Assembly: GCA_048941265.1 (NCBI GenBank)
Contig: JBHLNT010000009.1
Coordinates: forward strand, 1-62,997
Direction of reading: 5' to 3'
Length of the DNA: 62,997 nucleotides
Source: Promethearchaeota archaeon
Lineage (GTDB): Archaea > Asgardarchaeota > Lokiarchaeia > Sigyniarchaeales > SOKP01
Below are positions 1-62,997 of the stretch, piece by piece (the first letter of the stretch is position 1; each line of letters starts with the position of its first letter). The notes under the pieces were generated by a model. The model was not told the origin of the DNA, ran no database searches, and saw only the letters and a program-made list of their open reading frames with translations. A program made the translations under genes and the position numbers.

Positions 1-600
1 TGAATGTCTATAAACATTTCCCCCCGATTGACTTATAACAGCGACAGGGCCACTGATTAACGGATCCCTATGCGTAAATGCGATACGGCGTTTAGGATTA
101 TAGATCCCCATACAGTTGGGACCCAGTATCCTTATATGGTTCTTTTTTGCCTTCTCTAAAAGTTGTTGTTCAAGTTGTTTTCCCCCTTCTCCAAGTTCTG
201 AATATCCGCTGGAAAATATATGGGCAAAGAGGACACCCTTTTGACCTAATTCCTCAACTATTTGTGGTGTAGCTTTAGCGGGAACAGCTACTATTCCAAG
301 GTCGATTGGGGGATCATCAGGTAAAGAAGAGATTGATCCAAATACTCTATATCCATGAATTTCTACTCCATCATATTTGGCATTAACTGGATACACAGTC
401 CCCGGATATTCATATTCTTTAAAAGTTTCTAGATAATGAGTTCCACCCCATTCTTTTTCGGGACTTACACCAACAACAATCACAGCGCGAGGATTGAATA
501 ATGAATCAAAGGGTATATTATCTCTTTGAAGAGGAATATTATTTTTTCGAATTTCTTCCCTTGAGCTAAAGTCGGAATTTTTGCCTATAAATGCCGTAAT
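1..600 (-). CDS. ADP-forming acyl-CoA/acetate-CoA ligase, CoA-binding N-terminal part (runs off the window edge; probable non-canonical start)
   Basis: Manual translation gives FDSLFNPRAVIVVG, VYPVN, DLGIVAVP, IFSSGYSE, RILGPNCMG, AVISQSGG. Frame is open from 606 to 1 after TGA at 609-607; GGTGA SD is followed by ATT at 600; there is no ATG/TTG/GTG before the conserved LFNP motif. Confidence 0.85.
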   Translation of the reverse strand, partial: MTAFIGKNSDFSSREEIRKNNIPLQRDNIPFDSLFNPRAVIVVGVSPEKEWGGTHYLETFKEYEYPGTVYPVNAKYDGVEIHGYRVFGSISSLPDDPPIDLGIVAVPAKATPQIVEELGQKGVLFAHIFSSGYSELGEGGKQLEQQLLEKAKKNHIRILGPNCMGIYNPKRRIAFTHRDPLISGPVAVISQSGGNVYRHS

Positions 601-740
601 TTTTAATCACCAATAATTAAGAACCCTAATTTATATCTGGCTAAATTAATGGGAAGTAAAAAATTTTATTAAGAAAATGAGTTATTTAAGATTAATATAA
701 AAAAAAATTAGATATAGATTAAAAAATCTCTCTTTTGGGA

Positions 741-1790
741 TTACTTTACTAATGAAGCGCCGTTTTTTAAACGTTTTTCGGCATCCGATACTATTGAATT
801 AATAATATCAGATACGCTTTCAATGCTATTCATAATACCAATGCTCTGTCCTAAAAGTACAGCTCCGTCCTTGATATTACCTTGATATGCCAACTCATAT
901 TTTTTTCCGTCTTCTATCAGTTCTTCAACAGATACTCCTTGTTCTTCGGCCATTTTTTCTTCCTTATTGGCGACTAGACCGTGATGCAAGGAATATTCAT
1001 TTTTCCAGAGTCTTATTGGACCTAAGGCTCCAGTGACTAATACAGTGTCCTGGGCATGAGCAGGTGGAACCACATTTTTGTATGTTTCATGAAATTCACT
1101 TTCTTTTGATGCAATAAACCGAGAACCCATAGCAATTGCTCCAGCTCCCATTGTTAACGCAGCTGCAAGTCCCTGACCTGTGGCAAATCCTCCACAAGCA
1201 ATTATGGGGAAGTCTGGATATTTTTGTGTAACTTGTTGCAGTAATACTAAAGTACTAACTTTTTCATAAGATTGATGACCACCGCCTTCACCTCCCGTTA
1301 TTACCATTCCATCGACTCCTGTAGCAACACATTTATCTGCTAACCAAAGGGCTGGTGCGACGTGAAAATGTTTAATTTGAGATCCACTTTCCCTTAATTT
1401 TCGAAATTTACTGGTATATATTGATTTCGAAGAGCCCGCGCTAGTTATAGCATATACGCATTGTTCTTTTAATTTTGGATTACTCATTATGAATTCAGGA
1501 ATTCTTTTACAAAGGGCTGGAGCCTCACGTTCGTTGCGTGAAGTTCTAATATTGAAGCCAAAGGGTTTGTCGGTATGTTCAACAACTTTCAACATATCTC
1601 GTTTCATGATCTCTACAGCACTTCTTCCGGCTAAGATTTCGCTTACTAAAGCCGTATGGCTTATGACTCCACAACCACCAGCTTCAGAAACAGCAATCGC
1701 TAAATCGGTAGTGTAAAACGGGCCCATTGGTGCGGCAACTATGGGATGTTTAATCCCCAACATTTTGGTAATTTTTGTTTCTATAACCAT
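741..1790 (-). CDS. Nitronate monooxygenase / FabK-like FMN-dependent oxidoreductase
   Basis: ITKMLGIKHPIVAAPM, GGEGGGH, IIACGG, MGSRF, GQSIG motifs; paralogue of 39006-40040. Confidence 0.9.
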   Translation of the reverse strand: MVIETKITKMLGIKHPIVAAPMGPFYTTDLAIAVSEAGGCGVISHTALVSEILAGRSAVEIMKRDMLKVVEHTDKPFGFNIRTSRNEREAPALCKRIPEFIMSNPKLKEQCVYAITSAGSSKSIYTSKFRKLRESGSQIKHFHVAPALWLADKCVATGVDGMVITGGEGGGHQSYEKVSTLVLLQQVTQKYPDFPIIACGGFATGQGLAAALTMGAGAIAMGSRFIASKESEFHETYKNVVPPAHAQDTVLVTGALGPIRLWKNEYSLHHGLVANKEEKMAEEQGVSVEELIEDGKKYELAYQGNIKDGAVLLGQSIGIMNSIESVSDIINSIVSDAEKRLKNGASLVK

Positions 1791-1835
1791 TTTTAATCAT
1801 ATTTTATTGATTTTTTTTTTTTTTTGATTGAAATA

Positions 1836-1856
1836 TTGATCACAATTAATGATCAA
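1836..1856. promoter_or_regulatory. Palindrome TTGATCA-N7-TGATCAA upstream of the nitronate monooxygenase-family gene; possible operator
   Basis: Perfect 7-bp inverted repeat 46-66 nt upstream of the start codon at 1790. Confidence 0.35.
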
Positions 1857-2019
1857 CATTAATACCAAAGATAATGCTATTAATTAAAGTTTATTAATAA
1901 ATTATCCCTATTTTTTTAGCTTTAATATGAGTTTTACTCTCGCAATGTTCAGCGAATAGAAAAATTTTAATAAAGAGAAAAAAAAGTTATAATAAATTTA
2001 TAACGTATTTAAAGCAAGT

Positions 2020-3186
2020 TTATTTCATATCGACCCATTTGGCAGACTTTAGGAGTTCGCAAGGTTCAAAATATTTCTTACCGGTCATCTCTACAAGCTC
2101 ATTTAACACTTCAACTTGTTTTTCTGAATTGTTAACATTTGGAGCCATTGGGCCCGGCATATTCATCCCTGCCATTAAAGCATCATCACAAACCTTCCAA
2201 CTCGTTGCGATCCCTTCTTCTAAAACTCGACAACCTTCGTTCAGCATTATTGCTATTGGGTATTGAAGTTTAAATAATCGAGCCTTCCCTGCTTTCTTAT
2301 CAGGTGAGGGTCTTCCTTTTGACCAATCATAAAATCCTTTTCCTGTTTTTGCGCCAAGTAAACCTTCGTTAAACATCCTGGCAATGACCTTACCAGGTGC
2401 AAAATCGGGGGAAAGTGTGCTTTCATAATATTTTAAGCCATGATAAATTGTATCAATACCTACAAAATCAGCCAATACACACGTGGGCATTGGACCACCG
2501 GAATCGTTATCGAGTTGTTCCCATGTTTTTCCTTCAGCTTCGGCCTTGTCAAAAATGTAATTTTGATAAATTTGAACGGGGGCCGTGATCCTATTAACGA
2601 TAAATCCTGGTCTATCTTTTAATACCTTGGCAACGTATCTTGGGCCTCTCAGACAAGGTAATTTGCCAGCAAAATCCATAGCGGTATTAACACTACCATC
2701 AGAACTTTTTTCACCGTAAATTACCTCAATGCACCTCATCAAAGGTACAGGATTAAAGAAGTGCATACCAATTACTTTATCTGGTCTATTGGTAGCAGTC
2801 GCCATTTCTGAAATAGACATTGTAGAAGTATTTGAGGCGATTATACAATGGGCGGGAGCATTTTCATCACAAGTTTTAAAGACTTGCTTTTTAATATTCA
2901 TATCCTCAATAACGGCTTCGATGATTATATCTGCATCTTTCACAGCAGCAGGGATATCTATAGAAGTTTTACAATTTGCCATAAAGTCTGCTGCGGATTT
3001 GCCTTTTAAAGCTCCTTTTGCTTCAAGTTTTTTCATTCCTTCATCTATACTTGCATAACTTTTGTTAACATACTCATCCTTGACATCAACCATCGTGGCG
3101 TTAAATCCAGCCATCAATGCAACCTGACCTATGCCAGTGCCCATTTGACCTGCTCCAACTACCACTAAATTCTTGATTTCAACCAT
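2020..3186 (-). CDS. 3-hydroxyacyl-CoA dehydrogenase (long form with extra C-terminal domain)
   Basis: GAGQMG Rossmann motif, IIEAVIE, ASNTS, GMHFFNP...IEV His-Glu dyad, PGFIVNR, GAKTGKGFY. Confidence 0.93.
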   Translation of the reverse strand: MVEIKNLVVVGAGQMGTGIGQVALMAGFNATMVDVKDEYVNKSYASIDEGMKKLEAKGALKGKSAADFMANCKTSIDIPAAVKDADIIIEAVIEDMNIKKQVFKTCDENAPAHCIIASNTSTMSISEMATATNRPDKVIGMHFFNPVPLMRCIEVIYGEKSSDGSVNTAMDFAGKLPCLRGPRYVAKVLKDRPGFIVNRITAPVQIYQNYIFDKAEAEGKTWEQLDNDSGGPMPTCVLADFVGIDTIYHGLKYYESTLSPDFAPGKVIARMFNEGLLGAKTGKGFYDWSKGRPSPDKKAGKARLFKLQYPIAIMLNEGCRVLEEGIATSWKVCDDALMAGMNMPGPMAPNVNNSEKQVEVLNELVEMTGKKYFEPCELLKSAKWVDMK

Positions 3187-3440
3187 TTTATTTCATCCTT
3201 TTTTATATTATTTTATTAAATTAGAGTTGATAAGATCATTAATATTACTGCTAATTAAAATCTTTAACAATTTCATTTTATTGCTATTGATAAGCAAAAA
3301 TGGAATCTTTTTTTTCCCTATTTTGTTAGTTTTTTAAAGCAGAAATCCAATTAAAACTATACATTATATATAGGTTAACAAAACATGTTAATATGCAAAT
3401 TGAATTTTTATTTTTGATTAAAAAATGGAGATTATTAAAA

Positions 3441-4544
3441 ATGCCAATGTTAGGTCATGTAGTTTATGGGTTATGCCTTCTTATACCAATAATGTATTAT
3501 ACAAAGGATAAATTCAATTATAAAGTAGCTTTTATTTTTCTTGCGAACAATATATATGGTCCAGATGTAGTATATCTATTCTTCATTACACCATTTCATA
3601 GTATATTAGGCTATGCCATACTAGCTATTCCCTTATCTTTAGTGTATTCATATAGTTCTCGTTTTTCTTTAAAGAAATCTGAAGGAAAATTTCCTTTAAA
3701 ATTCATAGATGAGGAGATTAGAGAAGTAGATTGGAAAAATGCTTACTATTTATCTGTAGCTGGTGGAATTTCCCACTTTTTTATTGATCAATTTTATCAT
3801 TTCGAAAAGGAAATGTGGATTTGGCCTGGTATAGCTATTCATCATGATGAAATGCTAGCATGGGGGGGTCCGCTTTATCATGTTGTTGATCCTTTGTACT
3901 TAATTGGTGAACAAGTTTGTGTAATTGCTATCATATTGTCGATTTATTACTTTAGTAAAGGTTCGAAAGCAACTTTTAAGGCACTAATAACGTTAATCGC
4001 AATATCAGTATTTCTAATGCTAGCAATTTCAACAGCTGTCTTTATGGGAGAACGAGAATTTGGAGTAATTGTACATAGCATTGTTTATGTATTGATTCCT
4101 CTCTTTTTACTCATGTATGCTGCTCGCGAAGTAAGAGATAATAAACGAGAAACTCCTGATGTACCAAAAATCAAGAGAAGCTCTCTAATAAATATTGTTG
4201 CGATGATTTCAATAATTGTGGCGCTTTTCTTGCTTGCTTATGTTTATATAGCTATTTCAGAGAGAGAGTACCTTGCTTCTTACATTGCCGAAGATATGCC
4301 ATACTACCATCAGAATCCTAGTGATATAGCTGCTTCAATTGTAATTATAGGATATATTTATGGCACAGTAGCATTAATCTTACTTATTGGCTCAATAGGT
4401 CTTTTCTTTAAAATTAATTTCTGTCGTTATCTTGTTATTGCTGCTTCATTATACTTTTTTATATTTGGATTTCCTTTAGCTATCGCTCTATTCTTATGTG
4501 AAAAAGATATAAAAGAAATGTTTGGAAAGGGCACAGAAGTTTAA
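3441..4544 (+). CDS. Polytopic membrane protein with YdjM-like metal-dependent hydrolase motifs
   Basis: N-terminal GH, GPD, FHS, SHFFID motifs and many TM segments. Start moved to ATG 3441 behind a GGAG SD, matching the paralogue N-terminus. Confidence 0.65.
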   Translation: MPMLGHVVYGLCLLIPIMYYTKDKFNYKVAFIFLANNIYGPDVVYLFFITPFHSILGYAILAIPLSLVYSYSSRFSLKKSEGKFPLKFIDEEIREVDWKNAYYLSVAGGISHFFIDQFYHFEKEMWIWPGIAIHHDEMLAWGGPLYHVVDPLYLIGEQVCVIAIILSIYYFSKGSKATFKALITLIAISVFLMLAISTAVFMGEREFGVIVHSIVYVLIPLFLLMYAAREVRDNKRETPDVPKIKRSSLINIVAMISIIVALFLLAYVYIAISEREYLASYIAEDMPYYHQNPSDIAASIVIIGYIYGTVALILLIGSIGLFFKINFCRYLVIAASLYFFIFGFPLAIALFLCEKDIKEMFGKGTEV

Positions 4545-4754
4545 TTTCAAATCTTATTTTTCTTTTTTTTAATTCTTATATAAAGGATAATGATTTAAAT
4601 TCTGAATTTAAGTTTATTTATTTTTCTAAATCATTTTTTTAATAGTAATTAATAGGAAATCAATAGGACATCTATATATTTTTAACATGGTTCATTTAGG
4701 AATCTATATTTGTAAATCAAATATCATATCAATTATAAGATCGTGAACATAGAA

Positions 4755-5849
4755 ATGCCTACTTTTGGACATGTATTTTACGGATTATGTCTGCTTATAC
4801 CAATCCTTTATTATTCGAAGAATAAATTCAGCTATAAGATCGCTTTTATTTTTCTCGCAAACAATATATTCGGTCCGGACATATTACATTATTTTTTTTA
4901 TATTCCATATTTTCACAATATTCTCGGATACGCTATACTTGCCATTCCGCTTTCATTGGTCTATTCATATAGCTCCCGCTTTACATTAGTGGAATCTGAT
5001 GGTCTATTTCCATTAAAGTTTGTAGATGAGGAAATTAGAGAGGTCAACTGGAAGAATGCGTATCTAGTTTCGGTGGCAGGTGGTATTTCTCACTTTTTTA
5101 TTGATCAGTTTTATCATTTCGAAAAAAAGATGTATATTTGGTATGGAATAGACCTCACACATGATGAAATGCTAGCATGGGGTGGTTATGCATATCACGT
5201 CATAGACCCCTTAATGATCTTAGGAGTGATGATCGTCGTTGCTGCAATTTTACTTTCTATGTATTATTTCAAAAAGGGCTATAAAGAAACGTTCAAATTT
5301 TTTTTAGTTTTTACAGTTCTTTCAGTTTTTTTAATGCTTGTAGTTTCAACGGCTGTATATGGTGGTGAACGCGAATTTGGAGTAATGGTTCATGGGACAG
5401 TGTATGTTTTAATCCCACTCTTTTTGCTCATGTATGCTGCTCGTGATGTACAAGATAATCCCAGAACAACTCCAGATGTGCCTAAAATTAAAAGAGAGAC
5501 TCTTATATATATCGTATCCATTATTTCTATAGTAGTAGCAATATTTCTTCTCTTTTTTGTATATTATGTTATAACCAATGCAGATTATCTAGGGCAACAA
5601 AGAGCAAAAAATAGTCAACAGAGTGCCTCTGAAATTTCCGCATCATTGACGATTATTGCTCTCATAGCGGCTCCAATTGTGTTAATATTGCTAATAGGAT
5701 CCATAGGATTGCTATTTAAAATTAAATTCTGCAGGTATCTTGCTATTGCTGCTTCCTGTGCCTTGTTCATATTTGGTTTTCCAGTTGCTATTGCGTTCTT
5801 CTTATGTGAAAAGGATGTAAAAACCTTATTTGGCAAAGAATTGGAGTAA
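4755..5849 (+). CDS. Polytopic membrane protein, tandem paralogue of 3441-4544 (YdjM-like)
   Basis: Collinear high similarity with the upstream gene (MPTFGHVFYGLCLLIP, GPD, FHN, SHFFIDQFYHFEK). Confidence 0.65.
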   Translation: MPTFGHVFYGLCLLIPILYYSKNKFSYKIAFIFLANNIFGPDILHYFFYIPYFHNILGYAILAIPLSLVYSYSSRFTLVESDGLFPLKFVDEEIREVNWKNAYLVSVAGGISHFFIDQFYHFEKKMYIWYGIDLTHDEMLAWGGYAYHVIDPLMILGVMIVVAAILLSMYYFKKGYKETFKFFLVFTVLSVFLMLVVSTAVYGGEREFGVMVHGTVYVLIPLFLLMYAARDVQDNPRTTPDVPKIKRETLIYIVSIISIVVAIFLLFFVYYVITNADYLGQQRAKNSQQSASEISASLTIIALIAAPIVLILLIGSIGLLFKIKFCRYLAIAASCALFIFGFPVAIAFFLCEKDVKTLFGKELE

Positions 5850-5947
5850 TTTAAAAATTAATTCTTTTTTTATTTTTTATTAACTCAATATCTAAAATGA
5901 ATAAAAAAAAGAGATTATCAAGTGAAATTACAAAGCAATAATTTCTT

Positions 5948-6862
5948 CTATGATTTTAATCCTAACAGTTCTTTGGCTTCATCTACGGTAGCGGGCTCTC
6001 TTCCAAGTTCTTTAGCCAGTCTCACCATCCGAGCTACAAGTTGAGCATTACTTTGAACGAGCTCGCCTTTTCTATAGTGAAGTGTGTCTTCTAATCCAGT
6101 TCTAATATTACCGCCCATACACATGGCAATAGTGGTAAGAGTAAGATTATATCTGCCCACAGTAACGACTTGCCACATAGAACCTTCGGGAAACTGATCA
6201 ACTAGATGGGTCAAATTACTTACTGTTGCGGGGGCTCCTCCATTGATTCCTAAAACCAGGCTAAAATGTAGGGGAGGCTTTAATGAGCTTACATCTACAA
6301 GATCAAAAATATTATTAATATGACCTGAGTCATATACTTCAATTTCAATCCCACAACCTCGCTTATAACATCTATTAACAAATTTTCTATTGAAATCCAT
6401 AGGATTGTCGAATAAATGACTTCCATAACGTGTTCGGAATTCAAATGTTCCGGCGTTTATTGTATACATATCTGGTACTGGTTTGATATTGAGAAGATTT
6501 AATCTCTCTTCCAAAGTTGCCATTCGGATTGATGTGCCATATTTTTTACCTTTACTACTCACTTTTGTACCCCACTCAACCCAAGCCCCTATACCATTTC
6601 CTATTTGTGTTATAATAGGAGATTTTTCCTTAATTAGAGTAACGGCTTTATTATAAACCTTTAAATCAGGAGTATTTTGGCCATCCTCTCCACGAACATG
6701 AAGGTGACAAATCGCGGCTCCCGCATTATAACATTCCAAGGCATCTTGAGCTTGTTCTTCTGGAGTAATTGGTACTGCAGGATTCGCCCACTTTCCTTGG
6801 ATACCACCAGTGATAGCAGCAGTAATAATTATTTTCTCATCTAAGAGAAGATTTGGTTTCAA
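5948..6862 (-). CDS. Beta-keto acid cleavage enzyme (BKACE/DUF849, 3-keto-5-aminohexanoate cleavage family), uninterrupted copy
   Basis: IIITAAITG, NPAVPITPEE, CHLHVR (Zn-binding HxH), IEVYD, RTGLED, GREPAT; TTG start. Confidence 0.93.
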   Translation of the reverse strand: MKPNLLLDEKIIITAAITGGIQGKWANPAVPITPEEQAQDALECYNAGAAICHLHVRGEDGQNTPDLKVYNKAVTLIKEKSPIITQIGNGIGAWVEWGTKVSSKGKKYGTSIRMATLEERLNLLNIKPVPDMYTINAGTFEFRTRYGSHLFDNPMDFNRKFVNRCYKRGCGIEIEVYDSGHINNIFDLVDVSSLKPPLHFSLVLGINGGAPATVSNLTHLVDQFPEGSMWQVVTVGRYNLTLTTIAMCMGGNIRTGLEDTLHYRKGELVQSNAQLVARMVRLAKELGREPATVDEAKELLGLKS

Positions 6863-7023
6863 TTCTTTTTAACCTATTAACCTCTAAAATTTAAGATATT
6901 TTAATTGGAATTTAGAGATGAATTTATTTATAGTTTATGTTAAAATAGAAATGGATTAATTTTTCTATAAATTACTTATAATATTTCATTTTGAGATTGA
7001 AAATGAGGTAAAATATTGAAAAA

Positions 7024-7965
7024 ATGGCAGATGTAAATTACATTTTCCTTTTATCATTAACAATAATAGTGATTGGTTATATTGTAAAGAAATTAAAAAT
7101 AATAACAGCAGAAAACGGGAAAGTGATTGCCAAAATTATATTTAACATTACACTGCCAGCAGTTATTCTAAAAGTAACAAGTAGAGTTGAATTTAACCCT
7201 TCTCTGATCTTATTGCCTTTAGTTAATATAATTTTTGGTTTTTTAATGGCTATAATCGGTCTAATCCTATTTAGGAAAACTCAGAGAGAGAAAAAAGGTC
7301 TCATTTTAATGGCATTAATAGGATTTAATGTAGCTCATTTTTCTTTCCCTTTAATTGAAGGAATATGGGGGGAGAAAGGAATGCAATATATCGCTTTTAT
7401 CGATGCAGGAAATGCTTTTACCATATTTGTACTCTGTTATATTGTTGGTTCCATCTTCGCACCGAATAGCAAAAGCGAAGATTTAAGTGTTAAATTTAAA
7501 GATACAGGGAGACGTTTATTGAAATCTGCTCCTTTAATGAGTTATTTTTTTGCACTTTTCATAAACTTTTCAGGTATTGGAGAGAGTATGCCGATTTTTT
7601 TCTGGGATTTATTGGATATTATTGCAAGAGCTAATACTGCATTATCTTTACTTTTATTAGGCATTTATTTAAACCTTAAATTCGAAAGAACAGAATGGGC
7701 TACAATTTTAAAAGTTCTAATAACTCGCTATTCCTTGGGTTTAGTTGTTGGTCTATTATTGTTCTTTTTCCTACCACCTGATCAATTCGATTTACTTTTT
7801 CGAATAATATTAACGATTTCCCTAATTTTTCCGATAGGATTAGCTGTTATCCCTTTCTCAGTAGAATTTGAGTATGATCTAAAGCTTATTAGTATGATAG
7901 CCAATTTAACGATAATTATCAGCTTTGCATTAGTATGGATTTTAATTATTATTCTAACTGGATAA
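7024..7965 (+). CDS. AEC (auxin efflux carrier) family transporter
   Basis: IFNITLPA, FNVAHFSFP..EGIWG, ALSLLLLG motifs; about 10 TM segments. Confidence 0.85.
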   Translation: MADVNYIFLLSLTIIVIGYIVKKLKIITAENGKVIAKIIFNITLPAVILKVTSRVEFNPSLILLPLVNIIFGFLMAIIGLILFRKTQREKKGLILMALIGFNVAHFSFPLIEGIWGEKGMQYIAFIDAGNAFTIFVLCYIVGSIFAPNSKSEDLSVKFKDTGRRLLKSAPLMSYFFALFINFSGIGESMPIFFWDLLDIIARANTALSLLLLGIYLNLKFERTEWATILKVLITRYSLGLVVGLLLFFFLPPDQFDLLFRIILTISLIFPIGLAVIPFSVEFEYDLKLISMIANLTIIISFALVWILIIILTG

Positions 7966-8144
7966 CTTTTAAAATAGTAAAAATCAGTCTCCGTAAAGAA
8001 ACATTTGATCTCAACATTGTTAAGGATCCAGTTCATTTCTGGGATTTAAGTGCTAAAAAGTATATAACTCTAACAGAAGAACTACATCAAAATATAAAAG
8101 AAGGAAAATATGGTGAATTAAGGAATATAGTAGCACCAATGTAG
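7965..8144 (+). pseudogene. 3' remnant of a FATP/very-long-chain acyl-CoA synthetase gene
   Basis: TFKIVKISLRKETFDLNIVKDPVHFWDLSAKKYITLTEELHQNIKEGKY resembles the FATP-type C-terminus (TFKxxKxxLxxEGFDPxxxxDPL); begins directly at the AEC stop codon with no 5' part. Confidence 0.6.
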
Positions 8145-8212
8145 TTTTATTTTTTTTATTATATTTTTATTTATTCTTTAAGTTAATGAACTTAATTGTG
8201 GCAATATTAAAA

Positions 8213-9034
8213 TTAATATTCATAAAAACCTTTCCCGGACTTTCTTCCTAGTTCTCCCCTATCCACCATATCTTTAAGAGCTTGAGGTGGTTTATCATTA
8301 GGATCTCCACTCTCGTTAAAGTATGACATTTCTATATCATAAACAACATCTAAACCTACCATATCCATAAGGCTAAATGGTCCTACTCCCATACCAGTAT
8401 AAATTTTCCAAGCTTTATCAACAATTTCAATTTCAGCGTTACCTCCTGCCCAAATCTTTAGGCATTCTTTTTTGATAGCTCTCCATATTCTATTGAACAC
8501 AAATCCTAAACACTCTTTTTTCACTTCTAATGGAGTAAGCTCAAGGGATTCAATCCAATTTTTACCCTTTTTGAAAGTATCCTCACTAGTTTCTGATCCC
8601 CGCATGATATCTACCATTGGTGTTATTGTTGGATGATAAAAATGAATATTTAATACTTTATCCTTACGTTGGACGACGTTTTCTATTCTTGAAACAGGGA
8701 TTGAGGAACTATTCGTGGCAATGATAGCATGTGGTGGGGCAGCTGTGTCAATCTTCGAAAATATTTCTTTTTTTAATTCCAACTTTTCTGGTACAGCCTC
8801 AATAATTAAATCAGCATCAGCCACGGCTTCTGAAAGGGTATTATGAAATGAAACTTCTCCAAATAAATTCTTTCGTTTCTTTTTTCTGGTTAATGATTTC
8901 GCTAATTTTTCAAGCCCTTCAGGATTTATATCATATATACGTACATTATAGTTATATAATGCAGTTTTTTCGGTAATTAATCTACCCAAAAAACCTATAC
9001 CTATAACACTAACATTTTTTATTTCATTAGACAT
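8213..9034 (-). CDS. 3-hydroxyacyl-CoA dehydrogenase family, short divergent form
   Basis: GIGFLG, IIEAVPE, ATNSSS, IHFYHP, GFVFNR, GRKSGKGFY; ATG 9034 behind a GGTGA SD. Confidence 0.88.
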   Translation of the reverse strand: MSNEIKNVSVIGIGFLGRLITEKTALYNYNVRIYDINPEGLEKLAKSLTRKKKRKNLFGEVSFHNTLSEAVADADLIIEAVPEKLELKKEIFSKIDTAAPPHAIIATNSSSIPVSRIENVVQRKDKVLNIHFYHPTITPMVDIMRGSETSEDTFKKGKNWIESLELTPLEVKKECLGFVFNRIWRAIKKECLKIWAGGNAEIEIVDKAWKIYTGMGVGPFSLMDMVGLDVVYDIEMSYFNESGDPNDKPPQALKDMVDRGELGRKSGKGFYEY

Positions 9035-9058
9035 GTTTATATTCACCTTTGGTTTATT

Positions 9059-9937
9059 TTATATAGTGTTATAATTAAGCATAAATTCAAAAAGCTCTTG
9101 ATTTTTTCTCAACATTGCATATTGCTCTTTATTTAGCTTAATTTTCATGAGATCTATAATTTCCTTTATTTTATATTCTTTACTCCCTAATTCAGTTTGA
9201 ATAGTATTCACTATTTCGTTAAGCATTAAGTGATTTATAACTTTTCCTTTATATTTCCGCTTAGAGGATTCACTGGCCAAAAAGAGATATAAGGGAGCAA
9301 TTTTCTCTGGGGAAACCTTTTCAGGGAAATGTTGACCCCATTCTATTAGATCCTCCATCATCTGCGTATGGATTGCTCCTGGCAAAATAACATTAACTTG
9401 AACATTTTGTCTTCCTACCTCATTTTGTAAACATTTTCCCATTGCCATAACTGCGGCTTTAGAAGCAGAATATGCTACTTTATGACTGCTAAAATACACT
9501 GTTCCCTGTGGTGATGATGTTAATATAATATTACCTCCTCCCTGTTCTATTATTGAAGGAAGAATTAGTTTGATCATGGCATAATAGGAAATAAAATTCA
9601 CATTGAATAATTTTACAGCCTTTTCAAGAGGATAATCAACAACGGTGGCGAAATGAGTCATTCCCGCATTATTTACTAAAATATCACATCTTTCAAAAGA
9701 TTCGAAGTATTTATTAACACACTTTTTAACTCCATCAACAGTGGATAAATCGGCTGGAATAGCTTTAGCTTTTACGTTGTAATTTTCAATTTCTTTAACA
9801 GTTTGATTTAACTCATTTTCTGTTCTAGAGGCGACTACTACATTTGCTCCATTTCTCGCAAATTCAAGAGCAACAGCTCTTCCAATCCCTCTTCCACCGC
9901 CAGTTATCAACGCTTTTTTCCCTTCTAAAAGTTTCAT
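9059..9937 (-). CDS. Short-chain dehydrogenase/reductase with C-terminal extension
   Basis: TGGGRGIG, NNAG, YSASK. Confidence 0.9.
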   Translation of the reverse strand: MKLLEGKKALITGGGRGIGRAVALEFARNGANVVVASRTENELNQTVKEIENYNVKAKAIPADLSTVDGVKKCVNKYFESFERCDILVNNAGMTHFATVVDYPLEKAVKLFNVNFISYYAMIKLILPSIIEQGGGNIILTSSPQGTVYFSSHKVAYSASKAAVMAMGKCLQNEVGRQNVQVNVILPGAIHTQMMEDLIEWGQHFPEKVSPEKIAPLYLFLASESSKRKYKGKVINHLMLNEIVNTIQTELGSKEYKIKEIIDLMKIKLNKEQYAMLRKNQELFEFMLNYNTI

Positions 9938-10058
9938 ATTTTCTCTCTCTCCAATTAATTTGGATTTATAAATTTTTATTAAATTATTATTATTTAAGAT
10001 TGGAATTCATGATTTTATTTTTTCTTAAAATCAAAAAATTAAAAAAAAAAAAGAAAAC

Positions 10059-10946
10059 CTAACCTATAAGTTCGTTCGGGTCAATATCTGTTTTATTAAA
10101 AGTTAATTCAATTAGTTGAGGTGGGTAATACCCTTTTACAACCTTATGAACCCATTTTACTCCTACACTTCGGAATAAATCAATTGCAATAATTAGATGG
10201 AACATCAATATCGCAGCTAATAAAGGAAAAATTATGAGAGATCCTTCCCTCCCCAATGGTGTCGTAAGAAGCAGATAGAAATTGATAATAACTGAAATCC
10301 CTGCATATCCTTTAATAAATCCAAATAATAAATCACCGACACGCTCAGTATCAACGAATTCGGATTGACCACTTATCTTTTTGATCGAAACAAGACCTGA
10401 ATCTTGAATTACAGCGCACATTGCAAACACCAAAGTTGCTATGAAAAGAGGCACCCAGTACCATATAAACATGACAAAAGCGAACATTTGACCTGTATGT
10501 GAATCAAACATTCTTTTCTTGCCTTCATCAGACAAAAATAATGTCATTAGCTCCACATTAGTCACTAAATAAATCCAAATATTTATACATAAAACTGTTG
10601 CAAAGAGTAGCTGAAGCAAATATCTCTTTCTCAAATATTTCCCAGAGCGATCGAGTTTAGCATAGCCTACAAATATTATTTTTTTAGATATCTTTGTAAA
10701 TCTACAGTATATTTTTACTACAAGGGCTCCTAATCCATAGCCTATAAAGAGAGCGAGATATGGTGCTAATATAGCTACTAACATCATTGTCATTTCTACT
10801 TGTCCTGCAGTATCCCCAAAGGGCAATGTATACAGATCGAGTTTACTATAATAATCGTTCATATTACTTATCCCAAAGGATATTAAGACTACTACTATTA
10901 GGACTAGTCCAATGATATAATATTTTAAAACTGCTTTATCAATCAT
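10059..10946 (-). CDS. Hypothetical membrane protein (~6 TM)
   Basis: 295-aa ORF with multiple hydrophobic segments; no family recognised. Confidence 0.7.
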   Translation of the reverse strand: MIDKAVLKYYIIGLVLIVVVLISFGISNMNDYYSKLDLYTLPFGDTAGQVEMTMMLVAILAPYLALFIGYGLGALVVKIYCRFTKISKKIIFVGYAKLDRSGKYLRKRYLLQLLFATVLCINIWIYLVTNVELMTLFLSDEGKKRMFDSHTGQMFAFVMFIWYWVPLFIATLVFAMCAVIQDSGLVSIKKISGQSEFVDTERVGDLLFGFIKGYAGISVIINFYLLLTTPLGREGSLIIFPLLAAILMFHLIIAIDLFRSVGVKWVHKVVKGYYPPQLIELTFNKTDIDPNELIG

Positions 10947-11004
10947 GTTGATCTATCTTATACCTTTTAAGTTAGAAAAAATAATACTTTTTAAAATAAT
11001 AATA

Positions 11005-11973
11005 TTACATATCTCTTAAAGTATCTATAAAACTATCATTTTCAATTTTCGAACCAATACTTGCTCTAATAAATTCTTTACTTAATGAATAATGAAATAA
11101 ATTCGAAACATAGATCCCTTTTTTCTCTAATTTTTGAGCTAAATCAGGAATTTTTGTTTTTATCAATAAAAAGTTTGTATAACTTGGATACACAGACATT
11201 CCTAATTCAGATAAGAGCTTCATAACCCTCTGCTTTTCTTGGTTGACTTCATTTAAAAATTCTAGCATATAATTCCTGTTCTTTAAAGCTTGAATTCCGG
11301 CAATTATACTCGGATAAGGAAGCATAATTTCAAGACCGGAAAATCTTTGTTGGGTTAATTCCCCAGCAATTAAATATCCTATTCCTGATCCAGCTAATCC
11401 AAAAGATTTAGATAAGGTCCTTGAAATCGCTAAATTCGGATAATCTTTTATTAAATTAGCAAAACCTACGTTAGAAAATTCGAAGTATGCCTCGTCAACT
11501 AATAAAATTACATTTTCATTCTCCAATATTATTTTCACATCTTTTTCATCTAAGAGCAAATTCCCGGTAGGATTATTTGGATTATCTATGACCATCAATG
11601 TCGGTTTTTTTATCTCATCAACTATTGGTTCCAAGGGGAAATTAAATTCTGGTTCCTTCAGGCGAACTTTTAATATATGAGAAGATGTTTTTTGAGCTGC
11701 ATTAGAAATTAAGAAAAAAGTCGGATCTGCGATAATTATTTGCCGTCCTCTCGAAAAAAGATAAATAAACTCCTTAATCAAAATATCTGAGCCTGAACAT
11801 AATATTAAAGATTCTGGAGGTATGTTTGCATAATCAGATAGTAAATCAATAAATTTAGTTACCTCATTTTGAGGGGTATAGCGATTGAGTTGTCCAATGC
11901 TAAGTTTTACTTTTTCAATAATCTCTATTGGGGGAGGATTAGGCATTTCATTTTTATCAAGTCTAATTTGCAT
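11005..11973 (-). CDS. PLP-dependent class I/II aminotransferase, histidinol-phosphate aminotransferase (HisC)/CobD-like
   Basis: LDKNE, NRY, NPNNPTG, VDEAY, RTLSKSFGLAG (PLP lysine), NFLL. Confidence 0.85.
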   Translation of the reverse strand: MQIRLDKNEMPNPPPIEIIEKVKLSIGQLNRYTPQNEVTKFIDLLSDYANIPPESLILCSGSDILIKEFIYLFSRGRQIIIADPTFFLISNAAQKTSSHILKVRLKEPEFNFPLEPIVDEIKKPTLMVIDNPNNPTGNLLLDEKDVKIILENENVILLVDEAYFEFSNVGFANLIKDYPNLAISRTLSKSFGLAGSGIGYLIAGELTQQRFSGLEIMLPYPSIIAGIQALKNRNYMLEFLNEVNQEKQRVMKLLSELGMSVYPSYTNFLLIKTKIPDLAQKLEKKGIYVSNLFHYSLSKEFIRASIGSKIENDSFIDTLRDM

Positions 11974-12032
11974 TTAGCACACCTTTTTAAATTTTCAGAA
12001 ATGTTTTTTTTATTTGTGATTACACATTTACT

Positions 12033-13304
12033 CTATACTATTCTTTTTTTCAATACCATCTCTTCATATTTTTCAATCTCTTTAATCCATTCTTTTCCAA
12101 TCGGAACATTATTTTTAAAACAAAAATAGTCCCAAACAGCTCCAAATGGTAGAGTTTTTAACTCTTCTAAAAGAGAAAGTCGCTGGAAGTATTTAGCATT
12201 TTCTTCGTAGTCTTTTAAAATTTTAATTGGTTGTAAAAGAGCATATAATAATGCTTTTTGTACGGCTCTGGCTCCAATCACCCATGCGCCAATACGATTG
12301 ATTGAGGCATCGAAAAAATCTAAAGCAAAATGAATCCTATCTGTAGCTTGGCTTCTTATTACTTCTTCATATAACTGTATCAAATCATCACTGACAATAA
12401 CCACATGATCGCTGTCCCATCGCAATCCACGACTAATGTGGAGCATCAATTCGGGAATAAATGGTAATATCGCTGAAATTTTATCCGCTATTGATTCAGT
12501 GGGATGAAAATGACCTGTATCTATGGTTAACATCATTTTACGAGAAATAGCATAACTCAAATAAAAGTCATGGCTTCCTACTACAAAAGCTTCGCTGCCA
12601 ATCCCAAATAATTTTCCTTCAATAGAATCTTTCATTAAATTGGATGAAAATTTCTTTTTAAAAATTTCATCGAGAGATTCTTTTAATAATTGTCTGTGTC
12701 CCATACGATCAACAGGGATATCTTTGGAACCGTCAGGAATCCAAATATTTTGAATACATGAATCACCCAGTTGTTTTCCGATTTCAGCGCTAATTTCTCT
12801 ACATCTATTTACGTGTTCAATCCAGAATTCTCTTATCTCTTTAGATTTACTACTTAAAGTAAACCCATTATCGGCATTTGGATGGGAAAAAAGCGTACTA
12901 TTGAAATCTATTTTTAAGTTGTTATTTTTAGCCCAATCAATCCATCCTTGATAAAATTCGGATTTAATTTCGTTTCGTTCTATAAATTTTCCTCCAAAAT
13001 CTCCATAAATTGAATGTAAATTCACACGATGGCTCTCTCCTGGAATTAGAGAAATGGCCTTTTCAAGGTCTTGCTGTAATTCCTGGATTGTCCTAGCTTT
13101 ACCCGGATAATTTCCTGTTGCGAGAATACCCCCGCCAGATAATCCTGCATCAGTTCTTTCAAATCCGCCAACATCATCACCTTGCCAACAATGAATCGAA
13201 AGTGATACTTTTTTTAGTTTATTTAAAATTTCCTCGGTATTTATTCCATATTCGAAATATCTTTTCTCAGCAAGTTTATATGATTTTTCAATAAATTCTT
13301 CCAT
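12033..13304 (-). CDS. rhaA: L-rhamnose isomerase
   Basis: SIHCWQGDDVGGFE, TGNYPGKAR, VNLHSIY, WIPDGSKD, GHFHPTE, RWDSDH, DFFDASINR are characteristic of RhaA. Confidence 0.95.
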   Translation of the reverse strand: MEEFIEKSYKLAEKRYFEYGINTEEILNKLKKVSLSIHCWQGDDVGGFERTDAGLSGGGILATGNYPGKARTIQELQQDLEKAISLIPGESHRVNLHSIYGDFGGKFIERNEIKSEFYQGWIDWAKNNNLKIDFNSTLFSHPNADNGFTLSSKSKEIREFWIEHVNRCREISAEIGKQLGDSCIQNIWIPDGSKDIPVDRMGHRQLLKESLDEIFKKKFSSNLMKDSIEGKLFGIGSEAFVVGSHDFYLSYAISRKMMLTIDTGHFHPTESIADKISAILPFIPELMLHISRGLRWDSDHVVIVSDDLIQLYEEVIRSQATDRIHFALDFFDASINRIGAWVIGARAVQKALLYALLQPIKILKDYEENAKYFQRLSLLEELKTLPFGAVWDYFCFKNNVPIGKEWIKEIEKYEEMVLKKRIV

Positions 13305-13357
13305 AATTTCTCATCTTATTCTTTAATTTATCAATTTTTTTAAAGAAATGGTCTCAT

Positions 13358-14854
13358 TTAACAAGTTAAAGATGTTTTTTCTAAAAAGATCTTAAAATAT
13401 TTTTTCCATTCATCGACTTTTTTCGGGAAATACTCTTTTATTTGAAAAGATTTTCTAATAATTTCTTTTAATTCTTTTATATCCTTAATCTCACCTAATG
13501 CAAGTGCTTGAACAAGAACATTACCAATCGCAGTAGCTTCAGCGGGACCAGCTATGACGGGGACATTTAAGGCATTAGCTGTAAACTGATTTAATAACTT
13601 ATCTCTGCTCCCTCCTCCAATAATATGAACCACCTTAATTTTTTCTTCTAAAATATCTTCTAAATTTAATACCGCTCTCTTATAATTAAAAGCCATGCTT
13701 TCGTAAATAGTTCTTGCGATTTCTCCAATAGATTTGGGTATTTCTTGATTATATTTTCTACAATAGTTCTTGATTTCATCAATCATATTTTGAGGATTTA
13801 AGAAACAGAGATCATCGGGATTTATGAAAGAATTAAATTGTGGTGCAGCTTTAGCCTGTTTTTCAATCTCATCCCATTTTAAATTCATATCATTTTTATT
13901 CCATTGCTTTTTACATTCTTGAATGAGCCACAATCCAGTGAGATTTTTAAGAAAACGACTTGTTTTATTAATCCCTCCCTCATTTGTGTAATTATGCTGT
14001 ATGGCTTTTTTATTTATCAAAGGTTTTTCTAATTCAACTCCTAATAGACTCCAAGTTCCAGAGCTAATATATGCCCAATCTCCTTGATTTTGCTTATCTC
14101 TATCTACTGGAATTGCAGCAATCGCAGATCCCGTATCATGACATAATGGAGCAATAATTAGTGTATTTTGGGATATTCCCGTTTCCTCTGCTATCTCTTT
14201 TTGAATAGGTCCTAAAATGGTACCAGGGTCTTTGATTTCACAAAACCATTCTTTCTTCAAACCTATTTTTTTAATTAAATCATAAGCCCAATTTTTCTCT
14301 ATGGGATTAAACAATTGGGATGTAGTAGCATCAGAATATTCGGAACATTTAACTCCTGATAATAAAAAGTTAAAATAATCTGGAATCATCAAAAATGTCT
14401 TCGTTATTTCTAGTTCGGGGCAATTATTATGCACCATTGAAAATAATTGGGTCGAAGTATTGATGGGCATAAACTGAATGCCAGTTTGATTAAAGATTTC
14501 TTCTTTAGGGATTTTCTGGAATAATTTCTCTAATATACCATTCGTTCTATTGTCTCGATAGGTATGAACGGGACCTGCAAGCTCATCGCGTTCATTCAAA
14601 AGAACGAAATCTACCCCCCAAGTATCTAAACCTATAGATTCCAATTCAGAACCATATTTTTTAACGTATTCCAATATTCCACTTTTGATTTCTTGAAAGA
14701 GTTTTAAGATATCCCAATACAATGAATCAAAAACTTGTATTCCGCCATTGGGAAATCGATATATCTCATCTAATTTTAATACGCCATTTTCAATTTTCCC
14801 CACAATTGCTCTTCCAGAACTGGCTCCCAGATCAAATGCTAAATATTTTTTCAA
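13358..14854 (-). CDS. rhaB: Rhamnulokinase (FGGY family)
   Basis: AFDLGASSGR, DTWGVDF, YRDNRT, HDTGSA, SSGTWSL, TNEGG, GPAEATAIGN; immediately upstream of rhaA. Confidence 0.92.
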   Translation of the reverse strand: MKKYLAFDLGASSGRAIVGKIENGVLKLDEIYRFPNGGIQVFDSLYWDILKLFQEIKSGILEYVKKYGSELESIGLDTWGVDFVLLNERDELAGPVHTYRDNRTNGILEKLFQKIPKEEIFNQTGIQFMPINTSTQLFSMVHNNCPELEITKTFLMIPDYFNFLLSGVKCSEYSDATTSQLFNPIEKNWAYDLIKKIGLKKEWFCEIKDPGTILGPIQKEIAEETGISQNTLIIAPLCHDTGSAIAAIPVDRDKQNQGDWAYISSGTWSLLGVELEKPLINKKAIQHNYTNEGGINKTSRFLKNLTGLWLIQECKKQWNKNDMNLKWDEIEKQAKAAPQFNSFINPDDLCFLNPQNMIDEIKNYCRKYNQEIPKSIGEIARTIYESMAFNYKRAVLNLEDILEEKIKVVHIIGGGSRDKLLNQFTANALNVPVIAGPAEATAIGNVLVQALALGEIKDIKELKEIIRKSFQIKEYFPKKVDEWKKYFKIFLEKTSLTC

Positions 14855-14941
14855 TGATTAATCTCACTTTCTAATATATTATAAAGAATTTTATCGATTC
14901 ATTATTTATATTTTTTCTATTTCATTACTTAATACTTATAT

Positions 14942-15163
14942 TCAGTCCTCGATTTTGCTTAATACAACTCAATAATTATTAAGAGCCGTTGCTCTTCATA
15001 CCGATAAAAGATCTATAGTTAAGACATTAACATTTCCTCCTTTATCAATACAGGTTTCATCAGGATTTTTAACATGAAGTCTCAGGCGGCACCATCCACC
15101 GCAGTCGAATACTGATTTAGCTCGTACTATATTATTCTTTGAATTGAATTCTTGATTCTGAAT
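14942..15163 (-). pseudogene. Internally deleted remnant of a DmsA-like molybdopterin oxidoreductase gene
   Basis: Minus-strand translation NNIVRAKSVFDCGGWCRLRLHVKN-PDETCIDKGGNVNVLTIDLLSV*RATALNNY*VVLSKIED* joins the N-terminal (IVRSTAAFDCGGRCPIKFHVKD) and C-terminal (PDEEGIDRGGCVNTLT...VQVSK) ends of the intact 17442-19691 protein; two internal stops. Confidence 0.85.
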
Positions 15164-15410
15164 TGTAAACTTTTTAAAAAAATTGATTTTCTTTTAATAA
15201 AACGATTTATACTTATTACATTAAATTTCTCTTCTGATAAAAGTAATTATTTTTTTAGTTATCAGGGATGATTCAAAGGCAATTTTTTAATTATGTTAAA
15301 TACAGTTTTTTTTTAAGCCTAAGTTGATAATTAAAGATTTAAATATTGTTAACATCTAATTTGTTAATATATTTAATTTTAAAAAAAGTAGACAATAGAA
15401 AGGATTGAAT

Positions 15411-16826
15411 ATGAGTGTTATTGAAGAATTTGAAGAGAAACTTCCAAGAAGTTCAAAAATGGCATTTGGAGGTGCTCAATTAGCAGGCAGCATCTTAGGA
15501 AATATTTCAATGGTCGCAATAACATATTACTACAACATTATCTTAGGGCTATCAGCAGCATGGATTTCCATAGGATGGGTGATTTTCTTGGTATGGAATA
15601 CTCTCAATGATCCAATAATAGGATATTTAGAAGATAGAATACACAGCGAAAAATATGGAAGAAGAATTCCCGTGATTCGATTTGGTGCTCCATTTTTTAC
15701 ACTAACTTTTATTATATGTTGGATCCCATTAGTCGATATTAACGATCAATTTGCCCTCTTCCTTTATTTCGTATTTGTTCTCTTTGCAATTGATACAATG
15801 ATAACAATTATATTGATGATAACTTGGCTCCTTCCAGCTGAAATGGCCATATCCTCTAAAGCTCGTGGTAACTTAATGACTTATGGAGGTGTTGCCTCTA
15901 CTATTGCTAGTTTTCTTTCACTGGCTATACCTATTCTTTTATTTACTGGAACGGAAGAAAAAGGGATTAATCTTGATATTATAGTATTAATGACTATTAT
16001 TGGTATTATTTGTGGAATAATCTTATTCGTAAGTTCATATTACCTAACAGAAAATAAATTTACGGTAATGGAAGAACCTATGGGATTCATTGAAAGTATT
16101 AAAACCACATTTAAAAATAGGGCTTTTAATTTGTATTTGATTCCTTATTTCTGCTTCTATTTTGCTCAACAAATACTCGGTACTGCTGTCTTTTACTATA
16201 TTGATTTTGTACTTCAAGTCGGAGGACTCTTAGCTCTACTCCCGATCGTTGTATTCTTTTTGATGCTTATTTTGTTCCTTCCTATTTGGAATAAAGTCGT
16301 ATCAAAAATAGGTCTTAAAAATGCGTTTATGACCTCCCTTATCATATTAGGGATTGGTTTTACATCATTTATACTAATAGGTTGGGTCTATATCACCGCG
16401 TTCATTGGTTTAATGGCATTAGGAGCCGCATTTTCAGGTTTTTATCTCATGGTACAGATGGTTTTTGGGGATGTGGTAGATTACGATGAACTAAAGACTG
16501 GTAAAAGGAGGGAAGCAACTTATGCCGGTATAGAAGCACTTGTGCAGAAACCAGCTATATCTATCGCACCAGCTGTTTTTATATGGGTAGTTTTAGCCTT
16601 TGGATTTAATGAACATGCTTCAACACAAACAGCTAACGCTCAACTCGGTATAATGCTGGCTTTTACTGTTATTCCAGGAATAGTACTTTTAATCGGCGGG
16701 CTCTGCGTTAAATTTTATCCTCTGGGAGGCCCAGAGTGGATGAAACAAAAAGAAGAATTAAAAAAAATACATGAAGAAAAAGAAGCGAAATATCTACAAA
16801 CACTTAAAGAAAAAGGAGTAATTTGA
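15411..16826 (+). CDS. MFS transporter, glycoside-pentoside-hexuronide (MelB-like) family
   Basis: WNTLNDPIIGYLED, GRRIP, DVVDYDELKTGKRREATY; about 12 TM. Confidence 0.9.
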   Translation: MSVIEEFEEKLPRSSKMAFGGAQLAGSILGNISMVAITYYYNIILGLSAAWISIGWVIFLVWNTLNDPIIGYLEDRIHSEKYGRRIPVIRFGAPFFTLTFIICWIPLVDINDQFALFLYFVFVLFAIDTMITIILMITWLLPAEMAISSKARGNLMTYGGVASTIASFLSLAIPILLFTGTEEKGINLDIIVLMTIIGIICGIILFVSSYYLTENKFTVMEEPMGFIESIKTTFKNRAFNLYLIPYFCFYFAQQILGTAVFYYIDFVLQVGGLLALLPIVVFFLMLILFLPIWNKVVSKIGLKNAFMTSLIILGIGFTSFILIGWVYITAFIGLMALGAAFSGFYLMVQMVFGDVVDYDELKTGKRREATYAGIEALVQKPAISIAPAVFIWVVLAFGFNEHASTQTANAQLGIMLAFTVIPGIVLLIGGLCVKFYPLGGPEWMKQKEELKKIHEEKEAKYLQTLKEKGVI

Positions 16827-16873
16827 AGATAAAATTATTTTTTCCATTTTTTTAAATTTAATTTACATATTTT

Positions 16874-17440
16874 TCACTTGTTTTTCCAGACTTTAGGTTT
16901 GAAGATTATTGCTGGCTTTGTCCTTTCAGAGTATAAATAATTATCAGCTTCTTTAACACTTCCATATTCTTTCTTTAGCTCTTCCAAATTACCGGCGTAG
17001 AGCGCTCTAGGTCGGCATGTTTCAACACATACAGGAATTTTATTATCTAAAAACCTATCTAAGCAGAAGTTACATTTTCGCATCTTAGCTCCTTTTTCAG
17101 GTCCAAATTGCGGTGCATTATAAGGGCAGGCTTTTAAGCATTTAGAATCACATTCTTCATTACCCAGACATTTTTCACTATCTACTATAACGATCCCGTC
17201 TTCTTCTCTCTTGGAAATGGCTTTTACAGGACAAACTGGAATGCAAACAGGGTCTTCACAGTGATAGCAAGGTCTTACCAGATAGCTAACGAAGACATCT
17301 GGGGTTTTTCCTTGCTCATTATAAAGTATGTTCATCCAAAATTCTGGACCGGCAGCTATATCATGCCAGTCTTTACATGCGACTATGCAAGCTTTACAGC
17401 CAATGCATCGAGTTTGATCAAAATAGAAACCGACTTGCAT
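16874..17440 (-). CDS. dmsB: DMSO reductase iron-sulfur subunit (DmsB-like)
   Basis: GFYFDQTRCIGCKACIVACKD, CYHCEDPVC..VCP, KCNFC..R, CVETC; adjacent to the DmsA-like gene. Confidence 0.88.
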   Translation of the reverse strand: MQVGFYFDQTRCIGCKACIVACKDWHDIAAGPEFWMNILYNEQGKTPDVFVSYLVRPCYHCEDPVCIPVCPVKAISKREEDGIVIVDSEKCLGNEECDSKCLKACPYNAPQFGPEKGAKMRKCNFCLDRFLDNKIPVCVETCRPRALYAGNLEELKKEYGSVKEADNYLYSERTKPAIIFKPKVWKNK

Positions 17441-17441
17441 G

Positions 17442-19691
17442 CTAATTCACCTCAGGTTTCTCTTTACTTACTTGAACAAGACAGTTCTTCAAACAAGAAG
17501 CCCCATCTAGGCCGTAAGCATTCTTAGTTAATGTATTCACACATCCCCCCCTATCAATGCCCTCTTCATCCGGAGTATACCAAGCACCTTCATGGATCGA
17601 AATAACTCCTGGGATTATCCGTTCCGTGACCCATGCTTCAATCGAGATTATTCCTCGATCATTATGCACATATATCAAATCTCCCGTTTTAATGCCTCTA
17701 GATTCAGCATCAACAGAATTTATCCAACATTTATGAGGATCAACTTCCTTGAGCCATTCTACATGATACAATTCGGAATGAACTCTATTCTTAGGATGAG
17801 GAGAAATCATTTGTAATGGATATTTTTCAGTCAAGGGATCAAATTTACCCTCCCAGATATGTATATATTTAGGAATGGGGGCCATATTGGGATCATTTAC
17901 TTCAGCAACTTTTTGCGAATATATTTCAATCTTTCCAGAAGGTGTATTGAAAGGATTATTTTCAGGATCTTCAATTTGTTTTTTAAACGCAACATATGGT
18001 TCGTCTAATTCAACCCTCCAAATTCCATCCTCTTTATATTTATCATAATCTGTAATATATTTTTTGATATCTCTTGTATTTCTCCAAAACTTTTTTAATT
18101 GTCTCTCTTCATTAGTTTTGGAAAATTTTTCTATTCCTAACTTATCGGCTAGTAATTCAGCTATTTCAAGGTCAGATTTACACTCACCAACAGGTTCAAT
18201 TGCCCTATTCATGAATCCAAAATATGGTCCAGAGGGCCAAGGTCGGGTTAAATCTGATCTTTCAGCAAAACTGGTTACTGGTAATATTATATCTGCATAT
18301 CTAGCTGTGGGTGTCATGAATAATTCCGCACTCACCATGTACTCAAGTTTTTTTAATGCTTTTGCATTATGATTGCTATTGCCTAACTGGTTTAAAAAGT
18401 TGTTGTTACAAAACCAACCAAATTTGATGTCATAAGGGTATCCTCCTTTCTTGCCTTCCAAAATCTGGTCAAACATTTTGTTAGTATGAACTCTCGTAAT
18501 TAAACGATGAGTTAAATTTACTGATCCCCTAACGGAAACTTTATTTGGATGGTTTTCTTCAACTGGATTTCTGCTTGGTGGCAAAATGAACGGTCCAAAA
18601 AACATATGGGCAATTGGAATACCCATTAATCCTCCACAAGCTGACCCTCCGTGTTTTCCAATATTGCCGGTCATTGCGGATAATGTTATCGCACCCCTAT
18701 TATACTGTCCACCCATAGCGCTTCTGGCAGGCCCTTGACAGTCCATTAACGCAGCAGGTTTAGTGGTTGCATATTCTCTTGCTAATTCTCTAATCATTTC
18801 TGCAGGCACTTGGCAGATTTTTTCGGCCCATTCGGGTGTTTTTTCTATACCATCTTCCTGTCCCATCACGTAATCCCTATATTTATCAAACCCAAAAGTG
18901 TATTTGTCCAGGAAAGCTTGATCCTGAAGGTTTTCTTTTAAAATTATATTAGCCATGGCTGCCATTATTGCCACATCGGTACCAGGTATAATAGGAATCC
19001 ACGTGTCAGCTACTACAACATCAGTATCAGAATAACGGGGATTAATACTAATGACTTTAGCACCTTTTTCATGTGCTTTAACAAGATTATACATAGCATC
19101 TGTTCCAGAATTCATTCTTGCTGGATCCCACCCCCAGAGTATTATTAGTTTTGAATTTAACATGTCATCACGAGAATGTCCAACGAAAGGTGAGCCATAT
19201 GTTGCTTGGGTGGCCCATACACAACCCTCAGAGGATACATTGCCATGATTAGACGAATATCCACCTAGATGTGTAAAAAGCCTCACCATTGCAGGTAGAC
19301 CATTATGAAGAGCGCCAAGATAACCGCCCCCAAACGGTAAAAAAATGGCTTCGTTTCCATAGTTTTCTATAGTATATTTAATTTTTTCGGCAATTTCATT
19401 CAAGGCTTCATCCCACGAGATACGTTCAAACTTGCCTTCTCCTTTAGGTCCCACTCGTTTCAGTGGATATCTTAGCCTCTCTGGATGATAAATATGTTGT
19501 CGAAGAGCCCTGCATTTTACGCAAGTTCTAAGTTGATTCTCTTCACCAACAAGATCATCACCGTCGATGCGGATAATTTTGCTATCTTTCACATGAAATT
19601 TAATAGGGCATCTCCCACCACAATCAAATGCAGCGGTACTTCTGACGATTTTTATATCATCGTTATTTAAATTTGTATTTTCATTCCGCAT
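17442..19691 (-). CDS. Molybdopterin oxidoreductase catalytic subunit, DmsA-like, no Tat signal
   Basis: DCGGRCP, RLRYPLKRVG..GEGKFERISWDEA, HGNVSS (Ser ligand position), KTPEWA, TPTARYADIILP, TPSGKIEIYS, RVHS, GAWY.PD...DRGGCVN; ATG 19691 behind an AGGTGA SD. Confidence 0.9.
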   Translation of the reverse strand: MRNENTNLNNDDIKIVRSTAAFDCGGRCPIKFHVKDSKIIRIDGDDLVGEENQLRTCVKCRALRQHIYHPERLRYPLKRVGPKGEGKFERISWDEALNEIAEKIKYTIENYGNEAIFLPFGGGYLGALHNGLPAMVRLFTHLGGYSSNHGNVSSEGCVWATQATYGSPFVGHSRDDMLNSKLIILWGWDPARMNSGTDAMYNLVKAHEKGAKVISINPRYSDTDVVVADTWIPIIPGTDVAIMAAMANIILKENLQDQAFLDKYTFGFDKYRDYVMGQEDGIEKTPEWAEKICQVPAEMIRELAREYATTKPAALMDCQGPARSAMGGQYNRGAITLSAMTGNIGKHGGSACGGLMGIPIAHMFFGPFILPPSRNPVEENHPNKVSVRGSVNLTHRLITRVHTNKMFDQILEGKKGGYPYDIKFGWFCNNNFLNQLGNSNHNAKALKKLEYMVSAELFMTPTARYADIILPVTSFAERSDLTRPWPSGPYFGFMNRAIEPVGECKSDLEIAELLADKLGIEKFSKTNEERQLKKFWRNTRDIKKYITDYDKYKEDGIWRVELDEPYVAFKKQIEDPENNPFNTPSGKIEIYSQKVAEVNDPNMAPIPKYIHIWEGKFDPLTEKYPLQMISPHPKNRVHSELYHVEWLKEVDPHKCWINSVDAESRGIKTGDLIYVHNDRGIISIEAWVTERIIPGVISIHEGAWYTPDEEGIDRGGCVNTLTKNAYGLDGASCLKNCLVQVSKEKPEVN

Positions 19692-19873
19692 TAAATTCAC
19701 CTAAATTGTCGATATTTCATTCTAAGATATAATCTTTTTTTAAATATCATTTCTAATCTAATTTCTAATATTAACTTATTATTCTAAAATAAATTAAAGA
19801 TTTGCTCTTTTATTGAAAAGGTAATAAGTTGATTTTGAAAATAAGAAAAAATAAGATAAGAAGAATAGATAAG

Positions 19874-20509
19874 TTAAATTCCAGCTAAGTTTTTAATATG
19901 GTTAATACCTTTTATCGTGTCTTCAGCAAAATCATCTGCTCCAAATTGTTTAGCTAAATCCATACTTAAAGGAGCCCCACCGACGATTAACTTCACTTTA
20001 TCTCGCAGTCCAGCAGCTTTTAGAGCTTCATGCACCACTTCAATTTGTGGTACTGTCATACTTAAAAGTGAACTTAAACCAACAATAGTCGCACCAGTTT
20101 CTTTTATTTTAGCTACAATCATTTCAGCATCAACATCTTTCCCCAAATCATATACTTCAAATCCTTCACTCATTAATAGAATTCCAAGTAAATTTTTACC
20201 GATATCATGGTTATCACCCTTAACAGTAGCAATAATAACTTTAACCTTTTCTTTAACTTTTTCGGATGAGGCTAACTTTGGCTTCAACACCTCCAAAGCA
20301 ACCTTCATAGTCTCTGCTGCTAGCATTAAATCCGCTAAATAATAAATCTCATCATCATATCGACGACCAACTTCATCCATTCCTGCCGTAAGTGCAGACA
20401 AAACGTCAAATGGATCTTTTCCATCAACATCAAGGGCTTCTTTTACAGCATCTACAATATCATCTAACTCCAATTCTACAATAAGTTCTGTTAATTGTTC
20501 ATAATCCAT
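19874..20509 (-). CDS. Corrinoid (B12-binding) methyltransferase partner protein, MtbC/MttC/MtaC-like
   Basis: B12 cap domain (LTAGMDEVG), GDNHDIGKN (DxHxxG), GLSSLL, IVGGAP. Confidence 0.92.
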   Translation of the reverse strand: MDYEQLTELIVELELDDIVDAVKEALDVDGKDPFDVLSALTAGMDEVGRRYDDEIYYLADLMLAAETMKVALEVLKPKLASSEKVKEKVKVIIATVKGDNHDIGKNLLGILLMSEGFEVYDLGKDVDAEMIVAKIKETGATIVGLSSLLSMTVPQIEVVHEALKAAGLRDKVKLIVGGAPLSMDLAKQFGADDFAEDTIKGINHIKNLAGI

Positions 20510-20654
20510 AGCATAAAACCGATTTTTTTTGATTCTCTAATTATATATTAGGAGTGAAAATTTTATTAATTATTTTTTTTTAAATTAAAGAAGACTGGAG
20601 TAAAAAGATTAGTTTTGTAATAATTTTTTTAAACACTCAAATCAAGTGATTATT

Positions 20655-21806
20655 ATGGTATTAACAAAAAGAGAAAGAGTATTTCGTACTTTGGAGCTCG
20701 ATGGAGAACCAGATATGGTTCCAATCTACTGTAGTGGTTTTGAACCAACGAGCCTAATATACCAAGAATATCTAAAATCTAAAGAAAAAGAGGAGAGTGT
20801 TACATGGGTAAAACCCAAATCTAAAAAGTTGAAATATTTTATTACAGAACAACGGTTTTGGAATGTTGATATGTTTTGCATGGATCCCTTTGGCTCAAAA
20901 TTGAAATATAGGTATAAAAAAGCTCCACCTGAATATCCAGGTTGTCAAATTAATCCTATTAGCGGAAAAATATATAAAGTCGTAAAACAAATAGAGACGG
21001 GTTTAGATTATTCTTGGTATATTGATGGGTATTTTACTTCCCCCGAGATTGTTCATTTTTATTGGGATAAATATGGAAAGCCTTCAGAGGCAATAAATGA
21101 TAGAATAAATTACTCGCCGCAGAAATGGGACGGTTTTGTCGAGGCTCTCTTACCATATTTTTATCCTCTGGCGACTTTACCTATAGCACCTCATGAAGCA
21201 TTATTCGAAGGAATGTCCATAACTAAGACAGCATATTACATGCGAAGAAATCCAGACTTTATCCATGAAATCATGGCGGAATACGCAAAAACAAATATCG
21301 AGATTGTAAAGCGATTGGGAGAAGCAGGTGTCGAGGTTATTTTCATGGCTGATGATTTAGGATATAAAGGGCGTTCAATTTTTTCTATTGAGAAATTTAA
21401 AGAATTTATTCTCCCTTATTACCAAAAAATTTATGGAGCTTGTAAAAAACGTGGGATACTTATCATTCAACATTCATGTGGATATATTGACAAACTCTTA
21501 CCATCTATGGTTGATGCGGGATTAAATGCTATTGAGGCATTAGAACCGGCTGCAGGAGTCGATTTAGCATATTTAAAAGAAACACTTGGTGATAATTTAT
21601 GTTTCATTGGTGGCATAGATGCATCTGATATTTTAAATTTTGGAACTCCACAAGATGTTGAACAAGATGTATATAGATGTATTCAAGCAGCCTCATCAGG
21701 AGGAGGATATTTTGCAGGTCCCAGTCATAATATCTTAAACCCACCATGGGAGAATGTGTTAGCACTACGGGCAGCTCTTGAAAAGTACCGAAGATGCTAT
21801 TCCTAA
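20655..21806 (+). CDS. Uroporphyrinogen decarboxylase-fold protein (MtaA/CmuA-like methyltransferase family)
   Basis: LTKRERV..L...PDMVP, ADDLG, FILPYY, HSCG, GGID, GTPQDV, GGGY...SH. Confidence 0.85.
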   Translation: MVLTKRERVFRTLELDGEPDMVPIYCSGFEPTSLIYQEYLKSKEKEESVTWVKPKSKKLKYFITEQRFWNVDMFCMDPFGSKLKYRYKKAPPEYPGCQINPISGKIYKVVKQIETGLDYSWYIDGYFTSPEIVHFYWDKYGKPSEAINDRINYSPQKWDGFVEALLPYFYPLATLPIAPHEALFEGMSITKTAYYMRRNPDFIHEIMAEYAKTNIEIVKRLGEAGVEVIFMADDLGYKGRSIFSIEKFKEFILPYYQKIYGACKKRGILIIQHSCGYIDKLLPSMVDAGLNAIEALEPAAGVDLAYLKETLGDNLCFIGGIDASDILNFGTPQDVEQDVYRCIQAASSGGGYFAGPSHNILNPPWENVLALRAALEKYRRCYS

Positions 21807-21845
21807 AAACATAATTTTTATAATTATAAAAGTGAATATAATAAA

Positions 21846-22808
21846 ATGGCAGAAAAAAAACAAAGTGCAAACATTAAAATTGAAGTAAAACGATTTAAAT
21901 TTAATCCAATTATTTATCCTCAGATGGATGAGAGTTTAGGGAACAATATAGCAGGCCCTTCATTAATCCGAGTACCAAAATGGATTAGTGAACCTCTTGG
22001 TCATTATTACCTTTATTTTTCTGCCCATAAGGGAGATTATATAAGGTTGGCTTATGCAGATAAATTAGAAGGACCCTGGCATATATATAAGAAGGGGACA
22101 TTACGCTTAGAAGAGTCATTATTTCCTACAACTCCTTCTAAAAAACTGGTAAAAATTGCGCAAGATCCTACGTATAAAGGTCCAGATGAATCAATACCCC
22201 ACATAGCATCTCCAGATGTACATGTTCTTGATGAAACAAAAGAAATCCGGATGTATTATCATGGACTTTTAAAGAACGGACGTCAAATGACGCGTGTTGC
22301 ACGTTCTAAAGATGGGATCCATTTTGTCGCTGAGCCAAAAATAATCTCTTTTCCTTATCTTCGAGTATTTAATTATGATACTTGGTATTATGGAATGTGT
22401 ATGCCTGGTATATTCTATAGATCTCAAAATGGAATTGATAATTTTGAGCAAGGCCCCATACTTTTTAACCGAAATATGCGTCATTCCGCTTTAAGAGTAA
22501 ATAAAGATCAGCTACAGGTATTCTGGACTCAAGTGGGAGACTCTCCGGAAAGGATTCTACTTTCAATCATTCAACTCACAAAAGATTGGAAATATTGGGA
22601 GCCTACACATCCTATCGAAGTTTTGCGCCCGGAAAAGGATTGGGAAGGGGGTAATTTAGAGCAAAAACCTTCATTTCGGGGTGCAATCATTGGACCTGTC
22701 TGCCAGTTGCGTGATCCCACAATTTATGAAGAAAAAAATAAAATCTACTTATTATATATTGTGGCTGGTGAATTTGGGATAGCCATTTCTGAGTTGAAAT
22801 TTAATTAG
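21846..22808 (+). CDS. Five-bladed beta-propeller glycoside hydrolase-like protein
   Basis: GPSLIRVP, YYLYFSAH, LEGPW, HIASPDV, MYYHG, S.DG..F, LRDP.IY repeats typical of the GH43/32/130 clan fold. Confidence 0.6.
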   Translation: MAEKKQSANIKIEVKRFKFNPIIYPQMDESLGNNIAGPSLIRVPKWISEPLGHYYLYFSAHKGDYIRLAYADKLEGPWHIYKKGTLRLEESLFPTTPSKKLVKIAQDPTYKGPDESIPHIASPDVHVLDETKEIRMYYHGLLKNGRQMTRVARSKDGIHFVAEPKIISFPYLRVFNYDTWYYGMCMPGIFYRSQNGIDNFEQGPILFNRNMRHSALRVNKDQLQVFWTQVGDSPERILLSIIQLTKDWKYWEPTHPIEVLRPEKDWEGGNLEQKPSFRGAIIGPVCQLRDPTIYEEKNKIYLLYIVAGEFGIAISELKFN

Positions 22809-22851
22809 AAAATAACATTTAAGAGATAACACATAGAAGGTATGAAAATAA

Positions 22852-23730
22852 ATGGTAAAAGTTCAGGATTTTAAAATTGAAACTAATTTAGTTTCAAGTC
22901 CGGTTAAGTATAGCGTATTATATCCCTCTGATTATGAATTATCAAAAGAGTATTATTCATTGATATTGCTCCTCCATGGAGGGGCCGGTTATCAGGGCTT
23001 TCTTAAACATAATATTAAGCCTCTAATCCAAAATATGTGGAAACAAAAAACTTTACCTGAAATGGTATTAGTTACACCTCATTGCGACCGTTCTTTTTAT
23101 ATGGATTATCGAGATGGTTCACAGAAATGGGAGACCTTTATCCTTAATGAACTGATGCCCTTCCTTCTGGAAAATTTTCGAGTTTTTAGAGATCCGAAGA
23201 AACTAATCATTGGAGGCGTATCAATGGGAGGTATGGGAACATTAAGAATGGGATTTAAATATCCAGATAGATTTGGAGTTCTCTTAGCCTTTGAACCGGG
23301 CATAGAACCTGCTATAGAATGGAGAGATGTTAAAAAAAGAGATAAGTTTTACCGTAGCGAACCCGTAATGGAAACGATTTTTGGCTCGCCTTTTGATGAA
23401 GAATACTGGAAATTAAACAATCCATCATACCTTGCCATAAAAAATGCCGAAAAAATTCGAAAATCAGATATTAAGATATATATCGAAGTAGGCACAGAAG
23501 ATATGTTAGGATTGTATCGTGGTGCGGAATTCTTACATCGGATATTATATGATAATGAAATAAATCACGAATTTAGGTTGGTATATGGGGCAGATCATAT
23601 CGGACCATCTTTGAAAGAACGTTTTGTCAATGGGTTTTCATTTCTAAATCGTGTGATTAACAATCCAAAACCGGACCAAGGAGTTACCAAAAATTTATCT
23701 AAAATAATGCTTAAAAGAGCAAAAAGATAA
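22852..23730 (+). CDS. Alpha/beta-hydrolase esterase (S-formylglutathione hydrolase / CE1-like)
   Basis: LLLHGG, SFYMD, WETFI..EL, GVSMGG nucleophile elbow, GTED, GADH. Confidence 0.88.
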   Translation: MVKVQDFKIETNLVSSPVKYSVLYPSDYELSKEYYSLILLLHGGAGYQGFLKHNIKPLIQNMWKQKTLPEMVLVTPHCDRSFYMDYRDGSQKWETFILNELMPFLLENFRVFRDPKKLIIGGVSMGGMGTLRMGFKYPDRFGVLLAFEPGIEPAIEWRDVKKRDKFYRSEPVMETIFGSPFDEEYWKLNNPSYLAIKNAEKIRKSDIKIYIEVGTEDMLGLYRGAEFLHRILYDNEINHEFRLVYGADHIGPSLKERFVNGFSFLNRVINNPKPDQGVTKNLSKIMLKRAKR

Positions 23731-23777
23731 CTGATTGAAAAAAAAAGAAAAGAAATGATTTTTCAAAATTAAAGTCT

Positions 23778-24917
23778 TTATTGCTGACGCGGAGGGGTCA
23801 TTCTAACGATTCTCTGACCTTCAATTAAAGATATCGCGTTTTCAGGGCACAAATACGCACAAACTCCGCAACCAACACAGTATTCTTCTATTCTTTCCGC
23901 TTTATTGTCATCATTCAAATATATTGCTTTATTATAACATTTCTCTATGCATGTACCGCATCCTACACATAAATCTTGATCTATGCTGGATAAATAATTT
24001 GTTGCATTGGCAACCGGGAAAACTAGACAATCGCGAGCTGTTAAGCAGCAACAACTGCAGCAGTTACAAATAGCTACTTCCTCTTTACTTGTATCGCTAT
24101 GTAAATGATATGCTTTATGAACTAATCCAGCATCTTCAATCTTTTTTAAAATCTCTAATGCTTCTTCCTTTGATACTAATTTACTAAAACCATGATTAGA
24201 TGTATGGCGTGCACTCTTACCAAGAGTAAAGCAGCTCGGTGAAAGATCAAATTGTTTGCATGGTTCCCCTAAAAATTCCTTATGTTGCCGGCAATAACAA
24301 TAACCCACAGCTATATCATCAAATTTATTAATTAATTCTTCGACTTTTTGGGTAGGAATAACTTTTTGCTCGGGAACTTCTAAGTCCTCATTAACGATTA
24401 TATTAAGTTCATTTCCTGTTGCTTTATTTTTTAAAATTGGCACCGTTCGATCAACTGGAGGCATTTTGCTAAACCCCGGGATAAATCTATCATAATTTTT
24501 TTGAATAAGTTCTTCCACTTCTTCATGTAATTTATAGAATAAGTCCGATAATTCCATATTTTCTTTTGTTTTTTCGAGTTTTTGCATAAATGTATACTCA
24601 AATTGTCTCCCAATGGGTAATAATCGAAAGACCATTACTCCACTAGAATTTGGTTGATTAAATATTACACCTTTCTTTGCTAACGCATCAGCCTTTTTTA
24701 AAATCTCCTCCTCAGTTAACCCGCTACTTTCTTTCAATTGTTCCATGGATTGAGAGATATTTTTTCTGAATGTCATCATAAAATCTAAGTTTTCTTCTGC
24801 AATCGCGTGTTTTAATATACGCAATAATGTATCAGTTATTTGATATGGAAATCCCCCTGGAACACTATTTAGGATCTTCGCTACTTTTTTATATTTATTA
24901 TCTATTGCTTCAGACAT
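23778..24917 (-). CDS. 4Fe-4S binding protein with N-terminal helical domain
   Basis: CYCR..C..C, GLVH, ICNCCSCCC and two C-terminal CxxCxxCxxxC ferredoxin motifs. Confidence 0.85.
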   Translation of the reverse strand: MSEAIDNKYKKVAKILNSVPGGFPYQITDTLLRILKHAIAEENLDFMMTFRKNISQSMEQLKESSGLTEEEILKKADALAKKGVIFNQPNSSGVMVFRLLPIGRQFEYTFMQKLEKTKENMELSDLFYKLHEEVEELIQKNYDRFIPGFSKMPPVDRTVPILKNKATGNELNIIVNEDLEVPEQKVIPTQKVEELINKFDDIAVGYCYCRQHKEFLGEPCKQFDLSPSCFTLGKSARHTSNHGFSKLVSKEEALEILKKIEDAGLVHKAYHLHSDTSKEEVAICNCCSCCCLTARDCLVFPVANATNYLSSIDQDLCVGCGTCIEKCYNKAIYLNDDNKAERIEEYCVGCGVCAYLCPENAISLIEGQRIVRMTPPRQQ

Positions 24918-25075
24918 TTTTATTCAAAGATTTTTATTAATTAGGAAAAATTAAAATTTTAATTATATGAAATGAATACAAAAAATGATTTAGATTTAAT
25001 TATTAAAAAATCTAATTCAATTTGGTAAAAATGTTAAAATTAAATAGAATTTAAACAAGAAAGGGTTTATATAAA

Positions 25076-25903
25076 TTGTCTGAAGAGAAAAAGTTTGAAC
25101 AAGTTAAAATAGAAAAAGTAGCAGATGGAAATTATGCTGTGGTTTCAATTAATAGACCAGATAAGCTAAATGCACTTCAAAATGAGACTCTTAAAGAAAT
25201 TGCAGAAGCTTTAGAAACTTTAGAAGTGGATCCCGAGGCACGGTGTGTTGTCCTACGTGGCACTAAAGATTTTACTAAAAAACCAGCATTCTCAGCAGGC
25301 GCTGATCTTTCCGCACGAGGGGCTTCTGATTTAGATCAACGTAATTTAAGGCATCAAAGTCATGCGATGTATCGGAGACATAAATATTATGACTTAATTG
25401 AAGAATTCCCAAAGCCATTAATAGCAGCTGTAGATGGATTTGCCTTAGGTGGAGGTTTTGAGTTAGTGTTAGTATGTGATATCGTTATTGCATCAAAACG
25501 ATCAAGTTTCGGTTTTCCTGAAATTTTGAGAGGAATTTTTCCAGCTAATGGAGGTACTCAGCGATTAATTAGGCACCTTGGCAAATTTAGGACTAAAAAA
25601 CTGTTATTTTTTGGAGACCACTATACTGCCGAACAGATGTATGAATGGGGAATTGTCTCGTTTTTAGCTGATGACGACAAATTCGAGGAACTCGTTCATG
25701 AAAAAGCCTCTTGGTTGGGAAATGCTGCTACAAATAGTCTATTTGTAATTAAAAAATGCATTGATTATGGAACCCAAGTGCCTTTAAATGTAGGGCTTCA
25801 GTTTGAACACTTAGGGTTTGCAGTCAACTCTACCTCAAAAGACGTGATTGAAGGTGTAACTTCTTTTTTACAGAAAAGACAACCAAAATTTAAAGGAAAA
25901 TAA
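25076..25903 (+). CDS. Enoyl-CoA hydratase/isomerase (crotonase)
   Basis: NRPDKLNAL, FSAGADL, GGGFE, PEILRGIFP..GGTQRL (both catalytic Glu), FLQKRQPKF. Confidence 0.93.
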   Translation: MSEEKKFEQVKIEKVADGNYAVVSINRPDKLNALQNETLKEIAEALETLEVDPEARCVVLRGTKDFTKKPAFSAGADLSARGASDLDQRNLRHQSHAMYRRHKYYDLIEEFPKPLIAAVDGFALGGGFELVLVCDIVIASKRSSFGFPEILRGIFPANGGTQRLIRHLGKFRTKKLLFFGDHYTAEQMYEWGIVSFLADDDKFEELVHEKASWLGNAATNSLFVIKKCIDYGTQVPLNVGLQFEHLGFAVNSTSKDVIEGVTSFLQKRQPKFKGK

Positions 25904-26049
25904 TCTTAAAATTCTTTATATTCTTTTTTTTTTATAATTTCATAATTTTCTTAAACCTTTTTTAAGTATCAAAATTAAATTATTATATCTTACTTAAATA
26001 ACGGAAAAGTAAGATAAAACCATAAAAAGTAAAAATAAAGTGATTATAA

Positions 26050-27327
26050 TTGGAATTGAAAGAAGTATGGCTAATTGATTATGCTCGTACAGCTTTTTCT
26101 CGTTCCAGACCGAAACAACCTGAAAGGGATGTATTCGGTGAGATACGAGGAGATGAGTTGCTTGCTGAGCTGCTAATGAAATTTTTTGATGAAAAATTAG
26201 CTGATAAAGGAATAGAAAAAAAAGACATGGAAGAATTTTCTGTTGGAGTTGCCGCAGGTGTTCTTGAAAATTGGACCTATGGGGGTAGAACCCCAGTATT
26301 TTTAGCAGGATTTCCAGTAAATGTCCCAGCTTTCTCAATAGACAGGCAATGTGGTTCCGCAGGGTCGGGGATGCATGTAGGGATAATGGAGATCATGACT
26401 GGTAATAGTAAGTGTGTTTTAGCAACTGGTTTTGAGCATATGACACGTGTCCGAGGGAGGGGTGCCGAACCTAATTTAAAGACGATGGATAAAAAAAGTA
26501 AATTTTATCGTCCCGATTTAGATATGCCTACAACCTTTAATATGCTTCAAACTGCACAAAAACTATATGAGGAAGAAGTCCCAGTATTTACTAAAGAAGA
26601 TTTGGATAAGTTTGGCGTAAGAAGTCACAATTTAGCTGTTAAAAATTACGAAGCGGGTTGGTTTAAAGGTGAAATTATTCCTATTGAAGGCCATGTTGAG
26701 GGAAATATTGAGGAACCTCTGATTGTAGACAGAGATATGAATGCAAGAAAATCAGATTTAGAGACGCATTCTAAATTACCTCGATTATCTAAACCGTTTT
26801 ATTTAGAAAAAAATGGAGGCAGGAATGGTTATATAGAGAGGGAAGGTACAGCTGAAGGAGTTATAACAGTTGGTACTTCTTCTCCTTTAAATGCCGGTGC
26901 CACAGCTGCGGTTTGTATGGAGGCAAAAGAAGCTGAAAAGAGAGGAATTGAGCCAATGGCTAGAATTGTCTCAATAGGATGGGCTGGGGTTGATCCATCA
27001 ACTATGGGTCGGGGACCTGTTCCAGCAACTCGTAAAGCATTAGAATATGCGGGATTAACTCCGGATGATATTGATTTTTGGGAAATTAATGAGGCATTTT
27101 GCATTGTTACTTTAAACTGTATGCATAAGCTTAACGTTCCTGAAGAAAAAGTGAATATAAGGGGAGGGTCTACGGCTATTGGACATCCTTTAGGATCAAC
27201 AATGATACGGCTCACAGGCACATTAGCTCGAATTTTGAAAGAGAATAATGCGAAATATGGTGTTGCTAATGCCTGTGTCGGTGGTGGACAAGGCGTCGCA
27301 ACTGTCATCGAAAATCTTAGCGTTTGA
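26050..27327 (+). CDS. Acetyl-CoA C-acyltransferase (thiolase)
   Basis: DRQCGS (Cys), EINEAF, GHPLG, ACVGGGQG. Confidence 0.95.
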   Translation: MELKEVWLIDYARTAFSRSRPKQPERDVFGEIRGDELLAELLMKFFDEKLADKGIEKKDMEEFSVGVAAGVLENWTYGGRTPVFLAGFPVNVPAFSIDRQCGSAGSGMHVGIMEIMTGNSKCVLATGFEHMTRVRGRGAEPNLKTMDKKSKFYRPDLDMPTTFNMLQTAQKLYEEEVPVFTKEDLDKFGVRSHNLAVKNYEAGWFKGEIIPIEGHVEGNIEEPLIVDRDMNARKSDLETHSKLPRLSKPFYLEKNGGRNGYIEREGTAEGVITVGTSSPLNAGATAAVCMEAKEAEKRGIEPMARIVSIGWAGVDPSTMGRGPVPATRKALEYAGLTPDDIDFWEINEAFCIVTLNCMHKLNVPEEKVNIRGGSTAIGHPLGSTMIRLTGTLARILKENNAKYGVANACVGGGQGVATVIENLSV

Positions 27328-27429
27328 ATGGATTAATTAATTTTTCCTTTTTTTTATTTTTTTTAAAGATTTAAGATATTACATTTAGACGTAAATTATT
27401 TAAAACAAAAAAATTAAGGTTAATTTATC

Positions 27430-28230
27430 ATGACTCATGTGTTTGATTTATTTAATCTGGATAAAAAAGTAGCCCTTGTTACTGGTGGTGGGAAAGGTTT
27501 AGGATATTTCTCTGCAGAAGGAATGGTCGAAGCGGGAGCTGATGTGGCGATTTGTGGTAGAGATATTCACGGAAAATTAAATGAGGCGGTTGTAAAATTG
27601 AAAAAAATGGGAAAAGATTGTATAGCAATTAAATGTGATATTACTAATGAGTCTCAAGTTAAACAAATGGTAAACAAAATGAAAGATTATTACGGAAAAT
27701 GTGATATACTTGTGAATAATGCTGGTGTTGGTGAAATGAGTCCCTCGAAAAATTACAGTTTGGATCGTTGGAAAAATACACTTAATACTAATCTAACAGG
27801 AACATTTCTTTGTTGTCGAGAAATAGGTAAGATGATGATAAAACAAAAAAGCGGGAACATTATCAATTTCTCTAGTGAGAATGGGCAAGTAGGTTTTTCG
27901 ACAGGATTTACAGCCTATGCCACATCCAAAATTGGGATAATTGGTCTCACGAGATCGTTGGCTGTGGAATGGGGAAAATATAATATTAGAGTTAATGCTA
28001 TACTCCCCGGTAATATGGAGGAGGGTATGATGGAATTCCTCCAAGATAAAGACGGTTCGATGTATAAAATGATTGGACCTCCATTATTAAATTTAACTCC
28101 TATAAAAAGGTTCGGTACAAGAGACGATATTAAGGGAGCAATTGTTTTTCTTGCCTCAAAAGCCAGTGATTACATTTCTGGTGCCAAATTAGTTGTTGAT
28201 GGTGGTTTTACGATCAATGCTGGACTTTAG
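27430..28230 (+). CDS. Short-chain dehydrogenase/reductase
   Basis: TGGGKGLG, NNAG, YATSK, VDGG. Confidence 0.92.
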   Translation: MTHVFDLFNLDKKVALVTGGGKGLGYFSAEGMVEAGADVAICGRDIHGKLNEAVVKLKKMGKDCIAIKCDITNESQVKQMVNKMKDYYGKCDILVNNAGVGEMSPSKNYSLDRWKNTLNTNLTGTFLCCREIGKMMIKQKSGNIINFSSENGQVGFSTGFTAYATSKIGIIGLTRSLAVEWGKYNIRVNAILPGNMEEGMMEFLQDKDGSMYKMIGPPLLNLTPIKRFGTRDDIKGAIVFLASKASDYISGAKLVVDGGFTINAGL

Positions 28231-28308
28231 ATCTTATAATAAAAATTAAAAAGAATCTAATTGAAAATATTATATAATATTAATTATCAAAGATAAAGGT
28301 GGAATATA

Positions 28309-29253
28309 ATGGGAATGTTAGAAGGAAAAGTTGCTATAATTACTGGTGCTGGTCGTGGATTAGGGCGAGAAGAAGCCCTGGCTATGGCTAAAGAAGGTTG
28401 CCAGTTAGTGATTAATGACGTAGGAGGTGCCTTTGATGGAACAGGAATTGAAACCAAAGTTGCAGATCAGGTGGTTGAAGATTGTAAACAACTTGGAGCA
28501 AGGGCGGTTGCAAATTATGACTCTGTTGCTGATTTTAATAAAGCTAAAGCTATGATAGATCAAGCTATTTCGGAATTTGGAAAGCTTGACATTGTGGTTA
28601 ATAATGCTGGTATTTTGCGAGATCGAATGATATTCAATATGTCTGAGAGCGATTTTGATGGGGTCATTGCGGTTCATTTGAAGGGTACCTTTAACCTAAC
28701 TCGTCATGCGAGTCAGTATTTTAGAGAGCAATGTAAAGCTAATCCAAAGCTAAAAAACTTTGGAAGAATTATCAATACGGCATCTGATTCAGGTTTAATT
28801 GGAAATGCCGGCCAATCTAATTATGGTGCCGCTAAAGCAGGAATTGCAGCGTTTACAGTTATTATAGCGGCCGAATTAAAAAAATATGCTACGGTTAATT
28901 GTGTAGTACCAAGTGCACGTACCCGAATGACAACTGATGCAACACCTAAAATGGCGGGTTTTATGAAAATGAAGACGAAAGCGGGTTTTGATGTGTTTAA
29001 TCCCTCACATTTTGCACCATTGGTCGTATTCTTGGCATCAGATGAAGCTCGACGAATTACGGGTGAGGTTTTTAGAGCCATAGGTGATAAAGTATGGGTA
29101 TATCAAGGATGGCATCCAGTTAATCGAATTGATAACAATGGAGAACCATTCAGTCCTCAAATTTTGGCTGAAAGAGTAAAATCAGAATTATTAAAAGGAG
29201 TTCAAACAAAAGCAGATAACGCAAATATGGCTCAAGAATTATTCGGTTCTTAA
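28309..29253 (+). CDS. SDR of the (3R)-hydroxyacyl-CoA dehydrogenase / MFE-2 N-domain-like type
   Basis: TGAGRGLGR, VINDVGG, NNAGILRD, VHLKG, GQSNYGAAK, ARTRMT. Confidence 0.88.
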   Translation: MGMLEGKVAIITGAGRGLGREEALAMAKEGCQLVINDVGGAFDGTGIETKVADQVVEDCKQLGARAVANYDSVADFNKAKAMIDQAISEFGKLDIVVNNAGILRDRMIFNMSESDFDGVIAVHLKGTFNLTRHASQYFREQCKANPKLKNFGRIINTASDSGLIGNAGQSNYGAAKAGIAAFTVIIAAELKKYATVNCVVPSARTRMTTDATPKMAGFMKMKTKAGFDVFNPSHFAPLVVFLASDEARRITGEVFRAIGDKVWVYQGWHPVNRIDNNGEPFSPQILAERVKSELLKGVQTKADNANMAQELFGS

Positions 29254-29329
29254 ATTAAATGAATATTTTTTTTCTTTTTTTTATATTCAAGTAGTGAAGT
29301 AAAAATAAATATGATTAAAAAAATTAGGA

Positions 29330-30844
29330 CTATAAGACGTTATCCCAGGCTGCTCGTTCTTTATCAAGATATCTCTCTATCACTTTGAATTCTTTACCAC
29401 AAACCATTGTCATTCTTTTTTCGCGATCATATACAGGCCATTCTGGAATACCATCATGGTTTGGATTTCCAGTATGAGCAAATGCAATCCAAGAATCCAT
29501 CATCCTTTCACTGAGTAGTTCCGCATCCGGACCTTTTCCAAAAAAGAGATCAGCTTTAGGTGTCTCAAGTGTACCTAAGACAAAAGGAAGTTCCATAGCA
29601 TGGCAAGATCCTAGTTTGCCTTTAAAAGCTGGAGATGGCCATGTGAATAAATAATTAAATACATTTGAGTTATGGATCTGATGAGATTCGGCAAATCGAA
29701 TTTCAGCGATACGAAATAAAAAATCAGTACCAATAGCATCAAAAATTTCGATTGGATTAGTAGAAGCCATATTTTTCATAGAGTCTTGATATATATTAAG
29801 AATTTCTAAGCTTTTGTTTTCATCAATATCCATTCTACTTAAGAGTGCTGATACCAATCTTGGAAAAGTTTCTTCTTTTATCTTTTTAAACATAGGGTTA
29901 AGTCCTGTAAATAGTTTATATTCATCTTTATTACATCCGATAAGTAAATCAATATTTTTCCCTGATCCATTTCTTAGAGCATCTAATGGATGATTTGGTA
30001 AAGTATTTCCATCAATACTAGGCCTAAAATCCATAAGTTCTGAATTTCCTTCTTTTTCAGCTTTAGCTAAGACCTTATTTTGAGCATCAATTATTTTTTC
30101 GGGGGGAACCTTTCGAAGCGCATCAATATCTCCTTCTTTTATACCCAACCTTTGGAATAAATTGGTAGTGCTTTGTTTCGCCGGTTTTGGCATAAGAATT
30201 GGCGCACTCTGAGCAATAACCCGGTGGAAAAGTCCCTTAGCTGCTGGCATTGCCATTAAAGTTATTACAGAAATTCCACCTGCAGATTCGCCAAAAATCG
30301 TTATATTATTTGGATCACCGCCAAAAACTTCTATATTATTACGAACCCACTTAAGTGCTGCGATTTGATCTAATAATCCGATATTGGCCGTTACACCAGA
30401 TGTATTCAAAAATCCTAAGGCTCCTAATCGATAATTGATAGTAACTAATACAACATTGCCATGTTTCGCTAAAGCTGAACCCTCATAGATTGGATTTGCT
30501 CCACCCCCCATTATAAATGCTCCACCATGAATCCATACCATTACGGGAAGGTTCCCATTATCGGTATTTGGAGTCCATATATTTAACGTTAAACAATCTG
30601 TTTCACTTTCCCATCCCGGTTTTCCAAACAATGCCTCAAGGGGTGTATATCCTTGATATACATAAGGACCATATTTAGTGGCATCATGTATATTGGTCCA
30701 AGGTTCTCTCTCAGCTGGAGTGCTGAAACGTAAAGAACCAACAGGAGAAGATGCATAAGGAATTCCCTTAAAAATTTGTATTCCATCTCTTTTATACCCT
30801 TGAACCTTACCAGATTTTGTTTCAATAATATCTGTCTTATTCAT
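29330..30844 (-). CDS. Type B carboxylesterase (PnbA-like)
   Basis: FKGIPYA, DCLTLNIW, WIHGGAF, NYRLG, FGESAGG, CHAMEL. Confidence 0.95.
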   Translation of the reverse strand: MNKTDIIETKSGKVQGYKRDGIQIFKGIPYASSPVGSLRFSTPAEREPWTNIHDATKYGPYVYQGYTPLEALFGKPGWESETDCLTLNIWTPNTDNGNLPVMVWIHGGAFIMGGGANPIYEGSALAKHGNVVLVTINYRLGALGFLNTSGVTANIGLLDQIAALKWVRNNIEVFGGDPNNITIFGESAGGISVITLMAMPAAKGLFHRVIAQSAPILMPKPAKQSTTNLFQRLGIKEGDIDALRKVPPEKIIDAQNKVLAKAEKEGNSELMDFRPSIDGNTLPNHPLDALRNGSGKNIDLLIGCNKDEYKLFTGLNPMFKKIKEETFPRLVSALLSRMDIDENKSLEILNIYQDSMKNMASTNPIEIFDAIGTDFLFRIAEIRFAESHQIHNSNVFNYLFTWPSPAFKGKLGSCHAMELPFVLGTLETPKADLFFGKGPDAELLSERMMDSWIAFAHTGNPNHDGIPEWPVYDREKRMTMVCGKEFKVIERYLDKERAAWDNVL

Positions 30845-30992
30845 AATCGATGATATCCTTTTTTTTAATTAAACAATTTTACTAATTTTTAATTTTAATA
30901 CTTAGATAAGCATCTCAAACAATTAAAATTTGATTCTTTTACATTTATGTAAACATTTTCTATTAAAGTGTACTTTTATTGGCTTCTTAAGC

Positions 30993-32369
30993 TTAGGTCG
31001 GATTTAATCTTCTTTTTTCATCTAATTTTTTTCTTCTCTCTACCATTATATTTCTTAATTCTTTTGATTCTTGTGGATAATAAATATATGTAATTATCCA
31101 AAAAAGAGTCCCAAAAAGAAATATGGATATGAATAACGATATAGCAAATGGAAATAAATTCATATCGCGTTCAATTATAAATGAAAAGATTAAATGGCCA
31201 AATATACCTCCTATACTTGCCATGACACCGGTAAATGCGTTGGCTGTCCCCCTCAATTCTGGAACGGAAACCTCCGAATAAATTGCGTATATATTTCCTA
31301 CGCAGAGTGAAGTTAAAAAACTCCCTACCCAGTAAAGTATCACGAAAATTATGAAAGAAAAAAAATACTGTGATGGAGTCGTTGTGTTGAAAGGTATTAA
31401 ATAAAATATCAAGAAAATAATTCCTCCTATAATAAGGCCACCTACTGAGATAACTACACGACCTCTTATTTTTTCCGAACGATAAAAAAAGTCTCCTAAT
31501 CTACCTCCAACTAAAGTTCCAAAAATCGCCCCAGTTCCCCCCAAAAGAACAATCGTTAATGTAATTAATATAGAATTTTTATCATTTATTTTGTTGCTTA
31601 AATAAAAAATGGTCCAAGTACTTACCGCAAAAGTGACTCCCATAAATAGTTGATAAATTAGTATACCTAATATAGATTTTTTTTTAAAAATTTGAAAGAG
31701 ACTATCAACGGTTATTTTATAATCATGATGAATTTCACCTTCAAAATCTTCAAACTCTGGATCGGAGCGACCTGGTTCCAGATCTATTCCTGAATTAATA
31801 TAATTCAATAATGCCATTAATCCTAGAAAACCAGCCATACCATAAGAGATCCTCCAACCACTAACACCTAAAACATATCCTATTGAACCTCCAATGATAT
31901 TTCCCACAGCTGCTCCAATTAACAATGCAACATACATACCACCAAAACTTTTTCCTCTCTCCTCGGGGGGATAAGAATCCCCAATTATTGAATATCCAAT
32001 TGGCAAAAAAGCTCCTCCGCCAAACGCGGCAAAAACTACTCCGATTAGAAAAAAATAGTAATTAGGTGCAAAAGGTCTCAAACCAAATCCCATAATCCAA
32101 CTTAGATTAGTAAAGAAAAAAATCTTTTTTCTTGAAAATCTTTCAGCAATTTTATCTGTATAGTATCCAAACGTCAATATACTTATCATACTAACGATTA
32201 GACTAATTGCTACTGCCAAACCTAAGCGAAAAGGTGTAGCCCCCGATAAATCTAACAAAAAGTTCTTTATATTAACGCCATAAAGGTTTCCACATATATT
32301 AAATGTTAAATAAAGTATACATATTGAGTGAAAATTTTTCTTTACTTTTACTTTATAACTATCATCCAT
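30993..32369 (-). CDS. MFS transporter
   Basis: GYYTDK...SRK, DSYPPEERG, GRLGD, PELRGTA; about 12 TM. Confidence 0.88.
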   Translation of the reverse strand: MDDSYKVKVKKNFHSICILYLTFNICGNLYGVNIKNFLLDLSGATPFRLGLAVAISLIVSMISILTFGYYTDKIAERFSRKKIFFFTNLSWIMGFGLRPFAPNYYFFLIGVVFAAFGGGAFLPIGYSIIGDSYPPEERGKSFGGMYVALLIGAAVGNIIGGSIGYVLGVSGWRISYGMAGFLGLMALLNYINSGIDLEPGRSDPEFEDFEGEIHHDYKITVDSLFQIFKKKSILGILIYQLFMGVTFAVSTWTIFYLSNKINDKNSILITLTIVLLGGTGAIFGTLVGGRLGDFFYRSEKIRGRVVISVGGLIIGGIIFLIFYLIPFNTTTPSQYFFSFIIFVILYWVGSFLTSLCVGNIYAIYSEVSVPELRGTANAFTGVMASIGGIFGHLIFSFIIERDMNLFPFAISLFISIFLFGTLFWIITYIYYPQESKELRNIMVERRKKLDEKRRLNPT

Positions 32370-32531
32370 TTCGGGAATCAGCCTTAATAATTTTAATTTA
32401 TAAATGTATTAAATCTTATTCAAAAGTTAAATTTGAGTATCTTTAGGATTTTGAATATAAAATACAAATAGATAAAAAAGCTCAAAAGTTATAGAAGCAC
32501 ATACCTATAATAAATATAGATTTAAGAATAA

Positions 32532-33734
32532 TTGGTAAAAATGAAAGATTTATTAAATATCGCCTTGAAAGAAGGTAAAGGAGTTCTTCGGTTATGTCCT
32601 AACTGGGTGCCTCGTGCATTTTGTGTGCCAGGGAAACGCTTAAAACTACATCCAGATGATTATTATTCATTTGGCACCCATCGAGGTGGCATCGATGAGA
32701 GGTGGTTTGCTTCAACAACCAAAGCGGATAATGGCCCACTCACGCTTGAAGATGAGGGTCTTAGTTATATTTATATAGAGAATGGAGCTAAAAAAGAAAA
32801 AATATTATTAAAAGATGCAATTGAAAAGATGGGAGATGAGATTTTAGGAGATAACGTAATGGAAAAATATGGCGGATGGACCATGTATGCTAAGTTTTTT
32901 GATAATATGGAACCGTTACCACTCCATTTACATCAAGATAACGAGAAAGCAGCTAATGTAGGGCGAAAAGGGAAACCTGAAGGCTATTATTTTCCAAAAC
33001 AGTTAAATAATCATCCAGCATATTTTCCACATACCTATTTTGGCTTAAGTCCAGGTACAAATAGAAATGATATTATAAAATGCTTAGAAAACTGGGAAAA
33101 AAGTGATAATGGAATTTTGTACCATTCGAAAGGATATAAATTGAAACCAGGAACAGGTTGGGACGTGCCACCAGGAGTCTTGCATGCTCCAGGTACGCTT
33201 TTAACTTATGAACCACAATTCGCTTCAGATGTATTTGCGATGTTTCAAAATTTAGCATGGGATAAATACATTCCTTGGGATCTTTTAGTAAAAGATGTTC
33301 CTGAAGCTCACAAAAGAAATCTCGATTATATTGTTGATTTGATAAATTGGGATCTTAATTTAGATCCGAATTTCTTTAAAAATCGTTTCTTAGAACCACA
33401 ACCGGTAAAACCCATAGATGAAATGAGAGGAGAAGGATACGAAGAATATTTAGTTGTATATAATTCTGATTTTTATTCTGCAAAGGAATTGACAGTCTAT
33501 CCTAAAGAATCTATTACGATAAAAGAGAGTGGTGCATATGGACTTATAGTTATTCAAGGACATGGGAAATTCGGAGTATTAGATATTGAATCACCGGTAA
33601 TGATTCGATTCGGACAAATGACTCATGATGAGCTTTTTATTACTCATAATACGGCCTGTGAAGGTATCGAAATTAAAAATGAGAGCAAATGGGACAACCT
33701 TGTAATGCTTAAGCATTTCGGTCCGGAATTGTGA
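32532..33734 (+). CDS. Cupin-fold protein, mannose-6-phosphate isomerase type I-like
   Basis: KFFD...LPLHLHQ, GKPEGYYF, LHAPG, YEPQ..SD metal-ligand pattern. Confidence 0.7.
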   Translation: MVKMKDLLNIALKEGKGVLRLCPNWVPRAFCVPGKRLKLHPDDYYSFGTHRGGIDERWFASTTKADNGPLTLEDEGLSYIYIENGAKKEKILLKDAIEKMGDEILGDNVMEKYGGWTMYAKFFDNMEPLPLHLHQDNEKAANVGRKGKPEGYYFPKQLNNHPAYFPHTYFGLSPGTNRNDIIKCLENWEKSDNGILYHSKGYKLKPGTGWDVPPGVLHAPGTLLTYEPQFASDVFAMFQNLAWDKYIPWDLLVKDVPEAHKRNLDYIVDLINWDLNLDPNFFKNRFLEPQPVKPIDEMRGEGYEEYLVVYNSDFYSAKELTVYPKESITIKESGAYGLIVIQGHGKFGVLDIESPVMIRFGQMTHDELFITHNTACEGIEIKNESKWDNLVMLKHFGPEL

Positions 33735-33827
33735 TGAATAAAAATTAAATAAATTACATATCTTTTTTTCATTTAATTCCTAACTTAATTGTTTAATTCA
33801 AAATAGTATATTAAAAAGGAGATTAAA

Positions 33828-34769
33828 ATGAGTAAATTGGAAATAAAAAGAGTTTTAGTAGTGGGAGCAGGGACTATGGGGCATTCTATTGCCCAAGTTT
33901 ATGCCACCGCCGGCTTTGAAGTAAATATGGTTGATTTAAATTCAGATATTCTTAATCATGGAATGGAATTAATTAAATCCAATTTAAACACATTAGCTGA
34001 GTTTGGCAGAGTAAAAACTGATGAAATCCCCAAAATAATTAATCGTATTCATCCATCTACTAATCTTTCAGATGCGGTTAAGGGTGTGGACTACGTCGTG
34101 GAAGCTGTGAGTGAAGTTCCTGACATAAAAAGCAAAGTTTTTTCACAACTGGATAAATATTGTTCTAAAGATTCAATTTTAGCAAGTAATACCTCATCAT
34201 TAGATATATTTAAAATTGTAAAAGTTAGTAGACCTGAGCGATTGGTTATTCAACATTGGTTTGCTCCTCCTCATATTATACCCTTGGTTGAGATAGTACC
34301 AGGACGGAAAACATCAAAGGAAGTTGTAAAGCTTTCTGTAGACCTTATAAAAAGAATAGGAAAGACACCAGTTGTACTTGATAAATTTATTGACTCTTTT
34401 ATTGTCAACAAAATTCAAGGTGCTATTAGTGGAGTGGTTTTTGAGCTTCTAATGAAAAAAATTGCAAATCCCGAAACTATTGATGTTGCGATAAAAAATA
34501 GCCTTGGAGTTAGATTACCTATAGTAGGCGTAGTTCAAACTATAGATTTTACTGGTCTCGATTTATATAATGACATATTGAATAGCAGAGGGTTAGAAAT
34601 TTCACTTATTAAGGATAAAGTAGAGCAAGGGAATCTAGGGGCAAAAACAGGCAAAGGTTTTTATGATTATAAGGGATTAAGCGAGGCAGAAATACTGAAA
34701 AAACGTGATCGCCAATACTTAAAAATGCTGGACCATCTTGAAAAAATAAATGCTTTTGAGCCAATATGA
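33828..34769 (+). CDS. 3-hydroxyacyl-CoA dehydrogenase family (HWF type)
   Basis: GAGTMG, VEAVSE, ASNTSS, QHWFAPPHIIPLVEIV, GAKTGKGFY; paralogue of 62302-62997. Confidence 0.9.
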   Translation: MSKLEIKRVLVVGAGTMGHSIAQVYATAGFEVNMVDLNSDILNHGMELIKSNLNTLAEFGRVKTDEIPKIINRIHPSTNLSDAVKGVDYVVEAVSEVPDIKSKVFSQLDKYCSKDSILASNTSSLDIFKIVKVSRPERLVIQHWFAPPHIIPLVEIVPGRKTSKEVVKLSVDLIKRIGKTPVVLDKFIDSFIVNKIQGAISGVVFELLMKKIANPETIDVAIKNSLGVRLPIVGVVQTIDFTGLDLYNDILNSRGLEISLIKDKVEQGNLGAKTGKGFYDYKGLSEAEILKKRDRQYLKMLDHLEKINAFEPI

Positions 34770-34820
34770 TTTTTCTGAGAATATGATATTAATTATATAA
34801 AATAATTGAATGGAAATAAC

Positions 34821-35297
34821 ATGATAAATGAAAAAGATCAATACCCAAAAAACAATGTTACTATTGAAAAGATAACTGAAGAATCGGAAGATAAGAAAGA
34901 AGTAATTACCGTTGTAAATAATGAATATGAAGAAAAAGCTGTTAAAGTAGCTATTGCCTATATGGATTCATTTAATTCATGTAATGGCTCTGGATGTGAT
35001 GAATTACTTAATTTTCCTCATATTCGATTGGCTTTCCAGGGATTAGGAATATATAATAAACCTCCTATGCATACCCCTAAATTGTTTGATTCATTTGTTA
35101 AAACTGCTGAATGGAATCATACTTGTTGGGATTACAGACATGTAATTCAAAGTTGCGACAGCAAGGTTCATCTTGCTATTAAGTTTTCACGTTATAGGGC
35201 TAATGGTACGAAAATAGGTTCTTATTCATCATTATGGGTAATAACCAATCAGAAAGGTCATTGGGGTATTAAGCTACGCTCAAGTTTTGCTCAATAA
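34821..35297 (+). CDS. Hypothetical protein, probable NTF2/SnoaL-like fold
   Basis: YMDSFNS, LNFPHIRL, KVHLAIKFSRY, SLWVIT..KGHWGIKLRSSFA; alternative TTG start at 34806. Confidence 0.6.
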   Translation: MINEKDQYPKNNVTIEKITEESEDKKEVITVVNNEYEEKAVKVAIAYMDSFNSCNGSGCDELLNFPHIRLAFQGLGIYNKPPMHTPKLFDSFVKTAEWNHTCWDYRHVIQSCDSKVHLAIKFSRYRANGTKIGSYSSLWVITNQKGHWGIKLRSSFAQ

Positions 35298-35625
35298 AGT
35301 GATTTCTTTATCTTTTTACTTAACTATATAAACCTTTGCTTTTCTTATATAGATCAAAAATTTTCCTTGCCGGATTTATCTCAAATTTATTATAATTCTT
35401 GAAAAGTAAACTTGAAAGAGCTAAAACATTTAAATATTTTTTCGATCAAATAAAATGGATTTTAAATTGAATTTAACAACATCTTATAAGAATATTGATC
35501 TTATTAATAGCTATGAAATCTTCCAATTTAATATAAATAAATATAATAATTCGTGTGATATAATTTAATATCAATAGGAGTTTTCAAATAAAAATCATTA
35601 AATAAAAATAGAGGATGCTTATATA

Positions 35626-35772
35626 ATGGATAAAAAAAATGTAATAAAAGGTATATTATTCCTGTTAATTGCATTTAGTTTCATAGTTGTGGGTATTTTA
35701 ATTAATTGGGGATACGCTGTAATTGGAATCTGTTTTGCACTAATAGGAATCATCACAATTACTCAAGATTAA
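35626..35772 (+). CDS. Small 48-aa two-TM membrane protein (below the ORF-track cutoff)
   Basis: GAGGA SD at 35611, ATG 35626; MDKKNVIKGILFLLIAFSFIVVGILINWGYAVIGICFALIGIITITQD*; T-rich tract follows. Confidence 0.65.
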   Translation: MDKKNVIKGILFLLIAFSFIVVGILINWGYAVIGICFALIGIITITQD

Positions 35773-36014
35773 AAATTAGATTTTTTCCTTTTATAAGTGT
35801 TTTTTATCAAATCAGGCGGAACTGAGTTGATATAAAACGATCTTCCCGTTAGAATTAATAATATTAAAAAGGTACATCTGCTTGGGACAATTCAGCGAAA
35901 ATCGAGGATATTTGTAGTCAAGCATAGGATCCATGTCTTAATAGAAATATTTACAGCGAGATGAATTGGAATTAGGTTGAATGTAAATGAAATAGATGAG
36001 AGTCACTAATTATT

Positions 36015-36833
36015 TTAATAGGTATAAAATCCTTTCTTAGTTTTTGCACCGAGTTCTCCTCTATCAATCATATCCTTGAGAGCCTGTGGAGGTTTTTCTT
36101 TAGGATCACTGGTTTCATTATAATAAGACATATGGACATTATACACAGTATCAAGACCTATGGTATCCATAAGCCCAAAAGGTCCCAAATCCATATGAGT
36201 GAATATTTTCCAAGCAGTATCTATCATTTCAATATCCGCATACCCTTCAGCCCACATCTTTAGGGCTTCTAATCTTAGTCTATGCCATAATCTGTTAAAT
36301 ACGAACCCAAAACTCTCTTTTTTTACTATTATAGGAGTAAACTCTATGCTTTCAATCCATTTTTTTCCGGTTTCAAATGTTTCATCACTTGTTTTCGTAC
36401 CTTTCATTAAATCTACCATCGGAATAGCTTGGTGATAAAAATGTATATTTAATAATTTATCCTTACGTTGAACAAATTCTTCTAATCTTGAAACAGGGAT
36501 TGAAGAGCTATTAGTAGCAATAATCGCGTGTAGTGGAGCAGCTTTATCGATCTGTGAAAAAATTTTTTTCTTTAATTCCAGTTTTTCAGGCACTGCTTCG
36601 ATAATAAGATCTGCATCCTTCACTGCCTCCGCAAGATCATAATGGTATGTAACTTCACCAAGTGCTCTTCTCTTTTTTTTCTTTCTTTTGATCTTTTTTA
36701 CTAGCAGTTCCAGCATATCAGTTCGAACATCGTAAATACGGACTGTATAATCGTAAAATGCGGTTTGGGAAGCAATTTGCTTTCCTAAGAAGCCTGCACC
36801 AATTACAGCAACTATTTTAATATCATTTCCCAT
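36015..36833 (-). CDS. 3-hydroxyacyl-CoA dehydrogenase family, short divergent form (paralogue of 8213-9034)
   Basis: GAGFLG, IIEAVPEKLELK, ATNSSSIPVSR, IHFYH, GFVFNR, KPPQALKDM. Confidence 0.88.
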   Translation of the reverse strand: MGNDIKIVAVIGAGFLGKQIASQTAFYDYTVRIYDVRTDMLELLVKKIKRKKKKRRALGEVTYHYDLAEAVKDADLIIEAVPEKLELKKKIFSQIDKAAPLHAIIATNSSSIPVSRLEEFVQRKDKLLNIHFYHQAIPMVDLMKGTKTSDETFETGKKWIESIEFTPIIVKKESFGFVFNRLWHRLRLEALKMWAEGYADIEMIDTAWKIFTHMDLGPFGLMDTIGLDTVYNVHMSYYNETSDPKEKPPQALKDMIDRGELGAKTKKGFYTY

Positions 36834-37142
36834 CTTCTTACATCCTTTTAAAATTGAATATAGAAATTATATCAGTACTCTTTAAAAAAAAGTTCCAATT
36901 CTAAATTTATAAATAAAGTAAGCTAAAAAAGGGTATAGATTACTAAAAAAATTTATAATATCTTTCTTTAGATTTTAAACTTTCTCCAAAGCAACTACTA
37001 TTTCCTCAAGGATAATTCCCTCACTTCCATTAAGAAAATTTACCCTAACAATAAAAAACTGTTTATAAATTTAATTCATATTGCCAAAACTGAAATATTA
37101 TATCTAAAAAACTAAAAAAGAAAGAGTGCTTTATTAGTTTTT

Positions 37143-38540
37143 TTATAATTTAAGTTCAATTATTTTTGCTCTTAATAGTTCTACTTTTTCAGGGGTAATA
37201 TCATAAAATCTCCAAAAAACGAGAACACCTATGGCTAGAAGTATTGCAGGAATTAGTCCCATGTGTAACCGAATTCCTATCTGAGCTAAAGGAGTTTGAG
37301 TCTTAGCACCCTCAGTGAATCCCGTAAATTCATGCACAACAGCTAATGTAACTACTTGAATGACTCCTGCGATTCTGCTAAAAAAGACTCTTATTCCATT
37401 GTATATCCCTTCTCGTCTTTTTTCTGAATTAACAACAGATTCATCAATAACCTGACTGAATACAGGATCAATCATTATCCAAAAACCTCCAAGTCCAAAT
37501 CCAAATAAAAATGTAACTATTAAAACCAATGGTAGAATCGTGAATGCTGACATCAGAGATGCGAAGCAAATCATTATGACACCACCTGCGATCATTACTT
37601 TACGTGTATCACCCATTTTTTTATTTAATTTAATCCAAACTGGGATTGAGACAACACCTCCTAAAAGAAGGAATACCATCATAAGAGCTATTGTAGAGGG
37701 TTCTGCTTGTAAAACGTAATACACAAAATAAATGAACGAACCCGTCATAAGGGCTGTTAGTGATGAATAGAGTACATACAATATTAGAAAAACTACTAAA
37801 GACTTTTGTTTGAGAGACTGTTTTAAAACTTTGAAGAATGATTCCATTTCAGTCTCTCCACATTTAGCAAGATAATTATCTACACATTCTTTATCATCCC
37901 TTAAGCCTGGTATCATGAATATTAAACAAACGAGGCTAATAGCAACACATACCAGTGCCATTAAAACATAACTTCCTTTATCTCCAAACTTAATGACCAA
38001 ACCCGGAATTAAAAACGCACCTACAACTCCTAAGAATCCAAGATATACAACAAATGCGGAGGCAGATACCCTTTCTGAAGTGTCACGGAACTTGTCAGGG
38101 AAAAGAGCAGCAAAATTTACCGTAAATAAGGATTCCAGAAAATCATAAATACATAATGTAGCTACGAGCCAACCAAAGAGAATCCATTGATTATCGATAT
38201 TAGGAGGGGTAAATATGAGGATAAAAGAAATTAACCAAGGGATATATGATATCATCATCCAAGGAAATCTTCGTCCCAATTTTCTCGTGAATTTAAAAGG
38301 ACGATCAGTTAAGTGTCCTACAAAAGGATCATTTAATGCATCCCATATCATATATATAATGTATGCTAAACCTACAAGCCAAATATTTAATCCTACTTCT
38401 GCTTCATAGAAAAAAATTACAACAGATACTAAAATCATATCAATCAGATGAGTAACAATACTTGAAGTACCGTATGAGGCCTGGATCTTCTTAGAATGCA
38501 ATATTACAGATCCTAAATTGCTTTTATTGCTCTCACTCAT
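37143..38540 (-). CDS. MFS transporter, GPH (MelB-like) family
   Basis: WDALNDPFVGHLTDR, GRRFPW, KRREGIY; about 12 TM. Confidence 0.9.
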   Translation of the reverse strand: MSESNKSNLGSVILHSKKIQASYGTSSIVTHLIDMILVSVVIFFYEAEVGLNIWLVGLAYIIYMIWDALNDPFVGHLTDRPFKFTRKLGRRFPWMMISYIPWLISFILIFTPPNIDNQWILFGWLVATLCIYDFLESLFTVNFAALFPDKFRDTSERVSASAFVVYLGFLGVVGAFLIPGLVIKFGDKGSYVLMALVCVAISLVCLIFMIPGLRDDKECVDNYLAKCGETEMESFFKVLKQSLKQKSLVVFLILYVLYSSLTALMTGSFIYFVYYVLQAEPSTIALMMVFLLLGGVVSIPVWIKLNKKMGDTRKVMIAGGVIMICFASLMSAFTILPLVLIVTFLFGFGLGGFWIMIDPVFSQVIDESVVNSEKRREGIYNGIRVFFSRIAGVIQVVTLAVVHEFTGFTEGAKTQTPLAQIGIRLHMGLIPAILLAIGVLVFWRFYDITPEKVELLRAKIIELKL

Positions 38541-39005
38541 TTTTTAAATTTCGCCTTTAATTACTGATTTTTCTATATTATTTCCCTTATAGTTAAATTA
38601 ATGATAAATGATTATTTGTCTAAAATGTTTATAAACGTTTTGACTTTTATGCGATATTTTTCCAAGGGTATAAGCTAAAATTTTTATGTTTAAAAGAGTT
38701 TTTCAATTTTAACAAAATTTTAAGAAATAAGAATTCAATTTGACATATTTCCAAGTCAGGATGCTTCTCATGAATTCATACAAGGAAAATATCAAAATGC
38801 TAAAGCCAATCTAAATTCAATAAAAAATATGCTTTAAATGCTGTTCTATTGTAAACGTAATAATCAATGTTTTGAATTTTATTTAGATAATTATCTTAAA
38901 ATTACCCCCGTAAATCCCATTCTATAAAATTTAAAAATTAGTTACAATTATTAATTACTTTTAATTTATAGCCTCAATGCTTAAAAAAAATCGACATGAG
39001 TAAAA

Positions 39006-40040
39006 ATGGTAATTGAAACCAACATAACCAAAATGTTTGGAATAAAACACCCAATTTTTAGTGCCCCTATGGGTCCTTTCTTTACGCGCCAGTTGGCCCT
39101 TGCTGTTAGCGAAGCTGGTGGATTGGGTGTTTTATCCAATGTGAACTTACTCGGTACAGATCCGACTAAAGAACACTTAGAAAGCATGAAATACATGGTT
39201 GAGCATACAGATAAACCCTTTGGACTCAATATTCTTACGTCCCGCAACAATCGAGGAGTAAAAGATATGGTTAGAAGAGTTCCAAAGCTGATCATGAGCG
39301 ATCCTAAAATAAAAGAACAATGTAGATATATTTTAACCTCTGCCGGATCTTCAAGACTATTGCCTGAATCAAAATACTTTCAAGAACTAAGGAAAGTTTC
39401 TGAGATAAAGCACTTTCATGTAGCACCGGCTGTATGGTTAGCACAGAAATGTGTAGCTTCCGGAGTAGATGGAATTGTGGTTACGGGAACGGAAGGAGGC
39501 GGTCATCAATCCTTTGAGAAAGTAACTACACTAGTACTGCTACAGCAAGTTAATAAATTTTTTCCCGACTTACCTAAAATAGCATGCGGTGGATTTGCTA
39601 CAGGAGAAGGGCTGGCTGCAGCTCTTTCACTTGGTGCAGGAGCTATAGCCATGGGATCGCGATTTATCGCTTCAAAACAAAGTGAATTTAATGAAAAATA
39701 CAAATCATTAATTCCCCCAGGTAAGCCACAAGATACTGATCTATATTGGGGCGCGTTTGGTCCTATTCGGTTATTCAAGAATAAATATGCTTTAGAACAC
39801 CCCGCTCCTGCTTCTAAAGAAGAAATGGTAGAACACGAAAAAAACATAACTATGGATGATATGTTGAAAGATGCAGGCGCTTATCAAAAAGTATATGAAG
39901 GAGATATTGAAAATGGTGCGGTACTTCTAGGCCAATCAATAGGTATCATTGATAGTATTGAAGACGTTAGTGATATTATCGAAAGTATCATAAAGCAAGC
40001 CGAAAATGTAATTAGAAAGAATAGTTCAATGCTAAAATAG
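39006..40040 (+). CDS. Nitronate monooxygenase / FabK-like oxidoreductase (paralogue of 741-1790)
   Basis: MVIETNITKMFGIKHPI, GTEGGGH, ACGGFATG, MGSRF, GQSIG. Confidence 0.9.
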   Translation: MVIETNITKMFGIKHPIFSAPMGPFFTRQLALAVSEAGGLGVLSNVNLLGTDPTKEHLESMKYMVEHTDKPFGLNILTSRNNRGVKDMVRRVPKLIMSDPKIKEQCRYILTSAGSSRLLPESKYFQELRKVSEIKHFHVAPAVWLAQKCVASGVDGIVVTGTEGGGHQSFEKVTTLVLLQQVNKFFPDLPKIACGGFATGEGLAAALSLGAGAIAMGSRFIASKQSEFNEKYKSLIPPGKPQDTDLYWGAFGPIRLFKNKYALEHPAPASKEEMVEHEKNITMDDMLKDAGAYQKVYEGDIENGAVLLGQSIGIIDSIEDVSDIIESIIKQAENVIRKNSSMLK

Positions 40041-40116
40041 AAAATTTAGAAAATTAAAACTTACCTTTTAACTAATTTTTTTCCTTTTTTTTTTTGTCTA
40101 TAATTATGTATTCCCT

Positions 40117-41226
40117 CTAACATTCAATTTCAATTATTAATTCTTCATTATAACCTATTAATACTTTAGTGTAACCTTTAAGCATCTCATCAACCTCAAT
40201 CTTTCCCGTATCTATACGTAAACATTGTAATTCTTTCATTTTTTCCTCTGTCGCTACTACTTGAATATTTTCCTTTCCTATTATTTTAAGGACTTTTGGA
40301 GTAAATTGTTTATTTCCTCTTCCAAATATAAACCCTTGTCCTCCAATTGGAGATACTATAATTTCCGCTGTATTATAAGTGTCTAATAATTCGAGAATTC
40401 CACTCTCATTGATATCAGTTGCTATAATATGCTTATTATAAACTGCATCTATTCCTAGTAGGGCTTTAGAAATCCCAAGTTCTTCCGAGATTGCTTTTAC
40501 TGTTGTTCCTGGTCCTAATAAATATAATACATTATTCTCCATTTTCTCTATGATGTGCCGTGCTATATCTCTTTTGTTTTCTTCGACAGATTTGCCAATT
40601 CTCGAACTCTGTTTTCCCCCCTGTAACAGATTTTGGACTTCTGGAACTTTTAGATATCCATACAATTTTGAATCTAATTTTCCTTTTCTGAAGGACTCTT
40701 CATTAATATCAAGCACTTCTTTTTCCAGAGTGCTTGTTCCCGCAATAAAGGTTTCAATCATCTCAGCAGCAGCTCTTGGATTAATCGCAAAAACCGAACT
40801 GAACATTTTCACTCCAGAAGGAATAGCCACAACAGGAATTTCCATTCCTATGGCATCATATATATCTCTTGCTGTTCCATCTCCTCCACAAAATACGAGT
40901 AATTCAATTTTGTGTTCAATGATTTGCTTGGCTATTCTTTTAGTATCCTCTGCTGATGTGGATTCGCCGATTTCTCCAATAATCTGGAATTCAATATCTT
41001 TATTCTCTAAAAGATTGGCTCCCATTTTACCAGGAGCCGTAAGAAAAATGATATTTTCTTTTTTTTTTAAATTGGATAATAATATGCCAATCCTTCCTTC
41101 CGTAATAGGTTTAGCTCCTAATTCTAAAGCTTTTTTATATACCTCCCCATCTGTTCCTTTTAATCCCACGGATCCACCCATACCCGCTATTGGATTGATA
41201 ATTAATCCAATTTTTTTTTTGGTCAT
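40117..41226 (-). CDS. ATP-NAD kinase family protein (AcoX-like)
   Basis: IGLIINPIAGMGGSVGLKGTDG, GGDGTARD, IPSGVKMFS, GPGTT, GGQGFIFGRGNKQ. Confidence 0.85.
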   Translation of the reverse strand: MTKKKIGLIINPIAGMGGSVGLKGTDGEVYKKALELGAKPITEGRIGILLSNLKKKENIIFLTAPGKMGANLLENKDIEFQIIGEIGESTSAEDTKRIAKQIIEHKIELLVFCGGDGTARDIYDAIGMEIPVVAIPSGVKMFSSVFAINPRAAAEMIETFIAGTSTLEKEVLDINEESFRKGKLDSKLYGYLKVPEVQNLLQGGKQSSRIGKSVEENKRDIARHIIEKMENNVLYLLGPGTTVKAISEELGISKALLGIDAVYNKHIIATDINESGILELLDTYNTAEIIVSPIGGQGFIFGRGNKQFTPKVLKIIGKENIQVVATEEKMKELQCLRIDTGKIEVDEMLKGYTKVLIGYNEELIIEIEC

Positions 41227-41345
41227 GTTTTGAGAAGGACCTTTCAAAAATATATGATCTAATTTAATTAATGTTTTATAAACATTAAAATTTAAATTTA
41301 AAATACATTATAAAAAAATTACAAATACATTTGAGATAGATTAGT

Positions 41346-41729
41346 TTGGAATATATAATCATTGAAAACGAAAAAATAGGTCAAGTTAAAGCGAAATTAC
41401 TTACTGATAAGAATCCTAAAACTTGCCAAGCTCTATGGGATGCGCTTCCGCTAGAATTAAATTTAGCAAGATGGGGAGAAGAACTATATGGAAATATTCC
41501 GGTGAAAATGGATCATGAAAACTCACAAAAAGAATGTGAGGTTGGGGATGTGGGCTATTGGATCGATGGAAGAGGTTTCTGTATTTTCTTTGGTCCTACA
41601 CCAGCAAGTACGGGCGATAAACCTGTAGCAGCGACTCCCGTAAATATCTTTGCGAAAATTGAGGGAATAGACCCAAAAATCTTTAATCAATTTGACACAT
41701 TCTATGGGACTGTAAAAAAAGGAGATTAA
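41346..41729 (+). CDS. Cyclophilin-like fold protein (DUF369/DUF3830 type)
   Basis: NPKT...W..LP, RWGEELY, GDVGYW..G..FCIFFGPTP. Confidence 0.8.
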   Translation: MEYIIIENEKIGQVKAKLLTDKNPKTCQALWDALPLELNLARWGEELYGNIPVKMDHENSQKECEVGDVGYWIDGRGFCIFFGPTPASTGDKPVAATPVNIFAKIEGIDPKIFNQFDTFYGTVKKGD

Positions 41730-41730
41730 A

Positions 41731-42372
41731 ACGAGTCAAAACTCCGCAAATTATTGGAATAACAGATTTTCCTCCGAAGGGAAAATTTGGGGACGTACAC
41801 CAAGTAACACAGCAATTTATGCCCTAGAACTTTTTAAAAAGCAAGATATTAAAAAAATCTTAATACCTGGGGCAGGATATGGCAGAAATTCGAAATTATT
41901 TTCAAACCAAAATTTTGAAGTAGTAGGGATTGAGATCTCAGAAATAGCTTATAATTTAGCTAAGGATTATGATATTAAAACCAAATTTATCTTAGGATCT
42001 ATTTTAGATATGCCATTTAACGATGAATTATATGATGCGATCTATTGTTACAATACATTGCATTTATTTCTTAAGGAAGATCGTATTAAGTTCCTTAATA
42101 AATGTTATAATAAGCTCAAAGCCAATGGTTTTGTATTTTTTACTATTTTTTCAGAAAAGGAACAAAGCTTTGGCAAAGGAAACGAATTGGAAGAAAATAC
42201 TTTTGAATCTAAAAAAGGTAGGCCTACTCACTATTTTACGGAGGAAAATATTATTGAACATTTCAATGATTATTTAATCATTGAAACTGGAATAATGAAG
42301 GAGCAAGAAAATCATGGTGAAATAGGATTACATACACATATCCTTAGATATATATTTGCTCAAAAAAAATAA
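41731..42372 (+). CDS. Class I SAM-dependent methyltransferase (213 aa if initiated at ACG 41731)
   Basis: Frame of the 42010 ORF is open back to 41716 and encodes YWNNRF...IWG..PS and ILIPGAGYGRN (SAM motif I) and GIEIS upstream of the ORF-track ATG; GGAG SD then ACG at 41731. Confidence 0.85.
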   Translation, partial: TSQNSANYWNNRFSSEGKIWGRTPSNTAIYALELFKKQDIKKILIPGAGYGRNSKLFSNQNFEVVGIEISEIAYNLAKDYDIKTKFILGSILDMPFNDELYDAIYCYNTLHLFLKEDRIKFLNKCYNKLKANGFVFFTIFSEKEQSFGKGNELEENTFESKKGRPTHYFTEENIIEHFNDYLIIETGIMKEQENHGEIGLHTHILRYIFAQKK

Positions 42373-42424
42373 AAACTTTAGGAGTAAAAGCAATATCATT
42401 AGAAATTTTATAGATTTTAATACT

Positions 42425-43135
42425 TTATAATTGGCGTACAACTCCGTAATAAATAAGGAAGGCTCCAATTAACACGCAGACGTCATAGATATTCCATACC
42501 GCTCTGAGGAAAGGATCATTTATTAAAATCATAACTCCTACTCCGAATAATTCCACATAAATCATAATCATCCCAATGACATATATCTTCCATCTTTTTT
42601 TTATTTTAGGATCTTCAAAAGCCTGATAAAGCTTTATTGAAGTATATAATGTGGGGATTACCGCATATCCGATCCACACGATGTTAGCATAAATAAAAAA
42701 CTGTAAGTTCCACTGAGGTCTATAATAAGTACTTTCATTAATTCGTACTCCCTCTGGAATGAAAAACAAAACAAACAATAAAGCACAATAAATACCTAAG
42801 ATAATAAGTTGTTTTTTTATTGTGAATAGCTTTTCTGACTTCCATAATATGAGGTTAAACATTAATAAAAATATCTGGGCAAGGCAAAAGAATATATAAG
42901 TTATAATATGTAATGCAACAACGACACTTTCATCGACTTGCGTAGTTAATATCACATAAATTGCATTAAATAATCCCCCTAAAAATATAAAAATAAAAAA
43001 GCCACATATAGTTAGATTTAAACGATGTTTATTTTTTCTTAAAATTAGAAAAGATAGAACAAGAAAAAATATCCCTCCTCCTAAAAATATAATAAAAACT
43101 TGAATAATTCTCGAGAAAGGTATTGGTTGGAACAT
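42425..43135 (-). CDS. Stand-alone 7-TM membrane protein (HisKA_7TM-like)
   Basis: Seven hydrophobic segments, RKNKHRLN after TM1, P-x-W in a loop, terminal IYYGVVRQL. Confidence 0.6.
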   Translation of the reverse strand: MFQPIPFSRIIQVFIIFLGGGIFFLVLSFLILRKNKHRLNLTICGFFIFIFLGGLFNAIYVILTTQVDESVVVALHIITYIFFCLAQIFLLMFNLILWKSEKLFTIKKQLIILGIYCALLFVLFFIPEGVRINESTYYRPQWNLQFFIYANIVWIGYAVIPTLYTSIKLYQAFEDPKIKKRWKIYVIGMIMIYVELFGVGVMILINDPFLRAVWNIYDVCVLIGAFLIYYGVVRQL

Positions 43136-43294
43136 AATAACCCCATAACATTTAAAATTATAAATTTTAGTATCTTTGTCAACTATTATTTCTACCTAAT
43201 TATATATAAATGCTTATATTCAGAGATTTTAAATGATAAAATTTAATTTAGTAAAATTAATTATGTAAAAAAAAATATTTTAGAAATAATAGAA

Positions 43295-44308
43295 TTAAGG
43301 CTCTACTAAAATCTTTAGATCTTTTGTTTCTGGATCAATAGCACATTCAAATCCTTGTTCAACAATATCTTTTAGAGGGATTATTTTTGTAATTATTGGT
43401 TCTGGATCTATTAATTTTCTTGCAACAAGATCTACTGCAAACTCAAAATCTTCTCGAAGATATGCATATACTCCTAATATATGATTTTGATTCATCACGT
43501 ATTTTAATAGGTTTATTTCGAGAGGTTTGTCCCATAATCCTATCTGGACAATAGTTCCCCCCTTACGAACAACATCAAGGGCCGCATTTACTAAAATCGG
43601 CACACCTGAGCATTCAAATACAAAATCAGAACCAGAAACACCGCGCTTATTTGCTCTTTTTATTTTTGGTAAGGTCAATTTGTTCAACGCTAAATCTGGG
43701 TTAAATTTTTTAGCTATTTCTAATCTATTTGGATTTTTTTCTACTGCTACTATGGTACGAGCTCCTGCTATTTTTAAACACTGCAGCATGAATTGTCCCA
43801 TTGTCCCCAATCCTAATACAACAGCAGAATTACCTGCTGTAAACTTTGATTCTCTTAAAGCTAATAGACATGTGCCAATTTGATCAAATACCGTTCCATG
43901 TTTATCTGGTATAGAATCGGGTAAAGCTACAAGATGATGGTCTTGTACAAGAACATATTCAGCAAATCCTCCATTAGCACCTATACCAATTGAATCTTCA
44001 TAAACGCACAGATTTGTGAGTCCCTGATTGCAGAAAAAGCATTTTCCACAATGTAAAGAGGGAAAAACTGTCACACGTTCTCCTATTTTCCATTTTTTAA
44101 CATTTGGACCCATTTCAACTATAGTTCCACAAAATTCATGCCCTAATACTACATGTGCGGGATATAATCCAGTTTTATACGCTTCTAAATCTGATCCACA
44201 TATCCCCGCATATTTTACCTTGATTAAAACCTCATTTTCCTTTGGTACCGGTTTAGGGATTTCTATTAATTCAATTTTCTTTTCCCCTTGATATTGTGCA
44301 CCTAGCAT
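43295..44308 (-). CDS. Zinc-dependent medium-chain dehydrogenase (butanediol/threonine dehydrogenase-like)
   Basis: GICGSD, GHEFCG, CGKCFFC...NLC structural Zn, GLGTMG, KILVEP. Confidence 0.92.
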   Translation of the reverse strand: MLGAQYQGEKKIELIEIPKPVPKENEVLIKVKYAGICGSDLEAYKTGLYPAHVVLGHEFCGTIVEMGPNVKKWKIGERVTVFPSLHCGKCFFCNQGLTNLCVYEDSIGIGANGGFAEYVLVQDHHLVALPDSIPDKHGTVFDQIGTCLLALRESKFTAGNSAVVLGLGTMGQFMLQCLKIAGARTIVAVEKNPNRLEIAKKFNPDLALNKLTLPKIKRANKRGVSGSDFVFECSGVPILVNAALDVVRKGGTIVQIGLWDKPLEINLLKYVMNQNHILGVYAYLREDFEFAVDLVARKLIDPEPIITKIIPLKDIVEQGFECAIDPETKDLKILVEP

Positions 44309-44318
44309 TAACCTCCCT

Positions 44319-46109
44319 CTATTTCTGTGTAGATACCTCTAACATTATATTTTCGGCTTTTTGTTTCACTTCACGTTTCCAGGTCGCAGGATTATAGAAT
44401 TCTTTAGCTAGATAATCCATTACCGTATTCACTTTAGGATTGATCCGTACATCTATTACGGCGGGAATACCCGAATCAAACGCTCTCTGTAAAGCAGGGC
44501 GTATCTCATTAGGATCTGTAACCAATTCTCCATAACAATTGAACGCTTCGGCGTATTTATCATATCTCGTCTCATCACTCAATGAAGATCCTAATCCAAA
44601 GTACTTTTTACCATGTGCTAACTTTTGACTTCGTGCAACCATTCCCCACAGGCGATCATTAGCTATAACAACCACAAAAGGTAAGTCATGTCTTCGAGCG
44701 GTATCAAGTTCTTTTCCATTAAATAAAAATGAACCATCTCCAGTTAAAACAACTATTTTCTTATCTGGATATGCATATTTAGTAGCTATCGCAGCCGGAA
44801 CTCCACCACCAAGATGTTGGATTCCCATACCTCCTGAAAAGTATATTGATTTAGGAAAATAAGATTTTGTCATAGTTAAACCCCAAACTGTTGTATCTCC
44901 CCCATCCAAAATAATATACCCATCTTTAGGCATAAAATCGGCTATTTCCTTAACTAATCGCTGAGGTTGAATTGGAATTTTATCTGAAGAGCCCTCTCTT
45001 TCTATACGCTCATTAAATTTAGCTAATTCCTCTTTAATAGCCTGATTCCAAGAAGTTTCTTGTCTGAGAGATTTTATTTTCTCTTTTGCAATCTTAATGA
45101 GTTGTTTAAGAACACCTTTTACATCTCCTACTATGGGGACATCAATAGCACGATTTCTACCAATTTCTTCTGCTTTTATATCAACTTGAATGAGTTTAGT
45201 ATCATCAGCAAAACAAGGCATATAACCAAAATTCATCATTCCAGTTATTCTTGCTCCTAATATTAGTATGACATCAGCTTTCTGAAGTAAAACCGTTCCA
45301 GGACCATCTAATGGGCTTGCTAACCCAAAATATAAAGGATGATCAGGTGAAATGCATCCATTTCCAAACCCCCATAATCCTACGGGTATCTGGGTTAATT
45401 CAGCAAATTTGACAAGTTCTTCAGAAGCTCCAGAAAAATTCACTCCCGTGCCAGCAAAAATTAAAGGACGTTCTGCTTCTAATAACAAATCTAATGCTTC
45501 AGACACAACTTCTTCATTTCCATATGGACCATGGAACGCCCTAAGTTTTCCTACTGGTTTAAAGGCTTGTTTTACAATTTCTAGTTCATCATCACATTCT
45601 TTTATTATCTCATCTACAGGAATAAGTAATAAAACTGGACCTGGCCTTCCTGTTGAGGCTATTCTGAAAGCCATATTAATATATTCAGGTATTCGAGCTG
45701 TTTCATGACAATACCCTGTCCATTTGGTAACAGGACGGAATGCTGGGGCAACATCAATTTCATTAGCAGATAATTTGTCAAATTCCATCAATGGCGTGCT
45801 TGGACATATTGCTACAATTGGAATACTTGCATCCATAGCTATAGGAATAGAAGGAAATAAGTCGGTAATACCGGGCCCACTTTGGACTGAACAAACTCCA
45901 ATTTTGCCAGTTGCTAAATAATAACCAATAGCAGCATGCCCAGTGGCTTGTTCATGACGAAAATCTATCAGATCGATTCCAGTTTCAGTACATTCTTTAT
46001 CTTGGCAGTAATTATAAATCATATCGTTATCTCCGCAAAGTGTAAAGATTACTTTAACGCCTTGATTACTTAATGCGCGAACAATTAACTGCGCACCATT
46101 TACTAACAT
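44319..46109 (-). CDS. Thiamine diphosphate-dependent enzyme (acetolactate synthase / 2-hydroxyacyl-CoA lyase family)
   Basis: RHEQ, SGPG, GRPGPV, LDGGD, GDGSF...NDRLWG ThDP motif. Confidence 0.9.
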   Translation of the reverse strand: MLVNGAQLIVRALSNQGVKVIFTLCGDNDMIYNYCQDKECTETGIDLIDFRHEQATGHAAIGYYLATGKIGVCSVQSGPGITDLFPSIPIAMDASIPIVAICPSTPLMEFDKLSANEIDVAPAFRPVTKWTGYCHETARIPEYINMAFRIASTGRPGPVLLLIPVDEIIKECDDELEIVKQAFKPVGKLRAFHGPYGNEEVVSEALDLLLEAERPLIFAGTGVNFSGASEELVKFAELTQIPVGLWGFGNGCISPDHPLYFGLASPLDGPGTVLLQKADVILILGARITGMMNFGYMPCFADDTKLIQVDIKAEEIGRNRAIDVPIVGDVKGVLKQLIKIAKEKIKSLRQETSWNQAIKEELAKFNERIEREGSSDKIPIQPQRLVKEIADFMPKDGYIILDGGDTTVWGLTMTKSYFPKSIYFSGGMGIQHLGGGVPAAIATKYAYPDKKIVVLTGDGSFLFNGKELDTARRHDLPFVVVIANDRLWGMVARSQKLAHGKKYFGLGSSLSDETRYDKYAEAFNCYGELVTDPNEIRPALQRAFDSGIPAVIDVRINPKVNTVMDYLAKEFYNPATWKREVKQKAENIMLEVSTQK

Positions 46110-46178
46110 ATTTTCACCACTTTTTTATTTTCTTTTATGATATTATATTTTTTAATATTTTTTCAAAACTATCAAATT

Positions 46179-46850
46179 TTATAAATCTCCTTCGATAATT
46201 GAATTGATAAGTTCTTGTGTGAGTTTCTCAACTGTTTTTCTCGAGTCTTGTGCAAACTCATTGAAATCATCACTAAAACTAAGCTCATTAAATAATCGAT
46301 TATTAAAGAAAGACACGATTCCATGAAGTTCTATCCAGATTCTTAATGTAATAAGTTTTGGATCTCTTCCATGTAATTTAGGATTGTGATTGATATACTC
46401 GGAGATAATTGTGAAACTTAAATCTAAGATTCGAAAGGCTTTTCTAGTCTGATATTCTACTAATGCTTCAAATCCCGTACCTAAATAGTCAGAGACCCTT
46501 GCTCTATTAAACATGATATTATATTGATTAATACGGTTGGGATTTATACCAAATTCTATGTATTCTCGAATTAACACTTTAATTTTTTCAATCGGGGAGT
46601 TTGCAGAATTAACTGCATTTTTAACTATACGATAAAGCATTTTAAATCCGTTGTTATCTAAAGCTATAATGATATTTTCTTTACTTTTAAAATAGTTATA
46701 AAGATTTGCTGCTGACATTCCCATCTGAGCAGCAAGTTTCCTCATCGAAAGGTTATCAATTCCTTTATCATTTATTATGTTTAAAGCACAGTCTAATATC
46801 TCTTTCTTTACTTTTCTCACTTCTTGAGTTTTTCTTGCTGCTTTGGGCAT
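46179..46850 (-). CDS. TetR/AcrR family transcriptional regulator
   Basis: ILDCAL...GIDNLSMRKLAAQMGMSAANLYNYFKSKE HTH. ATG 46850 is preferred because the TTG at 46898 lies within the putative operator. Confidence 0.92.
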   Translation of the reverse strand: MPKAARKTQEVRKVKKEILDCALNIINDKGIDNLSMRKLAAQMGMSAANLYNYFKSKENIIIALDNNGFKMLYRIVKNAVNSANSPIEKIKVLIREYIEFGINPNRINQYNIMFNRARVSDYLGTGFEALVEYQTRKAFRILDLSFTIISEYINHNPKLHGRDPKLITLRIWIELHGIVSFFNNRLFNELSFSDDFNEFAQDSRKTVEKLTQELINSIIEGDL

Positions 46851-46884
46851 AGTCTCTGGAGATTTATGGTTTATTTTGATATTC

Positions 46885-46915
46885 TGAACATCGTTCAATT
46901 ATTGAACAGTGTTAA
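46885..46915. promoter_or_regulatory. Tandem palindromic operator (TGAAC-N3-GTTCA and TGAAC-N3-GTTAA), probable TetR autoregulatory site
   Basis: TGAACATCGTTCA at 46885-46897 and TGAACAGTGTTAA at 46903-46915, 35-65 nt upstream of the tetR start. Confidence 0.6.
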
Positions 46916-47049
46916 GTTTATTTTTGATAAAATTGTATTTAAAGATTTCGATATTTATAACATCAAATTTTTATAAATAAAATAAAAAAGAGGTTAAATA
47001 TAATATTTATAAAAATTTACTACTTTTTCTCCTGATTAGCGGTTCTCAT

Positions 47050-47454
47050 TCATAAGGCGTTAAATTTAATCCATCCATAAACCGTAAAGACTATAGCAAA
47101 AATCAAACTTAAAGATAAAACTATTATATTCAAATATGCTTTGAAATCTTTAGTTTTAAATATTCCATTTTGAATTGAAAATGCTATATCGATTAATCCT
47201 AAAAACATCATTCCGCTTCCTGCTGCAATTGTAAAAAAAATACCATAATTCTCTCCCGTAATAAGGCCATAAGCTCCCATAAATAAGCATGGGGTAATCC
47301 ATCCAATATCTGGAAGTGGAAATGTACGTTCATATACTATATACCATTCTTTCTGTTCAGGATCCTTGTATTCAAAAACAAAGAAATAAATCCAAAATAC
47401 AATAATACCAATACCAATAAAAATTTCGAAACCCGCTATTATTAAATCTAACAT
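47050..47454 (-). CDS. Hypothetical 4-TM membrane protein
   Basis: 134 aa with four hydrophobic segments and a YERTFPLPD motif. Confidence 0.7.
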   Translation of the reverse strand: MLDLIIAGFEIFIGIGIIVFWIYFFVFEYKDPEQKEWYIVYERTFPLPDIGWITPCLFMGAYGLITGENYGIFFTIAAGSGMMFLGLIDIAFSIQNGIFKTKDFKAYLNIIVLSLSLIFAIVFTVYGWIKFNAL

Positions 47455-47538
47455 TTATTTATCTAGCTTTGTTATAATAAAACCTATGATTAATTTAGGA
47501 GTTAAACTAGTATTTAAATATTGAAAAAATTAAAAAAC

Positions 47539-48351
47539 TTAAATATCTGATTTAAAATAATAAGCTGGAACACCAACTTCTGCGATACCACCATCTACAG
47601 GGAAGTTATGACCAGTTATAAAGTCTGATTCTGGAGAAGCTAGAAAAACTGAAACATTTACAATATCTTCTACAGTTCCTAACCTATTTAAAGGAGTTTT
47701 AACATTTCCATCTTTCATTGTCATTACCATTGCTTCCTCATTATTATTATAGATGCCGGTCACGTGATATCCCGGTGAAATAGCATTAACTGTTATTTTT
47801 GGAGCCAAACTTTGCGCAAGCAATTTTGTCATTGCTATTACACCTGCTTTACAGATAGAATATGCAGGTATTTTATTATCTACGACCATCCCGGCGATTG
47901 AAGCTGTATGTATGATTTTACCTGAAATTGGCTTAAATTCTTGTTTTTTCATTCCTTTGCATATTGATTTAGATACAAGCCATTGGCCTTTAAGATTTAT
48001 ATCGAATAATCGATCCCAGTATTTTTCTTTTAATCTTAATAGATCTGGTCCATATGGATCACCAATGCCAGCATTATTATTTAATATATAAATATTATCC
48101 AATTCATTGAACGCTTGTTTTGCCATTGCTTCCACCTGATCCGATTTAGATACATCACATACAATGGGAATCACTTTCTGTCCACTTTCTTGGGATATTT
48201 TTTTTGAAGTTTCTTCCAATGATTGTTCATTAATATCAACTAATATTAAATCTGCTCCTCTCAGTGCATAAGCATGAGCAAAACCTCTTCCAAAACCTGA
48301 AGCCCCTCCAGTAATAAGAGCTCCTTTTCCTTCTAAAAATTTATCTATCAA
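47539..48351 (-). CDS. Short-chain dehydrogenase/reductase
   Basis: TGGASGFG, NNAG, YSICK, VDGG; tandem paralogue of the next gene. Confidence 0.92.
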   Translation of the reverse strand: MIDKFLEGKGALITGGASGFGRGFAHAYALRGADLILVDINEQSLEETSKKISQESGQKVIPIVCDVSKSDQVEAMAKQAFNELDNIYILNNNAGIGDPYGPDLLRLKEKYWDRLFDINLKGQWLVSKSICKGMKKQEFKPISGKIIHTASIAGMVVDNKIPAYSICKAGVIAMTKLLAQSLAPKITVNAISPGYHVTGIYNNNEEAMVMTMKDGNVKTPLNRLGTVEDIVNVSVFLASPESDFITGHNFPVDGGIAEVGVPAYYFKSDI

Positions 48352-48453
48352 ATAATATCACTCAATTTTAAAATTTTACTATATATATTTTCTTTTTCTC
48401 TATAAAACTTAAAGATTTTTAAAAAAAAAAGAAAATATTTGATTTGAGAAATA

Positions 48454-49266
48454 TTATATCTCTACATCCAAATCAAAAGGAGGAACGCCAACATCTGCAA
48501 TACCACCGTCAATTGTAAAACAATGACCAGTTATAAAATCACTTTCACTTGAAGCCAAAAATAGAACTAATTTTACCACATCTTCAACTGTTCCAATTCT
48601 ATTCAAAGGAGTTTTAACATGTCCGTCTTTCATGCTTTGTAACATAATATCCTCTCTATAGCCATATATTCCAGTAACATGGTATCCAGGTGCTATTGCA
48701 TTTGAAGTTATATGAGGTGCAAGCGTTTTTGCTAAAAGTTTAGTAAGTGCTATTACTGCAATTTTACTTATACTATAGGCTGGAACAAAAGGACTTAAAG
48801 TTATTCCATAAACAGAACTTGTATGAACGACTTTACCTCTTAATGGTTTAAAATTTTGTCTATTCATTTGTCGACATACAAACTTATCCACTAACCATTG
48901 ACCTTTAAGATTAACGTCTATAGTTCTATCCCATGCCTTTTCACCAATACGAATTACATTAAGACCATATGCCAGCGCTGTCCCAGCATTATTAAATAAA
49001 AAATATATATTGTCAAGCTCATTAAAAGCCTGATCGGCCATATCCTTTACAGCTTTAGAATCTACAACATCACATACTATGGGTATCACTTTTTTACCTG
49101 TTTTTTCTATAATCGCCTTAGAAGTTTCTTCTAATAGTGTTTCATTTAAATCTACTAAAACTAAATCAGCCCCTTGTTCGGCAAACGCATAGGCGGTACC
49201 TCTTCCGAATCCAGATGCTCCACCTGTTATGAGGACGCCTTTTCCCTCTAAAAATTTTTCAACCAT
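48454..49266 (-). CDS. Short-chain dehydrogenase/reductase (tandem paralogue)
   Basis: TGGASGFG, NNAG, YSISK, PGYHVTGIY shared with 47539-48351. Confidence 0.92.
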   Translation of the reverse strand: MVEKFLEGKGVLITGGASGFGRGTAYAFAEQGADLVLVDLNETLLEETSKAIIEKTGKKVIPIVCDVVDSKAVKDMADQAFNELDNIYFLFNNAGTALAYGLNVIRIGEKAWDRTIDVNLKGQWLVDKFVCRQMNRQNFKPLRGKVVHTSSVYGITLSPFVPAYSISKIAVIALTKLLAKTLAPHITSNAIAPGYHVTGIYGYREDIMLQSMKDGHVKTPLNRIGTVEDVVKLVLFLASSESDFITGHCFTIDGGIADVGVPPFDLDVEI

Positions 49267-49349
49267 GTTTAACACTAAAATTATTTTTTTGGATTTATCA
49301 ATTCATACTATGTCAATTCTATTAATAAAAATTTACAAAATCAGGTTGA

Positions 49350-50117
49350 TTAAAAAATATAAAGGAATTTATGAAAAAGAGAGAGATCTGAATTTGCTTT
49401 TTCTTTGTTATTTTGGAAGAAACTTCTTTTTCTCCAAAATATTAATCCTATTACTCCAAAAACTATTAAAATAATTAGGAACAAATCATAACCAGGAATT
49501 TCTTCTCTAAGTAACACTATTTTTACAAAAGTATCTCCATTATTATCAATGTATTCTATTTTTTCTAACATCCCATCGTCACCATATTTCATCTCGATTT
49601 CATATTTTGCGGTTTCAATCTTATATTTAGCTACAAGTTTGTCATCTTCTATAGATACATCAATAATGGGGTTATTAAAGTCGTCACGGAATTCTTCAAT
49701 ATACCTAATATAAGGTGATGGAACAATCCACATCCTTGCGATATCATCTAAATCTAAAATGTTATCGGCCAGGTCTTCTGGATCTTTATAAACAGTTTTA
49801 ATTTTTTGGTCATCTGGGGGGCCACTAAAGTCATCGGTATTATCGGTATAATCCCATCTGTCATAAGATATAACCCATTTTTCATCTCTATTATCGATAT
49901 TTGTTATTTTTATCTGTTGCTGGTCACCTTCATCGAAGTCCGCTCCCTTTAAAAAAATGTCTTTATATGTATCTTCATCATATTTATCAACTCTCCATAT
50001 CCAGTTAGTATTCTCATTGACATCGAGAGTATATTCCGTCGCTACCGCATTCATTACAGTAAAGTAATTAATAAGTATGAGAAGTAGTGCTACTTCGAAA
50101 TATATTTTTTTTTTCAT
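49350..50117 (-). CDS. Secreted acidic protein with C-terminal IPGY-TM-basic anchor (Loki-CTERM/PGF-CTERM-like)
   Basis: N-terminal signal peptide MKKKIYFEVALLLILINYFTVMNAVA; C-terminal EEIPGYDLFLIILIVFGVIGLIFWRKR. Confidence 0.75.
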   Translation of the reverse strand: MKKKIYFEVALLLILINYFTVMNAVATEYTLDVNENTNWIWRVDKYDEDTYKDIFLKGADFDEGDQQQIKITNIDNRDEKWVISYDRWDYTDNTDDFSGPPDDQKIKTVYKDPEDLADNILDLDDIARMWIVPSPYIRYIEEFRDDFNNPIIDVSIEDDKLVAKYKIETAKYEIEMKYGDDGMLEKIEYIDNNGDTFVKIVLLREEIPGYDLFLIILIVFGVIGLIFWRKRSFFQNNKEKANSDLSLFHKFLYIF

Positions 50118-50268
50118 ATCTTATAGTCTTATGAAGTATTACTATGATAACAAAATTCAAGTCTTTTAATGAATTTTATTGATTTAAGGAAAATTAAATC
50201 AAAAACTTTAATTATAAAACTATTTTTAAAATGTAATAAAGATAACTATAATATGGTGAATGAATCAC

Positions 50269-51855
50269 ATGGTTGATAAAGTTATACCTTATCTTATTAA
50301 TTTAGGAGAAGTCATTCCAACCCGCTCAAAAGCTACTCTTTTAAATGAAATCGCTATGGCTCTTATAGAGTGCATAAACATTTATGGAGCTAAGAAAATC
50401 ACCAAAAAGGGAAAAATCAATAAAATTGCGACATGTTTTTGGCCTGTTCGATTGATTCCTTTAAGCGATACAAGAGCATCTGTATGTTCATATTTTCTTA
50501 ATAAACAAGAAAAATTAAATGTTGGCCCTTTTAATCAATTACCCCCCCCTCCTAATAACGTAATTAAGGGAGCTGATCCTACTACATTCTTAAACTCTTT
50601 ACGATCATATAATACGGCATATTTAAAAAAAAGTAAGAATTACAATCGAGCAACGGTAATCCAGGAGGCATTATTTAATACCAACGAAATAGGTTATTTT
50701 AAGAATTTTTTTTTAAATCAATATGATTTAAGTGCTTTCGGAGAACCATACTTTCTATTAGAAGGGGACCCAATTGCCAAAAGCGTTAATCAAATAAAAA
50801 TTGTACAAGATGTATATGATTTTGTAGGATTAAAAGATGTTGATACTCTCGATAATTATGCTCAACAAATTATAAAATTATGTGATAAATGGCTTCAAAA
50901 AAGTTCTCAAGAGGTTGAAAAGATTAAAGGAACCACTATTGATACTAGAGAAGAAGAAAGACAGCTCGCTAGACTTAATAGCGAATTGAAACAAGAAAAA
51001 GAAAGAGATCTAAAAAATAGTTCCGAAGAATTACTAAAGTCGGGCAATTATAGAATTAGCGATAAAACTAGTGAATTAAATAATCATATAAATTCCATAA
51101 AAAATGCTGTCGAACGTTTGAAAAATGCCGTTAATCAAAAAGAGCTCTCTCTTCTTGATGAAGGAATGAATGAACTTGAATTGAGATATAATGATTTAGG
51201 CAATTCAATTAGTAGATATAAAACAGAAATTGCTCAATTAAAAAAGAATTTAAATCGTGAAGGGAGAGATATTGAAAATTCACATAATACAAAAGTTACT
51301 GAACTTGAGCGTAGAATATCGGAAGTTCAAAGAGATATTGGTACAAAACATAAGGGATTAAGTTCTGACTTAGCATCCGCAGAGGATATAAATGTTCAAA
51401 TTAAAAATGAAAAGCAAAGTTGCTTGGATAATATTGAGAGTGTTAAAAACGGAGAATTAACAGATCTTCAGAATTTTTTTAATAATTATACGATTGAAAT
51501 AAATACTCAAAATATCATTGTTGGTATACCGATATTTGTATTTTATTTTGTAGACCTAAATACGAACCAAACATCAGAAAGAGCCCCAGTTTTACCTCTA
51601 ATGATCGATAAAGGAAAAGTTCAAAGAACGAAGATTACTGAGAGTTTTAGAAAAGAGCTCCATAATATTATGAATAAGTATACCCCAATGGTTGATCTGG
51701 TTGAGATTGAAGGAGAAAAAAATAATCTCATGGAAGCGATAAAAAATGTTGATACTCAACTTGAAGATGCAGTTAATGATTTAAGGATGCAAAAAATACT
51801 AAGTAAGAAAGAAGCAGATCAAGCGAAAGAAGTAATAAATAATATTGTATGGTAA
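50269..51855 (+). CDS. Hypothetical protein with long central coiled coil
   Basis: About 200 aa of heptad-rich E/K/L/N sequence (approximately residues 190-410) between globular N- and C-terminal segments; ATG 50269 behind GGTGA (alternative 50260). Confidence 0.75.
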   Translation: MVDKVIPYLINLGEVIPTRSKATLLNEIAMALIECINIYGAKKITKKGKINKIATCFWPVRLIPLSDTRASVCSYFLNKQEKLNVGPFNQLPPPPNNVIKGADPTTFLNSLRSYNTAYLKKSKNYNRATVIQEALFNTNEIGYFKNFFLNQYDLSAFGEPYFLLEGDPIAKSVNQIKIVQDVYDFVGLKDVDTLDNYAQQIIKLCDKWLQKSSQEVEKIKGTTIDTREEERQLARLNSELKQEKERDLKNSSEELLKSGNYRISDKTSELNNHINSIKNAVERLKNAVNQKELSLLDEGMNELELRYNDLGNSISRYKTEIAQLKKNLNREGRDIENSHNTKVTELERRISEVQRDIGTKHKGLSSDLASAEDINVQIKNEKQSCLDNIESVKNGELTDLQNFFNNYTIEINTQNIIVGIPIFVFYFVDLNTNQTSERAPVLPLMIDKGKVQRTKITESFRKELHNIMNKYTPMVDLVEIEGEKNNLMEAIKNVDTQLEDAVNDLRMQKILSKKEADQAKEVINNIVW

Positions 51856-51906
51856 TATATTTAATTTTTTTATTTATAATTTTGTTTAACCCTTAAAATT
51901 CAAATT

Positions 51907-52074
51907 TTATTCAATATAATTCATTTGCTGTCCACAACATTCTGGAATGGGTTGATGTCCACAATGATCAGAACAACAGCATATTAAGTATTCTCCTTTT
52001 AATATCATCGATCTATCACAACAATTTGGAACTTCTTTCTCATTTCCGCACACATTACACAATAATTTCGGCAT
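51907..52074 (-). CDS. 55-aa cysteine-rich metal-binding protein with two desulforedoxin-like units (missed by the ORF track)
   Basis: MPKLLCNVCGNEKEVPNCCDRSMILKGEYLICCCSDHCGHQPIPECCGQQMNYIE*; 10 Cys; GTGA upstream. Confidence 0.8.
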   Translation of the reverse strand: MPKLLCNVCGNEKEVPNCCDRSMILKGEYLICCCSDHCGHQPIPECCGQQMNYIE

Positions 52075-52273
52075 CTTTAGCATCACTTTTCTTATATAGT
52101 TCCTCTATTTAATTCAAAGAAAATAGGAAACAAAAATACTTTTGTTATACTATATAAAAACCTTAAAATAATTAATTTAGTAGTAAAAGTAAAAATTCCT
52201 GAAATATTCTTAATTATTACAATTTGTTTGACATTTAGAAAAACATAGGCAAATATTGATTTCTAACTTTATT

Positions 52274-52519
52274 TTACTTCGAGAACTCTTTCATTACAAC
52301 ATGTGTATTAGTTTCTAAAATTCCATCAATGAGATCGATATTCTTAGCAAAAGATTCGTATAATTCATCTGTAGAATCTACTTCAATTTCAGCAAGAATA
52401 TCATAATCTCCTGTTAAAGAAAAAACTTTTTTAATTTCGTGGATCTTATTAAGTTCTTCTACAACTTTTTCGGCTTTTTTATGTTCAACTTGACAAAATA
52501 TTAATGCTTTAACTGTCAT
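52274..52519 (-). CDS. Stand-alone Lrp/AsnC ligand-binding (RAM) domain protein
   Basis: KALIFCQV, VFSLTGDYDILAEI, IDGILETNT. Confidence 0.9.
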   Translation of the reverse strand: MTVKALIFCQVEHKKAEKVVEELNKIHEIKKVFSLTGDYDILAEIEVDSTDELYESFAKNIDLIDGILETNTHVVMKEFSK

Positions 52520-52549
52520 ACTAAATAAAAATGATAGTTAGTTCTTAAT

Positions 52550-53878
52550 CTAACCTATATTTAATTTATTGATTTTTTTTATAAAAAGAATATCTATCTT
52601 TTTTATTCCTTCTAGATTTCTAATCTGTGTGTCAATTAAATAATAGATATCTTTAATCGAATTTGTTTTTACATTTAACAGTAAATCATATACACCAATT
52701 AATAGACTTACATTAATTATCCCATTAAATTTTAATAATTCAAGAGGACTTTTCTTAAGGAACCCTTGATCTTGTCTAATTAATAAAAGAGCATTAACCT
52801 TATTTTTAGTCTCATGAGCATATCTGAACAGAATCGAGATAATTAATAAAAAAATTACAATAATTAAAAATTCTAAGGGAAAATATTGACTTACAATCAA
52901 TACTCCAAACAAAATTGCGGATATTGGCTCAATAATAGCAAGGATACTAATCCATTGATTATAGGTTAATTCATATGGGCTCCAGTTTGCTTCTGCAATA
53001 AAAAATAAGAGGTAAGGAATTATCGTTGAAAAAACTATCAAGAAAAGGATTTCCCATCTCATCAAAATCTGAAAAATATAAGGAAATTCATTAAAGAATT
53101 TACTAGTTTCATCTGATAAATCTCCTTTCAATGGTAGAAAATATATTAGAAGCAAAAATGGAAACATTATCGCTATTCCCGTAAGAAATATTAATGAAAT
53201 TCTCAAAATCATACGATATAATTTGTAATTTTTATCAAGATTAATTAATTTTATCTCTTTTTTGCTATAATATTCCTTAGCCATGCCGATTTGCAAAAAA
53301 GTTAAACATGCTGTAAATAGCAAGACATACATAAAGCCATATGAGATATTCCTTTCATTACCACTTTGAGGCTCTTGAATTTTAACAAAAATTATAATTC
53401 CTATTGAAAAAATTAATATTAAGAGGTAGAGGAATTTAAATAAATCTAATTTCTCGGAATTAACCCCATGCTCATAAAATGCGATTAAAATAATACTTAA
53501 TTGAAAACCAATCATCGTAAAAGCAATAGACGTTGTTTTTAGAGCTAAAAAATAACCAATAATTTGAAGAATTATACCAAAAAATCCCAACAGAGAGTAG
53601 TAATAAATATTTTTTATGTTATACAAGTTAGGATTTTTATTTAGAGTAAAATTAATAAACTCTTTGAAATCTATTTTAAATTTTTCATTAGTAGCAGTTT
53701 TATTATGATATATCATATAAAACAGCGATATTCCAAGTAGAATTACACCTGACATAAAAAATCTTAAGAAAATAATCATTAAAATTGAGATTTCGAAGAA
53801 AAGTCTAATAACAAGGACGGGTATAAGCCCCCATAAAATACTGGCAATTATTAAATGAAAAATATATTTATTTTGCAT
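52550..53878 (-). CDS. EamA/DMT-family membrane transporter fused to a C-terminal Lrp/AsnC (RAM)-like domain
   Basis: ASILWG, FLRF, STIIPY, IIEPISAILFG (EamA motifs); C-terminal VNALLLI...SLLIGVYDLLLNV...IRNLEGI resembles the adjacent RAM protein. Confidence 0.75.
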   Translation of the reverse strand: MQNKYIFHLIIASILWGLIPVLVIRLFFEISILMIIFLRFFMSGVILLGISLFYMIYHNKTATNEKFKIDFKEFINFTLNKNPNLYNIKNIYYYSLLGFFGIILQIIGYFLALKTTSIAFTMIGFQLSIILIAFYEHGVNSEKLDLFKFLYLLILIFSIGIIIFVKIQEPQSGNERNISYGFMYVLLFTACLTFLQIGMAKEYYSKKEIKLINLDKNYKLYRMILRISLIFLTGIAIMFPFLLLIYFLPLKGDLSDETSKFFNEFPYIFQILMRWEILFLIVFSTIIPYLLFFIAEANWSPYELTYNQWISILAIIEPISAILFGVLIVSQYFPLEFLIIVIFLLIISILFRYAHETKNKVNALLLIRQDQGFLKKSPLELLKFNGIINVSLLIGVYDLLLNVKTNSIKDIYYLIDTQIRNLEGIKKIDILFIKKINKLNIG

Positions 53879-53970
53879 AATTTAATGTTTTTTTAATGGA
53901 TATAAAGCTTTTACATTATTATATTTAAAAAATAAATCCTAAAATATATCATTAGATATATTTATCTTCA

Positions 53971-54510
53971 TCAGTAATTAAATCCTTGTTGGAAGGCTTG
54001 AAAGTTTAATTCAATATATTTTTCTGGAACTGTATCTGAAATAGATTTCAATATGGATTCTTTTGATACAATCCCAGTTATTTTTATTAATGCTCCAAGT
54101 ATGATTATATTAGCCCCTTTCTCAAAATTTAATTTGGTCGCCATTGATGTTGCTGGAAGTTGATATAGATTTTTACTTTTTCCATCATTTTGGACAAGGT
54201 CGGAATTTATGATTGTAATTCCATTTTCTTTTACATAAGGAAAAAATTTATTAAAAGCATCTTGAGATAAAGCTATTAAAATATCAGGATTGTCAATTAC
54301 GGGATAATTAATTGAATTTTTTTCTGAAATAATCACATCACTCCATACTTTTGATCCCCGTTGTTCAGCTCCATAAGATTGAGTTTGAATTGCATTTTTA
54401 TTATCATAAATTGCAGCTTTACCTAATATGATGCTTGTTAGGATTACTCCCATACCACCTATACCACATATTCGTATGCCAATGTCATTTCTAATTTTTC
54501 CGGAACTCAT
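53971..54510 (-). CDS. 2-oxoacid:ferredoxin oxidoreductase gamma subunit
   Basis: IRICGIGGMG, QTQSYGAEQRG, ANIIILGAL, N..AF..G. Confidence 0.92.
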   Translation of the reverse strand: MSSGKIRNDIGIRICGIGGMGVILTSIILGKAAIYDNKNAIQTQSYGAEQRGSKVWSDVIISEKNSINYPVIDNPDILIALSQDAFNKFFPYVKENGITIINSDLVQNDGKSKNLYQLPATSMATKLNFEKGANIIILGALIKITGIVSKESILKSISDTVPEKYIELNFQAFQQGFNY

Positions 54511-55369
54511 TTCTAGCTCTCACTCTTAACTCTTCATATAATTGATGATAATTTGGTTTTTCCAAATCTGCTATTTCACCCACAATAATTTTACCCTCAT
54601 AATGGGCGGTAAAGCATTCATTTAAATCTTTAAATACATGAGCAGAAGTATTGTTATTCTGATTAGGTGAATAGCTAATGGATTCATTTAAATAATATTG
54701 TAAATAATCTGTTGTATTTTTGAAAATTTTCTTACCTACTGGACAAGGTGATATTATCTCGATAAATGCTAATCCTTGTTTTTGTAGTCCTTTTTTAATT
54801 GATTTAATTGCTTGTAAGGAATGAGCAGTAGTCCACCTTGCTACATATGTTGCTCCTGCTGCTTTTGCTAGGAATGATAAATTAAAAGAATGCTCTATAT
54901 TTTGGTAAGGTGTTGTTGATGAAATATACCCCATAGGGGTAGTGGGTGAAACTTGCCCTCCTGTCATCCCATAATTCTCGTTATTAATACAAATTACTGT
55001 AATAGTAATATTTCTTCTAATCGCCTGTAAAAAATGATTCAATCCAATAGCCGAGATATCTCCATCTCCTGTAAATACTATAACTGTCAAATCTGGGTTA
55101 GTTATTTTTATTCCAGTTGCATACGCAATAGCCCGACCATGAGTGGTATGAATCCCATAAGCTTCTAAGTAAGCTGGCAATCTTGATGAGCAACCTATAC
55201 CTGATACAAATACCAACTTATCTTGTGAAATATTTAAGGCATCAATAGCTCTTATCACATAATTTAAAACTTGCCCATTTCCACATCCAGGGCAAAATAT
55301 AGTAGGTAATAAATCTTTTCTCAAATATTTCTCTCTTAAATCTTTTGTCGAATTTATTATTCTAATCAC
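54491..55369 (-). CDS. korB: 2-oxoacid:ferredoxin oxidoreductase beta subunit (KorB-like)
   Basis: FCPGCGNG, SGIGCS, THGRA, GDGD, YGMTGGQVSPTT, SPCP; GTGA overlap with the alpha-subunit stop. Confidence 0.9.
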   Translation of the reverse strand: MIRIINSTKDLREKYLRKDLLPTIFCPGCGNGQVLNYVIRAIDALNISQDKLVFVSGIGCSSRLPAYLEAYGIHTTHGRAIAYATGIKITNPDLTVIVFTGDGDISAIGLNHFLQAIRRNITITVICINNENYGMTGGQVSPTTPMGYISSTTPYQNIEHSFNLSFLAKAAGATYVARWTTAHSLQAIKSIKKGLQKQGLAFIEIISPCPVGKKIFKNTTDYLQYYLNESISYSPNQNNNTSAHVFKDLNECFTAHYEGKIIVGEIADLEKPNYHQLYEELRVRARNEFRKN

Positions 55370-56532
55370 CTGGATTTAATTTTTTTCAGTATTTCTTTTG
55401 GAGTGTGTAATTCTCCTCCGATTTTAAAGCATTTTATTACTTCGCTATTCCCTCTAGAATGCTCAACTATCTTATGATATATTTGCCCAAGATTCATCTC
55501 AACAACTATAAATTTCTTAGTGTCATGGGAAATTTCGTATATTTCATCATGGGGAAAAGGCCATATGGTTATTAAGCGTAAATGTCCTACTTTATATCCT
55601 TCAGCTCGAGCTTGTTCTACGGCAGCAAGGGCAGGTCTTGAAGCAATACCATAAGATACTACAACAATGTCCGCATCATCCATGTATTTTAACTCCATAG
55701 ATATTATATCTGAGTGATTATCAACGATCTTTTCATAAAATCTTCTTACTAATTGCTCATGTACTTTTGCACTGTCAGTAGCAGGATATGCCTTCCAATC
55801 ATGTGTTAATCCTGTTAGATAAGTATGATATTTCTGGCCGAATATATCCATCTCTGGTACTTTTGAAGGGTTAATGAAACCTGTTCGAAATGGATGATAT
55901 TTTGATTTCTCGATAGTTACTGGCATTCGACTTATAATATCAACATCATTTTGCAGGGGAATTGTAAGTTTTTCTCTTGTATGAGCAAGAGCAGCATCGG
56001 ATAATAAAATGACAGGAACCCGATATTTATCTGCTAGATTAAATGCTCGAACAGTAACCCATAAGCTCTCTTGGACGCTATTAGGATAAAGCACTATTAC
56101 GTAGTGATCTCCATGGGTACCCCATCTTGCTTGCATTACATCTCCTTGAGCAGGTTTAGTTGGTTGACCTGTGGAAGGTCCAGATCGCTGAACATTGACT
56201 ATTACACAGGGTGTTTCTGTCATGCAGGCATAGCCTATGTTTTCTTGCATGAGAGAAAAACCTGGACCTGACGTTGCTGTCATAGCACGATAATTATTCC
56301 AACTTGCTCCTATTATAGCGGCTATGGATGAGATCTCATCTTCCATTTGCAAACAATACCCTCCATCTATTAAAGGTAAATATCTAGCCATCAGTTCTAA
56401 GATTTCAGTAGCAGGAGTTATAGGATATCCCGCAAAAAAACGACAATTAGCTAAAAGTGCCCCATATGCTATTGCCTCATTCCCAGTGGCAAATTGTAAT
56501 TTTGGCTCTAAAATTTCATCAACATTAATCAT
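55366..56532 (-). CDS. korA: 2-oxoacid:ferredoxin oxidoreductase alpha subunit (KorA-like)
   Basis: GNEAIAYGA, GYPITP, QMEDE, TSGPGFSLMQE, QRSGPSTGQPT, EMNLGQ; start placed after the delta subunit. Confidence 0.9.
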   Translation of the reverse strand: MINVDEILEPKLQFATGNEAIAYGALLANCRFFAGYPITPATEILELMARYLPLIDGGYCLQMEDEISSIAAIIGASWNNYRAMTATSGPGFSLMQENIGYACMTETPCVIVNVQRSGPSTGQPTKPAQGDVMQARWGTHGDHYVIVLYPNSVQESLWVTVRAFNLADKYRVPVILLSDAALAHTREKLTIPLQNDVDIISRMPVTIEKSKYHPFRTGFINPSKVPEMDIFGQKYHTYLTGLTHDWKAYPATDSAKVHEQLVRRFYEKIVDNHSDIISMELKYMDDADIVVVSYGIASRPALAAVEQARAEGYKVGHLRLITIWPFPHDEIYEISHDTKKFIVVEMNLGQIYHKIVEHSRGNSEVIKCFKIGGELHTPKEILKKIKSR

Positions 56533-56534
56533 TT

Positions 56535-56750
56535 TCAAGTTGTTACTTCCTCCTTTTCTACTGTTATAGCCATCTCTGGACAAATTAATTCGCATTTTTT
56601 ACAATTAATACATTCGTCCAGATCTAGAATCTCTGGTATTACATATCCTTTACTATTTAAATGATTAGATTCTCTCAAAATTTTTTTTGGGCAGATATTA
56701 ATACAATAACCGCAACCCTTGCAGTATTCTTCTACAACCTTAAACTTCAT
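56535..56750 (-). CDS. korD: 2-oxoacid:ferredoxin oxidoreductase delta subunit (2x[4Fe-4S])
   Basis: CKGCGYCINICP and CINCKKCELICPEMAI. Confidence 0.9.
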   Translation of the reverse strand: MKFKVVEEYCKGCGYCINICPKKILRESNHLNSKGYVIPEILDLDECINCKKCELICPEMAITVEKEEVTT

Positions 56751-56859
56751 ACTTTTTATTCTAACTATTTGTTAATTCTTGTTATCGATTAAATAATATA
56801 AAAAGATCCATTTAAAATTAACTGAAAAGTTTTTAATATTTTTTATCAAAAAAAGTTAA

Positions 56860-56902
56860 AACTGAACAATCAATGATAAATTCTTATAATAACTGAACAA
56901 TC
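56860..56902. repeat. Direct repeat AACTGAACAATC x2 in the divergent kor/epimerase promoter region
   Basis: Exact 12-mer at 56860-56871 and 56891-56902 (31-bp period); partial AACTGAA at 56820. Confidence 0.5.
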
Positions 56903-57069
56903 TTGTTAAAATACGATATTATTTAATATTTATTTCATAAAAGTCAATATAATTTGTATCACTATATTAAAATCTATAGGATATTTGAAATTTCATTGGT
57001 AGAATTATATAATTATTGTTTCATTATTGCAATGATACAAATCTAATATCTCAACAATTTCTATAAAAA

Positions 57070-57981
57070 ATGACTAAAATCTTAATAACCGGCGCTACAG
57101 GATTTATAGGGAGTTGGTTAGTAAGAGACTTAATAAAAAGAGGGAATAATGTCATAGCACATGGTAGTTCAAAAGAATCTATCGAAATTTTAAAACAAAA
57201 ACTTGAAAATGAGAATTTAATTTCTGAAAATATTGAATTCTGGGAACAGGATTTTCTTATGAAAAAGTGGAAATTTCCAGATTTTTCACAAATTAAAAAT
57301 ATAATACATTGTGCTGCTGCCACTAAAGTAAGGGAAGGAACAATAGAAAATTATGATAAATATTTTTCACTTAATGTCCAAGCTACGAAAAATATTGCTA
57401 AGAAAGCTCTTGAAAACGGGATATTTCATTTTATTCATCTTTCAACCGGTCAAATATTTGGGATTCCTGACACATTTCCAATTACAGAAAACACTCCAAA
57501 AAATCCAATAAATCTCTATGGAATAACAAAACTAATTGGAGAATACGTTGTTAAGTCTTTAGGAATATTAGGTCTAAATTATACCATTGTAAGACCTTTT
57601 TCTATATATGGTGAGGGACATTATAATATTATTTCAATTATCATGGATAAAATTTTTCGAAATGATACACTTACGATTTATGGTGATGGAACTCAGACTC
57701 GAGCGTTTTTACATGTGAATGATATATGTAGAGCAATTGGTCTCATTTTAAATAATAAGACATGTTTTAGAGAGGAATATAACTTATCAGGTCCAAAAGA
57801 ATACTCGATAAATGAATTAGTTGAACTTATTTCTAATATACTTAATAAAAAGCCTAAAATTGGTTATAAAAAATCTAATGTCAGAGAAATAAAACGAAAT
57901 GTCGCTGACCTTAGCAAAATTAAAAAGCTGGGATTTACTCCTAAAGAAACCCTCGAGGATTTTATTAATCAAATTAATTGA
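57070..57981 (+). CDS. NAD-dependent epimerase/dehydratase (extended SDR)
   Basis: ITGATGFIG, IHCAA, YGITK, RPFSIYG, GDGTQTRAFLHV. Confidence 0.92.
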   Translation: MTKILITGATGFIGSWLVRDLIKRGNNVIAHGSSKESIEILKQKLENENLISENIEFWEQDFLMKKWKFPDFSQIKNIIHCAAATKVREGTIENYDKYFSLNVQATKNIAKKALENGIFHFIHLSTGQIFGIPDTFPITENTPKNPINLYGITKLIGEYVVKSLGILGLNYTIVRPFSIYGEGHYNIISIIMDKIFRNDTLTIYGDGTQTRAFLHVNDICRAIGLILNNKTCFREEYNLSGPKEYSINELVELISNILNKKPKIGYKKSNVREIKRNVADLSKIKKLGFTPKETLEDFINQIN

Positions 57982-58103
57982 ATTCTTTTTATTCAAATTT
58001 TCTATAATATTGTTAAATATATGAATACAAATTTAGAATAATAGGCATTCTTAAATACTAATATTGCTAAAATAATAATTATTATTACAAACAAAATTAA
58101 ACG

Positions 58104-58589
58104 GTGGGATTCATCATTCAAAATGATGATCCAGAAATACTAAAGAGAAATTTAAGGGCAGCTAATTTAGTAAAAGAAACCAAATTGCTTAATATTGCTA
58201 GATTAGCGAAAATGTTGGTTGATTTATATGGTTTAGATAATCAATTCAAAAGGTTGAAAAAAAGGGAAGGACAAGAAGTAGAATTATCTATTCCTGCTTT
58301 AGAAGGATATATTAGGTTATTACTAACATCAGATAGAAATAAATTTGATGTAAGAGTTGAAAAAGCAAAAGATCCAGTTTCTACTATTAAAGTCAAAGTA
58401 AAAGAAGAAGATATACTAAAAGTATTGAGTAAGATTATCCGCTCTAAGGATAATATTTTTGGATTACTAAAGGTCGCAAAATTATACCTTCTTGGAAAAG
58501 TTAAGATAAAAGGCTCGAAGATTGCTGCTATTTTGTTAGTACGGAGCCTAATGATTGGAAAAGATAGAGTGTATAGATATAAATATTGA
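58104..58589 (+). CDS. Hypothetical protein with SCP2 (sterol carrier protein 2)-like C-terminal region
   Basis: Beta-rich middle and LYLLGKVKIKGS resembling the SCP2 AxxxGKLKIxG motif; first gene of the dehydratase operon. Confidence 0.5.
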   Translation: MGFIIQNDDPEILKRNLRAANLVKETKLLNIARLAKMLVDLYGLDNQFKRLKKREGQEVELSIPALEGYIRLLLTSDRNKFDVRVEKAKDPVSTIKVKVKEEDILKVLSKIIRSKDNIFGLLKVAKLYLLGKVKIKGSKIAAILLVRSLMIGKDRVYRYKY

Positions 58590-58600
58590 GGGAGTAAGAA

Positions 58601-59746
58601 ATGAGTTTACAGAATGACAAATTCTTAAATATTGCGAATTCAATATCGAATTCCTACTTAGAAAATACTGAGAAAAAAATTATTGGTTTTTATTGTACAT
58701 ATATCCCGGAGGAATTATTACATGCTGCAAAATTACTACCTTTTCGAATTAGATCTACAGGAAATGAAGACACAGATCTAGCTGATGTCTATATGGTTAG
58801 ATTTACATGCAGTTTTGTTCGATCTACTTTACATTTAGCGCTTCAAGGAGTCTATGACTTCTTAGATGGGTTTGTGGTATGTAATAGCTGCGACCATAGC
58901 CGAAGAATGTTCGAATTATTTGATCTAAAAGTTTTTAATAGAGAAGGCTTTAGTAAAAAGGTACCAAGATTTTACTTGGCTCTTCCTCATATTATAACTG
59001 AAGAAGGATTTGAATGGTATAAAAAGGAAGTGGAAGAATTTAAACAAGAATTAGAAAAAAGTTATAATATCGATAAGATTACTAATGAAAACCTTATCGA
59101 GTCAATTAATATTTATAATGAAAATCGAAGATTGCTAAGAGAAATGCATAATTTACGAATTATTGAGACCCCAAAACTTAGTGGAAGCGAGGCTTTACAA
59201 ATTTCCATGGCAAATTCCTCAATTCCTAAGGAAAATGCTAATAAAGAACTAGAGAGAATTCTACAAATATTAAAAGAAAGTGAAGGAATCAAAACTAATG
59301 ATAAAAGAATACTACTCGTTGGAAGTGTTGTGGACAATATTGACTTTACCCAATTAGTTGAGAGTTCTGGAGCAATTATTGTATCAGATTTTCTATGTTT
59401 TGGAACTCGCAATTTTCAAGATGATGTTAAACTAACAGCCAATGGAGATCCTATTGAAGATATATCCAAACGCTTATATTATAGAATGTCCTGCCCAAGA
59501 ATGATGGATGATCACGAGAGAAGATTAGAATTCTTAAAGAGTGAAATTAAGAAAGCTAATATTGATGGAGTGCTTCTACAAAGAATTAATAATTGTGACC
59601 TTCACGGATGTGATAATATGCTTTTTGAACATGAATTAAAGGATGATTTAGGAATTCCAGTGTTTAATATAGATCGAGAATCTTTTCAAGCAGATACTAC
59701 ACGATTACAAACCAGAATTGAGGCCTTTTTAGAGATGATAACCTGA
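58601..59746 (+). CDS. 2-hydroxyacyl-CoA dehydratase / benzoyl-CoA reductase family subunit (HgdB/BzdN-like)
   Basis: IGFYCTYIPEELLHAA, FTCSF, CDHSRR, CFGTR, CDLHG, TRIEAFLEM. Confidence 0.9.
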   Translation: MSLQNDKFLNIANSISNSYLENTEKKIIGFYCTYIPEELLHAAKLLPFRIRSTGNEDTDLADVYMVRFTCSFVRSTLHLALQGVYDFLDGFVVCNSCDHSRRMFELFDLKVFNREGFSKKVPRFYLALPHIITEEGFEWYKKEVEEFKQELEKSYNIDKITNENLIESINIYNENRRLLREMHNLRIIETPKLSGSEALQISMANSSIPKENANKELERILQILKESEGIKTNDKRILLVGSVVDNIDFTQLVESSGAIIVSDFLCFGTRNFQDDVKLTANGDPIEDISKRLYYRMSCPRMMDDHERRLEFLKSEIKKANIDGVLLQRINNCDLHGCDNMLFEHELKDDLGIPVFNIDRESFQADTTRLQTRIEAFLEMIT

Positions 59747-59774
59747 ACAAATTACAGGAAAAAAGAAGAGAATT

Positions 59775-61043
59775 ATGGAAAACAAGATTATACCTTACAC
59801 AATGTTATCAGAAGCCCTAAATACAACTCAAGAATTAATTGAAAGAATACTGCCTGAATATGGGATGCCTTCTTTAAGGATTGGTTTAGAAAAAATAAAT
59901 TCCGTTTTAGATGATTATCTTAAAAAGGCACAAGAAGGACTTCCTGTAGTAGGATATCATTTTGCATTTCCCGGCGAATATCTTAATTGCTTTGATTGTG
60001 TCCCCGTGTGTTTAGAAGCGTCAGGTTATTTTTTAGCAACTTTACTGCTACACGGAGTGGAAAAGTATTATGATCTTATCGCAAATTTTGGACATCCCTT
60101 TCATACGTGCTCAGCACAAAAGGCATCAATGGCTTTTACGTTGGATGATTTATTCAGATTTGATGCAATCATTACTCCAACAGCACCATGCGATAGTACA
60201 TGTGCATCATATCCTTTTTTTCGTTATGAAGGAAAATTTCCATTAATTATTGCCGATTTACCTTTTCGTTTCGATGAAAAAGGATATCAATATTATGGTA
60301 ATCAATTAAAGATTAATCTAACCAAATTAGGCAATGAAATTGGACAAGAGCCAGATTATGAGAAACTAAAAAAAGCATTAGAACTTGAAAATCAGACAAA
60401 TAATTTACAATTAGAAATATTCGAATTAGCTAAAACAATTCCTAGCCCAATAGAGAATATATATAATGCTGTTTCTGCTGCAACCACTATAATAATACCA
60501 GGGACAATTGAGAAATATGAGTTCTATAAAGAAATGTTAGAACTAGCTAAATTTAGATATAGAAAAAAAGTCCATCATGGTGGGGAAGAACGTATTAGAT
60601 CGATATGGCCTTATATGTTAACCTTTTTTGATATTTCTCTCTGTGAATATTTGGACAGAGAACTAGGAATGAGCATTCTTTTTGATATTTTTAATTATAA
60701 CTTTTCAGAACCAATTAATACCAGCTCAGATTTGGATACTATGTTCTATGACATGGCAAAAAAGGGGATGGGCTGGCCCATGGTTAAACAATCTATAGAG
60801 TTTTATTATCCCTTTATAGATGATTGTGTGAGATTTGCAAAAGAGTTCAGCGCAGACTGTTTTATTTTCACTCAAAGTTTAGCCTGTAAGCAATTTGGAA
60901 CTGTCCCCCAGCTTCTAAAAGAAGCTTTAAAAGAAATAGGTATTCCGATGTTGATAATTGAATTCGATGTAGGGGATGCCAGAATGACCTCATTAGCAAC
61001 CATTAAAGAAAAAATTAAACTGTTTGCTCAGACATTATTATAA
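59775..61043 (+). CDS. 2-hydroxyacyl-CoA dehydratase / benzoyl-CoA reductase family subunit (HgdA/BzdO-like)
   Basis: HTCSAQK, PCDST, ACKQ, GIPMLIIEFDVGDAR. Confidence 0.85.
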   Translation: MENKIIPYTMLSEALNTTQELIERILPEYGMPSLRIGLEKINSVLDDYLKKAQEGLPVVGYHFAFPGEYLNCFDCVPVCLEASGYFLATLLLHGVEKYYDLIANFGHPFHTCSAQKASMAFTLDDLFRFDAIITPTAPCDSTCASYPFFRYEGKFPLIIADLPFRFDEKGYQYYGNQLKINLTKLGNEIGQEPDYEKLKKALELENQTNNLQLEIFELAKTIPSPIENIYNAVSAATTIIIPGTIEKYEFYKEMLELAKFRYRKKVHHGGEERIRSIWPYMLTFFDISLCEYLDRELGMSILFDIFNYNFSEPINTSSDLDTMFYDMAKKGMGWPMVKQSIEFYYPFIDDCVRFAKEFSADCFIFTQSLACKQFGTVPQLLKEALKEIGIPMLIIEFDVGDARMTSLATIKEKIKLFAQTLL

Positions 61044-61171
61044 TTTTAATTATAGAAGAAAGTAAGTACTATTTCTGTAAAACCTTGACAAAAACAGAAT
61101 AAATATAGCTTGAAATACCAAAACATATTCTTAAGCTTTCAAAATAAAAATAAGGATGAAAAAAAATAAAA

Positions 61172-62132
61172 TTATTTTAAATCTAGTATTTCTTTCGCTT
61201 CATCAATATTGGCAGGATCTCTACCAAGTTCACGGGCAATTCTTACCATCCGTTTTACTAATTGAGCATTACTTTTTACTAATTCACTTTTTTGATAATA
61301 AATTGTGTCTTCAAGACCTGTTCTGATATTACCGCCCATGCACATTGCTATTACTGTGGTTCTAAGATGAAATTTGCTAATAGTTACTACTTGCCAAGTG
61401 GAGCCTTCGGGGAGTTGTTCAACCATATGAATTAAATTACTCACTGTGGCAGGTGTTCCCCCTTGAATACCAAGTACGAGACTAAAATGAAGTTTTTCAT
61501 CTTGTTCAAATACACCCATCTCAATTAAATCCATAATATTCGCGATATGACTTACATCATATACTTCAATTTCTATGCCAGCCCCCAGGTTTTTACATTT
61601 TTTAATATACTTTTCATTAAATTCGATAGGGTTATCAAAAATAAATGCTGTTTTCATACCTCTAGTAACCGTTCTAAATTCAAAAGTACCGGCATTTATG
61701 GTAAACATATCTGGTTGAGGATTCATATTCAATAAATTAAGTCTTTGATCTAATGTAGCGAATGTAAAAGCTTGACCATATCTTTTACCTGTTTTGCTTA
61801 CTTTGACTCCTTGTTCAAGTCGGACCCCGATTCCATTACCTATTTGAGTAATTATAGGGCATTTTTCTTTAATTAATTTCACAGTTTTGTTATAATATTT
61901 TAGATCTGGTGTTGCCCATCCATCTTCGCCTCTTACATGGATATGACATACAGTTGCACCTGCTTCATAGCACTCCAAAGCATCTTGAGCTTGTTCTTCT
62001 GGAGTTATAGGTAAATTGGGATTTGCCCATTTTGGTAAAATTCAAAGAAATCTAAACTTTTTTCCCATGGGCTCCCCCAGTAATTGCAGCTGTTATAATC
62101 ACACTATTATCTGAAAGTAAATTGGGTTTCAA
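61172..62132 (-). CDS. BKACE/DUF849 beta-keto acid cleavage enzyme, split by a 31-nt insertion: join(complement 62062-62132, 61172-62030), 309 aa
   Basis: GAGG SD and TTG at 62132 give MKPNLLSDNSVIITAAITGGAHGK; after removing 62031-62061 it continues WANPNLPITPEEQAQDALECYEAG into the 61172-61978 ORF, collinear with paralogue 5948-6862. CHIHVR and GLED are intact. Confidence 0.85.
62031..62061 (-). other. Candidate bulge-helix-bulge (BHB) mRNA intron, 31 nt
   Basis: mRNA GCCCA-UGGG-AA^A-AAAGUUUAGA-UUUC-UUUGAAUUUU-ACCA-AA^A-UGGGC: 5-bp exon helix, 4-nt central helix (3 Watson-Crick pairs plus a G-A), two AAA bulges on opposite strands, 10-bp intron stem. Cleavage after the second bulge nucleotide removes exactly 31 nt and restores the frame. 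Confidence 0.7.
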
Positions 62133-62301
62133 TTTGCATTAACCTCTTTATTCTATAATTTAATTTCGTTAATTAAAATTAGATATTATTTAGACAAATA
62201 AAAATTATTGTAAATTATCTCTTTTTATTATGATAGACAAATTTCATTAATGGGACTTTTATAGGCATTAAAGTGTTTAAAAGATTTGCCCACTTTCATA
62301 T

Positions 62302-62997
62302 TTAGACTGGTTCAAATACATCTAATTCTTCAAGAAACTTGAGTATTTTTAGGTATTTTTCATCCTTTTTTCTAAGAATTTCCTCTTCACTACGCCCACT
62401 ATAATCAAATATGCCTTTAGATGTTTTTACACCATAGTGTCCTTGATCAACTTTATCTTTAATTATCGAAAGCTCTAAACCCATATTTTTAAGAACGTCA
62501 GATATAACATCAAGTCCAACAAAATCTAAATTCTGGACCACACCTACAACAGGCAACCTTAAGCTGAAACTTGTCTTCACTGCTAAATCAATTTCCTCGG
62601 GTGTCGCAATTCCTTTTAATAAAAGTCCGAACACAGCAGAATTAAGTGCTTGCTGGATTTTATTTACTATAAATGCATTTGTGAATTTTTTTAAGATGAT
62701 TGGTGTTTTGCCGAGTTTCTTTAGCATATTATACGATAAATCAATTATTTCCGGAGATGTTTTTCTTCCTGCCACTATTTCAACTAAAGGAATTATATGA
62801 GCTGGTCTAAACCAATGCTGAATTACTAATCTTTCGGGATTATTAATATCGACTAATTTGAAAATATTTAATTCCGACGTATTACTAGCAAATATAGTCT
62901 TTTTTGAGCAAAGTTCATCTAATTGAGAGTATACTCCTCTTTTTATATCTTTATTTTCGCTCACAGCTTCAACAACATAATCTGCCCTTTTAGCTGC
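62302..62997 (-). CDS. 3-hydroxyacyl-CoA dehydrogenase family (HWF type), 5' end outside the window
   Basis: Frame is open to the window edge (AAKRADYVVEAVSE...), ASNTS, QHWFRPAHIIPLVEIV, GVKTSKG; paralogue of 33828-34769. Confidence 0.9.
   Translation of the reverse strand, partial: AAKRADYVVEAVSENKDIKRGVYSQLDELCSKKTIFASNTSELNIFKLVDINNPERLVIQHWFRPAHIIPLVEIVAGRKTSPEIIDLSYNMLKKLGKTPIILKKFTNAFIVNKIQQALNSAVFGLLLKGIATPEEIDLAVKTSFSLRLPVVGVVQNLDFVGLDVISDVLKNMGLELSIIKDKVDQGHYGVKTSKGIFDYSGRSEEEILRKKDEKYLKILKFLEELDVFEPV

What the first reader, a model, noticed from the sequence alone, without database searches (positions are those of the whole stretch)
62018..62079. Candidate BHB (tRNA-endonuclease-type) intron inside a protein-coding gene of a probable Asgard archaeon
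Seen in sequence: the BKACE gene starts at TTG 62132 (same TTG-AAA-CC start as paralogue 5948-6862) and reads MKPNLLSDNSVIITAAITGGAHGK. It then has 31 extra nt (62061-62031) with an in-frame UAG (62054-62052) and resumes in another frame with WANPNLPITPEEQAQD. The paralogue reads ...TGGIQGKWANP... with no insert. The sense RNA folds as exon helix GCCCA/UGGGC, central helix UGGG/ACCA (one terminal G-A mismatch), a 3-nt AAA bulge 3' of the central helix on each strand, and a 10-bp intron stem with a UUUC loop. Further exon pairing (GGGA/UCCC) is available outside. The intron stem uses three G-U pairs, which work only on the mRNA strand and argue for selection on RNA structure rather than a DNA palindrome. 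Established: archaeal splicing endonuclease (EndA) cuts BHB motifs after the second nucleotide of each bulge and RtcB ligates. Applied here this removes exactly 31 nt and gives GGG AAA UGG (G-K-W), leaving a 5-bp stem and 7-nt loop with the junction at the equivalent of tRNA position 37/38. Frameshifting cannot rescue the gene because the downstream frame has a UGA inside the insert. The rest of the gene is intact with Zn ligands. To my knowledge BHB mRNA introns are mainly described for crenarchaeal cbf5. Inference: this could be an undescribed class of mRNA introns, or a splicing-gated on/off switch, in a metabolic gene, conceptually parallel to HAC1/XBP1 non-spliceosomal splicing in eukaryotes.
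Basis: partly seen in the sequence, partly recalled or inferred. Interest (0 to 1): 0.93.

Follow-up and report, generated by a model that had tools for sequence, protein, structure and literature searches.

The report
Tiny tRNA-style intron in archaeal gene
A 31-base insert that breaks a metabolic enzyme gene of an Asgard archaeon has the shape that the tRNA-splicing enzyme cuts out, and comparison with relatives indicates it is a working intron, which would be only the second archaeal protein-coding sequence reported to be interrupted this way.

Summary
The minus-strand BKACE gene (TTG 62132 to stop 61172) is broken by 31 nt (62061-62031). The insert has a UAG in the exon-1 frame and a UGA in the exon-2 frame, and it folds as a bulge-helix-bulge (BHB).

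- **Real in DNA:** independently assembled contigs span it, and 7 distinct sequences carry it (4 genomes, 3 metagenome contigs).
- **Gene still under selection:** carriers show dN/dS of about 0.09-0.10 in exon 2 and codon-periodic variation in exon 1.
- **Insert conserved:** it is far less variable than third codon positions (4/31 vs 124/285 variable sites). Three of the four changes lie in the loop, and the fourth turns G-U into G-C.
- **Precise loss:** one nested lineage (G109) lacks exactly these 31 nt and reads the predicted spliced junction.
- **Second site:** seven codons upstream in paralogous genes, G022 (31 nt) and metagenome contig L150 (29 nt) carry unrelated inserts. Both form canonical BHBs whose rule-based excision restores ...AITGG....
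- **Machinery:** the genome encodes two EndA paralogues (alpha/beta-like) and RtcB.

No RNA data were available, so splicing is inferred, not shown. Best reading, about 0.82: an EndA/RtcB-spliced mRNA mini-intron. That is a new member of a known kind (crenarchaeal cbf5). It is rare in this genome.

The parts
62142..62146 (-). GAGGT Shine-Dalgarno-like motif upstream of the TTG start
   Evidence: Read. AGAGGTT is kept in all six carriers that have an upstream flank. This supports translation starting at exon 1.
62062..62132 (-). Exon 1 (TTG start, 23 codons plus the first 2 nt of the Lys codon)
   Evidence: Among 6 carriers, 11/24 third positions vary against 3/48 first and second positions, so it evolves as coding sequence. 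The last 18 nt are invariant.
62031..62061 (-). 31-nt intron, with borders set by the BHB cleavage rule (the run of A makes 4 registers equivalent)
   Evidence: It is absent from G005, G009, G002 and G109, which read the predicted junction.
61172..62030 (-). Exon 2 (last nt of the Lys codon, 285 codons, stop)
   Evidence: P0001. Pfam BKACE positions 18-274 of 274, E = 3.7e-78. dN/dS is 0.086-0.10 among carriers.
62068..62072 (-). Exon helix h, 5' strand (GCCCA), pairs with 62029-62025
   Evidence: 94% of cells are paired in 7 sequences, with a C.A mismatch in 2 of them.
62064..62067 (-). Central 4-bp helix H, 5' strand (UGGG), pairs with 62036-62033 (ACCA). Three pairs plus one G.A
   Evidence: three pairs are invariant, and the fourth is never a standard pair.
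62061..62063 (-). Bulge 1 (AAA). Predicted 5' cut between 62062 and 62061
   Evidence: Geometry read. The cleavage rule (after the second bulge nucleotide) is recalled knowledge and is consistent with tRNA 37/38.
62037..62060 (-). Intron helix h' (10 bp, three G-U pairs) with a 4-nt loop at 62050-62047
   Evidence: 100% of cells are paired. The variable columns are the loop plus one G-U to G-C change. One search shows a contig variant at 62057 that turns the same G-U into A-U.
62033..62036 (-). Central helix H, 3' strand (ACCA)
62030..62032 (-). Bulge 2 (AAA). Predicted 3' cut between 62031 and 62030
   Evidence: Geometry read.
62025..62029 (-). Exon helix h, 3' strand (UGGGC)
5948..6862 (-). 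Uninterrupted paralogue (P0002) used as the reference for the junction
   Evidence: Pfam BKACE positions 1-274. 17/24 and 30/36 identities on either side of the junction.

Best explanation
The 31 nt are a bulge-helix-bulge (BHB) mini-intron in the pre-mRNA of a BKACE-family enzyme gene.

Proposed mechanism:
1. After transcription, the exon flanks (GCCCA/UGGGC) and the insert fold into helix, 3-nt bulge, 4-bp helix, 3-nt bulge, helix.
2. The archaeal splicing endonuclease (here probably an alpha-beta heteromer) cuts after the second nucleotide of each bulge.
3. RtcB joins the exons and probably circularises the 31-mer.
4. The mRNA then reads ...GGG AAA UGG... and encodes a full-length enzyme.

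Shown: the anatomy, the presence of the enzymes' genes, the exact in-silico frame restoration, the conservation and the gain/loss pattern. Inferred: cleavage and ligation themselves.

The same gene family carries a second BHB intron site seven codons upstream in other lineages. Both sites are places where the coding sequence itself forms a hairpin with a 7-nt loop.
For: 1. **Anatomy and exact excision.**. Orthologues without the insert read CATGGGAAATGGGCAAATCC, which is the predicted junction (G005, G009 and G002; G109).
2. **The insert is inherited and the gene stays under selection.**
   - 7 distinct carriers: G000, G003, G001, G133, L134, L135, L136.
   - Pairwise exon-2 dS is 0.33-0.43 with dN/dS 0.086-0.10. 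Exon-1 dN/dS is 0.11-0.31. Insert-free orthologues give 0.05-0.08.
   - There is no stop in any of the seven 285-codon exon 2 sequences.
3. **The insert is constrained as RNA.**
   - 4/31 columns vary against 124/285 third positions (Fisher p = 8e-4).
   - The 4 variable columns are 3 loop columns plus one G-U to G-C change. A contig variant makes the same pair A-U.
   - The last 18 nt of exon 1, which form the helices, are invariant, although 11 of the 18 third positions before them vary.
4. **Precise loss.** G109 (no insert) is sister to G133 (insert) with support 100/99, inside the carrier clade (97/93).
5. **Independent second site.**
   - G022 has a 31-nt insert and L150 a 29-nt insert, at the same junction ...GCGAUAA|CCGGCGG.
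   - Both have a 6-bp exon helix, a 4/4 central helix (CGAU/AUCG and CGAU/GUCG), 3-nt bulges and unrelated inner stems.
   - Cutting by the rule restores A-I-T-G-G as in 100+ homologues.
6. **Machinery.** Two EndA paralogues of about 200 aa, each with N- and C-terminal endonuclease domains, and RtcB. Asgard archaea are reported to have the broad-specificity (alpha-beta)2 EndA (passage in PMC5829648). Aragorn finds few intact tRNA genes in this genome, and 9 of the 12 it calls in intron mode carry introns.
7. **Chance rate.** The BHB criterion is met at a fixed place and length with frequency 6.2e-4.
Against: - No transcript evidence. No RNA run holds the locus, so cleavage and ligation are unobserved.
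- At site A the central helix has only 3 standard pairs plus an invariant G.A. Two carriers have a C.A mismatch in the exon helix.
- The fold is only modestly better than shuffles (z = -1.80).
- The exact BHB registers lie 1.5-3.6 kcal/mol above the MFE register. L150 is the worst: its MFE has a 6-bp central helix that would give a wrong, 27-nt excision.
- No pair shows a change on both sides within site A, so structure support there rests on conservation and on where the changes fall.
- Genome-wide searches of G000 found no second convincing case. The host does not use this widely.
- At site A the codon before the insert and the codon before UGG are both AAA, which formally also fits ribosome hopping.
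Confidence: 0.82

Rival explanations
1. Pseudogene: a 31-nt insertion killed this BKACE copy, and the intact paralogue at 5948-6862 does the work.
For: There is a frame break with stops in both frames. An intact paralogue lies in the same window. No RNA evidence exists.
Against: - The insert is shared by 7 distinct sequences separated by dS of 0.33-0.43. Even so, exon 2 keeps dN/dS near 0.09 with no stop or indel in 285 codons, and exon 1 varies almost only at third positions.
- The start codon and the GAGGT motif are retained.
- The insert itself is more conserved than third codon positions.
- A second and a third insert elsewhere in the family obey the same cutting geometry.
Confidence: 0.04
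2. Translational bypassing (hopping), as in phage T4 gene 60. Peptidyl-tRNA-Lys leaves AAA at 62063-62061, the ribosome slides over 31 nt containing a stem-loop and a stop, and lands on AAA at 62032-62030.
For: There are matched AAA take-off and landing codons exactly 31 nt apart, a stable stem-loop in the gap, and a UAG three codons after take-off. In G022 an AAU...AAU pair could be invoked if two extra residues are accepted.
Against: - Bypassing does not explain why the exon flanks pair with each other, nor why bulges of 3 nt are spaced by exactly 4 bp at three different inserts.
- At site B the codons flanking the homologue-like junction do not match (AUA vs CGU in G022).
- Hopping is, to my knowledge (recalled), undescribed in archaea.
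- The stop does not directly follow the take-off codon.
Confidence: 0.05
3. Two products: a 26-residue peptide from exon 1 and an N-terminally truncated enzyme started inside exon 2 (the first start codon is TTG 61978). The insert would act as an intercistronic stem-loop.
For: the ORF listing gives a 268-aa ORF from TTG 61978.
Against: - The truncated form would lack Pfam BKACE positions 1 to about 35, including the conserved ITGG...GKW...PEEQ block. That block stays conserved in carriers.
- No ribosome-binding motif was looked for or seen before 61978.
- It does not explain the BHB geometry or the precise loss.
Confidence: 0.03
4. Assembly or sequencing artefact.
For: The window comes from a metagenome-assembled genome of 361 contigs.
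Against: The same insert is present in three other species-level genomes, three metagenome contigs from other projects, and contigs of three sequencing runs.
Confidence: 0.01

Closest known systems
cbf5 pre-mRNA intron of Crenarchaeota (Watanabe 2002; Yoshinari 2006; Yokobori 2009, PMC2738675: abstract and passages read)
   Same: - A short BHB-type intron inside a coding sequence that must be removed to make the protein.
- The hosts have a hetero-oligomeric splicing endonuclease.
- The cleavage motif is often relaxed.
- Lineage-specific gain and secondary precise loss are inferred from phylogeny.
   Different: - The host gene is a metabolic BKACE enzyme, not an RNA-modification enzyme.
- The host lineage is Promethearchaeota (Asgard), not Crenarchaeota.
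- There are two intron sites within 7 codons in one gene family, and one site is occupied in two non-sister genes.
- Splicing here is not shown experimentally.
- cbf5 itself is uninterrupted in this genome.
BHB intron in the 5' UTR of Haloferax volcanii HVO_1309 (PMC7714728, passages read)
   Same: It is an mRNA substrate of the archaeal splicing endonuclease. It is short (46 nt) and its excision is linked to expression.
   Different: It lies in the UTR and does not interrupt the reading frame. The host has a different type of endonuclease. It was shown by circRNA-seq and in vitro cleavage, whereas the present case is computational only.
Archaeal pre-tRNA introns at position 37/38 (canonical hBHBh')
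   Same: The geometry is identical. After excision, both mRNA sites leave a 5-6-bp stem with a 7-nt loop and the junction at the 37/38-equivalent. The same enzymes are presumed to act.
   Different: The substrate is an mRNA hairpin formed by codons and there is no tRNA body. Site A has one non-standard pair in the central helix.
HAC1/XBP1 unconventional mRNA splicing in eukaryotes
   Same: It is non-spliceosomal removal of a short intron that changes the reading frame. The cuts fall in loops of paired hairpins, and the ends are joined by a tRNA ligase (RtcB in animals). This is recalled knowledge; the RtcB-HAC1 paper is listed in the references of PMC5829648.
   Different: The endonuclease is Ire1, not the tRNA splicing endonuclease. 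That splicing is stress-regulated, and no regulation is shown here. The resemblance is an analogy, not homology.
Phage T4 gene 60 translational bypass
   Same: There is a short untranslated gap inside a gene, with matched codons, a stop and a stem-loop.
   Different: See the hopping rival above. The BHB geometry and the site-B inserts are not explained by it.

Membership tests
Archaeal BHB intron (splicing-endonuclease substrate) | Two 3-nt bulges on opposite strands separated by a 4-bp helix | tested here: met
   - Site A: bulges AAA and AAA, helix UGGG/ACCA with 3 standard pairs plus G.A, which is a relaxed form.
- Site B in G022: AAA and UAC around CGAU/AUCG, 4/4 pairs.
- Site B in L150: AAA and AAC around CGAU/GUCG, 4/4 pairs.
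Archaeal BHB intron (splicing-endonuclease substrate) | Flanking helices h (exon-exon) and h' (intron) adjoining the bulges | tested here: met
   - Site A: h is 5 bp and h' is 10 bp.
- G022: h is 6 bp and h' is 3+6 bp.
- L150: h is 6 bp and h' is 1 bp, a mismatch, then 6 bp.
Archaeal BHB intron (splicing-endonuclease substrate) | Cutting at the symmetric bulge positions yields a functional product | tested here: met
   In silico, removal of 31, 31 and 29 nt restores the frame and the residues seen in uninterrupted homologues. Insert-free orthologues have exactly that junction.
Archaeal BHB intron (splicing-endonuclease substrate) | Host encodes the splicing endonuclease and an RtcB-type ligase | tested here: met
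   PF01974 and PF02778 occur in two paralogues of about 200 aa. PF01139 RtcB scores 569 bits. By eye, one paralogue keeps the Tyr/His/Lys pattern and the other does not. That motif is recalled and was not tested.
Archaeal BHB intron (splicing-endonuclease substrate) | Observed cleavage and exon ligation (spliced RNA, excised or circular intron) | not testable with these tools
   No RNA run holds the locus. Read laying used DNA contigs only.
Archaeal BHB intron (splicing-endonuclease substrate) | Base-pair covariation supporting the helices | tested here: inconclusive
   - Site A: 0 pairs change on both sides. There is one G-U/G-C/A-U series, and all other variation is in the loop.
- Site B: the two inserts have different inner stems at the same junction. 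Their homology is uncertain, because the AU test rejects the two host genes as sisters (p = 0.0003).
BKACE (Pfam PF05853) enzyme, host gene | Full-length match to the family profile | tested here: met
   Exon 2 alone matches profile positions 18-274 of 274 (E = 3.7e-78). The paralogue matches 1-274. Exon 1 supplies the missing first strand by alignment to the paralogue, with 17/24 identical residues.
Programmed translational bypass (gene 60 type) | Matched take-off and landing codons with a stop directly after take-off | tested here: inconclusive
   Site A has matched AAA codons, but the stop is 3 codons later. In G022 the codons at the homologue-like junction do not match.

The most novel reading that the evidence does not exclude
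In Promethearchaeia, hairpins with a 7-nt loop that happen to be formed by coding sequence (anticodon-arm mimics) act as proto-splice sites. BHB mini-introns repeatedly colonise and leave them.

The BKACE family shows one gain with a precise loss at site A. At site B, two non-sister genes carry unrelated inserts at the identical junction. This would mean that endonuclease-type introns are still mobile in mRNAs of the closest archaeal relatives of eukaryotes, for example by reverse splicing plus reverse transcription. It could also mean that expression of some metabolic genes is gated by tRNA-splicing capacity.
Probability: 0.3. Interest if true: 0.85.

Novelty: new member of a known kind. Interest (0 to 1): 0.72.

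Why it matters
Only one archaeal coding sequence (cbf5, in Crenarchaeota) is reported to be interrupted by an endonuclease-type intron. One more case lies in a 5' UTR. A 2023 review states that more probably remain to be found (passages). This locus matters for four reasons:

- **A new host gene and lineage.** It adds a metabolic gene in Asgard archaea, the lineage closest to eukaryotes.
- **A natural series for experiments.** Carriers, a precise loss and a second site together make intron gain, loss and substrate rules testable with short synthetic RNAs and recombinant EndA.
- **Gene calling.** Such genes will be called as pseudogenes or split ORFs in Asgard MAGs.
- **Scope.** Two genome-wide searches found no second case, so in this genome the phenomenon is rare rather than a general mode of gene organisation.

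Tried and rejected
**Insert as a repeat or mobile element.** blastn-short of the 31 nt against the 5.0-Mb genome gave only chance AT-rich partial hits of at most 20 nt. Rejected.

**Known RNA family.** Rfam scan of 61800-62300 at E <= 1 gave 0 matches.

**Genome-wide BHB scan with an ORF-merging test (G000, both strands, intron 14-150 nt).**
- Counts were 8536 candidates at the correct cut offset against 8144 and 8307 at the +1 and +2 control offsets. There was no excess among perfect motifs either (107 vs 102 and 115).
- Adding paralogue bridging for introns of 70 nt or less gave 72 vs 59 and 72 with lax criteria.
- Strict criteria gave 4 vs 1 and 2, and only the BKACE case is convincing.

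**Structure-free search for genes truncated at the N-terminus relative to a paralogue.**
- 9328 ORFs were compared all against all. 455 candidates gave 22 upstream pieces.
- Four are plain frameshift-like breaks (C12, C140, C286, C301).
- The BKACE gene was the only clean short insert.
- The other weak candidates have no convincing frame-restoring BHB.
- These searches see only genes with a paralogue in the genome. The BHB scan additionally needs exons of at least 20 codons. Absence elsewhere is therefore not shown.

**Expression.** No RNA holder was listed for the locus. Nothing can be said about transcripts.

**tRNA introns as positive controls for my scanner.** The output was too noisy to be useful. 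I use only the aragorn counts.

**Literature.**
- Four searches listed no paper on BHB introns in protein-coding genes of Asgard archaea.
- The October 2026 preprint on Asgard tRNA introns has no hit for mRNA or cbf5 in its main text.
- Supplementary files were not consulted and could list such cases.

**Single frameshift.** Rejected at site A because UAG closes the exon-1 frame before UGA opens the exon-2 frame. It is formally possible at G022 but would add about 10 residues.
Full report
**What is there.**
- On the minus strand a BKACE-family gene starts at TTG 62132, preceded by GAGGT at 62146-62142. It reads 24 codons ending ...ITGGAHGK.
- Thirty-one nucleotides follow (62061-62031), with UAG at 62054-62052 in the exon-1 frame.
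- From 62029 a different frame is open for 285 codons to the stop at 61172 (P0001).
- That frame is closed upstream by UGA at 62044-62042, which lies downstream of the UAG (sequence). One frameshift therefore cannot join the two frames.
- P0001 matches Pfam BKACE positions 18-274 of 274. The uninterrupted paralogue at 6862-5948(-) matches positions 1-274 and reads ...ITGGIQGKWANP... across the point of interruption.
- The neighbours are a 3-hydroxyacyl-CoA dehydrogenase, upstream on the same strand, and a 2-hydroxyglutaryl-CoA dehydratase D-component on the other strand.

**The fold.**
The z-score is only -1.80, and 7 of 200 shuffles fold as well.
- Written as a BHB, the elements are:
  - exon helix GCCCA/UGGGC
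  - central helix UGGG/ACCA, with three pairs and one G.A
  - AAA bulges 3' of the central helix on each strand
  - a 10-bp intron stem with three G-U pairs and a 4-nt loop
- Cutting after the second nucleotide of each bulge removes exactly 62061-62031 and gives GGG AAA UGG. This rule is recalled. It is consistent with tRNA 37/38 geometry, where 4+2+1 nucleotides make the 7-nt loop.
- The exact BHB register is 1.7 kcal/mol above the MFE register of the 48-nt core.
- My BHB criterion is met at a fixed place and length by 6230 of 9,987,648 genome positions, or 6.2e-4.
- Rfam has no match here. The 31 nt are not repeated elsewhere in the genome.

**It is real DNA and it is inherited.**
- Contigs from three sequencing runs span the insert. 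One of those runs may be the source sample.
- Among 135 genomes of the same family, 80 have a close homologue. The orthologues in G003, G001 and G133 carry the same insert.
- Three metagenome contigs from other projects carry it as well: L134, L135 and L136.
- Record titles of the closest genomes name Promethearchaeota/Promethearchaeia MAGs, that is, Asgard archaea.
- Orthologues in G005, G009 and G002 (86-87% identical) and G109 (93%) lack the insert. They read CATGGGAAATGGGCAAATCC, the predicted spliced junction.

**Selection.**
- Between carriers G000, G003 and G001, exon 2 has dS of 0.33-0.43 and dN/dS of 0.086-0.10. Exon 1 has 2-5 synonymous against 2 non-synonymous differences. Insert-free orthologues give dN/dS of 0.05-0.08.
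- Across the seven carriers, 124/285 third positions vary against 49/570 first and second positions. None of the seven has a stop in exon 2.
- In exon 1 (six sequences), 11/24 third positions vary against 3/48 first and second positions.
- The gene, including exon 1 in its own frame, has therefore stayed under purifying selection since the insert arose. This excludes a dead gene.
- The insert itself varies at 4/31 columns (Fisher p = 8e-4 against third positions).
  - Three of those columns are in the 4-nt loop.
  - The fourth turns a G-U pair into G-C. A contig variant turns the same pair into A-U.
- The last 18 nt of exon 1, which build the exon and central helices, are invariant, although 11 of the 18 preceding third positions vary.
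- There is no pair with changes on both sides. Covariation in the strict sense is absent at this site.

**Gain and loss.**
- In an exon-2 nucleotide tree of 12 rows, the carriers plus G109 form a clade with support 97/93. G002 fell out of this tree through a script filter.
- G109, which lacks the insert, is sister to G133, which has it, with support 100/99.
- The simplest history is one gain and one precise loss. This is the pattern described for the cbf5 intron (abstract of PMC2738675).

**A second site.**
- In G022, a gene of the other paralogue group is interrupted seven codons further upstream by a different 31-nt insert. That group is 79-82% identical to its uninterrupted relatives.
- The G022 insert is a textbook hBHBh':
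  - exon helix CCGUUG/CGGCGG
  - central helix CGAU/AUCG
  - bulges AAA and UAC
  - intron helix 3+6 bp
- The rule-based cut gives GCG AUA ACC GGC, which is A-I-T-G as in the homologues.
- A metagenome contig (L150) has a 29-nt insert at the identical junction, with central helix CGAU/GUCG, bulges AAA and AAC, and an unrelated inner stem. It restores the same product. Its BHB register is 3.6 kcal/mol above the MFE.
- The two host genes are not sisters. G022 groups with uninterrupted L147 (99/91), and an AU test rejects G022+L150 as a clade (p = 0.0003). I named this group by the trait, but after seeing a quick tree.
- Three histories fit: the site was hit twice, an old intron was lost many times, or a 5' segment moved between genes.
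- Of 119 loci with a usable core, 105 are uninterrupted, 12 are interrupted (8 distinct sequences) and 2 are cut by a contig end.

**Why these sites.**
- Even uninterrupted homologues can form the exon hairpin. At site A, 59 of 69 have at least 4/5 pairs. At site B, 26 of 73 have at least 5/6 pairs.
- The coding sequence itself offers stem-plus-7-nt-loop hairpins. An insert only has to supply the 3' half of the central helix and an inner stem.
- I cannot tell whether this reflects targeted insertion or mere survival of those insertions that happen to be spliceable.

**Machinery.**
- The genome has two endonuclease paralogues (201 and 198 aa), each with the N- and C-terminal domains. It also has RtcB.
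- A published survey reports the (alpha-beta)2 enzyme with the specificity-broadening L1 loop in Asgard archaea (passage in PMC5829648).
- Aragorn finds only 10 tRNA genes without intron search. It finds 12 with intron search, 9 of them interrupted, in a genome that is 91% complete. This fits the heavy tRNA interruption described for some Asgard archaea (abstract of the preprint listed).

**How common.**
- Two genome-wide searches of G000 found no second convincing case. One was motif-based with offset controls. The other was structure-free and used paralogues.
- cbf5 is uninterrupted in this genome.
- The searches are blind to genes without paralogues.

**Comparison with the known, and verdict.**
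- BHB introns in archaeal mRNAs are known from cbf5, inside the coding sequence, and from the 5' UTR of HVO_1309.
- The 2020 Haloferax paper calls cbf5 the only other reported mRNA BHB intron. The 2023 review expects more to be found (passages).
- I found no paper on such introns in Asgard protein genes (searches; supplements not seen).
- The locus is therefore a new member of a known kind.
- Splicing itself remains an inference. The main rival that fits site A, ribosome hopping between the two AAA codons, does not explain the BHB geometry or site B.
- I put the intron reading at about 0.82 and the interest at about 0.72.

Noticed in passing
G000 whole genome (contigs C4, C70, C107, C113, C138, C154, C331, C343 and others): Aragorn finds only 10 tRNA genes without intron search. 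With intron search it finds 12, of which 9 are interrupted, in a 5.0-Mb genome that is 91% complete. Most tRNA genes are probably interrupted at positions the program cannot model.
   Followed up: partly
G000 C12:3161-3768(+), C140:4338-4880(+), C286:2359-2829(+), C301:84536-84949(+) (strand-oriented coordinates): Four genes are split into two adjacent frames with no or almost no extra sequence, judged against paralogues. They look like plain frameshifts: sequencing errors, pseudogenes or programmed shifts.
   Followed up: no
L033/L068 (G133) and L034/L069 (G109): Two genomes placed in another genus (g2) carry a BKACE gene 93% identical to that of the window's genus (g1). Their own genus mostly has copies that are 64-77% identical. 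Lateral transfer or a binning error is possible.
   Followed up: no
G000 C179: around 433-452 and 6332-6351: The two places have identical 160-nt contexts, so there is a repeat of unknown length within one 9.3-kb contig.
   Followed up: no
window 62025-62072 and the homologous place in 69-73 other loci: The coding sequence around both intron sites forms a stem with a 7-nt loop even in uninterrupted homologues. At site A, 59 of 69 have at least 4/5 pairs. At site B, 26 of 73 have at least 5/6 pairs.
   Followed up: partly
L010 1440-1482 (G022) and L150 165-213: Both site-B carriers use G/C-ending codons (ACC, GCG, ACC, GGC) around the junction, whereas their relatives mostly use A/T-ending codons there. 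This fits selection for the exon helix or shared ancestry of the 5' segment.
   Followed up: partly
window 5948-6862(-) and 61172-62132(-), with 59775-61043(+) and 62302-62997(-): Two BKACE paralogues (68% identical) lie in one 63-kb window. The interrupted one sits next to a 3-hydroxyacyl-CoA dehydrogenase and a 2-hydroxyglutaryl-CoA dehydratase D-component, which suggests an amino-acid or acyl-CoA fermentation cluster.
   Followed up: no
G000 C70:27739-28080(+): cbf5 (TruB_N) lies in one 347-codon open frame. The classical crenarchaeal intron host is therefore uninterrupted here.
   Followed up: yes
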